Assembly: GCA_964384355.1 (NCBI GenBank) | Contig: CAYLLC010000005.1 | Coordinates: 1 to 48,828 of the forward strand | DNA: 48,828 bases | From: an uncultured Sulfurospirillum sp. | GTDB taxonomy: Bacteria; Campylobacterota; Campylobacteria; Campylobacterales; QNZT01 | Direction: 5' to 3' | In this document: positions 1 through 48,828 of the stretch, piece by piece | Layout: the number at the start of each line of letters is the position of its first letter | How positions within the stretch are numbered: position 1 is the stretch's first letter | Notes under the pieces: generated by a model | The model's database searches: none | The model's input: the letters and a program-made list of their open reading frames with translations, nothing else | Told to the model about the DNA's origin: nothing | Translations under genes and position numbers: made by a program

Positions 1-417
1 TGCCGCGAGCATCGAGGAGAGTTTGCGTCGGAGAGTTCCGATCATACTCTGTTGCGGCATCGTCATATTTTGCATCAGGGACCGGCGCAGTATCTGAGAG
101 CTCCAGATATGGAAGCGGGTCGCTGCTTTGGGATTGAGCCGGTAGCCGACTGCGATGATTGCATCGAGGTTGTAGAAGTTGCCGCCGAAGTAGCGCCCGT
201 CTGCATTGGGTATCTCGATCTTTCGATTGGCGGTTTGGCTGTCGAGCTCACCGCTTTCAAAGAGCTGCTTCATGACGCTGTAGACTCTCGAGACGCGGCA
301 TCCGAAGAGCTGACTGATCTGAATCTGCGTCATCCAGAGTGACGCTTCACAGTAGACCACGCGGTCGATACTGCTGCCATACGGGTTTTGGTAGGGGAAG
401 GTTTTGATCGCTTTCAT
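1..417 (-). CDS. RhuM-family (virulence-protein-like, putative DNA-binding) protein, partial; C-terminus lies beyond the left edge
   Basis: Absent from the ORF track because it runs off the edge. Manual minus-strand translation from ATG 417-415 (AAGGAG = plus-strand ctcctt 424-429, 6 nt upstream) gives 139 uninterrupted codons: MKAIKTFPYQNPYGSSIDRVVYCEASLWMTQIQISQLFG...FYNLDAIIAVGYRLNPKAATRFHIWSSQILRRSL. The YNLDAII.VGYR......F.IW core is the RhuM-family signature as I remember it. Confidence 0.65.
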   Translation of the reverse strand, partial: MKAIKTFPYQNPYGSSIDRVVYCEASLWMTQIQISQLFGCRVSRVYSVMKQLFESGELDSQTANRKIEIPNADGRYFGGNFYNLDAIIAVGYRLNPKAATRFHIWSSQILRRSLMQNMTMPQQSMIGTLRRKLSSMLAA

Positions 418-496
418 CTCTGACTCCTTTGTTTTGTAGTCAGATTGTATAGAATATTTTCAATAAAATAGAAAAATATTTCAAATTGCAATATTT

Positions 497-1717
497 TTAC
501 ATATTGCCAAGGTTCATAGAGAAGATAGGCAGCAGCATCGCGATCACGATCACACCGATCGTCACACCCACGAAGAGGATCAGTGCCGGCTCCAGCAGCG
601 AGAGGAAGAGATCGATCTTCGTACGATTCTCCTCGAAATAGAGATCGGCCAGATTCTCCATCACCAGCGCCACTTCGCTCGTCTCTTCACCCAGTGCGAT
701 CGCCTGGATGAACGATTTGTCGACATGCCGGCCGTACTTCGCCAGCGCGGTCGAGAATTTTTTACCCTCGACCACCTCCTGCGAAGCTTTGACGAACTCA
801 TCCCGGATCACATCGTTGTCGAGGATATTGGAGGCGAGCTTGACCGCATGTACGAAGGTGACGCCCGACTTGACCAGTACCGAAGTGATATAGGAGAAGC
901 GGGCCAGCTCGAAGGTCTGTATGATCTTGCCAAAGAGCGGCAACCCGAGCAGAAAGCGGTGATAGAGATAGCGAAAACGGGCACTGTTGCGCACCATAAA
1001 CTGAAAGAGCAGCGCCAGTATGACGATCGTCACGGCGATGTAGAGCCACCATGCACCCAGAAAATCTCCCGCCGCGATCACCGCTTTGGTGATACCGGGC
1101 AGCTCCTGTTTGAGCTGTGTGAACATACCGGTGATTTTGGGTACGACGGTGGTGAGCATGAAGGCGACCATCATGATCGAGATCACGACGATAAACATCG
1201 GATAGACCAGCGCCTGTTTGACTTTGCCGGAGACCTTCTGCTGCTCCTCCACGAAGCGCGCCATCTCGAAGAGCACCTCCGCCAGACTGCCGCTCTCCTC
1301 CGCCACTTTGATCGACTGCTTGTAGAATGCCGGCAGCTCCAGAATCTCCTGCGACTCCAGCGCGGCGTAGTAGCTCTTGCCCTCGTCCATACTCGTCTCC
1401 AGCGATGTCAGGAAATCGACCATCAGCGGATCGTTCTCGTACTGTGATTTGGCCAGCCGGATCACATTGACGATCGGTATACCGCTGCGCAGATAGATCG
1501 CCAGATTGCGCGAGAGATTGGCCAGCTGCTTGGCAGGGAGCACCTTTTTGCGGCGAAAGGAGAATCGCTCCGCAAAAGAGCGCCCCGTCTCTTCGATACT
1601 CTGATAGATGATGCCTCTGGCTTTGAGTTTGCGTTTGGCTTCGGCGAGGTCCTGCGCCTCGATACGCGCTTTGACCTTTTTCCCCTGCTTGTCGAATCCT
1701 TTGTAGAGAAAGAGCAT
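497..1717 (-). CDS. gspF: Type II secretion system inner-membrane platform protein GspF
   Basis: 406 aa with ATG start. Duplicated GspF/PilC-type domain with three hydrophobic segments. Sits directly downstream of gspE with a 1-nt gap. Confidence 0.9.
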   Translation of the reverse strand: MLFLYKGFDKQGKKVKARIEAQDLAEAKRKLKARGIIYQSIEETGRSFAERFSFRRKKVLPAKQLANLSRNLAIYLRSGIPIVNVIRLAKSQYENDPLMVDFLTSLETSMDEGKSYYAALESQEILELPAFYKQSIKVAEESGSLAEVLFEMARFVEEQQKVSGKVKQALVYPMFIVVISIMMVAFMLTTVVPKITGMFTQLKQELPGITKAVIAAGDFLGAWWLYIAVTIVILALLFQFMVRNSARFRYLYHRFLLGLPLFGKIIQTFELARFSYITSVLVKSGVTFVHAVKLASNILDNDVIRDEFVKASQEVVEGKKFSTALAKYGRHVDKSFIQAIALGEETSEVALVMENLADLYFEENRTKIDLFLSLLEPALILFVGVTIGVIVIAMLLPIFSMNLGNM

Positions 1718-1718
1718 C

Positions 1719-3242
1719 TTAGTCTTTGAGCCCTACCCTGATCACCTCTTTGAGCGAGGTTTCACCCGCCAGCAGCAGCTCCATCAGCTGCTCGCCGATC
1801 AGCTTCATCCCTTTGCCGCGCATCGCTTCGCGGATCTCGAAATCGGTCATCTTGTTTTTGAGCATCATCTTCACTTCGTCATCCATGATCAGCAGCTCTC
1901 CGACCGCCTGCCGTCCTGCGAAACCGGTGAAGTTGCACTTCGCGCAGCCCACCGCTTCGTAGACTTCATAATCGGCCGCGATATCGAACTCCTCGACGAT
2001 ATCGGCAGGGAGTTTCGACGGCTTTTTGCACTCAGAGCAGAGCTTGCGCACCAGCCGCTGCGCCAGTACGCCCAGCAGCGAGGAGCTGATCAGAAAATCA
2101 TCGACCCCCATATCGACCAGACGCGTGATCGCCGCCGCGGTATTGTTGGTGTGGAGCGTAGAGAGCATGAGGTGTCCGGTCAGCGCCGCCTGTATCGCGA
2201 TCTCGGCGGTCTCTTTGTCACGGATCTCACCCACCATGACGATATCGGGATCCTGTCGCAGAATCGAGCGCAGCCCTGACGCGAAGGTCAGGCCCGTCTT
2301 GACATTGACCTGAATCTGGTTGATATTGTCCGCTTTGTACTCGACCGGATCTTCGACGGTGATGATATTTTTGTCGGGTGTCGCCACCGTCTGCAAAAAG
2401 GTGTGCAGCGTCGTCGACTTACCGCTGCCGGTAGGTCCGGTGACGAGTATCATGCCGTGCGAATGCTCCAGCAGCTTCTCGAATTCGCTCTGCAGCCTTC
2501 TGGTAAAGCCCAGTTTCTCGAGCGTCGGTATGTCGCTGGATTCCATCAGGATACGCATGACCACCCGCTCGCCGTAGTAGGTCGGCAGCACCGATACCCT
2601 GATATCGAGCTCTTTTCCTGCGATCTTGACCTGTGTGCGCCCGTCCTGCGGCACACGCTTTTCGGAGATATCGAGATTGGAGATGACTTTGATACGGCTG
2701 ACGACCAGCGCGATGATATTCTTGTCCAGATCGACATGCTTGACCAGTACGCCGTCGATACGAAAGCGCACGACACCGCGCTTCTCATGCGACTCGATAT
2801 GGATATCCGACGCCCCTCGCTTCATCGCCTGATAGAAGAGCGAATTGACGAATTTGATGATCGGTGCCGACTCTTCGCTCGTGAGGATGTCGCTGCTGTT
2901 TTTGAGAAACTCCGTCAGCGAGATATCCTCTTCGAGCAGCTCCGTTTCGCTCTCTTCGTTGATCGTGGAAGAGAGCTCTTTGTCGGTCTTCATCTCCAGA
3001 TAGCGGTGGTAGAGCCGGTCGTAACTCTCCTGATCGACAAAGGCCAGCGGCAGATCGAGGTCGAGTTTGGAGAGGAGATTGAAGCCGTCGCTCAGATGAT
3101 CGGGATGCAGCACGATGTAGGGCTTGCCCTCGATCTTCGTGACCAGCAGGCTGTTTTTGACGCAGAGATCGGCATCGACACCCTCGATCGCTTCCGGATA
3201 GAGATCGAGATTGCTAAAGTGCGATATGTTGTTGAGCTGCAT
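1719..3242 (-). CDS. gspE: Type II secretion ATPase GspE
   Basis: 507 aa. Walker A GPTGSGKST, Walker B/Asp box region (IVMVGEIRD), His box (LSTLHTN), and C-terminal tetracysteine CSECK...CAKCNFTG. AGGAG RBS upstream of ATG 3242. Confidence 0.93.
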   Translation of the reverse strand: MQLNNISHFSNLDLYPEAIEGVDADLCVKNSLLVTKIEGKPYIVLHPDHLSDGFNLLSKLDLDLPLAFVDQESYDRLYHRYLEMKTDKELSSTINEESETELLEEDISLTEFLKNSSDILTSEESAPIIKFVNSLFYQAMKRGASDIHIESHEKRGVVRFRIDGVLVKHVDLDKNIIALVVSRIKVISNLDISEKRVPQDGRTQVKIAGKELDIRVSVLPTYYGERVVMRILMESSDIPTLEKLGFTRRLQSEFEKLLEHSHGMILVTGPTGSGKSTTLHTFLQTVATPDKNIITVEDPVEYKADNINQIQVNVKTGLTFASGLRSILRQDPDIVMVGEIRDKETAEIAIQAALTGHLMLSTLHTNNTAAAITRLVDMGVDDFLISSSLLGVLAQRLVRKLCSECKKPSKLPADIVEEFDIAADYEVYEAVGCAKCNFTGFAGRQAVGELLIMDDEVKMMLKNKMTDFEIREAMRGKGMKLIGEQLMELLLAGETSLKEVIRVGLKD

Positions 3243-3250
3243 CCATTCTC

Positions 3251-5515
3251 CTAATAGTAGTCGTCGGTTTTGACGCGTTTTCTGGAGATGATATTCCCCT
3301 GCGCATCACGCAGCACATGGTATGCCCGCTGGTGCTCGTCGATGATGATCTCCTCTTCGGGCTGGGTATGCTCCGCCGCAGGAGGCGTCTCCTGCACGAT
3401 CTGCGGCTGACTCTCCGCCTCGATCTCGGGGGCACTCTGCATCAGTACCTCCCTCGATGGCATCTCGACCTCTCGGGCGGGATGGACCACCGTCTGCGGC
3501 TCCTCTTCGAAGCTCTCATGGGCGATCGTCTCCGGTGCCAGTTCGATCCGCTTGCCGCTTTTGAGCTGCTCGTCCAGTTTGTAGGCGAGATTCTTCTCGA
3601 TCATGTCGAGCCGTCCGAGCGCCTCTTTGAGTTTGCTCAGATCCTGACTCCGCTTGACGATATAGGGGGTGATCATGATGACCAGCGAAATCTTGTCCTT
3701 ATCCTCTTTGGTATGGCGAAACGGAATCCCCAGAATCGGAATATCGCCCAGCAGCGGTATCTTGGTGACGGTTTTGCTCGTCTTGTCCTTGACCAGTCCG
3801 CCGATGATGACCGTCTCGCCGTTTTTGACGATCGATGTGGTCGAGACTTCGCGTTTGGTCGTCGTCGGCAATCCCACCTGTCCGCCGATCACATCCTCCA
3901 GCACCGTCTTGATATCCAGCGCCACTTTGTTGTCTTCGGAGATGCGCGGCTTGACTTTGAGGGTCAGACCGATATCTTCGCGCGAATAGTTCTGTCGTGT
4001 CAGCGATGTCGCGTCGCTGCCCGTCGTCGCCTGCGTCAGGATCGACTCGGTACGCCCGACATAGAGCGAAGACTCTTTGTTGTTGATACAGAGCACGGCA
4101 GGCTCGGAGAGGATGTTGGCCACGCCGTTCTTGTCGAAGAGCGAAATCGTCGTACCGAGTGCCAGCGCTTTGGTCACTTTGGGAATCTCGAAGTTGTTCC
4201 CCAGCAGGCCGGCGACCTGTCCGATCGCGTTGGAGCCGTCGAGGCTGCCGATCAGGCCGCTGAAGCCGTAGAGCCCGGAGCTGTTGGCGATACCTCCGAG
4301 CAGGCTGTATTTGACACCCAGCTGCTCCGCTTTGTTTTTGCTGATTTCGACGATCTTGGCCTGTACATAGACCTGCTGTCTCTCGACATCCAGCTCTTCG
4401 ACGACGCTGCGTATCTCTTTGATCTCGCGATCGGTCGCATAGACGACGACGGCGTTGAGCTCGGTATCGACGGTGACGGTCGGTTTGTCTTTGCCGCTGA
4501 CACCCGGCAACGGCTCTTCACGCTGCGCCTGCTGCGGTTGTGCGGGGAGATTTTTGGTTTTGCCGGCGGGTGCTTTGACGCGCGGCACGGTCTGCGCGAA
4601 TGTGGGCTGATTCTCCTGTGGTTTGCGCGCCCGGGCGAAACTCTTGTCCGAGAGGAGCTTTTCGAGTGTCTTGACGATCTCGGCAGCGTCGGCATTCTTG
4701 ACATAGATGATCTCCATATGCTTGTCGACCGTTTCGTTGCCTTTGTCCATCTTGCGGATTTTGGGGATCAGACGCATGACATTGCGGTGTGCGCCGATCA
4801 GGACGATCGAGTTGCTCGCATCGTCGGCGAAGACGCTCACCTTCTGTGTCTGGATGCGATTGTCGAACATCGCCTTGACCAGCTGCTGCACCTTCGGCAG
4901 TACCGCTTTGGCATCGGCATTGTGCAGTTTCACAAACTGTGCGTTGGGCTTGACCGTGCCGTTGTCGAGTTTGCGGATCAGATTTTTGATCGTACGGATA
5001 TTTTCGGGGTAGTCGGTGACGACGACGGAGTTGCTCTCGTAGGAGAGCGTGATCTTGCCGTACTTGCTGAGCAGAAAGTTGACCTGTCGCAGAATCGTCC
5101 GGACATTGAGATTCTCCACGGGAATCACGACCGTCTGCACTTCGGGCAGAGGGGTGGAACCGTAGGACGGAGGGGCCGATTTGGGGGCATCGGCACTGCG
5201 GATCACTTCGAGAAAACCGTTTTTCGTATCATGGATCGTATACCCTTTGGTCGCCAGCACCTTGACCAGCAGATCGTAGATCTTGTCTTTGCGTACCGGT
5301 TTGACGGAGACGAAATCGACCGTACCCTGCACATTCTGCCCGACGAGAATATTCTTGCCGGTGATATGGGCGACCATATTGATAAAATCGACGATCTTCA
5401 GATTCTTGAAGTTGATCTTGACCGTGTTGCTCTCTTCTGCCGTTGTCGAAGCCGTCAGTGTCGTCACGCTCGCCATCGTCGCAGCCAGCAGACAACTCAG
5501 CACTATCTTTCTCAT
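3251..5515 (-). CDS. gspD: Type II secretion outer-membrane secretin GspD, with a long acidic C-terminal extension
   Basis: 754 aa. Signal peptide MRKIVLSCLLAATMASVTTLTA, N-domain repeats, and a secretin core (VIIGGLVKDK...IPLLGDIPILGIPFR...LVIMITPYIV). Confidence 0.9.
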   Translation of the reverse strand: MRKIVLSCLLAATMASVTTLTASTTAEESNTVKINFKNLKIVDFINMVAHITGKNILVGQNVQGTVDFVSVKPVRKDKIYDLLVKVLATKGYTIHDTKNGFLEVIRSADAPKSAPPSYGSTPLPEVQTVVIPVENLNVRTILRQVNFLLSKYGKITLSYESNSVVVTDYPENIRTIKNLIRKLDNGTVKPNAQFVKLHNADAKAVLPKVQQLVKAMFDNRIQTQKVSVFADDASNSIVLIGAHRNVMRLIPKIRKMDKGNETVDKHMEIIYVKNADAAEIVKTLEKLLSDKSFARARKPQENQPTFAQTVPRVKAPAGKTKNLPAQPQQAQREEPLPGVSGKDKPTVTVDTELNAVVVYATDREIKEIRSVVEELDVERQQVYVQAKIVEISKNKAEQLGVKYSLLGGIANSSGLYGFSGLIGSLDGSNAIGQVAGLLGNNFEIPKVTKALALGTTISLFDKNGVANILSEPAVLCINNKESSLYVGRTESILTQATTGSDATSLTRQNYSREDIGLTLKVKPRISEDNKVALDIKTVLEDVIGGQVGLPTTTKREVSTTSIVKNGETVIIGGLVKDKTSKTVTKIPLLGDIPILGIPFRHTKEDKDKISLVIMITPYIVKRSQDLSKLKEALGRLDMIEKNLAYKLDEQLKSGKRIELAPETIAHESFEEEPQTVVHPAREVEMPSREVLMQSAPEIEAESQPQIVQETPPAAEHTQPEEEIIIDEHQRAYHVLRDAQGNIISRKRVKTDDYY

Positions 5516-5523
5516 ATGTACCC

Positions 5524-6354
5524 CTAATTGATATTGAATTCCAGATCGACATCCTCGCCGCCGCGCTGTACGGTCAGAGTCAATCCATCCAGATTGTTGA
5601 TATTGTTGTAGTATCGCATGACATCCGAGAGCGAGTGGATCTCACTGCCGTCGATCGCTTTGATCACATCACCGCTCCTCAGCCCCGCCTGATCGAAGAA
5701 GGAGCCCTTCTTGACATAGTTGACGCGAAATCCCTCGATCTGGCCATGTCTGCGCAGCTCCTGAATGCGGATATTGCGCCAGATCTTGTTGGGATTTTTG
5801 ATATAGGACTGCACCTCTTCATGCGTCACGACGACCGGCTCGAAAGGCTGCGGCTGAGGAGACGGCACGCCGCGCGCCCCTCCTCCCGGTATCTCTGCAT
5901 GTCCGCCGCCCGATTTGGTTTTCGATCCCTTCTCGTCGATGACGAGATCGTAGTTTTTCCCGTTCTTTTCGAAGATCGCACGGTTGTCGTAGATCGCCTT
6001 GAGCACATAGCCCATATAGCGGTCCCCTTTGTAGAGGAATGTGCTCCCCAGATGATCCTCTATGACGATAAAGCTGTTGTCCCCCTCCAGATAGGTTCCC
6101 TTGAGAGTGATATCCTTGATCCTGTCCGCCGCTTCGATCTCCTGCACCGGAGCGACATGCGCCTTGAAAGGCAAAAATCTCGGTGCCAGATCGAGCGCAT
6201 AGTGGTAGGAGAGCTGCGAGACTTTCGGCGTCACGACATCATCCTTCGCGAGATAGAGCATGGTCACGACGCTGTAGATCAGCTTGACCGCAGCGAAGGG
6301 GAGCAGCAGATAGAGAATCACCGTTTTGAAAAGATCAATAGAGCGTTGATTCAT
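5524..6354 (-). CDS. gspC: GspC-like T2SS protein (N-terminal TM helix + C-terminal PDZ domain)
   Basis: 276 aa. One N-terminal TM helix and a C-terminal PDZ-like segment (AGLRSGDVIKAIDGSEIHSLSDV). Immediately upstream of gspD, as in canonical operons. Confidence 0.7.
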   Translation of the reverse strand: MNQRSIDLFKTVILYLLLPFAAVKLIYSVVTMLYLAKDDVVTPKVSQLSYHYALDLAPRFLPFKAHVAPVQEIEAADRIKDITLKGTYLEGDNSFIVIEDHLGSTFLYKGDRYMGYVLKAIYDNRAIFEKNGKNYDLVIDEKGSKTKSGGGHAEIPGGGARGVPSPQPQPFEPVVVTHEEVQSYIKNPNKIWRNIRIQELRRHGQIEGFRVNYVKKGSFFDQAGLRSGDVIKAIDGSEIHSLSDVMRYYNNINNLDGLTLTVQRGGEDVDLEFNIN

Positions 6355-6853
6355 AGATATACCCCTCCCCGCTTTTTCTGAAGAGCTCTCTGAAAGCAGC
6401 CGATTGTCTGAATCGGGCGCTCGGCTCGATCGTCAGATGGATCTTGCCGCTTTTGAGATTCAGCTTGCCCGAAACGGTGCCGAAATTACCCTCCGCATGC
6501 AGCGCAGCCTCCGTCGGATGGATCACGGAGTGGGTGACGACCAGCCGGTCGGCACGGAAATCGAAGAGCTTCCGCAGATCCTTTCCGGCGCGCACTCCCT
6601 CCGCCTCGATGCGGTTGAAGAGCAGCCACGCCAATACCTCCACACGCTCGGCATCGGCCGACTCTATCCCGTCGTAGTAGAGCTTCATCCCCTCGATCTT
6701 CAGATCGAACCACCGATCCTGCAATCGCTCCTGCGTCATCGTGACATGCTCGCGCTGCAGCTGCTGCTTGAGCGTATAGTAGAGATTGACTTTGGGCATC
6801 AGAAAGATCAGCGCCAGATAGGTCGACAGAAGCAGTATCAGAAACTTTCTCAT
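6335..6853 (-). CDS. Bitopic membrane protein, GspN-like by position
   Basis: 172 aa with an N-terminal TM helix (FLILLLSTYLALIFLM). ATGA overlap with the upstream gene and a 20-nt overlap with gspC. The call rests on size, topology and position only. Confidence 0.4.
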   Translation of the reverse strand: MRKFLILLLSTYLALIFLMPKVNLYYTLKQQLQREHVTMTQERLQDRWFDLKIEGMKLYYDGIESADAERVEVLAWLLFNRIEAEGVRAGKDLRKLFDFRADRLVVTHSVIHPTEAALHAEGNFGTVSGKLNLKSGKIHLTIEPSARFRQSAAFRELFRKSGEGYIYESTLY

Positions 6854-7242
6854 TTGGCGATCTCCACTCTCACTTTGGCATGCAGGTCGTCGATTCTGCT
6901 CACGGCCAGCTTCTTGATCCGCAGACCGGAGTTGGCGATCTTGCGCAGCAGTGCGTTGAGTTTGGTCGCATCGAGCTGGTCGAATACCAGGATCTTTCTA
7001 TCCGATTTGACCAACTCCTTCTGGGGCGCTGCGATCCTTTTTAGCGTCGCGATCTGACGCTTCGTCGCCTGCTTGCCGAACCGCTTCTTGAGCATGCCGA
7101 TCTCTCTGGCCTCTTTTTCGAATCTCACCAGCTGCGACTTCTGATCTACGAAATCTTCGTAGGCATGACGCTTCATGTTGTAGGCTACAGCCAGCATCAG
7201 CAGTGCGACCAGCGCGAAAAGAAGCAGATTTTTCTGGCTCAT
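6850..7242 (-). CDS. Bitopic membrane protein, GspM-like by position
   Basis: 130 aa with a single N-terminal TM helix (LLLFALVALLMLAVAY). ATGA overlaps on both sides. Size and topology are typical of GspM/PilO. Confidence 0.45.
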   Translation of the reverse strand: MSQKNLLLFALVALLMLAVAYNMKRHAYEDFVDQKSQLVRFEKEAREIGMLKKRFGKQATKRQIATLKRIAAPQKELVKSDRKILVFDQLDATKLNALLRKIANSGLRIKKLAVSRIDDLHAKVRVEIAK

Positions 7243-8174
7243 ACGGCGATCTTCAACTGCAGGATATTGTCGTTTATCCGGCTCTGCAGAATTTTATGTT
7301 TTTTCGAGAGTGCCGCTTTGATCGCCGCCTCTCTGGCGGGATCGTGCAGTGCGATCTCCAGCGTGCCGCTTTTGTCGTCGAACGCCAGCGTCTTGATATA
7401 CTCGCTTTTTTGCAGCGGCAGTTTCGAAATATCGTAGAGTGCATCTCGCATCTTTTTCTGTTCCTTGTAGGTTTTGAAGAGGCGGCTTCTGATACTCGCC
7501 AGCTGCATCGTCGTCGGAGGGAGGTCATACTTGCGTATCAGTGCCGCTCTGGCCTTTTCGAGATCGGAGGATGCCGCCTTGTAATCGACATATTCGATCC
7601 CCAGCGCCGAGAGAAAGAGTGCGAAGACCACCCCGAGCGCCACCACCGTCCGACGGTCGATCACCTCCATATCGAGCGAGCCGAGCTTCACCTTGCGGGC
7701 GGTCGGCCTGAGATCTTTGAGGAAGGTTTCGATATCGAGTTTCGGATCGGTGCAGTTTCGGGGAATCTGCATCAGCAGGCCATTGAGATTGACCAGCGAG
7801 CTCTTCTCATCGACGGTACAGCACTCCTGCAGAGCCGCGCAAGCATCCTGTGCGAAGTGGACGCTTCTCACTTTGGCTGCATCGGTGAACTTTTCGGCCA
7901 GCGCCTCGCTGATCGCCGCTCTGTCGTAAGCGATCAGGATAAATTCACCATCCTCGCTGCGCGCCACTTCATAGCTGTACTCCCCCGCCGGCAGGCTCCC
8001 CTCGAAAACGGAAGCGGCCAGTTTTCTGGCATCGCCGACCCGTTTGACGGGCAGTGCCGTCTTCTTGACCCAGTAGTATTGCGGAGAGAGGATGACGGCA
8101 TACTCACCCTCTTTCACAGGTGCGCTCTCTTTGTGCATGAAAAAGGGTGTGGCACTATTTTGAAACAGATTCAT
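7239..8174 (-). CDS. GspL-like assembly protein (cytoplasmic domain - TM - periplasmic domain)
   Basis: About 311 aa with a central TM helix (VVALGVVFALFLSALGI). The ORF-track start at 8177 is TTG, and the next codon is ATG at 8174. The call rests on architecture and position. Confidence 0.5.
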   Translation of the reverse strand: MNLFQNSATPFFMHKESAPVKEGEYAVILSPQYYWVKKTALPVKRVGDARKLAASVFEGSLPAGEYSYEVARSEDGEFILIAYDRAAISEALAEKFTDAAKVRSVHFAQDACAALQECCTVDEKSSLVNLNGLLMQIPRNCTDPKLDIETFLKDLRPTARKVKLGSLDMEVIDRRTVVALGVVFALFLSALGIEYVDYKAASSDLEKARAALIRKYDLPPTTMQLASIRSRLFKTYKEQKKMRDALYDISKLPLQKSEYIKTLAFDDKSGTLEIALHDPAREAAIKAALSKKHKILQSRINDNILQLKIAV

Positions 8175-9147
8175 CAATACTCTCTATCCTCTTGTGCGAG
8201 ATGTCGTAGGTAAAACGCAACTCGTTCTCCTGGTTTGCGGTTCCCAGAATGAGGTTACATTTTAACAGATACTTACTTTTTGTATTATTTAAATCAAATT
8301 GTTTAATCCTAAAAAGTTTTTTTAGATTTTGTAATTCAGGCTCTACCGAGAGTGCGGGACTCTTGTCGCGAAAGAGCGCACAGTAGTAGTCGGGATCGAC
8401 CACCTCCATCGCGACCATATGGGCGGGCAGAATGTAGCTGAATGGATCCTCGGTCGATGTCAGATCCATGCGACAATCGAGCATATCTCTGGAGAGGTTG
8501 GTATCCCCGAAGTAGAAAACATCCTCGACATGTGCACGATCGAGCCGGAAGACATTTTTGTCGGAGGTGAGCCGGTAGTAGCGTCGGAAAATCTTCTGCA
8601 GATGGTGATAGCTGTAGATCCTGCCCTGCGCGAAATCGATATCTTCGTTCGCGATCTCCGTTTCGCTCCCCAGCTCCAGATCGTCACGATCGACCGTATC
8701 GACGAGCAGATCGATCATCGTCCGTTTGTCGCGAATCTCATATTTGTCGAAGAAGCGATCCAGCGGGCGGCAGAGCAGCTCCGTGGTGAGATTGAGATCG
8801 CAGTTCCCCTCCGCCCCAGCGAGCTGTGTCAGGATCGCGTTGAGATTGAGTCTGCGCATCAGAGGACGCATCTCGAACCCCACCGTCAGACCCGTTTTGG
8901 GCTCGGTGATGGGAGGAATCGTCGATGCGCTCAGCAGCATGTCGAGCGTGTCGGCGTCTTTGACCTCTTTGGTGTTCTCATGCAGCAGTTTGTCGAAATC
9001 TTTGAAACCGAGGGCATACTGGTTCTGCGCATCGATCATCGCGACGACATCGAAGCTCTTCTGCGCGATAGAGAGGGTGTAGAGGACCAGAGCGGTGATG
9101 ATGGCGATAAAACCGAGCGTCAGCATCAGAACGATTGCTTTTTTCAT
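8155..9147 (-). CDS. GspK-like minor pseudopilin candidate
   Basis: 330 aa with an N-terminal hydrophobic helix (AIVLMLTLGFIAIITALVLY), an RRLNLNAIL motif reminiscent of the GspK NxN segment, and ATG at 9147. First gene of the minus-strand T2SS operon. The assignment is tentative. Confidence 0.4.
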   Translation of the reverse strand: MKKAIVLMLTLGFIAIITALVLYTLSIAQKSFDVVAMIDAQNQYALGFKDFDKLLHENTKEVKDADTLDMLLSASTIPPITEPKTGLTVGFEMRPLMRRLNLNAILTQLAGAEGNCDLNLTTELLCRPLDRFFDKYEIRDKRTMIDLLVDTVDRDDLELGSETEIANEDIDFAQGRIYSYHHLQKIFRRYYRLTSDKNVFRLDRAHVEDVFYFGDTNLSRDMLDCRMDLTSTEDPFSYILPAHMVAMEVVDPDYYCALFRDKSPALSVEPELQNLKKLFRIKQFDLNNTKSKYLLKCNLILGTANQENELRFTYDISHKRIESIDESVSK

Positions 9148-9316
9148 AAATTATAAAGCTACTTTCACTATAATATTGGTCTTATTTTATAATAAGTATC
9201 TTAAATACAACTATTTGAATTTGCACTGAACGCTCCATGACAGCATGCCATATCCGACAGACCGCACAGCGACAAATCCGGAGTGCTCGGCAAGATTCAA
9301 CCAAAAGGAAAAGTTT

Positions 9317-9739
9317 ATGAAAAAAGGTTTCTCACTGATCGAAATCATGATCGTCATCATCATCCTCGGACTTCTGGCGGGGCTCGTGCTTCCCAATCTG
9401 CTGGGCCAGAGCGAACAGGCGAAAAAGAAGATCGTCTGTATCCAGATGCACAGTATTCAGGATGCGCTCAAGAACTTCAAGCTCCAGAACGGCACCTACC
9501 CCACTACCGAAGAGGGGATCAAAGCGCTGGTCGAGAATCCCGATCCGGAGAAGTACAAGAGCTACCCGGACGGCGGATTTCTCGACGGAAAAGTACCGCT
9601 CGATCCGTGGAAGAACCCCTACATCTACATCAACAACGACGGGGATATCGACATGATCTCACTCGGTGCGGACGGCAAAGAGGGCGGCACCAAAGAGAAC
9701 GCCGACATCAGCTTCAAACAGAGCTGCGAAAAGCGATAG
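9317..9739 (+). CDS. gspG: Major pseudopilin GspG
   Basis: Prepilin leader and cleavage motif MKKG|FSLIEIMIVIIILGLLA, and a GspG core (DPWKNPYIY...SLGADGKEGG). AAGGAA RBS at 9306-9311. The 9245 start in the ORF track adds an unlikely 24-aa extension. Confidence 0.92.
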   Translation: MKKGFSLIEIMIVIIILGLLAGLVLPNLLGQSEQAKKKIVCIQMHSIQDALKNFKLQNGTYPTTEEGIKALVENPDPEKYKSYPDGGFLDGKVPLDPWKNPYIYINNDGDIDMISLGADGKEGGTKENADISFKQSCEKR

Positions 9740-9779
9740 ATTCTCTGCAGTTGCGGTCACTCCGGTGGCCGGACAGACT

Positions 9780-10763
9780 TCATGCCGCCAGCGCTGCAGC
9801 CACCTCCGCAGCCACGGCACCCTCCTCCGTATAGACGAACAGATAGTTGTACGACAGCGATCCCGCCAGTGCGATCAACTCCTCGCCACTATGATAGATC
9901 GTCGGATATTTGACACCCTCCACTTTCGTTTTGGGCGGTACCGCGACGCGTGTCTTGGCCATCCAGCTTCCGACATTGGAAGCATAGCTTTTCGCTTCGA
10001 GAATATCTTCCAGATTGTCGCTGAGTATGACGACTCTGTCGTTGGTCATCACCTGCTGCACGGAGGGCTCACCTTCGGAGAAGATCGGCATGAAGTGTCG
10101 CGTATAGCCGATACGGTCGATATCGTACGCCAGTTCATGCGCTTCGCAAAACGCCACCGCACGCTGCAGTACGGGCAGGTGAAAATGGACCATCTGCTTG
10201 TACTGGTAGATATATTTGCCGATTTTGAAAGTGGTACGAAAGAGGGAATCGGCGCTGACGACATGACCGGGCGCTTTTGCACTGAACGCCCCCTGCTTCG
10301 GACGCAGCCCTGAGAAGAGCGCAGCATCCGATCCGACGAAGAGACGCTTCTCGCTCTCGATCAGCTGCGTGAACGCTCTCTGCCAGTCATCGGAGAGAAA
10401 CGCGACATTGCGCTTATCTTTGAGTATCATGCGCAAAAAACTCATCTCCTTCTCTCCCAGCAGCCAGCAGGTCGCCGATGCATCGTCCCGGATATAGCCG
10501 GCCAGTCGCATTGCGGCGAGACCCGCATCGTCGACGCGCAGCAGGACGCATGCATCGCTCTTTTCGACTTCGACCTCTCTGTCGCAGACCACCGCCGCTG
10601 CACCTCTCCCGACCGCGACTGCGGCGGCAGCGGCATCCGGGACGAAGCAGAGATCGCCCTCCTCCGTATCGTCGGCATATGCCGTCGCGCGAAAGAGCTC
10701 TCTTTGCAGATCGTCACCCTCTGCCGTCGCCCCGATAATCTCTGCAATTTTTTCCAGTTTCAT
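9780..10763 (-). CDS. Hypothetical protein with a MurF-N-terminal-like domain but no nucleotide-binding P-loop
   Basis: 327 aa with ATG start. The N-terminal ~110 aa (MKLEKIAEIIGA...GDLCFVPD...GRGAAAVVCD...VLLRVDDAGLAAMRLAGYIR) follows the pattern of the MurF substrate-binding N-domain. No GxxGKT/S motif follows. Confidence 0.45.
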   Translation of the reverse strand: MKLEKIAEIIGATAEGDDLQRELFRATAYADDTEEGDLCFVPDAAAAAVAVGRGAAAVVCDREVEVEKSDACVLLRVDDAGLAAMRLAGYIRDDASATCWLLGEKEMSFLRMILKDKRNVAFLSDDWQRAFTQLIESEKRLFVGSDAALFSGLRPKQGAFSAKAPGHVVSADSLFRTTFKIGKYIYQYKQMVHFHLPVLQRAVAFCEAHELAYDIDRIGYTRHFMPIFSEGEPSVQQVMTNDRVVILSDNLEDILEAKSYASNVGSWMAKTRVAVPPKTKVEGVKYPTIYHSGEELIALAGSLSYNYLFVYTEEGAVAAEVAAALAA

Positions 10764-10882
10764 ACTATTGGTTCCGTTTTTCGCGTATCATAGCGTATTT
10801 ATGGTTCAAAGCAGTTATATAATAAGGAAAAATTATATTTCGATATGTTAATATAAGCTGATAAACTATCAAAGGAGCACTT

Positions 10883-11296
10883 ATGAAAAAGATTCGATCG
10901 AAAATAGTCATACTCTCTATGCTGGGAAGTGTGCTGACAAGCGGGCTCTATGCCTACAGCAGCGAAGAGCGTATCGCGGATATGCGCCAGATGGAGTCTG
11001 CAGTGCAGCAGATGCAGAAGGGTTTTCTGTACAACAATCTCCAGGATATACAAAAAGGCGCCGAGCTGCTCAAGAAGCATACGGCACGGATCGAGCCTCC
11101 CGTCGCCAAAGATGCCGACTCTTTCAAGCGAAACTACGCCTACGATATCACGAAGCGCGAAGCGAAAAAGATCATCTCACTGGCGGATCAATCGGTCGAA
11201 CAGTATAAAGCACATCGTCCCAAACAGGCGATGAACAGTTTCACCAAAATTCTGAAGCAGTGCATGACTTGCCATGCCAGAATCCGCAAATGGTAG
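10883..11296 (+). CDS. Small exported class II cytochrome c-like protein (helical, single C-terminal CxxCH)
   Basis: 137 aa. AAGGAG RBS, signal peptide, and a heme-attachment motif CMTCH 7 residues from the C-terminus, as in cytochrome c'/c-556. Paralogous to 17142-17561. Confidence 0.6.
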   Translation: MKKIRSKIVILSMLGSVLTSGLYAYSSEERIADMRQMESAVQQMQKGFLYNNLQDIQKGAELLKKHTARIEPPVAKDADSFKRNYAYDITKREAKKIISLADQSVEQYKAHRPKQAMNSFTKILKQCMTCHARIRKW

Positions 11297-11303
11297 CGTA
11301 AGC

Positions 11304-11325
11304 GGAGAGGGGATCTCCCCTCTCC
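11304..11325. terminator. Perfect GC-rich hairpin between convergent genes (bidirectional terminator candidate)
   Basis: ggagagggga-tc-tcccctctcc, a 9-10 bp stem between the cytochrome-like gene stop (11296) and the fadL-like stop (11332). Confidence 0.55.
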
Positions 11326-11331
11326 GATGAT

Positions 11332-12579
11332 TTAGAATTTGAAGCGCAGTGTCGCAGAGACGGATGACTGCTGATTGGAAGCTTCGAGTGCAGGCGTCAT
11401 ATTGGTCGCGGCCTGACTCTCCGTCACTTTCGGAGCGTAGACATACGCCAGATCGAATCCTGTCGTCTTGCTCAACTCATAGGAGAGACCTGCCGTGATA
11501 TGGCTGTCTGTATAGGCAGGAAAACCGAGTGTATTGAAGTAGGCGACATTGAATGCCTGAAACGGTACGCCCGCTACCGTCGCCGGCTTGAAGGTCTTGT
11601 CATGCAGCGGTGATTTCGCGTAGTTGTAACCCGCTCTGAGGACCAGAGCCGGATTGACCTGATAGGAGGCACCCAACGCGATCACATCCTGATCATCCCA
11701 CTGAAACGCATCGTAGCCGTCGGCATTGGACCAGAAGATCTTGCGATAATCGAGTGCGATCGTATAGCCGTAGCAGTCGTCTTTATACCCGATACCGATA
11801 CCCGCTTCGGCAGGCTGTGAGAGTTTGAGATCTTCGTAGACACCGTCGTTGTTGAAATCGAAAACATCCTCATACTTGGTATTGATCTGTGTCTGATAGT
11901 ATGCACCGATCGAGAGACCCGGCATAGGATAGTAACCGACACCCACCTGTCCGCCGACGCCGTAATCTTCACTCACGCCGCCGCTTCTCTGCGCATATCC
12001 CGCCGACGGATTCATAGGGTTGTTGGGTGTCAGTGCCGCGATATTGAGCGCACCGTATGCCAGACTCAGCCCCGCACCCAGTCTCCAGTCATCGATCTTG
12101 TAACTGATACTCGGCACGAAACGCATATACTGCAGCGATGTACGCATATTGGCCAGTCCCTTCTGAGGATCGTCGTTGCGGTAATCCGCACCCATACCCG
12201 ATACACCGAACATACCGACACCGTACGCCAGATCGTCCGTGATATGATCCGAATGGGAGACGCTTGGAATGATCGAGAAGTCAGCCTTGCTGGTACCCTC
12301 CTGCCCGTTTCCGGCCATCGGCATAGGACCGACTTTCGCTTTGACATCCGGCATAAAGGCCGTCGCACCGAACGATGCGTTGAAACCTTTCATATCCACG
12401 ATCCATGCAGGGTTTCTGAAGACCGAATCGGTTCCGACACCGATACCGACACCGACACCACCCATCGCTCTGGATTGTGTACCGACACCTATCATGTTGT
12501 CACCGTTTGTCGCATGCAGCATCGTAGCCGCCAGCAAAGAGAGTCCCAATACTTTCGTAATTTTACCCACAGATTTCAT
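11332..12579 (-). CDS. FadL/OmpP1/TodX-family outer-membrane transport protein (hydrophobic-compound porin)
   Basis: 415 aa. GAAGGAG RBS and signal peptide. Sequence is rich in Gly and aromatic residues in a beta-strand pattern, and the C-terminal residue is Phe (..ATLRFKF). The N-terminal NGDNMIGVGTQSRAMGG hatch-like region is typical of the family. Confidence 0.75.
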   Translation of the reverse strand: MKSVGKITKVLGLSLLAATMLHATNGDNMIGVGTQSRAMGGVGVGIGVGTDSVFRNPAWIVDMKGFNASFGATAFMPDVKAKVGPMPMAGNGQEGTSKADFSIIPSVSHSDHITDDLAYGVGMFGVSGMGADYRNDDPQKGLANMRTSLQYMRFVPSISYKIDDWRLGAGLSLAYGALNIAALTPNNPMNPSAGYAQRSGGVSEDYGVGGQVGVGYYPMPGLSIGAYYQTQINTKYEDVFDFNNDGVYEDLKLSQPAEAGIGIGYKDDCYGYTIALDYRKIFWSNADGYDAFQWDDQDVIALGASYQVNPALVLRAGYNYAKSPLHDKTFKPATVAGVPFQAFNVAYFNTLGFPAYTDSHITAGLSYELSKTTGFDLAYVYAPKVTESQAATNMTPALEASNQQSSVSATLRFKF

Positions 12580-12660
12580 TTTTCTCCTTCTTCTTATAAA
12601 AATAAGTTATATTGTATCTTATTCCGGCTGAAGAAATTATTATAAGATAATTTTATATTG

Positions 12661-12687
12661 ATACAGAGCCCGGAATGGGCTCTGTAT
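12661..12687 (-). terminator. Hairpin downstream of the 1056-aa gene
   Basis: atacagagccc-ggaat-gggctctgtat, an 11-bp perfect stem 7 nt after the stop at 12694. The U-tract is weak. Confidence 0.45.
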
Positions 12688-12693
12688 ATGGTG

Positions 12694-15600
12694 TTATTTG
12701 AAGCGTTTTTCGCAGTCGTTGCGAATGGCATCCGGAATCGTCGCAATTTTCATGAAGTTGGACATCTTGAGTGCCGGATAGTTGATCGAGATATAGTACT
12801 TCGGCTCCATGATCTTCGCGACGCCCTTTTCGATCAGGATCGGATAAGGGAGCAAAAAGGCGTTATGGTAGCCCGTCTTTTTGATGAACTTGGAGGTGCG
12901 CTTCCCAAGCCCCACACCGACGAGATAGCTGTCGGGGCCGATCTGCTGGACGAACTTCAACCCCTTGCCGTTCTTGAGCTTCTCGAGCAGCGCCCTGGAA
13001 GATGGCGCTTTGGCCACGACGACCATATCTTTGTAGTAGGGCATCCCCTCCATGAAGCGGTAGTTCGGCAGCAGGGTGAACTTCAGCTTGTCGCCGGAGT
13101 TTTTCAACCCTTTGAACGCTTTGTTGAGCTTTGTCAAAACCTTTTTGACCGTTTTGTCGTCGTAGGATTCCCCCATATAGGCCCTGGCGAAATAGAGCGG
13201 ATTGGTGACCGCGATCTCGTTGTTCTCTTTATTGACCAATACCCGCATGACACCTGTGAATCCGCTGTTTCTCTTTTTGGCGAGAGCGAGGAGATTCTCA
13301 TCGGTGAAGGTGACCGTCTTGAGGGTACCCTTTTTGTTGACCGGTGTCGCGGCAATCACTTTGAATCCGGCCTGCTTGAGTGCCTCTTCGACATGTGCGA
13401 CATCCATGAAGTTTCCGATCAGATAGGTGCTCACCCGGCCGCTGACAGGCTCGCCGGGCATCGTACCCGCATCCTGCGTCTGCGTATCGGAGCCCTCCGC
13501 GCCGAAATCGGGCGGTCTGCGCTGGCTGAAAATGATACCGCCCTGCTCCTCTTTGCGCGGTGTATAGTGGATATCGGATCCGCCGACCGTGATCACATCG
13601 AGCGGCTGCACCGGTTTTGGCGGCTCAGGCAGTTTGATCTTGTAACCGTTCTGCTTGTCGGCTGCCGGAGCGGGTGCCGGAGATTCTCTCTTTTGCACTT
13701 TTTGCGGTGCCGGCTGCACCGTCTTGACGATCGGGGCTTTGACCGGTGCCGCTTTGGGTGCTATCTTCGGTTTGGTTTCGGCTGTTGCAGCCTCTTTCGC
13801 AGGCTTTTGCACCTTGGCGTTTTTCGATGCTTTGGGTACGATCGCGATCAGCGGATTGGTATTGGCGATCTCCGTTGCACCGAGCTTCCCAGTCATGATC
13901 TCGGGGATCTCACGGTCGAGTTTCGCGATAAAATCTTTGCGCACTTTGTCGTCGATACCGAGTGTCGCCTGCCAGTTGGCCAGTTTGGGCATACCTACGA
14001 TGATGCGGTTTTCACCCTTGCGGATGAACATATACATCGTACAGGGAGCGAAGAGCCCGCCCTCCGGCCTCGCACCGGCATTGTCGAACAGGGTATAGGA
14101 GAATTTGAACTGACAGAGTGAATAGGTCCAGAAAGCGTCGAAACCGGGAATCGTATCTTTCCCGTCACCCTCTTTGAAGTTGTTGTATCCGGCGATGAGA
14201 TAGCCCCCTTTTTCGAAGGCATCCTCGAACTTCTCCTGAAATGCATCCACGACATCTTCGAGTTCCTGCCCCTTCTCGAACGGAATTTCGAAATTCATCA
14301 TGCGATCTTTCGCATACCCTTTCGCCTGAAGTATCTCCTCTTTGCCGCCCAGCTCTTTTGCGATCAGCTTGTCGAGGGCTTCGAGAGACGCCGTATATTT
14401 CTGGCGGAGCTTTGCGTCGGTGATGCTCAGCATATCGAGTATCGCATTGGGCATCAGGTGGCCGACATGCGTCACATTTTCATCCTTTTTCTTGTAGATC
14501 AGGAGATTGAACGGATTGAATCCGGCGATTCGCGGATCGATATTGAAGAGCGGCTTGACGACACCCTCGTTGGCGATCGACATGAAGCTGAGCAGATCGA
14601 GCACCGTTTTGCCGTACTTCTTCTTGTAGTGGTCGTTGACACGCTTGTGCGGGTCGGTCAGCTTGAAGCCGATCCGGTTGATCGACTTTTCTACGAACTG
14701 ATTATATTTTGCCTCGATATTGCCGTCGAAAGTGAACATCTTCGCCAGTCGCATATCCTTGATCGGCAGCGCTTTGACCGCTGTCGGTACGGCGGGAGCG
14801 GCTTGCGCGGCTTTGGCAGGTGTGCTTTGTACCGCCTTCAGGGGGTTGGCGTTATTCGTCGGTTTGGCATCCATTTCATCGACGAGAATCGAAGCGATCT
14901 CTTTATCGAGATGATCCATAAAATCACTGCGCATTTTATCTTTGACATCGAGTGCCACTTTGACATTCTCCAGCAGCGGCATGCCGATGATCAGCTTGTC
15001 GGAGCCTTTGGGGATAAACATATACATCGTACAGGGGGCAAAGACTCCCGCTTCGGGAATCATCCCCTCATTGTCGAAAACGGTACTGGAGTATTTCATA
15101 TGACAGAGCGAATAGGTCCAGAAAGCGTCGAATTTCGTCAGGGTTTTCTCTTCGTCCGGATCTTCGATGAAGTTGTGAAAACCGGCGATCACATATCCAT
15201 GCTGTGCGAAGATATCCTCGAAATTCTCCTGAAACTCATCCACGAAATCATCGACATATTCGGGACGGTCGAAAGTGATCTCGAAATTCATCATCCGTTT
15301 TTCGGGAAGCTTGGTATAGTCGAGATATCCTGCGTTCGCTTTGCCAAACTCCGCTGATAGCATCTCGTCCAGTTTCGTAAACGACGCGATATATTTCTGG
15401 CGCACCTCCGGCTCATCGACACCGGTGATATCGAGAATCGCTTCGGGAGTCATATGGCCGACATGATACGCCTCTTCATCGAGTTTTTTATAGATCAGCA
15501 TGTTGAATGGGTTGAAACCGGCCAGACGCGGATCGATATTGAATAGAGGCTTGACCACGCTGTCGTTGACGACCGGCAGAAAGCTCAGAATATCCAGCGC

Positions 15601-15864
15601 CGTTTTGCCGTAGAGCTTCTTGTAGACATCGTTGACCCTGCGATGCGGATCGGTGAGTTTGAAGCCGAGCTTTTTCATCTTTTCGGTGACGAACTGATTG
15701 AACTTCGCTTCTGTCTCTTTCCCTTTGACATGATAGAGCAGTGCGAGATGCTTGGCTTGTACAGCGGGCTTTGCGGGGGATTCGGCTTTGCCAAAGGCGG
15801 AGCCGGATAGCAGAAAGAGCAGGATCACACCAAGTGCGAACAACCGGGATTTTATATACAACAC
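12694..15864 (-). CDS. Large exported protein built from repeated DUF302-like domains (two ~335-aa tandem modules + Pro/Ala/Lys linker + C-terminal module)
   Basis: The ORF-track start at 15897 is TTG. AAGGAGG at 15871-15877 is followed 7 nt later by GTG at 15864, giving the signal peptide (M)LYIKSRLFALGVILLFLLSGSAFG|K. The protein contains an internal duplication: VVKPLFNIDPRLAGFNPFNMLIYKK / VVKPLFNIDPRIAGFNPFNLLIYKK and FDAFWTYSLCH...FAPCTMYMFIPKG / FDAFWTYSLCQ...FAPCTMYMFIRKG. These patterns resemble DUF302 (TT1751-like) domains. Confidence 0.7.
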   Translation of the reverse strand: MLYIKSRLFALGVILLFLLSGSAFGKAESPAKPAVQAKHLALLYHVKGKETEAKFNQFVTEKMKKLGFKLTDPHRRVNDVYKKLYGKTALDILSFLPVVNDSVVKPLFNIDPRLAGFNPFNMLIYKKLDEEAYHVGHMTPEAILDITGVDEPEVRQKYIASFTKLDEMLSAEFGKANAGYLDYTKLPEKRMMNFEITFDRPEYVDDFVDEFQENFEDIFAQHGYVIAGFHNFIEDPDEEKTLTKFDAFWTYSLCHMKYSSTVFDNEGMIPEAGVFAPCTMYMFIPKGSDKLIIGMPLLENVKVALDVKDKMRSDFMDHLDKEIASILVDEMDAKPTNNANPLKAVQSTPAKAAQAAPAVPTAVKALPIKDMRLAKMFTFDGNIEAKYNQFVEKSINRIGFKLTDPHKRVNDHYKKKYGKTVLDLLSFMSIANEGVVKPLFNIDPRIAGFNPFNLLIYKKKDENVTHVGHLMPNAILDMLSITDAKLRQKYTASLEALDKLIAKELGGKEEILQAKGYAKDRMMNFEIPFEKGQELEDVVDAFQEKFEDAFEKGGYLIAGYNNFKEGDGKDTIPGFDAFWTYSLCQFKFSYTLFDNAGARPEGGLFAPCTMYMFIRKGENRIIVGMPKLANWQATLGIDDKVRKDFIAKLDREIPEIMTGKLGATEIANTNPLIAIVPKASKNAKVQKPAKEAATAETKPKIAPKAAPVKAPIVKTVQPAPQKVQKRESPAPAPAADKQNGYKIKLPEPPKPVQPLDVITVGGSDIHYTPRKEEQGGIIFSQRRPPDFGAEGSDTQTQDAGTMPGEPVSGRVSTYLIGNFMDVAHVEEALKQAGFKVIAATPVNKKGTLKTVTFTDENLLALAKKRNSGFTGVMRVLVNKENNEIAVTNPLYFARAYMGESYDDKTVKKVLTKLNKAFKGLKNSGDKLKFTLLPNYRFMEGMPYYKDMVVVAKAPSSRALLEKLKNGKGLKFVQQIGPDSYLVGVGLGKRTSKFIKKTGYHNAFLLPYPILIEKGVAKIMEPKYYISINYPALKMSNFMKIATIPDAIRNDCEKRFK

Positions 15865-15945
15865 GTCTATGCCTCCTTTTGAATCAGACTTTTGCAAAAA
15901 ACAACAGATAAGAAATTATTATCTTTTGCAAAAGCCTATAAATAG

Positions 15946-15981
15946 AAAAAGCCACTGTCAACTGAATGACAGCGGCTTTTT
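15946..15981 (-). terminator. Rho-independent terminator of the repeat-protein gene
   Basis: aaaaa-gccactgtca-actgaa-tgacagcggc-ttttt. The stem is 10 bp (one G-U on the minus-strand RNA), flanked by A5/T5, 22 nt after the stop at 16003. Confidence 0.65.
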
Positions 15982-16002
15982 GCGGTACGAAATTATGATC
16001 GA

Positions 16003-16953
16003 CTATTTTTTGTCGTCGTCATCCGTAGCTTCTTTGACGGCATCGCTCGTGTCGTGCGAAATCGTTTTGGTAGAGTCGTTTGCATTGTCGGAGACCGTTT
16101 TGACGGAGTCTCTGGAGTCGTTGGAAACGGTTTTGGTCGTATCATCCAGATCGTTGGAGACCTCTTTGACGGCATCGCTCGTGTCGTGTGAAATCGTCTT
16201 GGTAGAGTCGTTTACATTGTCGGAGACCGTTTTGACGGAGTCTCTGGAGTCGTTGGAAACGGTTTTGGTCGTATCATCCAGATCGTTGGAGATCGTCTTG
16301 ACAGAGTCACTCGTATCGTTTGAAATCGTTTTGACCGAATCGCTTGTGTCGTTGGATACCGTTTTGGTCGCATCGTCCAGATCGTTGGATACTGTTTTGA
16401 CCGAATCTCTTGAATCGTTAGAGATTGTCTTGACGGAGTCCGTCGTGTCGTTGGATACTGTTTTGACCGAGTCTCTGGAATCGTTAGATACCGTTTTGAC
16501 GGAATCTCTGGTGTCATGCGATACTTCGACGACGGAATCTTTCATATCTTTGGCAGCGATCGTGGAGCTATCTTTGAGATCGGTAGAGACATTGGTGACG
16601 GAATCTTTGGTATCTTCTGCCACTTCCACAGTCGAATCTCTGATATCTTTACTCACGCTTGTGACACTCTTCTCGGAGCTTCTGACCGTTTCTACTTCAC
16701 TCGTTTTCAGATCGTCGGACATTTTGACAGCCGAATCTTTCGCATCGTGACTCACATTGGTCACTGTTCTTTCCGCACTTTTACTCGTTTCGACAGCACC
16801 GTCTTTCATAGCTTTGACACTGTCTTTCGCATCATGGCTCATAGATGTCACGGCATCTTTCATATCCGTAAACATATCTTGGAAACTAAAATCGGCAGAG
16901 AGTGGAGCCACCATCGCGATTGTCAGTGCACTTGCTAAAACTATTTTTTTCAT
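16003..16953 (-). CDS. Secreted acidic Ser/Thr/Asp-rich protein made of about 26 tandem 11-residue repeats
   Basis: 316 aa. GGAGG RBS, signal peptide MKKIVLASALTIAMVAPLSA, then a continuous 11-mer periodicity (e.g. KTVSNDSRDSV KTVSNDTTDSV KTISNDSRDSV) running to the C-terminal DDDDKK. Confidence 0.8.
   Translation of the reverse strand: MKKIVLASALTIAMVAPLSADFSFQDMFTDMKDAVTSMSHDAKDSVKAMKDGAVETSKSAERTVTNVSHDAKDSAVKMSDDLKTSEVETVRSSEKSVTSVSKDIRDSTVEVAEDTKDSVTNVSTDLKDSSTIAAKDMKDSVVEVSHDTRDSVKTVSNDSRDSVKTVSNDTTDSVKTISNDSRDSVKTVSNDLDDATKTVSNDTSDSVKTISNDTSDSVKTISNDLDDTTKTVSNDSRDSVKTVSDNVNDSTKTISHDTSDAVKEVSNDLDDTTKTVSNDSRDSVKTVSDNANDSTKTISHDTSDAVKEATDDDDKK
16032..16560 (-). repeat. In-frame 33-bp tandem repeats, including a near-identical 132-bp (4 x 33) duplication at 16032-16163 / 16164-16295
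   Basis: Read directly. The unit is gttggaNAcNgttttgaccgaNtcNctNgaatc. The two 132-bp copies differ at about 3 positions. More degenerate 33-bp periodicity continues to about 16860. Confidence 0.85.
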
Positions 16954-17141
16954 AAAAACCTCCAGGTATAAATTTTTTTTATACGAGAATTATAATATTT
17001 TTTTGCTGAATTAGAACTTAATCTATCAGATCTTCTTATATTTTCTTCACGCTTTGAAATAACAATAAATATAAGTAAATTTGATTTATAATCTCTTTTA
17101 CGCTAAAATAGTCTACTCAACTACATTATGAAGGATTACCT

Positions 17142-17561
17142 ATGAAAAAAATGCTCTTTTCGTTCGCACTCACATCTACGCTGCTGCTTGCATCCGATAT
17201 CATGCACTATACCCAGGCCGACAGGATCAAGGATATGCAGACGATGGCCGCAGCGATGGGAGAGATACAGAGCGGGTTTTTCTACAACAATCTCGACATG
17301 ATCAAAGAGGGCGGCCTCAAACTCGTGACGGCACTCGAGAGAGTCGAGCCCCCGCTCGAAGAGAAAGAGGAGAAAGATGTCATGACCAGATTCATGAACA
17401 ACAAAGTCAAAATGACCAACTCGATCAAAAGAAGGGTGCGCAAAAAAGTAACACATATGATAGAGAGCTTCCAAGAGGGTCGGCCTGAAACGGCACTGCA
17501 GGATTTCAAAAAGATCACGGAGAGCTGCATGGCTTGTCATACGCGGCTCAGAAGCTGGTAA
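17142..17561 (+). CDS. Small exported class II cytochrome c-like protein, paralogue of 10883-11296
   Basis: 139 aa. AAGGAT RBS, signal peptide, and C-terminal CMACH. Shares RI.DM..M...IQ.GF.YNNL..I..G and C.xCH.R.R.W with the other copy. Confidence 0.6.
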   Translation: MKKMLFSFALTSTLLLASDIMHYTQADRIKDMQTMAAAMGEIQSGFFYNNLDMIKEGGLKLVTALERVEPPLEEKEEKDVMTRFMNNKVKMTNSIKRRVRKKVTHMIESFQEGRPETALQDFKKITESCMACHTRLRSW

Positions 17562-17569
17562 CGGATACG

Positions 17570-18466
17570 GTGGTGAAACAGTATCTCAATAGAAAGACAT
17601 TGCTGGCGATTGCACTGTGTGCTTCGCTGACGCAGGCACATGCGACCAAGCTGGTCCTCCCCGGCACGGTCATATCCAACGGTCAGAAGATGATCGGAAG
17701 CCGCTTCATGGGCTATGTCAAGCATGTCTATGTCAAACTCGGCCAAAAGGTCAAAAGAGAGCAGAATCTCTATGAGATGGAGTCTGCGGAGTTCGATATA
17801 CTCAAGTCCCAGGCCGATCTGATGCTCGAACAGTCGCAGACGGTACTGGAGTTCTGGAAGAAGCGGCTCCACATTCTCAACGAGAAGCGAAAGCGCCTGA
17901 AGAAAAAATCGAAGATGCAGAATATCATGGGAGATCTCGATGATCTCGAAGCGCAGGCGGAGAATGCCCAGACGATGCTCGAAGCCGCACAGGTGATGGT
18001 CAAGCAGGCAGCGATCAAAGCGAAACAGCTGGCCTCCGTCTACAACTATCTCAAGATGAAAGCACCTGCAGACGGCGTCATCGTGATGAAAAACATCAAA
18101 GAGGGCGATATGGTGATGCCCGGAATGCTGACGATCATGATGGTCGACACGGAGGACCTGACGGTCGATGTCACGATCCCTGCCAGCAGTCTCAAAATCG
18201 TCCATGTCGGTCAGAAAGTCGATGTGATCATCGACGCACTCAACTTCAGGACGAGCGGTGTCGTCGATGCGATCATACCCGATGCCAATCCTATGACCCA
18301 CAAAATCAAGATGCGCGTCAAATTCGACAAAAAAGATGCAAATGTCTTCCCCGGCATGTATGCGAAGATCATCGTCGATTCCCAAAGCGATGTCCGAAGC
18401 AACGACACGACCAGCGACGAAACATCCTCCAATAAGCGGAAATTCCACCCTCTCAAACTCGACTGA
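17570..18466 (+). CDS. Efflux periplasmic adaptor (membrane-fusion/HlyD family), second copy
   Basis: The ORF-track start at 17534 is TTG inside the preceding gene. GTG at 17570 or 17573 gives the signal peptide (M)KQYLNRKTLLAIALCASLTQAHA. The lipoyl/hairpin/barrel pattern is paralogous to 22030-22824 (LVLPGTVISNGQKMIGSRFMGYVK versus LELSGTVVSDNRKMITSRYMGFVK). The start is uncertain by a few codons. Confidence 0.7.
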   Translation: MVKQYLNRKTLLAIALCASLTQAHATKLVLPGTVISNGQKMIGSRFMGYVKHVYVKLGQKVKREQNLYEMESAEFDILKSQADLMLEQSQTVLEFWKKRLHILNEKRKRLKKKSKMQNIMGDLDDLEAQAENAQTMLEAAQVMVKQAAIKAKQLASVYNYLKMKAPADGVIVMKNIKEGDMVMPGMLTIMMVDTEDLTVDVTIPASSLKIVHVGQKVDVIIDALNFRTSGVVDAIIPDANPMTHKIKMRVKFDKKDANVFPGMYAKIIVDSQSDVRSNDTTSDETSSNKRKFHPLKLD

Positions 18467-18596
18467 TCCCTCCATGTCAGCACCGCCATATCCTATCGAT
18501 ATGCGCAGGTGCGCTATCTGTGATAGCCGGTTATAGATATTATAAGTAGCGGAATATTTACTGTTTTAATCAATATTTATAGAAATCATAAGAAGC

Positions 18597-18626
18597 GGAG
18601 GAGGAAAATGCTCCTCCCCTTTTTTA
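18597..18626 (+). terminator. Rho-independent terminator after the second adaptor gene
   Basis: ggaggag-gaaaatg-ctcctcc followed by ccTTTTTT, in the gap between convergent genes. Confidence 0.55.
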
Positions 18627-18634
18627 CCAGAAGG

Positions 18635-20305
18635 TCAAATCGCTTTCGTATTGTACATCAGTACCGGAACGAAGAGCAGCGATACCACGACCGCCGCGAC
18701 GGTACCGGAGATCAGCGCCACACCCAGTCCGCCGAAGATCGGATCGGTCGCCAGAAGCGCCGAACCGAGTATGATCGCGACGGCAGTCAGCATGATCGGC
18801 TTGGCACGGGTTGCGGTTGCGACGGCGATCGCTTCACGCTTCTCCATCCCCTTCTCTTCCATCAGCGATTTTGTGAAATCGATCAGCAGCAGAGAGTTTC
18901 TCGAGCTGATGCCCATCAGTGCGATGAATCCGATCAGCGATGTCGCCGTCAGGAAGAAGGTGTCCGTCGTCACCAGATCTGCAACCCAGTGGCCGATAAT
19001 CACACCGATGATGGAGAGGAAGCTGCCACCAAGGATGATGCCGCTGATGGCGAAACTCTTGTAGTAGATCACCAGCAGCAAAAAGATCAGTACCAGCGCA
19101 GCGATAAAGGCACCACCCAGATCGCGGAAGGTATCGAGAGTCACTTTCATCTCACCGTCCCATCGCAGAAGATAGTGCTCGCCCGTCTTTTTGTCGACGA
19201 GCTTCAGGTCGAACATATAGGTCGACATACCGGGCACTTTCGTGACATTGTAATCTTTGCTGAATGTTTCGATCATCTTGTCACGCGCCTCCAGCAGCGG
19301 ATAGACCTGTGACTCCAGATCGGTCTCGGCGATGACATTGAGCATCTTGTGCAGATCTTTGGAGAAGATCGTCGGTGAGCTGTCGACTCTGACGATATTG
19401 ACCAGCTCGTTTACCGGTACCATCATCCCCTTCTGATTCATCAGACGCAGCGAAGAGAGCTTCGCATCGAGTGCTTCTCTCGAACTGTTGTCCAGTTTTC
19501 TGGAGTCGTCGAGCACCACAAAAAGCGGTATCTGATCGGGAGAGTGCTGCGAGTTTTTCACCGCGACCGCCATCCCTTCGAACGCCAGATAGAGTATCTG
19601 GTTGAGCTGTTTGAGCGATACGCCCGATCTGGCGACTTTTTCAGAATCGGCGATCAACTCATATTTGCTGTAGACTTCGTCAGCCATGATATCGACATCG
19701 ACCAGTTTGTCGGTCTTCTGGAGTACCGATTTGACCTTTTGCGCCATACTTCTGATCGATTTTGCATTTTCACCATATACTTCCACGACGATAGAAGCCA
19801 TCGTCGGCGGACCTGCCGGCTGCTCGATCATTTTGATACTCGTTCTGGGCAGCAGTGTTTCGCACTTTTTCTTGACGACAGGCCTGAGTCTGTGGACCAT
19901 CATATAGGATGGCTCTTTGCGCGTATGCTTGTCGGTGAGATTGACGACGATCTCCGCCACATTCTCTCCCTGTTTCAGCGTAGAACCCTTGACCAGTCCT
20001 GCATAATCGAGCGGTGCACCCTGCCCCAGAAAGACTTCCGAATTGATCACCTCTTTCTCATGCGAGAGTATATCGAGCACACAATCGGTAATCTGGTGCG
20101 TCTGCTCGATCGAAGAGCCGGATGGCGCATCGACATAGATCGAGTAGGTGTTGGCACTCTTGCCGGGGAGCATACGTGCTTTGACCAGCTTCGTCGGGAG
20201 CATCATGATGCTCAGGCCCAATGCGACAAAAGTGATGATGATGACCATCAGACGCTTCTTGCGGACGCCGTTGACATTATAAATGAATCTTTCCAGCCAC
20301 TTCAT
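18635..20305 (-). CDS. RND efflux permease, C-terminal half (TM7-12 + second periplasmic loop) as a separate gene
   Basis: 556 aa. Begins at ATG 20305 inside an ATGA overlap with the upstream half. One TM helix is followed by a ~300-aa periplasmic domain and a 5-TM bundle containing GISSRNSLLLIDF (TM10-like). Confidence 0.8.
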   Translation of the reverse strand: MKWLERFIYNVNGVRKKRLMVIIITFVALGLSIMMLPTKLVKARMLPGKSANTYSIYVDAPSGSSIEQTHQITDCVLDILSHEKEVINSEVFLGQGAPLDYAGLVKGSTLKQGENVAEIVVNLTDKHTRKEPSYMMVHRLRPVVKKKCETLLPRTSIKMIEQPAGPPTMASIVVEVYGENAKSIRSMAQKVKSVLQKTDKLVDVDIMADEVYSKYELIADSEKVARSGVSLKQLNQILYLAFEGMAVAVKNSQHSPDQIPLFVVLDDSRKLDNSSREALDAKLSSLRLMNQKGMMVPVNELVNIVRVDSSPTIFSKDLHKMLNVIAETDLESQVYPLLEARDKMIETFSKDYNVTKVPGMSTYMFDLKLVDKKTGEHYLLRWDGEMKVTLDTFRDLGGAFIAALVLIFLLLVIYYKSFAISGIILGGSFLSIIGVIIGHWVADLVTTDTFFLTATSLIGFIALMGISSRNSLLLIDFTKSLMEEKGMEKREAIAVATATRAKPIMLTAVAIILGSALLATDPIFGGLGVALISGTVAAVVVSLLFVPVLMYNTKAI

Positions 20306-22017
20306 GATTTCGCTCCGCCTTTCTCACTCTTTTTTTGAAAATGGTGATGGTGATGATGCAGCTTCGGTTTTTTGAGCATCTTGTTCGCCAGATAGGGCGT
20401 GAAGATATAGGCGACGACCAGTGAAGCGAAGAGCGCTACCGGTACATTGTAAGGGATCGGCTTCATAAATTCACCCATCATCCCGCCGACAAACGCCATC
20501 GGTACCATCGTCAGAATGATCGCGAGCGTCGCGATGTTGGTCGGCGCACCGATCTCGTCGGTCGCGGTGATCATGATCTCATCCTTCTCACGATCGACGG
20601 CATCGTGTGCATGCATATGGCGGTGAATATTCTCGATCACGATAATCGCCGCATCGACCAGCAGACCCAAGCTCAGCAAAAATGCAAAGAGCGTGATACG
20701 GTTGATCGTCTGGCCCGTCAGATAGGCGATAAAGAGCGTCACCGCCAGAATCGCCGGCACGGTGAAAGTGACGATCAAAGACTCTCTCCACCCCAGTGCA
20801 ATCACCAGCACGACCGCGATGATGAGAATCGTAATGACGAGGTGATGGACCAGTTCGTTGACCGCTTCGTCGGCTCTGACACCGTAGTTTCTGGTCACGA
20901 CATAGCCGACACCCAGCTTTTCGAGCTCTTTGCTGTATTTATGCTGCAGCTCTTCGAGCACACCCTCCGCGACGAAGACGGCGTTTGTCCCTTTGAGCTT
21001 GGAGACCGTCAGAGTAATCTGCTCTTTTTTGACGGGATGGGTGCGCTTCTCCTGCGGTGCATGCTTCGCCTCGGCCTCTGCTGCCTCGCCCCCTTCATGT
21101 GCGGGGGCAGGTTTGAGCAGAATCTCCGCGGATTTATAGTTCTGCTTGTCGTAGGAGTCGGTCACGGTCGCGACATCTTTGAGATAGATCGGAGAGTTCA
21201 TGTAGGATGCGACGATCACATTCTTGACATCTTCGACACTGTTGATCGCATTTTTGACACCGAAGATGGTCAGCTTGTTGTCTTTCGTACGCCCTTTGAC
21301 ATCCGGCACCTGTACTGCCAGCGCCTGTACCGCCTGCATGATCTGTCCCATCGAGAGATGGTATCCGGAGAGCTTGTAGAGGTCCACTTCGATATTGTAC
21401 TGCTCTTTGTGCTCCCCTTTGAGTGTCGTTTTGGAGACATTTTCGACGGCATTGAAGTCGTTCTGGATTTTGCGCACCTCTTTGAAGAGGTCGACACGAT
21501 TGAGCGGAGATCCATCTTTGAGATAGAAGGCGATCGTCACGATCGGCACATCGATATCGATATCGAAGGGACGGATCAGCGGCTGCATCGCACCTTTGGG
21601 GAGCTGATCCATATTCTGCATCACTTTGTCGTAGAGTTTCAGATTCGAATCTTCGCGGTTCTCACCGATCTTGTACATGACATTGATGATACCGACATTG
21701 TCCGCTGCCATACCGTAGATATGTTTGATACCGGAGATCTCGCGTAGTTTACGCTCCAGCGGTTTGACGATGATATTGTCGATCTCTTCGGGGGTCGATC
21801 CCGGCAGCGGTACGATGATCGTACCGCCGCTGATCGCGATCTGCGGATCCTCCTCACGGGGCATCACCACCAGCGAGAGATAGCCCATCGCCAGCAGGAA
21901 TACCGCCAGTATCGGTGTCAGGGGATTGTAGATGAAGGCTTTCGCCAGTTTGCCGGCGACATCCGTCACCGGTACCTTCGCGACCGCTTCCTCTCTGTTC
22001 TCTTGATTCTTATCCAT
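20302..22017 (-). CDS. RND efflux permease, N-terminal half (TM1-6 + first periplasmic loop), ending in a natural His6 tail
   Basis: 571 aa. AcrB-like N-terminus (FIYNPLTPILAVFLLAMG...PREEDPQI) and a TM4 motif GLLVDAAIIVIEN followed by IHRHMHAH. The C-terminus is KPKLHHHHHHFQKKSEKGGAKS. Confidence 0.8.
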   Translation of the reverse strand: MDKNQENREEAVAKVPVTDVAGKLAKAFIYNPLTPILAVFLLAMGYLSLVVMPREEDPQIAISGGTIIVPLPGSTPEEIDNIIVKPLERKLREISGIKHIYGMAADNVGIINVMYKIGENREDSNLKLYDKVMQNMDQLPKGAMQPLIRPFDIDIDVPIVTIAFYLKDGSPLNRVDLFKEVRKIQNDFNAVENVSKTTLKGEHKEQYNIEVDLYKLSGYHLSMGQIMQAVQALAVQVPDVKGRTKDNKLTIFGVKNAINSVEDVKNVIVASYMNSPIYLKDVATVTDSYDKQNYKSAEILLKPAPAHEGGEAAEAEAKHAPQEKRTHPVKKEQITLTVSKLKGTNAVFVAEGVLEELQHKYSKELEKLGVGYVVTRNYGVRADEAVNELVHHLVITILIIAVVLVIALGWRESLIVTFTVPAILAVTLFIAYLTGQTINRITLFAFLLSLGLLVDAAIIVIENIHRHMHAHDAVDREKDEIMITATDEIGAPTNIATLAIILTMVPMAFVGGMMGEFMKPIPYNVPVALFASLVVAYIFTPYLANKMLKKPKLHHHHHHFQKKSEKGGAKS

Positions 22018-22029
22018 ATTGTTTTTCCT

Positions 22030-22824
22030 CTACTCTTCGAATGTGATCTTGCTGTAGAGACCGGGATAGACGATTTTACCCTCTTTAGGGAAGGAGATCT
22101 TCACTTTGAAGGTGTGTGTCATCGGGTTGGAGCTCGGGATGATCGCCGAAATCTCCCCTTCGTTGTCGATCTTGACGGAGGGAATCTGTACATGCACTTT
22201 TTTGCCCAGCTTGATAAAGTGAAGGTTTTTCTCCGAAATCTCCGTCACGATTCTGAGCCGGCTCAGATCGGTCAGCACCATCGCAGGCATGCCAGGCATC
22301 GCCATCTCACCCTCGTTGATGTTTTTCTGCACGATGACGCCGTCGTTGGGTGCTTTGACTTTCAGATAGTTGTACTGGTTGAGTACCTCTTTGAGTCGTG
22401 CTTTGGCCTGTTCGACCTGTTTTCTGGCGATCTTGACCATGTCGCGCAGATTCCGCTCCTGCAATTGAATCCCTTCGTACTGTGCTTTGGAGACGATCCC
22501 TTTCGCGCGCAGCCTGCGGTTTCTCTGCAGGTTGAGCAGCGCGTTGGCATGCTGATTGAGATACATCTGCAGCGAGAGACTCGCCTGCTGAATCGCCAGC
22601 TCTACCTGTGACTTCGCACTGTCGATCTCTTTAGAGTCGATCTCATAGAGCAGATCTCCCTTTTTGACACGGTCACCCTCCGCCACTTTCACCTGCTTGA
22701 CAAAGCCCATATAGCGGCTCGTGATCATCTTCCGGTTGTCCGAGACGACCGTCCCCGACAACTCCAGCTTGTTCGCATAGGCGTAGATACCCAGCAAAGC
22801 CAATAGCAACACGATCTTCTTCAT
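22030..22824 (-). CDS. Efflux periplasmic adaptor (membrane-fusion/HlyD family), first copy
   Basis: 264 aa. AGGAG RBS and signal peptide MKKIVLLLALLGIYAYA. Lies between the TolC-like gene and the RND half-genes. Confidence 0.8.
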   Translation of the reverse strand: MKKIVLLLALLGIYAYANKLELSGTVVSDNRKMITSRYMGFVKQVKVAEGDRVKKGDLLYEIDSKEIDSAKSQVELAIQQASLSLQMYLNQHANALLNLQRNRRLRAKGIVSKAQYEGIQLQERNLRDMVKIARKQVEQAKARLKEVLNQYNYLKVKAPNDGVIVQKNINEGEMAMPGMPAMVLTDLSRLRIVTEISEKNLHFIKLGKKVHVQIPSVKIDNEGEISAIIPSSNPMTHTFKVKISFPKEGKIVYPGLYSKITFEE

Positions 22825-22832
22825 TTTCTCTC

Positions 22833-24281
22833 CTAATATGCTAATCTGTAGACTTCCAGAATCTTCTGGTTGCGCAGATTCTGTACTCTCAATAGTTTCA
22901 GCAGCTTCTCGATCTGCTCGGACTGTTTAATCACGACATCGTTGATCGAAGCAAGCCCCTCTTTGTAGCGCTCCTGATAGTTGTTATAGATCTCCTGAGA
23001 GAGCTCGAGCTCTTTTTTGAGGCTCTCCACCTGTTTGTCCGCATTGGCGATTTCGGTCGTGATCTTTTTGTACTTCAGCGCGATTCCCTTTCTGGCGAGC
23101 TCCACCTGTCGTTTGACCTTCATACGCTTGAGCTTCTCCTGCTCCACTTTGTAGAGGTCCGTGCCGCCGTTGAAAACATTCAGCTTCGCCTGTACACCGA
23201 CGGTATAGCGGTCATGGTCTTTGAAGTGCCCCAGAAAGGTGTTGTCACTGCTGCCATACTCCACGAAAGCACCTACTTCCGGCTGAAACGCCGATTTGGA
23301 GACATCGACCATCTTGCTCTGGATATCGAGCCCCAGCTCCGCCTTTTTGATATCGCGGTTGCGCTTGAGGACATTCTGCAGCGGTATCTTGCAATCGAAG
23401 GTATCGAGTGAGACATGTTTGATCGATTTCACTTCATGATCGAGCAGAAAGCTCAGAAAATCGTAGGAGAGGTCTCTGTTCGCCCTCGCTTCGAAAAGCA
23501 TTCTGTCGACATTGGAGAGTTTGGCTTCCACTTCCAGCAGGTCGGTATTTTTGGCATATCCCTCTTTTTTGAACTCCAGCGTCGCATCTTTGAGCTGCTC
23601 GATATTTCTTTTGATCGTACTCAGGTCATGCTCGAATTTATCCAGCAGTGAGATATCGTAGTAGGTTTTGCGTATCTCGAAAGATTTCTGCGCTTCCACT
23701 TTCTGTTTGTCCAGACGCGCCATTTTCGCCATATTCTCGGCGATTTTTTTGTAGTTGCTCAACTTGAAACCGGTATAGAGCGGCAGCATGTACTGCACTT
23801 TCAGATCGTAGTGGTTTCTCGCATCGGGGTAGTTGAGTCTGTCGGGCATCGTATCGAGCAGCTGCTTCTGCGCCTGGGGATTGCCGAAGTTCTGTGCGAA
23901 TGTGTTGAAATCACCGGGCGTACCGTCCGGATTCATCATCGCCTGCCCGAACGCACCCAGAAACTGATCGAAGCCGAAATCACCGAAAGTCGCTTCACGG
24001 CTCTGCAGCTTGAATCCGAAGACATTTCCCGCATCGTTCGAACGGAGTCCGGAGAGTGTTGCATCGATCTTACCGAAGTTGTACCCGCGTGCGATTTTGA
24101 CGCCGAGTTTCGCGATCTTCCTGTCGAACTCCGCGATATCGATCTCGATATTCTGTCTGTTCGCCAGACGGAGTGCTTTTTTGAGCGGTAGGTTGGTATA
24201 GGCTTTCGTGCTGTCTGCATCGTTGTCTGCATCGAGGCAACCGTATAGCAGCAACAGCACCCCGAGAAGTTTGAACACCAT
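22833..24281 (-). CDS. TolC-family outer-membrane efflux protein (probable lipoprotein)
   Basis: An AGGAG RBS precedes ATG at 24281, giving MVFKLLGVLLLLYGC. This is more plausible than the 24320 start. The protein shows the duplicated coiled-coil/beta-barrel repeat typical of outer-membrane factors. Confidence 0.8.
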   Translation of the reverse strand: MVFKLLGVLLLLYGCLDADNDADSTKAYTNLPLKKALRLANRQNIEIDIAEFDRKIAKLGVKIARGYNFGKIDATLSGLRSNDAGNVFGFKLQSREATFGDFGFDQFLGAFGQAMMNPDGTPGDFNTFAQNFGNPQAQKQLLDTMPDRLNYPDARNHYDLKVQYMLPLYTGFKLSNYKKIAENMAKMARLDKQKVEAQKSFEIRKTYYDISLLDKFEHDLSTIKRNIEQLKDATLEFKKEGYAKNTDLLEVEAKLSNVDRMLFEARANRDLSYDFLSFLLDHEVKSIKHVSLDTFDCKIPLQNVLKRNRDIKKAELGLDIQSKMVDVSKSAFQPEVGAFVEYGSSDNTFLGHFKDHDRYTVGVQAKLNVFNGGTDLYKVEQEKLKRMKVKRQVELARKGIALKYKKITTEIANADKQVESLKKELELSQEIYNNYQERYKEGLASINDVVIKQSEQIEKLLKLLRVQNLRNQKILEVYRLAY

Positions 24282-24360
24282 CGTATCTCCTGTCTCTTTA
24301 TATAGGATAAAATAGTTCAAATCATACAGGAATGTTACTTACAATTCAATTGTATATACC

Positions 24361-24387
24361 GCACCGCAGGCCCTGAAGCTGCGGCGC
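24361..24387 (-). terminator. Imperfect hairpin downstream of serA
   Basis: gcaccgcag-gccctgaag-ctgcggcgc, a 9-bp stem with one mismatch and no clear U-tract. Confidence 0.3.
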
Positions 24388-24412
24388 AAGTCCAGATAGA
24401 GATAACTGTTTT

Positions 24413-25999
24413 TTATATTACGGCGTACGATACCCAGTTGCATTCCGGGATGGAGGAGAGCTCTTTGAGAATCTCTCTGGAGATTTCGTCGTCGACCAGT
24501 ACGACTGCGAGTGCCGACCCTTTGCCGTCACGGCCGAGTCTGAAGTCCGCGATATTGATATCATGGGTGCTGAGTGCCGTCGTGATCTGTGCGATGACAC
24601 CCCTTTTGTCTTTGTTGGAGAAGAAGAGCATCTTCCCTTTGGGTTTGAAGTCGAGTTTGATGTCGTTGATATTGACGATCTTCTCATGAATATCGGAAAA
24701 GACCGTACCGCCGATACGCAGGCTCTCTTTTTCCGTCGTCAGCGTCACTTCGATCTTGTTTTTGTACTCACTGACATTGGGGACTTTGCTGCTTTGGAGG
24801 TCGATACCCTGCTCTTTGGCGACAAACTCCGCATTGACATAGTTGATCTTCTCGCCCATAGACTCCTTGAGTGCACCGACGAGCGCGAAGGTACGCAGGC
24901 TGTCGACATACTCCGCCACCTCGCCTTCCGCCTCTATTTTAAAGCGCTTGATATGCCCACGGTTGATCTGTGCAGCAAGATAGCCGATCTTCTGGGCAAG
25001 CTCCAGATAGGGCTTGACGAAAGCGGGCAGTTCACTCTCTTTGATCGGCAGGTTCAGCGCATTCGGATAGCTGGTACCGCGTGCTGCACTGATCGCCTGC
25101 TCGACCGCCTGTGTCGCGATCTTCTCCTGTGACTCGAGCGTATTGGCACCCAGGTGTGGCGTGACGGAGATATTCTCCAGATCGAGCAGTTTGTTGTCGG
25201 TCGCGGGCTCTTTGACGAAGACATCGATACCGGCATACGCCACTTTGCCGCTTTTGAGCCCATCATAGAGGGCATCTTCATTGTAGAGTCCGCCTCTGGC
25301 ACAGTTGATCAGACGCACACCCTCTTTCATCTTCGCGATCTCCTCCGCGCCGATCATATCGATCGTCTCTTTGGTCTTCGGGGTGTGGATCGTGATGAAA
25401 TCACATGCGAGGATCTCGTCGAAATCGGTCGTATAGGTGACACCCATATCGAGCGCTTTGGCAGGATCAATATAGGGATCGTAGGTGATCACATCCATCT
25501 CGAACGCCTGCGCACGCTTCGCCACACGGCTGCCGATGTTACCGAATCCGATGATACCCAGTTTTTTGTCTTTGAGTTCGATGCCGTACCACTTCTCGCG
25601 CTTCCAGATGCGGTCGAGTTTCAGGTGGTTGTTGGCATTCGGAAAGCTGCGTGCCGCAGCCAGCATATGTGCCATCGTCAATTCGACCGCAGCGATCGTA
25701 TTGGCTGTCGGAACATTCATGACGATGATACCCTTCTTGCTGCACCCCTCGATATCGACATTGTCGACCCCGACACCGGCACGCACGATCGCCTTGATAT
25801 GGGTCGCTTTCTCCAGAAAGCGGCTGTCCACATCCGTCGAGCTGCGGGTGATCGCGACATCGTAATCACCGACGACATCGAGCAGCTTCTCTTTGTCCAT
25901 ATCGGAAGCGTCGAGAAATTCGATATCACGCTCTGCCGCCAGCAGGTCGAGACCCTTCTGATGAATTTTGTCACAGACAATGATTTTTTTTGTTTGCAT
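24413..25999 (-). CDS. serA: D-3-phosphoglycerate dehydrogenase (long form with ASB and ACT domains)
   Basis: 528 aa. NAD-binding GIIGFGNIGSRVA, catalytic region RGG...H, and a C-terminal ACT-like domain. Confidence 0.92.
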   Translation of the reverse strand: MQTKKIIVCDKIHQKGLDLLAAERDIEFLDASDMDKEKLLDVVGDYDVAITRSSTDVDSRFLEKATHIKAIVRAGVGVDNVDIEGCSKKGIIVMNVPTANTIAAVELTMAHMLAAARSFPNANNHLKLDRIWKREKWYGIELKDKKLGIIGFGNIGSRVAKRAQAFEMDVITYDPYIDPAKALDMGVTYTTDFDEILACDFITIHTPKTKETIDMIGAEEIAKMKEGVRLINCARGGLYNEDALYDGLKSGKVAYAGIDVFVKEPATDNKLLDLENISVTPHLGANTLESQEKIATQAVEQAISAARGTSYPNALNLPIKESELPAFVKPYLELAQKIGYLAAQINRGHIKRFKIEAEGEVAEYVDSLRTFALVGALKESMGEKINYVNAEFVAKEQGIDLQSSKVPNVSEYKNKIEVTLTTEKESLRIGGTVFSDIHEKIVNINDIKLDFKPKGKMLFFSNKDKRGVIAQITTALSTHDINIADFRLGRDGKGSALAVVLVDDEISREILKELSSIPECNWVSYAVI

Positions 26000-26007
26000 A
26001 TATTCCC

Positions 26008-26268
26008 CTAATTTAGATTGATATGATAGACAGTTCGCGGGTAAGAAAAAATATTTTGTTTGCGCTGCAGCTGCAGCTTGTATATCCAGCTCTCCCGGGC
26101 GGACAGATCCTCCAGAACCACTTCTACATCGGAAGGAGCCTGTTGATCTCCCGGGAGGGGGATCGGTTTTCGATCGGGTGATATGTAGCGAAAGAGCAGC
26201 ACCAGCATGATGACGACGCCCGCCGTCAGCGAGACAAACACACCATAGAGTATGCCGCGGTGCTGCAT
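26008..26268 (-). CDS. Small single-TM hypothetical protein
   Basis: 86 aa with ATG start and one TM helix (ILYGVFVSLTAGVVIMLVLLF). It occupies the slot between serA and rpsA that also holds a small hypothetical gene in H. pylori, as I recall. Confidence 0.5.
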   Translation of the reverse strand: MQHRGILYGVFVSLTAGVVIMLVLLFRYISPDRKPIPLPGDQQAPSDVEVVLEDLSARESWIYKLQLQRKQNIFSYPRTVYHINLN

Positions 26269-26277
26269 CGTCTCCGC

Positions 26278-27975
26278 TTACTTCAGCTGATCTTTAATGA
26301 CATCTCCGAGCGTGATTTTGGTGTCATCGTTATAAGAGTCGAGCGCCTCTTTCTCTTTGATTCTCGCCACTTTTCGCACCGAGAGACGAATTCTGTTCTT
26401 CTCGACATCGATAAAGGAGATCGCCGCTTCGATCTCTTCGCCGATCTCCAGCTCATCCGCTTTCTTCTCTCCGAGATCTTCGTGACGGATCAGTGCATCG
26501 ACACCATCTTCGAGTTCGACGAATACGCCGAAATCTTTGATATCTCTCACTTTGGCAGTGACGATATCGTTGGCTTTATGTGTCTTGGCGAACTTCTCGA
26601 TCGGACTCTCCTCGAGATCTTTTTTGCTCAGAGAGATCTTCTCGTTTTCGGTATCGATACGCACGATCTTGACCTCTACCTCGTCACCGACATTGAGGAT
26701 GTCACGCGCTTTGACGCTTCTGTCCCAGGAGACATCTTCGTTGTGCAGCAGCCCTTCTACCCCGCCGATACGGACAAACGCACCGAAATCGGTGATCGTC
26801 GTCACGGTACCTTTGACGATATCGCCGCTTCGATGGCTCTTTTTGAACTCGTCGAACGGTTTTGGCAGAATGTTTTTGAGCGATACGCGCAGCTTCTGCT
26901 TCTCGAAATCCATTTCGACGATTTCGACATCGATCTCTTCACCCACCTCGAGATAGTCTTTGGGGTGTTTGATATTTTTGTCCCAGGAGATTTCGGAGAC
27001 ATGCAGGAATCCCTCGACGTCGTTGCCCAGATCGACGAAGACGCCGTATGGCTCGATATTGCTGACCTGTACTTTGACCGCATCGCCCACTTCCAGCTGC
27101 TCTGCGAGATCGTCCCACGGATTCGGCGTAGCCGCTTTGATCGAGAGTGAGAGGTGACGCTTCGCTTCATCGTATCCGATCGCTTTGACAGGAACCACTT
27201 CGCCCTCTTCGTAGAGCTTGGACGGATTGACCGGACCTTTGTAGCTGATCTCGCTGTAGTGTACCAGACCGTCTACCCCGCCGACATCGACGAACATACC
27301 GTAGCTGGTGATCTTCTTGATGACACCTTCGACAGCTTCGTCACTGGCGAGCAGTTTGTCGATGATCTCTTTTCTGTTGGCACGATCCGCTTCGATCAGT
27401 ACTTTTCGCGATCCGACGATGGAGTTGTTCTCTTTGTCCACTTTCAGGACCTGCAGTTTCACCTTTTTGCCGATCGTCGACTTCTGATCTTTCAGGTAGG
27501 CCTGTGATTTCGGCAGAAACACTTCGATGCCTTCATCACTTTCGACGATGAAACCGCCTTTGTTCTTACCGATTACCTTGCCTTCGAGAATGACAGGCTC
27601 ACCCGCTTCGTCATATGACTTGACGAACTCTTCCACTTTTTTGGTGCGAAGCGCTTTTCTGTAGGAGAGACCCGGTCTCTCGTTTCTGTAGCCGGTGATC
27701 ATCACCGGCAGTTTGTCACCGACCTGAAAGAGGAGATTTCCCTCTTCGTCGAGGATCTCGTCACGACGGAGCAGACCCTCCTGCTTCTTGCCCACATCTA
27801 CCAAAACGGCATTCTCTTCAGGCTTGTCCGCGACGATCACGCCCTCTGCGATATTTCCGCCTTTCTCCTCTTTGATAGAAGCTTCAAACATAGAAGCAAA
27901 ATCCTCTTCATCTCCCAGATCCATCGCCTCGATGGCACTTTTGCTATGAGCTTTCACGCCCGCCTCGTTTAACAT
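26278..27975 (-). CDS. rpsA: 30S ribosomal protein S1
   Basis: About 565 aa with six S1 (OB-fold) repeats. The ORF-track start at 27978 is GTG. ATG at 27975 has better spacing to the AAGGAT RBS. Confidence 0.93.
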   Translation of the reverse strand: MLNEAGVKAHSKSAIEAMDLGDEEDFASMFEASIKEEKGGNIAEGVIVADKPEENAVLVDVGKKQEGLLRRDEILDEEGNLLFQVGDKLPVMITGYRNERPGLSYRKALRTKKVEEFVKSYDEAGEPVILEGKVIGKNKGGFIVESDEGIEVFLPKSQAYLKDQKSTIGKKVKLQVLKVDKENNSIVGSRKVLIEADRANRKEIIDKLLASDEAVEGVIKKITSYGMFVDVGGVDGLVHYSEISYKGPVNPSKLYEEGEVVPVKAIGYDEAKRHLSLSIKAATPNPWDDLAEQLEVGDAVKVQVSNIEPYGVFVDLGNDVEGFLHVSEISWDKNIKHPKDYLEVGEEIDVEIVEMDFEKQKLRVSLKNILPKPFDEFKKSHRSGDIVKGTVTTITDFGAFVRIGGVEGLLHNEDVSWDRSVKARDILNVGDEVEVKIVRIDTENEKISLSKKDLEESPIEKFAKTHKANDIVTAKVRDIKDFGVFVELEDGVDALIRHEDLGEKKADELEIGEEIEAAISFIDVEKNRIRLSVRKVARIKEKEALDSYNDDTKITLGDVIKDQLK

Positions 27976-28014
27976 CACAATCCTTTTACACTATTTGTTT
28001 TAAAATTTGAGCCA

Positions 28015-28845
28015 TTATACAGAAAAGTTTCTTATTTTATCTATGACATTCTGGATAATCCAGTCCGGTGTCGATGCTCCGGCAGTCACCCCGCACACTT
28101 TTTTGCCTGCGAACCACGCCGCTTCCAGCTCTTCGGGTGTCTCGATCAGATAGCTGTCGGGGCAGTTGGCCTGCGCGATATTGAAGAGCTGCTTGGTATT
28201 GGAAGAGTTCTTTCCTCCGATGACGATCATCACATCCGCTTCACGGCTCAGCTTGTCGGCAGCCTCCTGATTCTCGAAGGTCGCGTTGCAGATCGTGTTG
28301 AATACGCGCACCTCCTTGACATTTTCGATCAGGTAGTCGACGATCTTCATAAACTCCTTCACTTTGCGCGTCGTCTGCGACACGACTGCCACCTTCGGCC
28401 CCAGATAGTGATCTTTGAGATCTTCCGTATCCATGACGACCAGCGGTTCGTTGACCGCGTAGCTGCGTACCCCTTTCACCTCCGGATGGTTCGCATCCCC
28501 GAAGATCACGACACGATACCCCGCCTGACTCATCTCTTCGGCGATCTCCTGCGGCTTGGTCACAAAGGGGCATGTCGCATCGATAATCTCTTTGCCGCTC
28601 TCTTTCAGCTCTCTGAGCTCATCCTTCATGATCCCGTGCGTGCGGATAATCACCTTCTCAGTATCTTTCAGCTCATCCAGCGTATGCGTGGTCCGTACAT
28701 TGAAATGCTGCTCGAGACGGTTGATCTCTTCGCGATTGTGTATCAGAGGACCGTAGGTCGATGCATCTTTCGACTCCTCCGCGATCTCGATCGCCCGCTT
28801 CACACCGAAACAGAATCCGTAATTTTCCGCTAACTTAATCTCCAT
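28015..28845 (-). CDS. ispH: 4-hydroxy-3-methylbut-2-enyl diphosphate reductase
   Basis: 276 aa. [19 protein letters not shown]..., with conserved Cys residues (CFGV, CPFV, ICNAT) for the 4Fe-4S cluster. Confidence 0.93.
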
Positions 28846-30124
28846 CCCGTACCTCGCTTATCTGTGATAGTAACTCTCTGAAATTGGGAAAAGAGGTCGC
28901 GATACAGTCGGTATCCTCTATCTTCATTCCCGTTTTGAGTCCCGCTACGGCGAAACTCATCGCGATCCGGTGATCGCCATGCGAATCGATCACCGCTTCA
29001 TGCATCGTTCCGCCCGTGACGCTGTATCCATCCTCGAAACTCTCCGTTTCGATACCGATACGCGCCAGATTCTCCACCACGCTTTCGATGCGGTCGCTCT
29101 CTTTGACGCGCAGCTCGGCCGCATTTCTGACCAGGCTCCTGCCCTCGGCGCATGCCATCGCGATACTGAGCGCCGGCAGTTCGTCGATCAGCCATGCGAT
29201 GTTTTCTTCGACCGTCACCGCATGCAGCGGGGCATAGCTGACGACGATATCGCCGATCGGCTCGTAGCGCTCCTCTTTGGGGAGAAATTCGATCCCGGCA
29301 CCCATCCTCTGCAGCACGCGATAGGCTTCGATCCGTGTCGGGTTGAGCGAGAGGTTCTGCAGCACGACACGGCTGCCCGGCACGATCGCCGCCGCCACGG
29401 CGAAAAAGAAGGCGCTGGAGGGATCGGCCGGTACCGTGATCTGCAGCGGATCGAGCGGTGCCTCCATCGGGTGGATCTCGATCCCTTCGCCCTTCTGCGC
29501 GATCTTCGCCCCCATCCCTCGGAGCATCCGCTCGCTGTGGTCACGGCTCAGATGCGGCTCCTGATAGTACGAGGGGCTCTGCGCATTGAGCGCTGCGAGA
29601 ATCATCGCACTCTTCACCTGCGCCGAAGCGATCGGCGAGCGGTAGACGAACCCTTTGAGATCCTGCACGCCCCGGATCGCGATCGGCGCCAGATTCCCCT
29701 GCCGGCGTCCGTCGATCTGCGCCCCGATACTGCGGAGCGGATCGGCGACACGACGCATCGGCCGCGATGCGAGATAGCGGTCTCCGAAGAGGACGAAAAA
29801 GCCCTCTCTCGATGCCAGAAATCCCATAAAGAGCCGAATCGCCGTCCCGGAATTGCCGCAGTCGAGAATCTGCGCCGGCTCTTCGATCCGCTCGGGAGGG
29901 GTGATCGTCATCTCATCCCCTGCATGCGTCACCTTCGCGCCGAGCCCTTTGACGATCTCGAGCGTGTTGAGGGTATCTTCCGCCTGCAGATAGTTTCGGA
30001 TACGGGAGGGGCGGTCGCTCAGCAGCGAAAAGATCGCACAGCGGTGCGAGATCGATTTGTCCGAAGCGATCGAGCCTATCTGCAGATCGAAGCTTTCGGC
30101 GGGGCGGACATAGAGGCTACTCAT
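28835..30124 (-). CDS. aroA: 3-phosphoshikimate 1-carboxyvinyltransferase (EPSP synthase)
   Basis: 429 aa. [17 protein letters not shown] and the RVKESDR motif. ATGA overlap with pheT. Confidence 0.93.
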
Positions 30125-32445
30125 CGCAGCGTGATCCCCAGAGTCTCTTGGAGTCTCGAAAGTATCCCATCCATGATTTCGCCGATCTCCTCTTCCGTCA
30201 GGGTCTTCTCGTCCGATCGGATCTCGAAGCGCACCGTCAGGCTCTTGCGCTCCCCGAGGCTCTCATCTTCGTAGAGATCGATCGGATAAAAGGCGCGAAC
30301 CGCTTCCGAAATCTCCGATTCGAGCGTCGATTTGATCGCATCGAACGTCACGCTGTCGGGTACCAGCAGCGAGAGATCCCGCTGCAGCGACGGAAATCTG
30401 GCAAACGGCTTCGCCGTAATCGTGCCGTAGGCCAGCCTGTCGAAATCGAGCTCACACACATAGGTGCGCGGCAGATCGTACGCTTTTTCGACATTGGCAT
30501 GCAGCCTCGCCACCACGCCGGCATCCTCACCCGCGATCATCACCCGCGCCTGCTCATAGGGGCTGAAGAGTGCGGAAGTCCGGGTATCTTTTTTGAGGCT
30601 GAAGGCGCCGACGACGGCCGAGATGCTGTCGCAGAAGGTGAAAAAATCCACCGATTCGGGCTTGCCGCTGTTTTGCAGTGTCGCATCTTCGCGTTGGCCG
30701 CTGAAGAGAAACGCGATCTTCTCATGCTCCTCTCTGCGACTGTCGACGACCCGCCCCAGCTCGAAGAGCTGCACCCGTTTTCGGCCGTTTTTGAGATTCT
30801 CCCCTGCCGATTCGATCAGATGTATCAGCAGCGTCGTGCGCAGCGTATTGAGCTCTTCGCTGATCGGATTGGCCAGATCGAGCGCCTCATCCACGACCGG
30901 CAGGCCGTACGCCTCCAGCACTTTTCGATTGTCGAAAAAGTAGTGCACCGCTTCGAAAAAGCCTGCACCCGCCGCTTTGGTACGGTACTGCGTACGCTTT
31001 TTATACCGGGTGTAGCTCTCGTTGATACGGCGCTTCTCCACAATCTCCAGCGGTCTGGCGGCGATGTTGTCGATACCGATAAAGCGGACGATCTCTTCGA
31101 TGATATCCTGCTTGTGGGCGATGTCGGTACGATAGGGAGGTACCGTCACACGGATAAAATCCCCCTCGCTCTGCGTCTCGATCCCCAGCCTCTCCAGAAT
31201 CGAAACCACTTCACTCATGTCGACGCTCTGCCCGATGAAGTTCTCGATATAGGCCTCCGTCAGCTGCAGCACCCGCTTCTCGTGCGGCTCCGCGTGGCGA
31301 TGCTCGCCGCTGTAGATCTTCGCGCCGCATGCCTCCTGCGTTCTGTCGCAGAAGAAGTCGAGCCCCAGCGCCAGATCGGTCTCGCTTCCCCGGGAAGTGT
31401 TGTAGTAGAGATCATCCGTCTCGCACTGATGCTCCATACGGTAGGTCGCGACCAGATCGGGATCGATGTAGCTCGCCTCGACGATCGCATGCCGCCCCTC
31501 GATCTTCGCAAATTCGCCCTCCTGGTTCAGGCCGATCTGCGAGAGGCGCTTGCCGCCGCAGTAGAGCGATTCGATACCATCGGCATCCTTTTTGAGCGTC
31601 AGGCTCACTCTGCCCTCTTCGTTGTAGAGTTTGTCGAAATCGTAGGCGCGCAGTATCACGCCGGTACTGTGGATCGCATAGATACGCTTCTGCTCCCACG
31701 GCGAAGGGGTGTACTTCTGTGCACATGCGATACGAAACGCCTCCAGCAGCGTCTGTCGGCACGGCTCCAGCTCCATGAAGCGGTAGACCACATCGACATG
31801 CGCTTTGCCGACCACATCAAACTCCAGCACGCGGGCGATCCCTCTGCGATCCTCCCGCCAGCTGCGCTCGTATCTGCGGAGATTGCGGCCGAACGCCGCC
31901 GCGAGGTCTCTGGCCACACCGCGGATACTGAGACAATCTCCGCGGTTCGCCGTCAATTCGATATCGATGATATCGTCGTTGAGCGCTTCGTAGCTTCGCA
32001 GCTCTTTGCCCAGCACCAGCTCTCCGATGCTCTCGTCCAGCACCAGAATCCCGTCGTTCATCTTCGGCAGTCCGATCTCGTCCGCACCGCAGATCATGCC
32101 GTTGGATTCGACCCCTCTGAGCTTCGCTTTTTTGATCACGAATCCATTGCCCAGATCGGCGCCGATCGTCGCGACGGGCACCGTCTGTCCGGCTGCGACA
32201 TTTTTCGCACCGCAGACGATCTGTGTCGTCTCGAATCCCAGATCGACCTGACAGATGTTGAGTTTGTCGGCATCGGGATGCTTCTCGCATGCCAGCACAC
32301 GCCCCACCACCACTTTTTCGGGGATGCGCAGCGCTTCGGTGCTGTCCACTTCCAGCCCGATGCTGTTGAGTTTTTCACAAATCTTTTCGGTGGAGATATC
32401 CGCGATATCGACCCACGCCTGCAACCAATTTTTCGTCACTATCAT
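30121..32445 (-). CDS. pheT: Phenylalanine-tRNA ligase beta subunit
   Basis: 774 aa. N-terminal tRNA-binding OB domain, then B3/4, B5 and FDX-ACB regions. ATGA overlap with pheS. Confidence 0.93.
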
Positions 32446-33434
32446 CTGAACTGCTCCAATAACCGTAAATCCCCTTCAAAGAGCGAACGCAGATCACCGA
32501 TACGGTGTATCAGCATCGCGAAGCGCTCGACGCCCAGCCCGAAAGCGTAACCGCTGACATGCTCGTATCCGACCGCTTTGAAGACATTGGGATCGACCAT
32601 ACCCGAGCCCAGCACCTCCAGCCAGCCCGTCTTCGAGCAGACCCGGCACCCCTCTCCCTGACAGAAGATACAGCTGATATCGACTTCGGCACTCGGCTCC
32701 GTAAACGGGAAAAAGCTCGGACGGAAGCGTACTTTCACATCGCCGAACATATAGCGGAGAAAATCTTCGAGAATCCATTTGAGATTGGCGAAGGAGATCT
32801 TGCCCTCTTCGTCGACCATCAGCACCTCCACCTGATGAAACATCGGCGTATGCGTCAGGTCGAAATCGCGTCGGAAGACCGAGCCCGGGCTGATCATGCG
32901 GATCGGCGGCTTCTGGCGCTGCATCGTTCGGATCTGCACGGGCGAAGTGTGTGTACGCAGCACATGCCCGTCGCGCAGATAGAAGGTATCCTGCATGTCG
33001 CGTGCCGGATGGTGTCTGGGGAGATTGAGCGCTTCGAAGTTGTGAAAATCATCCTCCGCGAACGGCCCCTCCTCTACCGAGAAGTTGAGCGCCACGAAGT
33101 AGTCGATGATGCGGTTCATCGTCTCGACCACCGGATGGAGCGCACCCGATGCCGATCTGCCGTGATACATCGTCACATCGACGCCGTCGGCCGCCATCTC
33201 CGCGGCGATCGCTTCCGCCTCCAGCGCCATCTTTCTCGCATCGAAGAGCTTCGTCAGCTCCGCTTTGCGGATATTGAGCTGCTGTGCGAACGCCTTCTTC
33301 TCTTCGTTGGGCACCTCTTTCATCCTGGCAAACTGTGCCGCCAGAACACCTTTTTTCCCGAAGATCTCGATCCGCACGGCTTCGAGCGTTTTGAGATCCT
33401 TTGCTTCCGCGATTTTCGCTGCTAAACTTTCCAT
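32442..33434 (-). CDS. pheS: Phenylalanine-tRNA ligase alpha subunit
   Basis: The start is taken at ATG 33434 ([29 protein letters not shown]), which has an AGGAA RBS. The class II motifs are present. The 36-codon upstream extension in the ORF track covers a GC-rich structured leader. Confidence 0.9.
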
Positions 33435-33630
33435 GAAGTTCCTAAGATTTTTTGTTGATTGCATGCTCTGAGTCAGCGCTGCGATCCCGGGTAGCATGCA
33501 CGCGCAGAGAGCCGCTCCTGCAGGAGATACCGATCCGATCACAGAGGTGACTCAGAAGCATCAATTGTATTGAAAAATGGATTAAGGGAAACTATATTAC
33601 CATATGCGACAACATTGCAAGGAGCCCGAT

Positions 33631-33987
33631 ATGTGTATATTCTGTCAAATCGCCAACGGTGAGATGCCCGCCAACAAAATCCATGAAAACGACGCCTTTC
33701 TCGCCTTTCATGATATCTACCCCAAAGCGCCGGTCCATATCCTGATCATCCCCAAAGCGCATGTGGAGAATTTTCAGCAGGCCACGCCCGAACTGATGGC
33801 CCAGATGACCCCTTTCATCCAGGAGGTCGCGCGGATGATGGAGCTGGATGAAAACGGCTACCGGCTCATCACCAACAACGGCCCCGACGGCGGCCAGGAG
33901 GTGCCGCATCTGCACTTTCACCTGCTTGGCGGGACGAAGCTCAGCTGGCCCCAGATGGCGCCGGACAGGGCGAAAAAAGCCTACTAG
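33631..33987 (+). CDS. HIT-family (histidine triad) nucleotide hydrolase
   Basis: AAGGAG at 33619-33624 precedes ATG at 33631. The protein begins MCIFCQIANGE and carries the His triad HLHFHLLGG. Confidence 0.9.
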   Translation: MCIFCQIANGEMPANKIHENDAFLAFHDIYPKAPVHILIIPKAHVENFQQATPELMAQMTPFIQEVARMMELDENGYRLITNNGPDGGQEVPHLHFHLLGGTKLSWPQMAPDRAKKAY

Positions 33988-34002
33988 AATTCAGGGGAGG
34001 TT

Positions 34003-34389
34003 TCACTTCTCCTGATGCGTCTCGAGAGCCAGATTGTGCAATCCGTGCTTCTCGAGCAGATCCAGCAGCCTGACGACTCTGGCATAGGGCACCGACTTGT
34101 CGATACGGACATTGACCGGTTTCTCCCGCTCCTGCACACGCCCCAGCAACCCATCGAGTCTCTCAAAAGTCACCTCTTTGCCGCGATAGGCGATCGCTTC
34201 ACGCCCCAGCTCGATATTGATCTGCTCCTTTTCGATCCGCTGCGTCGCGCTGCGGGTATCGGGCAGCGTCAGCATGAGTGCGAGCTCCTCCTTCTTGAAG
34301 GTCGAACTGACCAGAAAAAAGATCAGAATCAGAAAGACCACATCGATCAGCGGCGTGAGATCGGGGCTCAGGTGCTCTCTGCGCTTCAT
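34003..34389 (-). CDS. exbD: ExbD/TolR-family biopolymer transport protein
   Basis: 128 aa with the motif DLTPLIDVVFLILIFFLV. ATGA overlap with exbB. Confidence 0.85.
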   Translation of the reverse strand: MKRREHLSPDLTPLIDVVFLILIFFLVSSTFKKEELALMLTLPDTRSATQRIEKEQINIELGREAIAYRGKEVTFERLDGLLGRVQEREKPVNVRIDKSVPYARVVRLLDLLEKHGLHNLALETHQEK

Positions 34390-34901
34390 GCGAAGATCTT
34401 CCGGCTCAGGCGGGTGGCGAGGCGCGCTTCGATCTTGTCGAGCATGCTGATGAGATAGTTGTAGCCGATATAGTGCGGAATCGCGACGACCAGCCCCCCG
34501 ACCGTCGTGATCAGTGCCAGCGAGATACCGCCGGCGAAGACACTCGGATCACCCAGCCCCAGCCTGCTGATCGCGTTGAAAGCGCTCAGCACGCCGATCA
34601 CCGTCCCCAGCAGTCCCAGCAGCGGTGCGATCGAGGCGATGATACGCACGGTACTGAGCCCCTTCTCGAACTCCACCATCCGCTCCGTCACCATCTCCCT
34701 GCCCAGAATCTGTCTGGCTTCCGGATCCCCGACATCCAGCTGCGCGTAGATACCCTCCGCCAGTGCTTCGACCCTGCCGCGCGCCAGCAGAAACTGGACA
34801 AATTTGATAATCATCGTCGTGAAACCGACAATGTTGAGAAAGAGGAGGATATACATAATCACCCCGCCCTGTTCGATATAGTGCATCAGCTGCATGCTCA
34901 T
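34386..34901 (-). CDS. exbB: MotA/TolQ/ExbB-family proton channel
   Basis: 171 aa with three TM helices and the conserved segment PLLGLLGTVIG. Confidence 0.85.
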   Translation of the reverse strand: MSMQLMHYIEQGGVIMYILLFLNIVGFTTMIIKFVQFLLARGRVEALAEGIYAQLDVGDPEARQILGREMVTERMVEFEKGLSTVRIIASIAPLLGLLGTVIGVLSAFNAISRLGLGDPSVFAGGISLALITTVGGLVVAIPHYIGYNYLISMLDKIEARLATRLSRKIFA

Positions 34902-35611
34902 CCTTTCAGTCTAAATGTAATCGGTACCGTGATCTCCATCCGCTTCAGCCCCAATCCTTGCGGGATCGGTGGCAGATGCAGCCGCCGGATGGTCCGCGCT
35001 GCCGCACGGGCGAGGATCTCACGGGGAGCGGCGATCACCCGTACCGCTTCGACCTGCCCGTCGCCATGCACCGTAAACGCCACCCTCACATCCCCCTGCA
35101 GATGCATGCGCCGGGCCATTCTCGGATAGTAGAGCGATTCTTTGATCTTGCGGCGGATCAGCGCGATATAGTGGTCCCGAAGCGTCGCGCTCTCGGCAGG
35201 CCGCTGCGGTGCTATCGCCGCTTTGGCTGCATGCGTGACGGGCGGCACGGGCTTATGGTGCACCGCTCGGGGAGGCTTTTTCGCCTCTTTTGCATGCGGC
35301 TTGCGTCGGGGACGCTTTGTCTCTTTTCTATGTATCGGTTTCGCTTTCGGTTCGGTTTTGGGCTTTGGCATCGGCGGTTTTGGATCGGGAGGCTCGACCG
35401 GCCGAATCTGCGGCGACGGCGGTATGACCGGAGGGGGCGGTTTCGCGACCGCCACATGCGTGAGCGTGATGTGGCGGATCTTCGCCTCCGGGCGTACGAC
35501 GGTCGCAGGCCGATCGATCTGCATGCGTATCACCCACAGATGCAGCGCCGCGACCGCCAGAAAGATCGCGAATATACCGATTCTGCCCGGCATCGCTCCC
35601 CGCGCTCTCAT
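34898..35611 (-). CDS. tonB: TonB-family energy transducer
   Basis: 237 aa. N-terminal TM helix, a Pro/Lys-rich spacer (PPPPVIPPSPQIRPVEPPDPKPPMPKPK), and a C-terminal TonB domain (YPRMARRMHLQGDVRVAFTV). Confidence 0.85.
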   Translation of the reverse strand: MRARGAMPGRIGIFAIFLAVAALHLWVIRMQIDRPATVVRPEAKIRHITLTHVAVAKPPPPVIPPSPQIRPVEPPDPKPPMPKPKTEPKAKPIHRKETKRPRRKPHAKEAKKPPRAVHHKPVPPVTHAAKAAIAPQRPAESATLRDHYIALIRRKIKESLYYPRMARRMHLQGDVRVAFTVHGDGQVEAVRVIAAPREILARAAARTIRRLHLPPIPQGLGLKRMEITVPITFRLKG

Positions 35612-36507
35612 GCGCCTCTTTGCGAAAGCGCCCCGTAGAGCTTACGCATCAGCGGCACATCGATCCCCAGTGCCGCACCCTTTCGGACGATGTAGCCGCC
35701 GAGCGTCTCCAGCTCCGTCCGGCGACCCGCTTCGAAGTCGCGCTGCATGGAGGTTTTGGCATCCGGCGGCAGATTTTCCGCCTGTTTGCGTACCTGTGCG
35801 ATATCGGCCTCGTCGATCGGCACGCCCAGTCCGTTGGCGACGCTGCGTATCTCCGTCAGCAGCGCCTCCGCCTCATCGCGATGCTCCCGCCAGACCCTGT
35901 CCATCGGCATCGCATGATACGCGGTCAGCATAGCGAATGTCGCGATGAAGAGATACTTCTTCCAGCATGCATAGCGCGCATCCTCCCGGCACTTGCTCTT
36001 GAGCCCGCTTGCGTTGAGCAGCTGTTCGAGTCTCCGCATCCGCGCATCGATCCGCTCCGCGCCGAAGATCAGATAAAAGAGCGGCGACCGCTTCTCGATC
36101 AGACCCGGTGAAGCGATATGGGAGATCACATGCACACACCCCTCGCACACAATGCCGCGCTGCAGACAGGCGGCGATCTCTGCAGCGTGATCGACACCGT
36201 TGGAGAGCGGGACGACGACCGTCTCCTCCCCGACAAACGGCGCGACCATCCGGCATGCCGACGCCAGATCGTAGCTCTTGACCGCCAGAAAAACGGCATC
36301 GAACCGCGTACCGGGCTGCGGAGGGCGCGTATCGGGATGGACGGTAAAGGTTTCGTCATGGTCGATCACCTGCAGTCCCGACGCTTCGATCGCCGCCAGA
36401 TGCGCCCCGCGCGCGAAAAGCGTCACCTCGGCCGCTCCCGCACGGATCAGCTTCGCCGCGACATATCCGCCGACACCGCCTCCCCCGACGACCGCTATCT
36501 GCATCAT
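35608..36507 (-). CDS. panE: 2-dehydropantoate 2-reductase (ketopantoate reductase family)
   Basis: 299 aa. N-terminal Rossmann motif VVGGGGVGGY and an ApbA/PanE C-terminal domain (SMQRDFEAGRRTELE). Confidence 0.75.
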   Translation of the reverse strand: MMQIAVVGGGGVGGYVAAKLIRAGAAEVTLFARGAHLAAIEASGLQVIDHDETFTVHPDTRPPQPGTRFDAVFLAVKSYDLASACRMVAPFVGEETVVVPLSNGVDHAAEIAACLQRGIVCEGCVHVISHIASPGLIEKRSPLFYLIFGAERIDARMRRLEQLLNASGLKSKCREDARYACWKKYLFIATFAMLTAYHAMPMDRVWREHRDEAEALLTEIRSVANGLGVPIDEADIAQVRKQAENLPPDAKTSMQRDFEAGRRTELETLGGYIVRKGAALGIDVPLMRKLYGALSQRGA

Positions 36508-36509
36508 CG

Positions 36510-36896
36510 CTACAGGCTCAGCACATGCGACTTGAGTATGACCGCATGCATCGTCCCTTCGTAGACATGCGTCTGCTCCACATCTCCGACCACTCTGACC
36601 GTGCAGCGGTTACCGTCGCGCGCTATCACCTCCGCCTCGAAGAGCACGATCTCCCCGACCCGCACCGGCGCCAGAAACTTCGATTCGCTTCCGGCCAGGA
36701 CGACATGGGGGTCGTTGACCGCCGCCATCGCGGCGAAATCGGCCGCACAGAAGCAGAATCCACCATGCACCAAGCCCTCGGCATCCGCACGCATCGATTC
36801 GGTCGTCCTGAGCTCGACCTTCGCATACCCCTCTTCCAGCTGCAGCAGCTCTCCGCTCAAAGCGGGATCGATCTCCCGGTGGGTTTTCAGTTCCAT
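36510..36896 (-). CDS. Hotdog-fold (PaaI/YbgC-like) thioesterase
   Basis: AAGGAG lies 7 nt before ATG at 36896 (MELKTHREI...). The motif HGGFCFCAADFAA is typical of the PaaI-type hotdog fold. Confidence 0.65.
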   Translation of the reverse strand: MELKTHREIDPALSGELLQLEEGYAKVELRTTESMRADAEGLVHGGFCFCAADFAAMAAVNDPHVVLAGSESKFLAPVRVGEIVLFEAEVIARDGNRCTVRVVGDVEQTHVYEGTMHAVILKSHVLSL

Positions 36897-36946
36897 AACG
36901 CGCTCCTTTGATAGAGATACAGGCATATACCGTTGCCGCCATTATA

Positions 36947-37813
36947 TCACGACTGCTCTTTTCGGCTGATGAGCAGCGATCCGACGACGACGGCGATGAT
37001 GCCCGGCAGCGTATGCATCGACGGTATCTGCGAGAGCAGCAGCCACGAAAAGAGCAGCGTAAAAACCGGTATCAGGCTCACCATCGCACTCAGTTTGGTG
37101 ATCGATGTGAAGTGCAGCGCTTCGATCCAGAGCATCTTCGCCAGCGTAAAGACGAGAAAACCGTTCAGCAGGATAAAGGGGAGCGCCTCCCGAAAAGCAT
37201 GCAGCGAAAGCGGCCGCTCAAAGAGCAGTGCCAGTGCCAGCACGATCGGAATCGCCGCGATATCGCGAAAGGCCAGCACCGTCTCGGAGCTGACGAAGTT
37301 TCGCGCGCGCTTCTGGTAGAGATTGGCTACGGGCGCTATCGCCGCCGCCGCCAGAATCATCAGATCCCCCTTGTTGAACCGGAAATCGGCCGGAAAGACG
37401 ACATAGATACCGCCGACCGCCATCATGAAGGCTCCGATCGTCGGCACCACGCCCAGCTTCTCCGAGCCGAAAACATTGAAATAGAGATAGGAAAAGAGGA
37501 GCTGGAGGATGATGATCACCGACATGTTGGCCGCCGTCGTGTAGCGCAGCCCGATGAAGATCAGCACGAACATCCCATTGATCAGGAGTGCCGTCATCAG
37601 CAGATCGAAGCGCGCCTCGGCGGAGATGAGCTCATGCAGCTTGCCGCGGTGGTGCAGATAGGCGACGAAAAAGAGCGTCGCGACGGCGATCGAAAAGGCA
37701 TAGGCGTAGAGCGAGCCGATATAGCGCAGCGTGAAAATCGAGAGAATCGGAAAGAGCCCCTCCAGCATCGCAAAAAGCCAGGCATAGAGGAGTCCGCGTT
37801 TTTCAGTATCCAT
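36947..37813 (-). CDS. EamA/DMT-superfamily transporter
   Basis: About 288 aa from ATG 37813, with ten hydrophobic segments forming two EamA repeats. The longer ORF-track version starts at a TTG. Confidence 0.75.
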   Translation of the reverse strand: MDTEKRGLLYAWLFAMLEGLFPILSIFTLRYIGSLYAYAFSIAVATLFFVAYLHHRGKLHELISAEARFDLLMTALLINGMFVLIFIGLRYTTAANMSVIIILQLLFSYLYFNVFGSEKLGVVPTIGAFMMAVGGIYVVFPADFRFNKGDLMILAAAAIAPVANLYQKRARNFVSSETVLAFRDIAAIPIVLALALLFERPLSLHAFREALPFILLNGFLVFTLAKMLWIEALHFTSITKLSAMVSLIPVFTLLFSWLLLSQIPSMHTLPGIIAVVVGSLLISRKEQS

Positions 37814-37906
37814 AGCGGCACTATAACGGCGCTTACTTAATCTTTGCCTGAAACGGCTAACTTTTGGTTTGTTTCGATACAATCGAAATACTAAGGAAAA
37901 AAATAT

Positions 37907-39073
37907 ATGTCATTTACTACACTGGGGCTTTCGGCTCCGATTCTACGCGCAATCAAAGAGGCGGGCTACACAGAGCCTACACCGATCCAAAAAGAGGCCA
38001 TTCCCGTCGTCTTGCAGGGCAGAGATCTTCTGGCCGGCGCCCAGACCGGCACGGGCAAAACTGCCGGTTTCACCCTCCCGCTGCTGCAGAAGCTGAGCGA
38101 CCGCAAACCCGAAAAGGGCAAAAAGCGCGTCCGCGCACTGATTCTCGCCCCCACCCGCGAACTGGCGGCGCAGGTCGGCGAGAGCGTCCGTCTCTACGGC
38201 AAACACCTCCCCTACAGATCGACCGTCATTTTCGGAGGGGTGGGTATCAATCCGCAGAAGCAGATTCTGCAGAAGGGCGTCGATATCGTCGTCGCCACGC
38301 CGGGCAGACTGCTCGATCTCGTCTCGCAGCGGGCGCTCGACCTCTCGCATGTCGAGACACTCATACTCGACGAAGCGGATCGCATGCTCGATATGGGATT
38401 CATCCACGATATCAAAAAGATTCTGGCGCTGCTGCCCCACAAACGGCAGAACCTCCTCTTCTCGGCCACCTTCTCAGACGAGATCAAAAAGCTCTCCGAC
38501 AGACTCCTCAACGCACCGGCGCTGATCGAGACCGCCCGCAGAAACACCGCTTCGCAGCTGGTGGAGCAGATCGTCTACCCGGTCGATAAAGCCCGCAAAA
38601 AAGATCTCGTCATCCACCTGATCAAAGAGAAGGGATGGAGACAGGTCCTGATCTTCACCCGTACCAAACATGGTGCAAACCGTCTCGCCGAACAGCTCAA
38701 CAAAACGGCGATCACCGCTGCCGCGATCCACGGCAACAAAAGCCAGGGTGCCAGAACCAAAGCGCTCGCAGACTTCAAATCGGGCAAAGTGCGCGTCCTC
38801 GTCGCTACCGATATCGCGGCCAGAGGGATCGATATCGACCAGCTGCCGCATGTCGTCAACTTCGAGCTTCCCGAAGTGGCGGAGGATTATGTGCACCGCA
38901 TCGGGCGTACCGGGCGTGCGGGCGTCAGCGGCGAAGCGGCATCGCTGGTCTGCGTCGACGAAGCGCAACTGCTCAGAAATATCGAAAAGCTGATCAAAAA
39001 ACCGATCCCCAAAAGCGTCGTCGAGGGCTTCGCGCCCGATCCCAAAATCAAAGCGGAGCCGATTCAGAAGTGA
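37907..39073 (+). CDS. DEAD-box ATP-dependent RNA helicase (RhlE-like)
   Basis: 388 aa. Q-motif TPIQ, then [21 protein letters not shown] and [20 protein letters not shown]. Confidence 0.92.
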
Positions 39074-39211
39074 AGAGGCGGCGGACGCCGCAGCGGCGGC
39101 AGAAGGGCATCGGCACACAGAGGCTGACCGGCCTCTCGGGGCAGCGCCTCTACACATCCTTTACACAAATATGGTGTATAATCGCTTCTATTATGGCGTA
39201 AGGGATATATC

Positions 39212-39874
39212 ATGAAAATTCTCCTGCTCGAAGATGATCCGATTCTCTCCGATCTCATGTACGACCATCTCACCGAAAACGGCTATGAGACGACGCTCTG
39301 CATGGATGGGCAGGAGGCGATCGAAAAGGTCGATACCCACCGCTACGATCTGCTCCTCTTCGATATCAATGTACCGCGCAAAAGCGGTATCGAAGTGCTC
39401 AGGGAGATACGTGCATACAGCAGACAGACGCCGGCGATCCTGATCACCGCCTATCAGGATATCGACCATCTCAAGCGCGGTTTCACGGCCGGCTGCGACG
39501 ACTACATCAGAAAACCCTTCGCCCTCGAAGAGCTCGACGAGCGCATCAACAACATCAAAAAACGCTACCGTATCGACGACGACCGGGCCCTGCCCGTCAC
39601 CCCCGGGATCGGTTTCGATATATCGAAGCGCGAACTCCGCTTCGACGACGGCACGAACGTCACCCTCTCGCAGAAAGAGGCGCAGATTCTGCACTACTTT
39701 CTCAATCACGGCGGTCGCGTCATCTCCCCGGAAGAGTTGATTCAGAACATCTGGGAGTATGAAGAGATGCCCTCCGATGCGACACTGCGCGTCTATATCA
39801 AAAACCTGCGCAAACATATCGGCAAAGAGCGCATCAAAACGATTCGCGGTATCGGATACAGCTTTGAATCCTGA
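39212..39874 (+). CDS. OmpR-family response regulator
   Basis: 220 aa. A receiver domain (DD...D53-like FDINVP...K) followed by a winged-helix output domain (IRGIGYSF). Confidence 0.88.
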   Translation: MKILLLEDDPILSDLMYDHLTENGYETTLCMDGQEAIEKVDTHRYDLLLFDINVPRKSGIEVLREIRAYSRQTPAILITAYQDIDHLKRGFTAGCDDYIRKPFALEELDERINNIKKRYRIDDDRALPVTPGIGFDISKRELRFDDGTNVTLSQKEAQILHYFLNHGGRVISPEELIQNIWEYEEMPSDATLRVYIKNLRKHIGKERIKTIRGIGYSFES

Positions 39875-41036
39875 CGAAAAGAGAGCGCTCGTGCGCTTCA
39901 TCGCACTCTACAGCCTCTCGGCGCTGGTACTGATGGCGATCATCGCCGTGCTCTACTACAACAAAGCGGTCAACGAAGCGAAATCCTCCTGCAAAAGCGA
40001 TCTGAAAAACGCCGTCATGAGTGCAGAGATGGATCTGCGAAAAGCCTGCATGAACAACCGCATCTACCGATTCGACCCCGGGCACTACAAACTGCATGTC
40101 GCCCTCTTCGACCGCAATCGCCGGCCGGTCGCCTCTTCGCTGACCTACGACGATGTCGATCTCGACCAGGCGATGCGTATCCTCCCCGACCATATCCACG
40201 TCGTCAGGAAACTCCCCAAACCGATTCAGGATATCCAGTATATCGTCGCCGAAGATCTGCGCATGCCGCAGCAGCTGCATCGGCTCAAGCTCCTCATCGC
40301 GGCGACGATGATCGTCTCGATGCTCTTCGTGGCGCTGATCGGATATCTGCTCAGCCGCCTGCTGCTGAAACCGGTCAGAGAGCGTATCCGTGAGCTCAAC
40401 CGCTTCATCAAAGATACCACCCATGAGATCAACACCCCCGTCACGGCACTGCTGATGAGCGTCTCGGCACTGAAACGCAAGGGGATCCGGGAGGAGAAGC
40501 TGCTGCGTCACATCTCGATCAGCTCCAAACAGATCGCCAATATCTACAACACCCTCTCCTATGTCAGCTTTTCGGAGCTCAAACACGAAAAGAGCCGACG
40601 CTTCGATCTCAAAAAAGAGATCCGCAAAAGCATCCTCTTCTTCGAGGAGATCGCAGCCGCCAAACAGATCGAAATCAGAAGCGATCTCGAATCGACCTAT
40701 GTGAAGATGGAGAAAGAGAGCGCCGACAAGCTGATCAACAACCTCCTCTCCAACGCGATCAAATACAGCTTTTCGCATACGACGATCACCGTCACGCTCC
40801 GGGACGGCAGACTCTCCGTCGCAGATGAGGGGATCGGTATCAGCGAGCAGGACCAGATGCTGATCCTCCGGCGCTACAAACGCGCCAGCGAACTGGGCGG
40901 GGGATTCGGTATCGGGCTCGATATCGTCAATACGATCTGCAAGAAATACGGGATCACGCTGGAGATCGTCTCAGCCCCCAATCGGGGATCGACCTTCATC
41001 CTCGACTTCAAAAATCTGATCCAGTCGTCAGCGTGA
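39864..41036 (+). CDS. Sensor histidine kinase (2 TM, HisKA + HATPase_c)
   Basis: H-box THEINTPVTAL, N-box LLSNAIKYS and G-box GGFGIGLDIV. The ATG at 39759 lies deep inside the regulator gene. TTG at 39864 or GTG at 39891 is the more likely start. Confidence 0.8.
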   Translation: MNPDEKRALVRFIALYSLSALVLMAIIAVLYYNKAVNEAKSSCKSDLKNAVMSAEMDLRKACMNNRIYRFDPGHYKLHVALFDRNRRPVASSLTYDDVDLDQAMRILPDHIHVVRKLPKPIQDIQYIVAEDLRMPQQLHRLKLLIAATMIVSMLFVALIGYLLSRLLLKPVRERIRELNRFIKDTTHEINTPVTALLMSVSALKRKGIREEKLLRHISISSKQIANIYNTLSYVSFSELKHEKSRRFDLKKEIRKSILFFEEIAAAKQIEIRSDLESTYVKMEKESADKLINNLLSNAIKYSFSHTTITVTLRDGRLSVADEGIGISEQDQMLILRRYKRASELGGGFGIGLDIVNTICKKYGITLEIVSAPNRGSTFILDFKNLIQSSA

Positions 41037-41047
41037 GCCCCTCCGCA

Positions 41048-41569
41048 TCACCCCATGATATCCTCTAAAATCGTCGTGATCTCCGTGCGTTCATGACAGC
41101 GCAGGCGTGTCAGCAGCCCTCTTTTGGGCATCAGCCGGTTGCTGCCGACCAGCCCGATCGCGTTGCAGACCACTTCGCTGGTCTTGGGGAGGGCGTCGCG
41201 CGCTTCGATGCGAAAACGGTAGCTGCCGCCGTAGAGCCGTGAGCTCAGCGGCATGACGATGAGGGAGTGGTAGATGCCCAGCGTCACGGCGCGGTTGAGC
41301 CGGTCGTTTTGCCAGATGAGCACGGGGCGGATCTTGCCTCTGGCCGAGGGGTCGAGATCGGCGAAATAGATCTCCCCTTTGTGAATCTCCACCCCTTCCA
41401 GCCCTTCGGCGGTGCTGTCCTCGGATTCCAGCGCCTCGAGCCACGCCTTTTTCTGCGTGCGCGGCCGCGTGACGAAGATCGCTCTGTTTGCCAGCAGCCA
41501 TGCCCGATACGCCGGATCCTGCTCCCGCGCTACCGCCTCGAGAAAACGCGCTTCCCTGCTCTCTTTCAT
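41048..41569 (-). CDS. MazF/PemK-fold toxin-like protein with a ~60-aa N-terminal extension
   Basis: 173 aa. Residues ~63-173 (KGEIYFADLDPSARGKIRPVLIWQNDRLN...IVMPLSS...SEVVCNAIGLVGSNRL...LTRL...ITTILEDIMG) follow the PemK/MazF pattern (GdI..v.l.P..G.E....RP.lVl..d..N......v.PlTs...S.v...Qir.vd..RL). The ATG sits in an ATGA overlap with the phoR stop. Confidence 0.6.
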   Translation of the reverse strand: MKESREARFLEAVAREQDPAYRAWLLANRAIFVTRPRTQKKAWLEALESEDSTAEGLEGVEIHKGEIYFADLDPSARGKIRPVLIWQNDRLNRAVTLGIYHSLIVMPLSSRLYGGSYRFRIEARDALPKTSEVVCNAIGLVGSNRLMPKRGLLTRLRCHERTEITTILEDIMG

Positions 41570-42954
41570 GCTTTTGCCCGCAGTCCGCCGATATCGAACC
41601 AGAACTTCGACCCTTTACCCGGCGTGCTCTCGATCTCGAGATAGCTGTTGTGGAGCTTGAGGATATATTTGACGATGTAGAGCCCCACGCCGATCGAATT
41701 GTCCCATGTCAGCGCATCGACACGGAAAAAGCGCTTGGTGATGTTTTCGATATCCTCTTTGCCGATGCCGATCCCCTCGTCGATCACCTCCACGCGGTCG
41801 TCGCGGACGCGGATCGTGACCGCCTCATCGGAGTATTTGAGCGCATTCTCCACCAGATTGGTCATCAGATTGTCGATCATCGCGCGGTCGGCTTCGATCG
41901 TGACATCCTCCGCATCGATCGTGATCTCTCTGTTTCGGTACTTCTGCTGCAGGGTATCGCGCACCTCCTCCAGCAGCGGAAGCAGCCGGAATTTCGTAAA
42001 TACGGGGGTGAAGTTCTCGTTTTCCAGCTTGATCGCCAGCGCGAGCCGGTCGATCATGCCGGAGATCTTCGTCGCGTTGGAGAGCACCTTGTCGAGAAAT
42101 TTGATGCGTACTTCACGGCTGAGATTGTCGTCGTCGCGCACCGTCTGGGTATAGCCGATGATCGCGGCGACGGGGTTTTTGAACTCATGGCTGATCGCGG
42201 AGATGATATCGCTCTGCTTTTTGCTCAGCATCTTCAGGTTTTTGGTATATTTGGCCTTCTGTCGCTCGCGCTTCTCCAGCTTCTTCGAGACTTTGGCGAT
42301 CTGTTCGGAGATCGTCTCGAACTCTTTGCAGCAGCGCACTTCGTCGAAGTGGACTTCGTACTTTTTGTTGAGCATGTTGTCCAGGCTCTCTTCGATCAGC
42401 TCCAGATCGCGGGAGATCCTGCGGTTGATCCGCATCGCCAGCCAGAGCGCCAGCGCCATCGCCGCACCGAAGAGCCCGATCGCCTTGAGCCAGAAGCTGA
42501 AGAACTTCTCCCGGATGCTTTTGAGCGCATAGGCCATACGGATAAAGCGCTGCTCCTCTCTTTTGGCGACATAGAGAAAGTTGCGCCCCACGCTGTGGGA
42601 GTAGCGGATACTCTCTCCGATCCCCTCCCGCAAAGCCTGCCGGATCTCCGGACGGTTCAGGTGATTCTCCATCCCCGCCACTTTGCGGTTGCTCTCGTAG
42701 CGCACATGCCCTTCCCTGTCGATGATCGTGATGCGGATACCGGTTTTTTTGTGGATCTGCGCGATCAGCGGCGCGGGATCGGTGACATACCGCTCCGCCG
42801 CGGTATAGCTGTCGATCATCTTCAGCAGCATCGTTTTGTGGTTGTTGATTTCGATGCGCTTCAGCAGGTAGTAGCCGCTGATACCCGTCAGCAGCAGCGT
42901 CGCGAAAAAGAGAATCGAAAAGTTTCGGAAGTAGAGCTGGTCGAGCCTCAGCAT
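41566..42954 (-). CDS. phoR: Phosphate-regulon-type sensor histidine kinase
   Basis: 462 aa with 2 TM helices. H-box SHEFKNPVAAI, N-box LVENALKYS and G-box GVGLYIVK. It lies in the pst-phoU operon. Confidence 0.65.
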   Translation of the reverse strand: MLRLDQLYFRNFSILFFATLLLTGISGYYLLKRIEINNHKTMLLKMIDSYTAAERYVTDPAPLIAQIHKKTGIRITIIDREGHVRYESNRKVAGMENHLNRPEIRQALREGIGESIRYSHSVGRNFLYVAKREEQRFIRMAYALKSIREKFFSFWLKAIGLFGAAMALALWLAMRINRRISRDLELIEESLDNMLNKKYEVHFDEVRCCKEFETISEQIAKVSKKLEKRERQKAKYTKNLKMLSKKQSDIISAISHEFKNPVAAIIGYTQTVRDDDNLSREVRIKFLDKVLSNATKISGMIDRLALAIKLENENFTPVFTKFRLLPLLEEVRDTLQQKYRNREITIDAEDVTIEADRAMIDNLMTNLVENALKYSDEAVTIRVRDDRVEVIDEGIGIGKEDIENITKRFFRVDALTWDNSIGVGLYIVKYILKLHNSYLEIESTPGKGSKFWFDIGGLRAKA

Positions 42955-43622
42955 AGTTTGTAGCCCACGCCTCTGACCGGCTCGATGTAGCCTTTGGATT
43001 TGTCGGGATCGATCTTTTTCAGCAGGCGGTTGATCGTGACATTGACCGTCTTCTCCTGCTTGTGCTCGTCGTCTCCCCAGACACTGGCGAGGAGTTCGTC
43101 ACGGTTGAGGATGGTGTGGCGGTGCCGGACGAAGTAGAGCAGCAGCTCGAACTCCAGGCGGCTCAGCTTCACTTCATCGCCTGCGACGAAGACACGCCGC
43201 TCGTCGATCTCCAGCGTGATGTCGCGATAGAGCAGCTTGCCCTCCCCGCTTCCCATCGTACGCCGCAGGATCGATTTGACCCGAAGCAGCAGTTCATTCA
43301 TGTTGAAGGGTTTGGTCATGTAGTCGTCCCCGCCGCGCAGGAAGCCCTCTTCGACCTCGTCGTCGCGGTTTTTGGCACTGACGAAGATGACGGGAATCTG
43401 ATAGCCGATCCGACGCAGCTCGTCGACGAACTCGCTCCCCTCGATGCCCGGGAGGTTGCGGTCGACGATCATCAGGTCGACCTCCTCCTCAGCCAGAAAC
43501 GCTTCGACCATCTTCGTCGAGAGAAAACCGGTCACTTCATAACCCGCCTTTTCGAGATGATACTCCTCCAGCTCGAGGATATCCTCTTCATCTTCGATGA
43601 TGACGATGTGTGCGTTTTTCAC
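42948..43622 (-). CDS. phoB: Phosphate-regulon-type OmpR-family response regulator
   Basis: 224 aa. The GTG start sits in a GTGA overlap with the phoU stop. Receiver plus winged-helix domains (VRGVGYKL). Confidence 0.65.
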   Translation of the reverse strand: MKNAHIVIIEDEEDILELEEYHLEKAGYEVTGFLSTKMVEAFLAEEEVDLMIVDRNLPGIEGSEFVDELRRIGYQIPVIFVSAKNRDDEVEEGFLRGGDDYMTKPFNMNELLLRVKSILRRTMGSGEGKLLYRDITLEIDERRVFVAGDEVKLSRLEFELLLYFVRHRHTILNRDELLASVWGDDEHKQEKTVNVTINRLLKKIDPDKSKGYIEPVRGVGYKLC

Positions 43623-44284
43623 AGCTTCAGCTTTCCGCCCTTATATGCGAAATAGGCCAGCTTGACGATATTGACACTACGATCGGAGACGCGCTCGAGC
43701 TTTCGGATCGTATTGAGGAAGTCGACCAGATCGCCCGACGCCTCCGGATCGACACAGATCTGCTGCAGGATGTTTTTCTCCATGATCGAGAGGATATCGT
43801 CGCATTTGCTCTCTTCGACATTGACCTTGCGATAGAGATTTTCCAGCGTCTCTTCACTGTCGGCTTCGATCGAGTTCACCGCCGCTTCGAGCGATTTGCG
43901 CGTACTCTCCAGAAAGGAGTTCATATCGTCTCTCAAAGGTGCGGCATCGAACTCGCTGCTGATCTGCATCTTGACCTTTTTGGCGAAGGTGCGCACATAG
44001 TCGGAGATGCGCGTCAGCTCGCTGGCGATCTTCAGATGGGCGATGACGACGCGCAGATCCCGCGCCTCCGGAGAGAAGAGCGCGAGGGTTTTGATGATCT
44101 CGTTGTCGATCTTGCTGTTGCGCTGATGCGCATCTTTGAGCAGTGCGCGTGCTTCGGAGGCTTTCTGCGCATCGCCCTCCTGTGAGGCTTCCACCGCCAG
44201 CTTGTAGGCTTTCAGGACATCCGACGCCAGCTCCAGCACTCTTTGGCGCGACTTCTCCAGTATCTCTTTGTAGTTTGTCAACAT
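43619..44284 (-). CDS. phoU: Phosphate signalling complex protein PhoU
   Basis: 221 aa with two PhoU repeats (..E..IDN../..RISDY.. and ..E...D../..ERVSDR..). Confidence 0.88.
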   Translation of the reverse strand: MLTNYKEILEKSRQRVLELASDVLKAYKLAVEASQEGDAQKASEARALLKDAHQRNSKIDNEIIKTLALFSPEARDLRVVIAHLKIASELTRISDYVRTFAKKVKMQISSEFDAAPLRDDMNSFLESTRKSLEAAVNSIEADSEETLENLYRKVNVEESKCDDILSIMEKNILQQICVDPEASGDLVDFLNTIRKLERVSDRSVNIVKLAYFAYKGGKLKL

Positions 44285-45075
44285 TATCCAAATCTCCCTG
44301 TTACATAATCTTCCGTCAATTTCTCTTTGGGATTCAAAAATATCTTGTCGGTTCTATTATACTCTATCAACTCTCCCAGATACATGAAGGCGGTGTAGTC
44401 GCTCAGACGGCTCGCCTGCTGCATGTTGTGCGTGACGATGACGATCGTCAGATCCTTTTTGAGTTCGCTGACCAGCTCTTCGATCGCACCCGTAGAGATG
44501 GGGTCGAGCGCCGAAGTCGGCTCGTCGAAGAGGAGTATCTCGGGGCGGAGCGCGACGGCTCTGGCGATACAGAGGCGCTGCTGCTGCCCGCCGGAGAGCC
44601 CCATCGCGGAGTCGTTCAGGCGGTCCTTGACCTCGTCCCAGATCGCCGAACCCTGCAGCGCTTTGGTCACCTTCTCTTCGAGCACCTGCTTATCCTTCAC
44701 ACCCGCCAGCTTCAATCCGTAGGCGACATTCTCGAAGATACTCATCGGAAAGGGCGTCGGCTTCTGAAAGATCATCCCCACACGCTGACGCAGATGGATC
44801 AGTTCGTTCTCTTTTCTCAGCTTCAGGATATTTTCGTACTGATCTTTTTCGATATCGAGCAGATTGACCTCTCCTCTGTATTCGTTGCCGGGATAGAGGT
44901 CATGTATACGGTTGAGCGAGCGCAGCAGCGTCGATTTGCCGCATCCGCTGGGCCCGATCATCGCGGTGATCTTGTTCTGGTAGACCGGCAGATTGATCGA
45001 CTTGAGCGACGGTTTGGAAGCCCCCGCATAGCGAAAAGAGAAATCTTTGATATCCATGATGATTTGTTTTGCCAT
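44284..45075 (-). CDS. pstB: Phosphate ABC transporter ATP-binding protein
   Basis: 263 aa. Walker [10 protein letters not shown], signature [14 protein letters not shown] and Walker [13 protein letters not shown]. Confidence 0.93.
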
Positions 45076-45081
45076 AAGCGT

Positions 45082-45891
45082 TTATCCTTTGTGTCTGGTG
45101 AGATATCTGCCCAGCAGATTGATGAAGAGCACGATCATCGTCAGTACGAACGACGCCGCCCATGCCAGATCGCGGCTGGGCTGGTCGGGGTAGTTGGCGA
45201 GGTTGTAGATACTGACCGTCAGGGAGGGGAACTGGTCGTTCAGATTCATCGTCATGTAGGCGTTGTTGGCGGAGGTGAAGAGCAGCGGTGCGGTCTCTCC
45301 GATGATCCGCGCGAACGCCAGCAAGATACCGGTCATGATCCCCACCTTGGCCGCTTTGATCACGATCTGGAGGATGATTTTGTGTTTGCTTCCGCCCAGT
45401 GCGATGCCCGCTTCCCGGAGCTCTTTGGGCACGAGCGAGAGCATATTGTCGGTGGTGGAGATGACGATCGGAATCATCATGATCGCCAGCGAGACGCTGC
45501 CCGCCCAGCCGCTGTAGTGGTTGACCGGAGAGACCAGCAGCGCATAGACGAAGACGCCGATCACGATCGAAGGGGCGCTCATCATCACATCACTCAGATT
45601 TCGGATCACCGCGGCGAGGCGGCTCTGGTTGGAGTATTCGCGCAGCCAGATGCCCGCCATCATCCCCAGCGGCACGCCGATCAGCGTCGCGATCGCCCCC
45701 ATCGTGAACTGTCCGATCAGCAGGTTTCGGATACCGCCGTTGACCAGATCATGCACGAAGATCGAAAAGTGCATGCTCGAAAGCCCCCGGATCGTCAGCG
45801 TCGTCAATATCCAGAACAAAAATCCCATCCCAAGCAGTGCCGAGATCGTCGAGAGTATCAGTATCACCTTGTTGAGCAGCAGTCGGTTCAT
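45082..45891 (-). CDS. pstA: Phosphate ABC transporter permease PstA
   Basis: 269 aa with 6 TM helices and the EAA loop (LREAGIALGGSKHKIILQIV). Confidence 0.88.
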   Translation of the reverse strand: MNRLLLNKVILILSTISALLGMGFLFWILTTLTIRGLSSMHFSIFVHDLVNGGIRNLLIGQFTMGAIATLIGVPLGMMAGIWLREYSNQSRLAAVIRNLSDVMMSAPSIVIGVFVYALLVSPVNHYSGWAGSVSLAIMMIPIVISTTDNMLSLVPKELREAGIALGGSKHKIILQIVIKAAKVGIMTGILLAFARIIGETAPLLFTSANNAYMTMNLNDQFPSLTVSIYNLANYPDQPSRDLAWAASFVLTMIVLFINLLGRYLTRHKG

Positions 45892-46742
45892 TTTTGCTTC
45901 CTTCCCAGAAAGTAGAACTTCGCGACCGAGATGATGATGAAACTGATCACGAAGAGAATCAGCGCCAGATAGAACATAGAGCTCAGCTCCAGATCTTCCG
46001 CTTCGGCGAAGTTGTTGGCGAGCAACACCGGAATGGAGGTGGTCGGATCAGTGATCTTTTTGGGCAGCTGCATCACCGAACCGATCAGAAACGCCACCGC
46101 CATCGTCTCGCCGAGCGCACGCCCGAGCGCGAGAATGATCGATCCGATGATACCCGTCTTGGCGTAGGGCATGATCACATCCTTGATCACTTCGAATTTC
46201 GTCGCCCCCATCGCGTAGGCGCTCTCTTTGAGGACATCGGGGGTGGTGTTCATCGCATCTTTGGTGATCGCCGACATGAAGGGGATGATCATGATCGCCA
46301 GCACCAGCCCCGCCGTCAGCAGCCCGATACCGCTGCCGCCGAAGAGGTGCTGCACGATCGGCGCGAAGTAGAAGAGTCCCCACATACCGTAGATGATGCT
46401 CGGAATCGCCGCGAGCAGCTCGATCGAGACGGAGACCGGCTTGATCATGAAGTCGGGCGCCACCTCCGTCAGAAAGATCGCGATCCCCATCGCGATCGGC
46501 GTCGCCACCACCATCGCGATCAGCGTCGACAGCAGTGTGCCGACGATCGGGATCAATCCCCCGAAGACACCGCCCTCGTCATCTTCGCCCACCTCCCACA
46601 TATCGGTCACCAGAAAGTGCCATCCGAACTCCTTGATCGCATCCTGCGCATAGAGATAGAGCACGATGAAGATCCCAAGCAGCAGGAAAAAGGAGAGCGT
46701 CGCCGAAAAGAGGGAGAAGTTTTTGAACAACTTGCCTGTCAT
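45888..46742 (-). CDS. pstC: Phosphate ABC transporter permease PstC
   Basis: 284 aa with the EAA loop (LKESAYAMGATKFEVIKDVIMPYA). ATGA overlap with pstA. Confidence 0.88.
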   Translation of the reverse strand: MTGKLFKNFSLFSATLSFFLLLGIFIVLYLYAQDAIKEFGWHFLVTDMWEVGEDDEGGVFGGLIPIVGTLLSTLIAMVVATPIAMGIAIFLTEVAPDFMIKPVSVSIELLAAIPSIIYGMWGLFYFAPIVQHLFGGSGIGLLTAGLVLAIMIIPFMSAITKDAMNTTPDVLKESAYAMGATKFEVIKDVIMPYAKTGIIGSIILALGRALGETMAVAFLIGSVMQLPKKITDPTTSIPVLLANNFAEAEDLELSSMFYLALILFVISFIIISVAKFYFLGRKQK

Positions 46743-46791
46743 GTTATACCTTGGTCAGAACTGGGTGTGGAAATTTTGCGCTTATTTTATC

Positions 46792-46822
46792 TACAAAAGA
46801 TTACAAAATAGTTACAAAACAC
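46792..46822 (-). promoter_or_regulatory. Three phased TACAAAA direct repeats (candidate Pho box) upstream of pstC
   Basis: TACAAAA occurs at 46792-98, 46802-08 and 46813-19, spaced 10 and 11 bp apart and lying 50-80 bp upstream of the pstC ATG. OmpR/PhoB-family regulators bind direct repeats with about 11-bp phasing. Confidence 0.4.
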
Positions 46823-46846
46823 TTTTCACCTGCAACTACAATTATA

Positions 46847-47482
46847 TTATATCAAGTGTTCAAGTTGATTCAACCACTGATTAAATCTTAACGCTTTTTT
46901 TCTAATCGTATTTAGTCCTATATCACTAGCAATAGCTTCTCCATAAAAGACTTTATCATAGCTCTCTCCCATTTCATTAAAAAGTTTTTCAATCCTTTTT
47001 GACGGAGCGGTTTGTGGCGAGTCATTGATCTTTTCAATATCATCTTGAAAAGAGGCGATTATTTTTTCCATTTCATTTGCAATTTTATCATTTTTAAAAT
47101 ACTCTTCAAAATATTCAGGTTTACTAAAAAGTAGCGTTTCAAATTCATACTTTTGGATATAAGGTATAAATTTTCTGTCATTAAAACATTTAAATAGTAT
47201 CTCTTCAAGTTCATCTACATCATCAGTTGGCCTTTTGCTAAATCCATAAAAGTCATAAAATGTTGTTACATAGTCAAAATGAGGTAAAAGCCTTATAATC
47301 TCATTTTTAATTCTATCGATATTTATACATCCACCCGGGTTTTTTCTACCACATCTATCTTTACTTGTCGTAACAATTACAGGATTTATAGATACATTAT
47401 ATTCCATTAAGTGTGGTAAAAGCACCTTATTCACAAACTCCCTTTCAGTTTGCCCCTCTACCGATATAGCAACCCTTATCAT
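46847..47482 (-). CDS. DUF4276-like small protein (putative Toprim-like effector)
   Basis: 211 aa. The N-terminus MIRVAISVEGQTEREFV matches my memory of the DUF4276 start and resembles the first Toprim motif (hydrophobic strand-EG-x-x-E/D). ATGA overlap with the upstream ATPase gene. Confidence 0.55.
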   Translation of the reverse strand: MIRVAISVEGQTEREFVNKVLLPHLMEYNVSINPVIVTTSKDRCGRKNPGGCINIDRIKNEIIRLLPHFDYVTTFYDFYGFSKRPTDDVDELEEILFKCFNDRKFIPYIQKYEFETLLFSKPEYFEEYFKNDKIANEMEKIIASFQDDIEKINDSPQTAPSKRIEKLFNEMGESYDKVFYGEAIASDIGLNTIRKKALRFNQWLNQLEHLI

Positions 47483-48567
47483 GGATTAGCTCCAAGAAGA
47501 TTTTTTTGCCAAAGCTCTCCTATGCTATATTCTTCAATCCATTCTTTTAAACCACCTAAATCCAACCTCTTAAATGTAGAGCTATTATCTTCCCTATCTA
47601 CAACAATAATATCTTTGGCGTCAAAAAAGTCTATAAAAGTCACAGATTGAGTAGAAGCAATAATTTGTGTCTTTGTTGAAGCCACTCTAAACAAACTTGC
47701 CAAAATATTCAGTGCATAGGGATGTAGCCCAAGTTCTGGCTCATCTATGAGTATCATAGTCGGTAGTTTTGGTTGCAAGAGAAGTGTTGTCAAACAGATA
47801 AATCGTATGGTTCCATCTGAGAGATCATTTGCATCAAAATATAAATCACTCCCCTTATGTTTCCATCTAAGTTTTATCATCTCTTCATTTGCAATATCAG
47901 GCTCAAGTATAAAATCATGAAAAAATGGTGCTACTCTTTGGATTGTTTTTACAATTTGGCTATAATTTTTTTCATAGAAATGTTTTATATAATAAAGATA
48001 AGCGGGTAAATTATGTCCATCTACTGCTAACGAGTAATAATCATCTACACGACAAGGCTGTTTCATAGGCGAGGATTTGCTTGTATCATGAAAATGGTAA
48101 ACTTTCCAGTCGTTTATATATTTTACAATATATACATTTACACCATAGTCCTTTGGATCGTACAAGGGAAGATTACTCTCAAAACCACCAATATTAGGCT
48201 TTATAAAATTTTTATTGCTGGTATCAATGTAAGTATTTTCTTCTTTAAAAATCAACTTATTATCATCAGTGGGGACAAGTGTTGCCTTATATCTATTTGG
48301 TGCAAAATGTAAATCAAAAATCAACTCTTTTGTTACTTTGGCTCCAAAATGCAAAACCTTATTTGCTCCACCCATTTGTGCGACTGTTAACTCTAACTCT
48401 TTTTCTATAATCTTTCTCATAAAGTTAAAAAAGCCTATAAAGTTACTCTTACCAGCTCCATTTGCACCCAGCAAAATATTTATATTGCCAAAGTATAAAT
48501 CTAACTCTTTTATAGATTTATACCCTTTTAGTTGCATCCTGTCCAACTTGCCAAGATCATTATTCAT
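47479..48567 (-). CDS. ABC/SMC-like (AAA_15/AAA_21-type) ATPase
   Basis: 362 aa. Walker A GANGAGKSN, signature-like LSDGT, Walker B/D-loop MILIDEPELGLHP and a trailing ASTQS. The N-terminal LKGYKSIKELDLYFGNINILLG is typical of RecF/OLD-type ATPases. Confidence 0.75.
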   Translation of the reverse strand: MNNDLGKLDRMQLKGYKSIKELDLYFGNINILLGANGAGKSNFIGFFNFMRKIIEKELELTVAQMGGANKVLHFGAKVTKELIFDLHFAPNRYKATLVPTDDNKLIFKEENTYIDTSNKNFIKPNIGGFESNLPLYDPKDYGVNVYIVKYINDWKVYHFHDTSKSSPMKQPCRVDDYYSLAVDGHNLPAYLYYIKHFYEKNYSQIVKTIQRVAPFFHDFILEPDIANEEMIKLRWKHKGSDLYFDANDLSDGTIRFICLTTLLLQPKLPTMILIDEPELGLHPYALNILASLFRVASTKTQIIASTQSVTFIDFFDAKDIIVVDREDNSSTFKRLDLGGLKEWIEEYSIGELWQKNLLGANP

Positions 48568-48743
48568 ATTTATTCCCTAAATGAATCCCAAAATTCACAT
48601 ACAACAAAAAGAACCTGTTGTCAAATGTTGATTTTTAATATGTTATCTTATCTCAAAGTAGTTTGAAGAGAGATAATTCAAATTGAAACAAATACACGAA
48701 CAAGTATTACTCTATTTTATATTTTATGTTGAAGTACGAAAGT

Positions 48744-48828
48744 ATGAAAAAAATTTATGATTCTGTCCTTAGATTACAAAAGCTTGTAGCCGATCCCATG
48801 TATCGGGACAATGTAGATTTTGTCACCG
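48744..48828 (+). CDS. Start of an unidentified ORF running off the right edge
   Basis: ATG at 48744 (or in-frame ATG at 48726) gives MKKIYDSVLRLQKLVADPMYRDNVDFVT... It is divergent from the ATPase gene. No RBS is obvious and there are too few residues to classify it. Confidence 0.25.
   Translation, partial: MKKIYDSVLRLQKLVADPMYRDNVDFVT

Follow-up and report, generated by a model that had tools for sequence, protein, structure and literature searches.

A stand-alone HEC-01-type ATPase/DUF4276 gene pair in the pst locus of a Campylobacterales genome

A low-GC gene pair between a response-regulator gene and pstC

The window (the whole 48,828-nt stretch of DNA analysed, which is an entire contig) carries near its end two adjacent and co-oriented genes, which we call hecA and hecB. 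They lie, hecA before hecB, with the 3' end of an OmpR-type response-regulator gene on one side and the pho-box promoter of pstC, which is intact, on the other (Table 1). A preliminary description of this DNA had reported an abrupt fall in base composition to about 30% GC, and we indeed measured a drop from 0.56-0.64 to 0.27-0.35 in 300-nt windows. The GC content of hecA and hecB together is 0.318 versus 0.542 +/- 0.036 (minimum 0.433) in 1.72-kb windows of the host (z = -6.1), and GC3 is 0.26 and 0.23 for the two genes versus 0.72-0.83 for pstC, pstA, pstB and phoU. The boundaries of the island differ from those first proposed. The drop had been placed exactly at position 46847; it begins at the pstC start codon (46742), and the 104-nt spacer at 46743-46846 is the host's own AT-rich promoter with pho-box-like TTTTGTAA repeats, which are also found upstream of pstC in relatives. 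Similarly, GC had been described as low up to the window edge, but the last 55 nt (48774-48828) have a GC content of 0.42 and belong to a host gene. Since these 55 nt are the 3' end of the host response regulator, the island is closed on both sides and measures at most about 2 kb.

Fifteen of the 17 C-terminal residues of this regulator are identical to those of the regulator encoded upstream of pstC in the related loci L002 and L101. A tblastn search with the 17-residue peptide gave 70 matches at E <= 1 across related loci; among the matches listed, these were regulator C-termini in a shared orientation. On the other side, the TTTGTA(A/G) repeats begin about 30 nt past the hecB stop codon. 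The window has no other copy of this tandem motif, which relatives have conserved ahead of pstC and pstS; the window PstC is 79-90% identical to PstC of Sulfurovaceae/Campylobacterales. Most relatives have the order response regulator, pstS, pstC, and there is no pstS within the window, in keeping with the earlier remark that pstS is normally found here. The pair is horizontally acquired; to the question, also raised earlier, of whether the island is absent from close relatives, the answer is that hecAB is missing from the pst locus in all of those sampled (81 and 79 related loci).

Four contigs, 99.6-99.9% identical and taken from the assemblies JGI Ga0256833, JGI Ga0256841, ENA ERZ27262647 and NCBI GCA_964427945.1, run across the hecB/pstC junction, and because they are independent of one another an assembly chimera at this junction is ruled out. 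The left junction, between the regulator gene and hecA, is known from the window contig alone.

The ATGA overlap of the two genes, already pointed out in the preliminary description, is evident in the sequence: positions 47479-47482 are tcat on the plus strand, which makes the hecB ATG overlap the hecA TGA, and about 10 nt ahead of that ATG there is a GGAG. In homologues the two genes overlap by 4-8 nt or are separated by about 4 nt, and they are adjacent in the order hecA, hecB in 17 of 19 related loci. The hecA start that gives 362 aa is backed by conserved residues 4-10 in homologues; the gene caller's start is M11 (P0121, 352 aa). An exact-protein look-up of HecA returned no identical entry, and P0001 differs from the window HecB at a single position (N169K). 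The hecA leader has an AGGGA ribosome-binding site; it lacks a pho-box repeat and is not homologous to sequences flanking other cassettes, and a promoter-like site at 48750-48721 on the minus strand scores 9/12, which is not above the shuffled background. Control of hecAB by the Pho system was considered and rejected, since there is no tandem pho-box upstream of hecA and the sole one in the window belongs to pstC.

Table 1. Coordinates of the hecAB module and its host flanks in the window
Feature	Coordinates	Strand	Description
pstC	45888-46742	-	BPD_transp_1; first gene of the host pstC-pstA-pstB-phoU operon, directly downstream; flank, outside the module
Right host boundary	46791-46846	-	Native pstC promoter; three TTTGTA(A/G) repeats, 11- and 10-nt phasing, pho-box-like
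hecB	46847-47482	-	ORF of 211 aa; DUF4276, Toprim-like putative nuclease, C-terminal half helical
hecA/hecB ATGA overlap	47479-47482	-	hecA stop and hecB start; translational coupling
hecA	47479-48567	-	ORF of 362 aa; ABC (SMC/Rad50/OLD/PtuA-type) ATPase, coiled coil absent
AT-rich hecA leader	48568-48773	-	206 nt, GC 0.23-0.26; between the response-regulator stop and the hecA ATG
Left host boundary	48774-48828	-	Last 17 codons and TAA of an OmpR/PhoB-type response-regulator gene (GDKIYIVPIHGIGYKLL); contig end

HecA, HecB and their assignment to HEC-01

HecA is an ABC ATPase head of the SMC/Rad50/OLD/PtuA type without a coiled coil. The motifs previously picked out in the 362-aa protein are all found in its translation: the Walker A motif GANGAGKSN at residues 34-42 (G34-N42), the signature motif LSDGT at residues 249-253 and the Walker B motif DEPELGLHP at residues 275-283, within ILIDEPELGLHP (residues 272-283). 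GxNGxGKSN, LSDGT and DEPELGLHP are kept across HecA homologues at 39-82% identity, and the motif YHFHDTS (residues 157-163) is also conserved. In place of the H-loop histidine of ABC ATPases, HecA has T-Q-S (Q307), with the 'STHS' of OLD aligning to 'STQS'. This glutamine is invariant across the HecA family, which suggests that HecA acts more as a slowly hydrolysing switch than as a motor. HecA matches Pfam AAA_21 (9.5e-29) and the PADLOC HEC-01A profile PDLC04175 (5.1e-143, 474.5 bits; residues 6-362 on profile positions 4-362 of 363). Its AF2 model (pLDDT 92.8) matched the SMC head 4i99 in Foldseek (E 1.4e-14, TM 0.60/0.66), with further matches to the ATPase heads of Rad50, OLD (6p74), PtuA and GajA.

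HecB, a small protein, belongs to DUF4276; it has a probable Toprim-like core and a cluster of invariant acidic residues. It matches Pfam DUF4276 (PF14103) at 1.2e-46 (159.9 bits versus a cut-off of 30.2; residues 8-208, profile 1-192 of 192) and PADLOC HEC-01B (PDLC04188) at 2.1e-66 (residues 1-210 on profile 12-226 of 230), and all five of its PADLOC matches are HEC-01B models. The Pfam and PADLOC searches suggested in the preliminary description thus both named the two proteins, with the HEC-01A and HEC-01B profiles matched at full length. No Toprim Pfam model was matched by HecB at E <= 0.1, and the best hit in a sequence search of the PDB had an E value of 0.2. The structural comparison, suggested in the same place, was made with the HecB model (AF2, pLDDT 89.8, pTM 0.85): the sole significant PDB match is the OLD C-terminal region 6njx from Xanthomonas (E 1.9e-4, probability 1.0, TM just 0.39-0.40), and the best full-length viral structural neighbour (BFVD) is a phage RloB-like protein (TM 0.48). 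The region of 6njx matched by the model contains Toprim.

The hydrophobic strand followed by EGQTE at the start of HecB had been likened to the first Toprim motif, and the likeness extends to the model. MIRVAISVEGQTE is present in the translation, and E9 comes after strand 2-8, as expected of the strand-1 Glu of Toprim. E9 is invariant, together with G10, E13, D77, E113, E115, E150 and K177, in 76 diverse representatives at 33-54% identity. D77 ends strand 71-77; the canonical Toprim DxD is absent, the motif here being D77-F-Y79 with Y79 at least 90% conserved, and the other metal ligands may come from E113 and E115, both invariant, which follow strand 4. E9, E13, D77, E113 and E115, plus E150, R163 and K177, are candidate active-site residues.

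By its profile matches, hecAB is a member of an already catalogued candidate anti-phage system, HEC-01. [quoted passage not shown] In its first phage test, in E. coli MG1655, HEC-01 gave no protection against any phage tried; with one cold-seep HEC-01, a distant representative reported with few details, E. coli B was protected from one or more of the phages T4, T5 and T7. DUF4276 has been published as a member of the Toprim group and a homologue of MADS Mad4, and a clade of AAA15/21 with DUF4276 appears in the PARIS phylogeny. The initial proposal of an ABC/SMC ATPase and DUF4276/Toprim pair built along the lines of OLD, PARIS, AbiL and Gabija therefore agrees with the Pfam and PADLOC matches, the folds, the invariant acidic residues and the literature. 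It had also been called 'undescribed or barely described': the first term does not apply to a system that is in PADLOC and has been tested twice, but the second is apt as far as mechanism is concerned.

Spread of the cassette and its possible function

The preliminary description saw no tRNA, and there is none anywhere in the window. We found no flanking direct or inverted repeats beyond short chance-level matches, and the flanks of 12 cassette copies showed no conservation; against the closest relatives, nucleotide homology ends within the ORFs, and homology among copies is confined to the two ORFs. A phage or plasmid vehicle was rejected: tblastn with HecB against 50,697 phage records gave no match, HecB has no PHROG, and just 13 plasmids carry pairs, all distant (31-40%). 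The closest relatives, at 80% identity, sit between an N6_N4 methyltransferase and a ResIII/DEAD helicase in Mod/Res restriction operons, with 1-nt gaps or overlaps between the genes of these Mod-hecA-hecB-Res operons. Other homologues are bare 1.7-kb low-GC inserts among core genes, at a site that differs in each genome (MscS-like/radical-SAM, thiE/gatB, valS, dxs/aconitase-family and purT/sdhA-like). Around the 17 nearest genomic homologues, the 127 neighbour proteins are mostly housekeeping, with few PADLOC matches that cluster in few loci, and thus give no defence-island signal. The enrichment next to known defence genes envisaged at the outset is therefore unsupported in this clade, which agrees with Payne et al. 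(bioRxiv 10.1101/2024.01.29.577857).

The locus is probably best explained as a horizontally acquired, stand-alone HEC-01 module that provides ATPase-gated nuclease defence in a Campylobacterales genome of about 54% GC (Sulfurovaceae-like) from hydrothermal-vent metagenomes. By analogy with OLD, Gabija, Septu and above all PARIS, a HecA dimer around ATP would hold or position HecB, and HecA would change its nucleotide state in response to a phage cue. Foreign DNA, DNA ends and phage proteins (an anti-restriction factor, for instance) are candidates for this cue, and a protein cue would fit with the finding that the closest relatives are nested in Mod/Res operons. The change in HecA may then free or activate the putative metal-dependent HecB nuclease, which would cleave nucleic acid (phage or host DNA, or tRNA), halting the infection and possibly killing the cell. 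Besides the negative first phage test and the mostly housekeeping neighbours, several observations count against this explanation: DxD is absent from HecB and its global TM to OLD is about 0.4, nothing in the promoter and terminator scan exceeds the shuffled background, the window copy has lost any Mod/Res partner and would be inert if the module depends on one, and the codon mismatch is extreme (GC3 0.25 versus 0.8) and may limit expression.

It is possible, but unlikely, that hecAB is instead a selfish or addictive cassette, in which a nuclease checked by its own ATPase has moved among naturally competent Campylobacterota with no net anti-phage benefit here. This would account for bare inserts at different core-gene sites, for homology that stops at the two ORFs and for the lack of defence-island enrichment, and it is consistent with the Pfam name of AAA_21 ('putative AbiEii toxin') and the negative first phage test of HEC-01. 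However, one HEC-01 did protect against phage, copies of the pair are repeatedly embedded in restriction operons, as is typical of defence genes, and selfishness and defence are mutually compatible. It is quite improbable that the pair is an orphaned restriction-modification accessory that works only with Mod/Res (Hma-like) genes, the copy next to pstC being a non-functional passenger. The tight fit of the 80%-identical homologues inside Mod-hecA-hecB-Res operons and the lack of a methyltransferase or helicase adjoining the cassette in the window would be expected in that case, but most of the 17 genomic homologues are stand-alone with intact ORFs and all motifs kept, both window ORFs are unbroken in five assemblies, and Payne et al. 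chose the HECs because they are also found outside Hma loci (bioRxiv 10.1101/2024.01.29.577857). A housekeeping role in DNA repair or recombination, with a RecF/Rad50/OLD-like ATPase and a nuclease that are not part of immunity, is very improbable: SMC and Rad50 heads are among the top folds of HecA and its neighbours are housekeeping genes, but the distribution is patchy and lineage-specific, the composition is foreign, none of the related pst loci has the pair, defence families give the best sequence matches, and there is neither a coiled coil nor an Mre11/SbcD-type partner. Finally, the idea that a low-GC fragment of another organism was joined to a high-GC contig, suggested by the sharp GC change near the contig end and by a strain-variant contig (L001, 99.2% identical) that begins at 46797, 55 nt upstream of pstC, is largely refuted by the contigs of four assemblies that span hecB/pstC and by the recurrence of bare low-GC inserts in long contigs of other genomes.

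A wider reading, which we consider rather unlikely, is that the 1.7-kb (approximately) pair is a minimal mobile defence cassette that enters restriction operons and core-gene gaps of naturally competent Campylobacterota without integrase, transposase or repeats, keeps about 32% GC whatever the GC of the host, and replaced pstS in the Pho regulon here. In that event defence transcription and phosphate uptake may have become coupled, by read-through from hecB into pstC or under the control of the adjacent PhoB-like regulator; in a bolder version, the ATPase-Toprim pair would aid its own insertion. The window pair leaves current understanding unchanged. As a clean natural example, it enlarges a poorly understood candidate defence family and, being recently imported, intact and stand-alone, argues that the two genes can persist without a restriction-system partner. 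It also offers residues for testing (K40, E9, E13, D77, E113, E115 and the unusual H-loop Gln307), and the repeated bare-cassette insertions and the displacement of pstS are small curiosities on how defence genes travel in vent Campylobacterota.

Comparison with known defence systems

RloA/RloB, AbiLi/AbiLii and PrrC share with this family the genetic logic of a small ATPase/nuclease unit nested in a restriction-modification operon. HecA matches AbiLi at 1.5e-22 and, as described above, an RloB-like phage protein is the best full-length BFVD neighbour of HecB; their small partner, however, is PF13707 whereas HecB is PF14103, and the window copy has no restriction-modification partner. Mad4 of MADS and the C-terminal domain of some NsnC proteins of Menshen are, like HecB, DUF4276, and HecA matches the Mad3 and NsnB models weakly (99.2 bits versus a cut-off of 420 for the Mad3 equivalog NF047739). 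No other mad or nsn genes lie beside hecAB, which is flanked by the response-regulator gene and pstC, and HecB is free-standing.

The closest solved structures are those of OLD and GajA. Among the OLD family members compared (class 1, P2 Old and Thermus 6p74; class 2, Xanthomonas and Burkholderia), HecA matches Thermus 6p74 both by sequence (2.6e-7) and by fold, and HecB matches the C-terminal Toprim region 6njx, with VEGxTE coming after strand 1. OLD and GajA have ATPase and Toprim in a single fused chain, whereas hecA and hecB are separate genes, and HEC-01A scores far above the Old, GajA and ATPase-Toprim models. The Toprim DxD of OLD/GajA is D-x-Y in HecB, and the helicase GajB that GajA requires in Gabija has no counterpart adjoining hecAB.

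PARIS is the best-understood model for such pairs, with an ATPase scaffold that frees the nuclease upon sensing a phage protein. AriA and AriB are, like hecAB, a split ABC ATPase and small Toprim effector, and HecA matches the AriA model at 2.9e-27. AriA, at about 53-55 kDa, is far larger than HecA (362 aa), and AriB is DUF4435 whereas HecB matches just HEC-01B in PADLOC and DUF4276 in Pfam, with no AriB model among its matches.

HEC-01 itself has the same architecture as the window pair, an ABC ATPase followed by a small TOPRIM/DUF4276 protein, and the embedding in methylase/helicase operons described for HECs is likewise seen in the closest relatives of the window pair. The window copy instead stands alone, within the pst/Pho locus of a Campylobacterales genome of high GC. 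Its identity to any sampled homologue does not exceed 80%, and its HecA is three residues shorter at the end, which produces the ATGA overlap in place of the usual 8-nt overlap.

A foreign two-gene cassette in the pstS slot

The region next to the host phosphate operon pstC-pstA-pstB-phoU is occupied by two minus-strand ORFs, hecA (ABC-type ATPase) and hecB (DUF4276 Toprim-like protein), whose foreign origin is evident from the present analysis. The GC content of 300-nt windows falls from 0.56-0.64 to 0.27-0.35 at the island; that of the two genes together is 0.318, compared to 0.542 +/- 0.036 (minimum 0.433) in 1.72-kb host windows (z = -6.1), and their GC3 is 0.26 and 0.23 versus 0.72-0.83 in pstC, pstA, pstB and phoU, confirming the abrupt low-GC island of the preliminary description. 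The sequence also bears out the overlap reported there (plus-strand tcat, in which the hecB ATG and the hecA TGA share ATGA), and the window indeed contains no tRNA.

The island had been placed where pstS usually lies, correctly so: most relatives have the order response regulator, pstS, pstC, with other genes filling the slot in a few, and pstS was not found within the window. PstC shares 79-90% identity with proteins encoded by MAGs of Sulfurovum, Sulfurovaceae and Campylobacterales, most of them recovered from hydrothermal samples. As expected of an island absent from close relatives, HecAB was within reach of a related pst locus in 0 of 81 genomic loci and, among 80 metagenomic loci, in L110 only, whose strain is that of the window. 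The regulator/pstC slot of the closest pstC relatives (L002, L007) encodes not PstS but a membrane protein of 612 aa or a protein of 569 aa; its content appears to vary within this lineage.

Elsewhere in the window, a PemK/MazF-like toxin ORF follows the pstCAB-phoU, regulator and kinase genes, its start overlapping the end of the sensor-kinase gene by 4 nt; no antitoxin ORF is evident for it. A lower-GC stretch contains two ORFs without a Pfam match, and a 316-aa protein has sub-threshold, apolipoprotein-like repeat matches only.

Features of the window and of related contigs
Contig	Position	Strand	Feature
window	15000-18500		lower-GC stretch (0.45-0.47)
window	16003-16953		316-aa protein
window	17136-17540	minus	ORF, no Pfam match
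window	17537-18475	minus	ORF, no Pfam match
window	41048-41569	minus	PemK/MazF-like ORF, 173 aa (Pfam 3.3e-10)
window	41566-42954		sensor-kinase gene
window	46791-46820	minus	three TTTGTA(A/G) repeats
window	46846-46873	minus	sigma-70-like promoter motif
window	46847-47482	minus	hecB, ORF, 211 aa
window	48532-46917		nucleotide homology to closest relatives
window	47479-47482		hecA/hecB overlap
window	47479-48567	minus	hecA, ORF, 362 aa
window	47647-47655	minus	HecA residues 305-307
window	48046-48165	minus	HecA residues 135-174
window	48774-48828	minus	response regulator C-terminus
L002	1908-3746		regulator/pstC slot cargo
L007	8221-9930		regulator/pstC slot cargo
L186	6070-7990		second ATPase + small-protein pair
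L187	1819-3739		second ATPase + small-protein pair
L188	597-2517		second ATPase + small-protein pair

Boundaries and junctions

The observation of an island was confirmed, with two corrections to its boundaries. Low GC does not extend to the window edge, as had been stated: the final 55 nt, in a window that is the entire contig (P0121, the gene-caller record of HecA; longest contig 48,828), code for GDKIYIVPIHGIGYKLL followed by TAA, identified by sequence as the C-terminus of a host OmpR/PhoB-type response regulator. This peptide shares 15 of 17 residues with the regulator that precedes pstC in the closest relative (L002/L101), and tblastn gave 70 matches at E <= 1 across related loci; those listed are C-terminal ends of regulators with matching orientation. 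Toward pstC, the 104 nt that separate the hecB stop from the pstC ATG are also host DNA. Just upstream of pstC this spacer carries three TTTGTA(A/G) repeats phased by 11 and 10 nt. The tandem motif is unique within the window, and Sulfurovaceae relatives retain it ahead of pstC and pstS; it is therefore pho-box-like and probably the lineage's pho box. The pstC promoter stands intact beside the cassette. With host DNA on both sides, the foreign segment is at most about 2 kb and possibly consists of the two ORFs and a short leader, no more; nucleotide homology to the closest relatives spans only sequence within the ORFs.

A chimera at the hecB/pstC junction is ruled out by four contigs from four assemblies that are collinear with the window at 99.6-99.9% identity (L110, JGI Ga0256833; L183, JGI Ga0256841; L181, ENA ERZ27262647; L182, NCBI GCA_964427945.1); support for the regulator/hecA junction comes from the window contig alone. 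L001, 99.2% identical and from the same ENA sample as the cassette-bearing L181, starts at window position 46797, 55 nt upstream of pstC and inside the pho-box repeats. This would fit a strain-level bubble, and L001 may represent a strain without the cassette or a mere assembly break.

A sigma-70-like promoter close to consensus, including an extended -10 (TTGAAT-16-TGATATAAT), lies within the last hecB codons and is directed into pstC. The motif is unconserved in other cassettes, and promoter-like sites in the scan showed no overall excess over shuffled expectation.

Fold and conservation of HecA and HecB

The motifs read earlier from the sequence (GANGAGKSN, LSDGT, ILIDEPELGLHP and MIRVAISVEGQTE) are all found in the hecA and hecB translations, and the Pfam and PADLOC searches proposed then assign both proteins. 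HecA matches AAA_21 (9.5e-29), also AAA_15, and HEC-01A over its full length (5.1e-143). Its AF2 model (pLDDT 92.8) resembles SMC heads (4i99, E 1.4e-14, TM 0.60/0.66), and also Rad50, the Thermus OLD nuclease 6p74, PtuA (Septu, retrons) and GajA; a coiled coil is absent. Walker A, YHFHDTS, LSDGT and DEPELGLHP are kept in homologues down to 39% identity. Whereas OLD has the H-loop His (STHS), HecA has Gln (STQS), invariant across the HEC-01A homologues examined, which hints at slow hydrolysis. Between strains, hecA shows three synonymous and four non-synonymous changes (L135F, V145A, P167T, V174L), the latter carried by L181, L182 and L183 and confined to the least conserved region, an insert that separates the ATPase lobes. 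Changes in host genes are almost all synonymous (44 synonymous and 4 non-synonymous against L001), and the counts are too small for any conclusion.

HecB matches DUF4276 over its full length (1.2e-46) and HEC-01B (2.1e-66), in agreement with the DUF4276-type, Toprim-like partner proposed initially; no solved structure was detectable by sequence. Its AF2 model (pLDDT 89.8, pTM 0.85) combines a beta-alpha core with a helical second half. The structural comparison gave one significant match in the PDB, to the C-terminal part of Xanthomonas OLD, which contains the Toprim domain (6njx; E 1.9e-4, prob 1.0, TM about 0.4), and the best full-length neighbour in BFVD is a phage RloB-like protein (TM 0.48, E 0.036). 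When 1.84 billion cluster representatives were searched with a profile, 3,619 members of the family were recovered (E <= 1e-3); nearly all of the 150 best matches listed are 190-235 aa long. Invariant in 76 diverse members are E9, G10, E13, G51, D77, E113, E115, E150, K177, F200 and W203. As in Toprim, E9 closes strand 1 and D77 closes strand 3, but D-F-Y replaces the canonical DxD.

Distribution of the pair and relation to known systems

Among related genomic loci, hecB directly follows hecA in 17 of 19. In the closest relatives (80% identity), the pair is closely flanked by genes for an N6_N4 methyltransferase (791-842 aa) on one side and a ResIII/DEAD helicase (945 aa) on the other, and in one lineage it adjoins a second ATPase + small-protein pair. 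In L186, L187 and L188, this second pair, an AAA_15/21 ATPase (457 aa) and a 184-aa protein without a Pfam match, is immediately upstream of hecAB; L186 has the N6_N4 methyltransferase gene, both pairs, then an unannotated gene, assumed to be Res/helicase, that is truncated by the end of the contig. The embedded cassettes are stacked here. Many Campylobacterota copies are bare inserts of ~32% GC between core genes of hosts with 40-55% GC (at MscS-like/radical-SAM, thiE/gatB, valS, dxs/aconitase-family and purT/sdhA-like sites), with no conserved flanks. The suggested enrichment beside known defence genes was not borne out in this clade, the 127 neighbour proteins scanned belonging mostly to housekeeping families. 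Phage searches found no phage carrying the pair, and only 13 plasmids have it, in distant versions.

The interpretation as a candidate two-gene defence module is supported, but the pair is not undescribed: it is already catalogued in PADLOC as the candidate system HEC-01 ('ABC ATPase + TOPRIM', its metal site resembling that of OLD), discovered through embedding in Hma systems (Payne et al., bioRxiv 10.1101/2024.01.29.577857). In that study, HEC-01 did not protect E. coli MG1655 from the phages tried, and most such candidates showed no enrichment near other defence genes. In E. coli B, a HEC-01 from a cold seep conferred protection from at least one phage among T4, T5 and T7. DUF4276 has been placed in the Toprim superfamily and tied to MADS Mad4 and Menshen NsnC variants, and the PARIS paper described an AAA15/21 clade associated with DUF4276. 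In NCBI records, the two proteins still go under 'AAA family ATPase' and 'DUF4276 family protein'. The present locus adds another member, in a slightly unusual setting: stand-alone, in the pstS slot and with extreme GC contrast.

The present analysis shows an ABC-type ATPase fold for HecA, a probable Toprim-like fold for HecB, the conserved motifs and the gene coupling. By analogy with PARIS, OLD, Gabija, Septu and the RM-embedded PrrC and RloAB, an ATP-controlled HecA dimer may sense a phage cue and gate HecB as a metal-dependent Toprim nuclease, the candidate outcome being either abortive infection or cleavage of the phage's nucleic acid itself.
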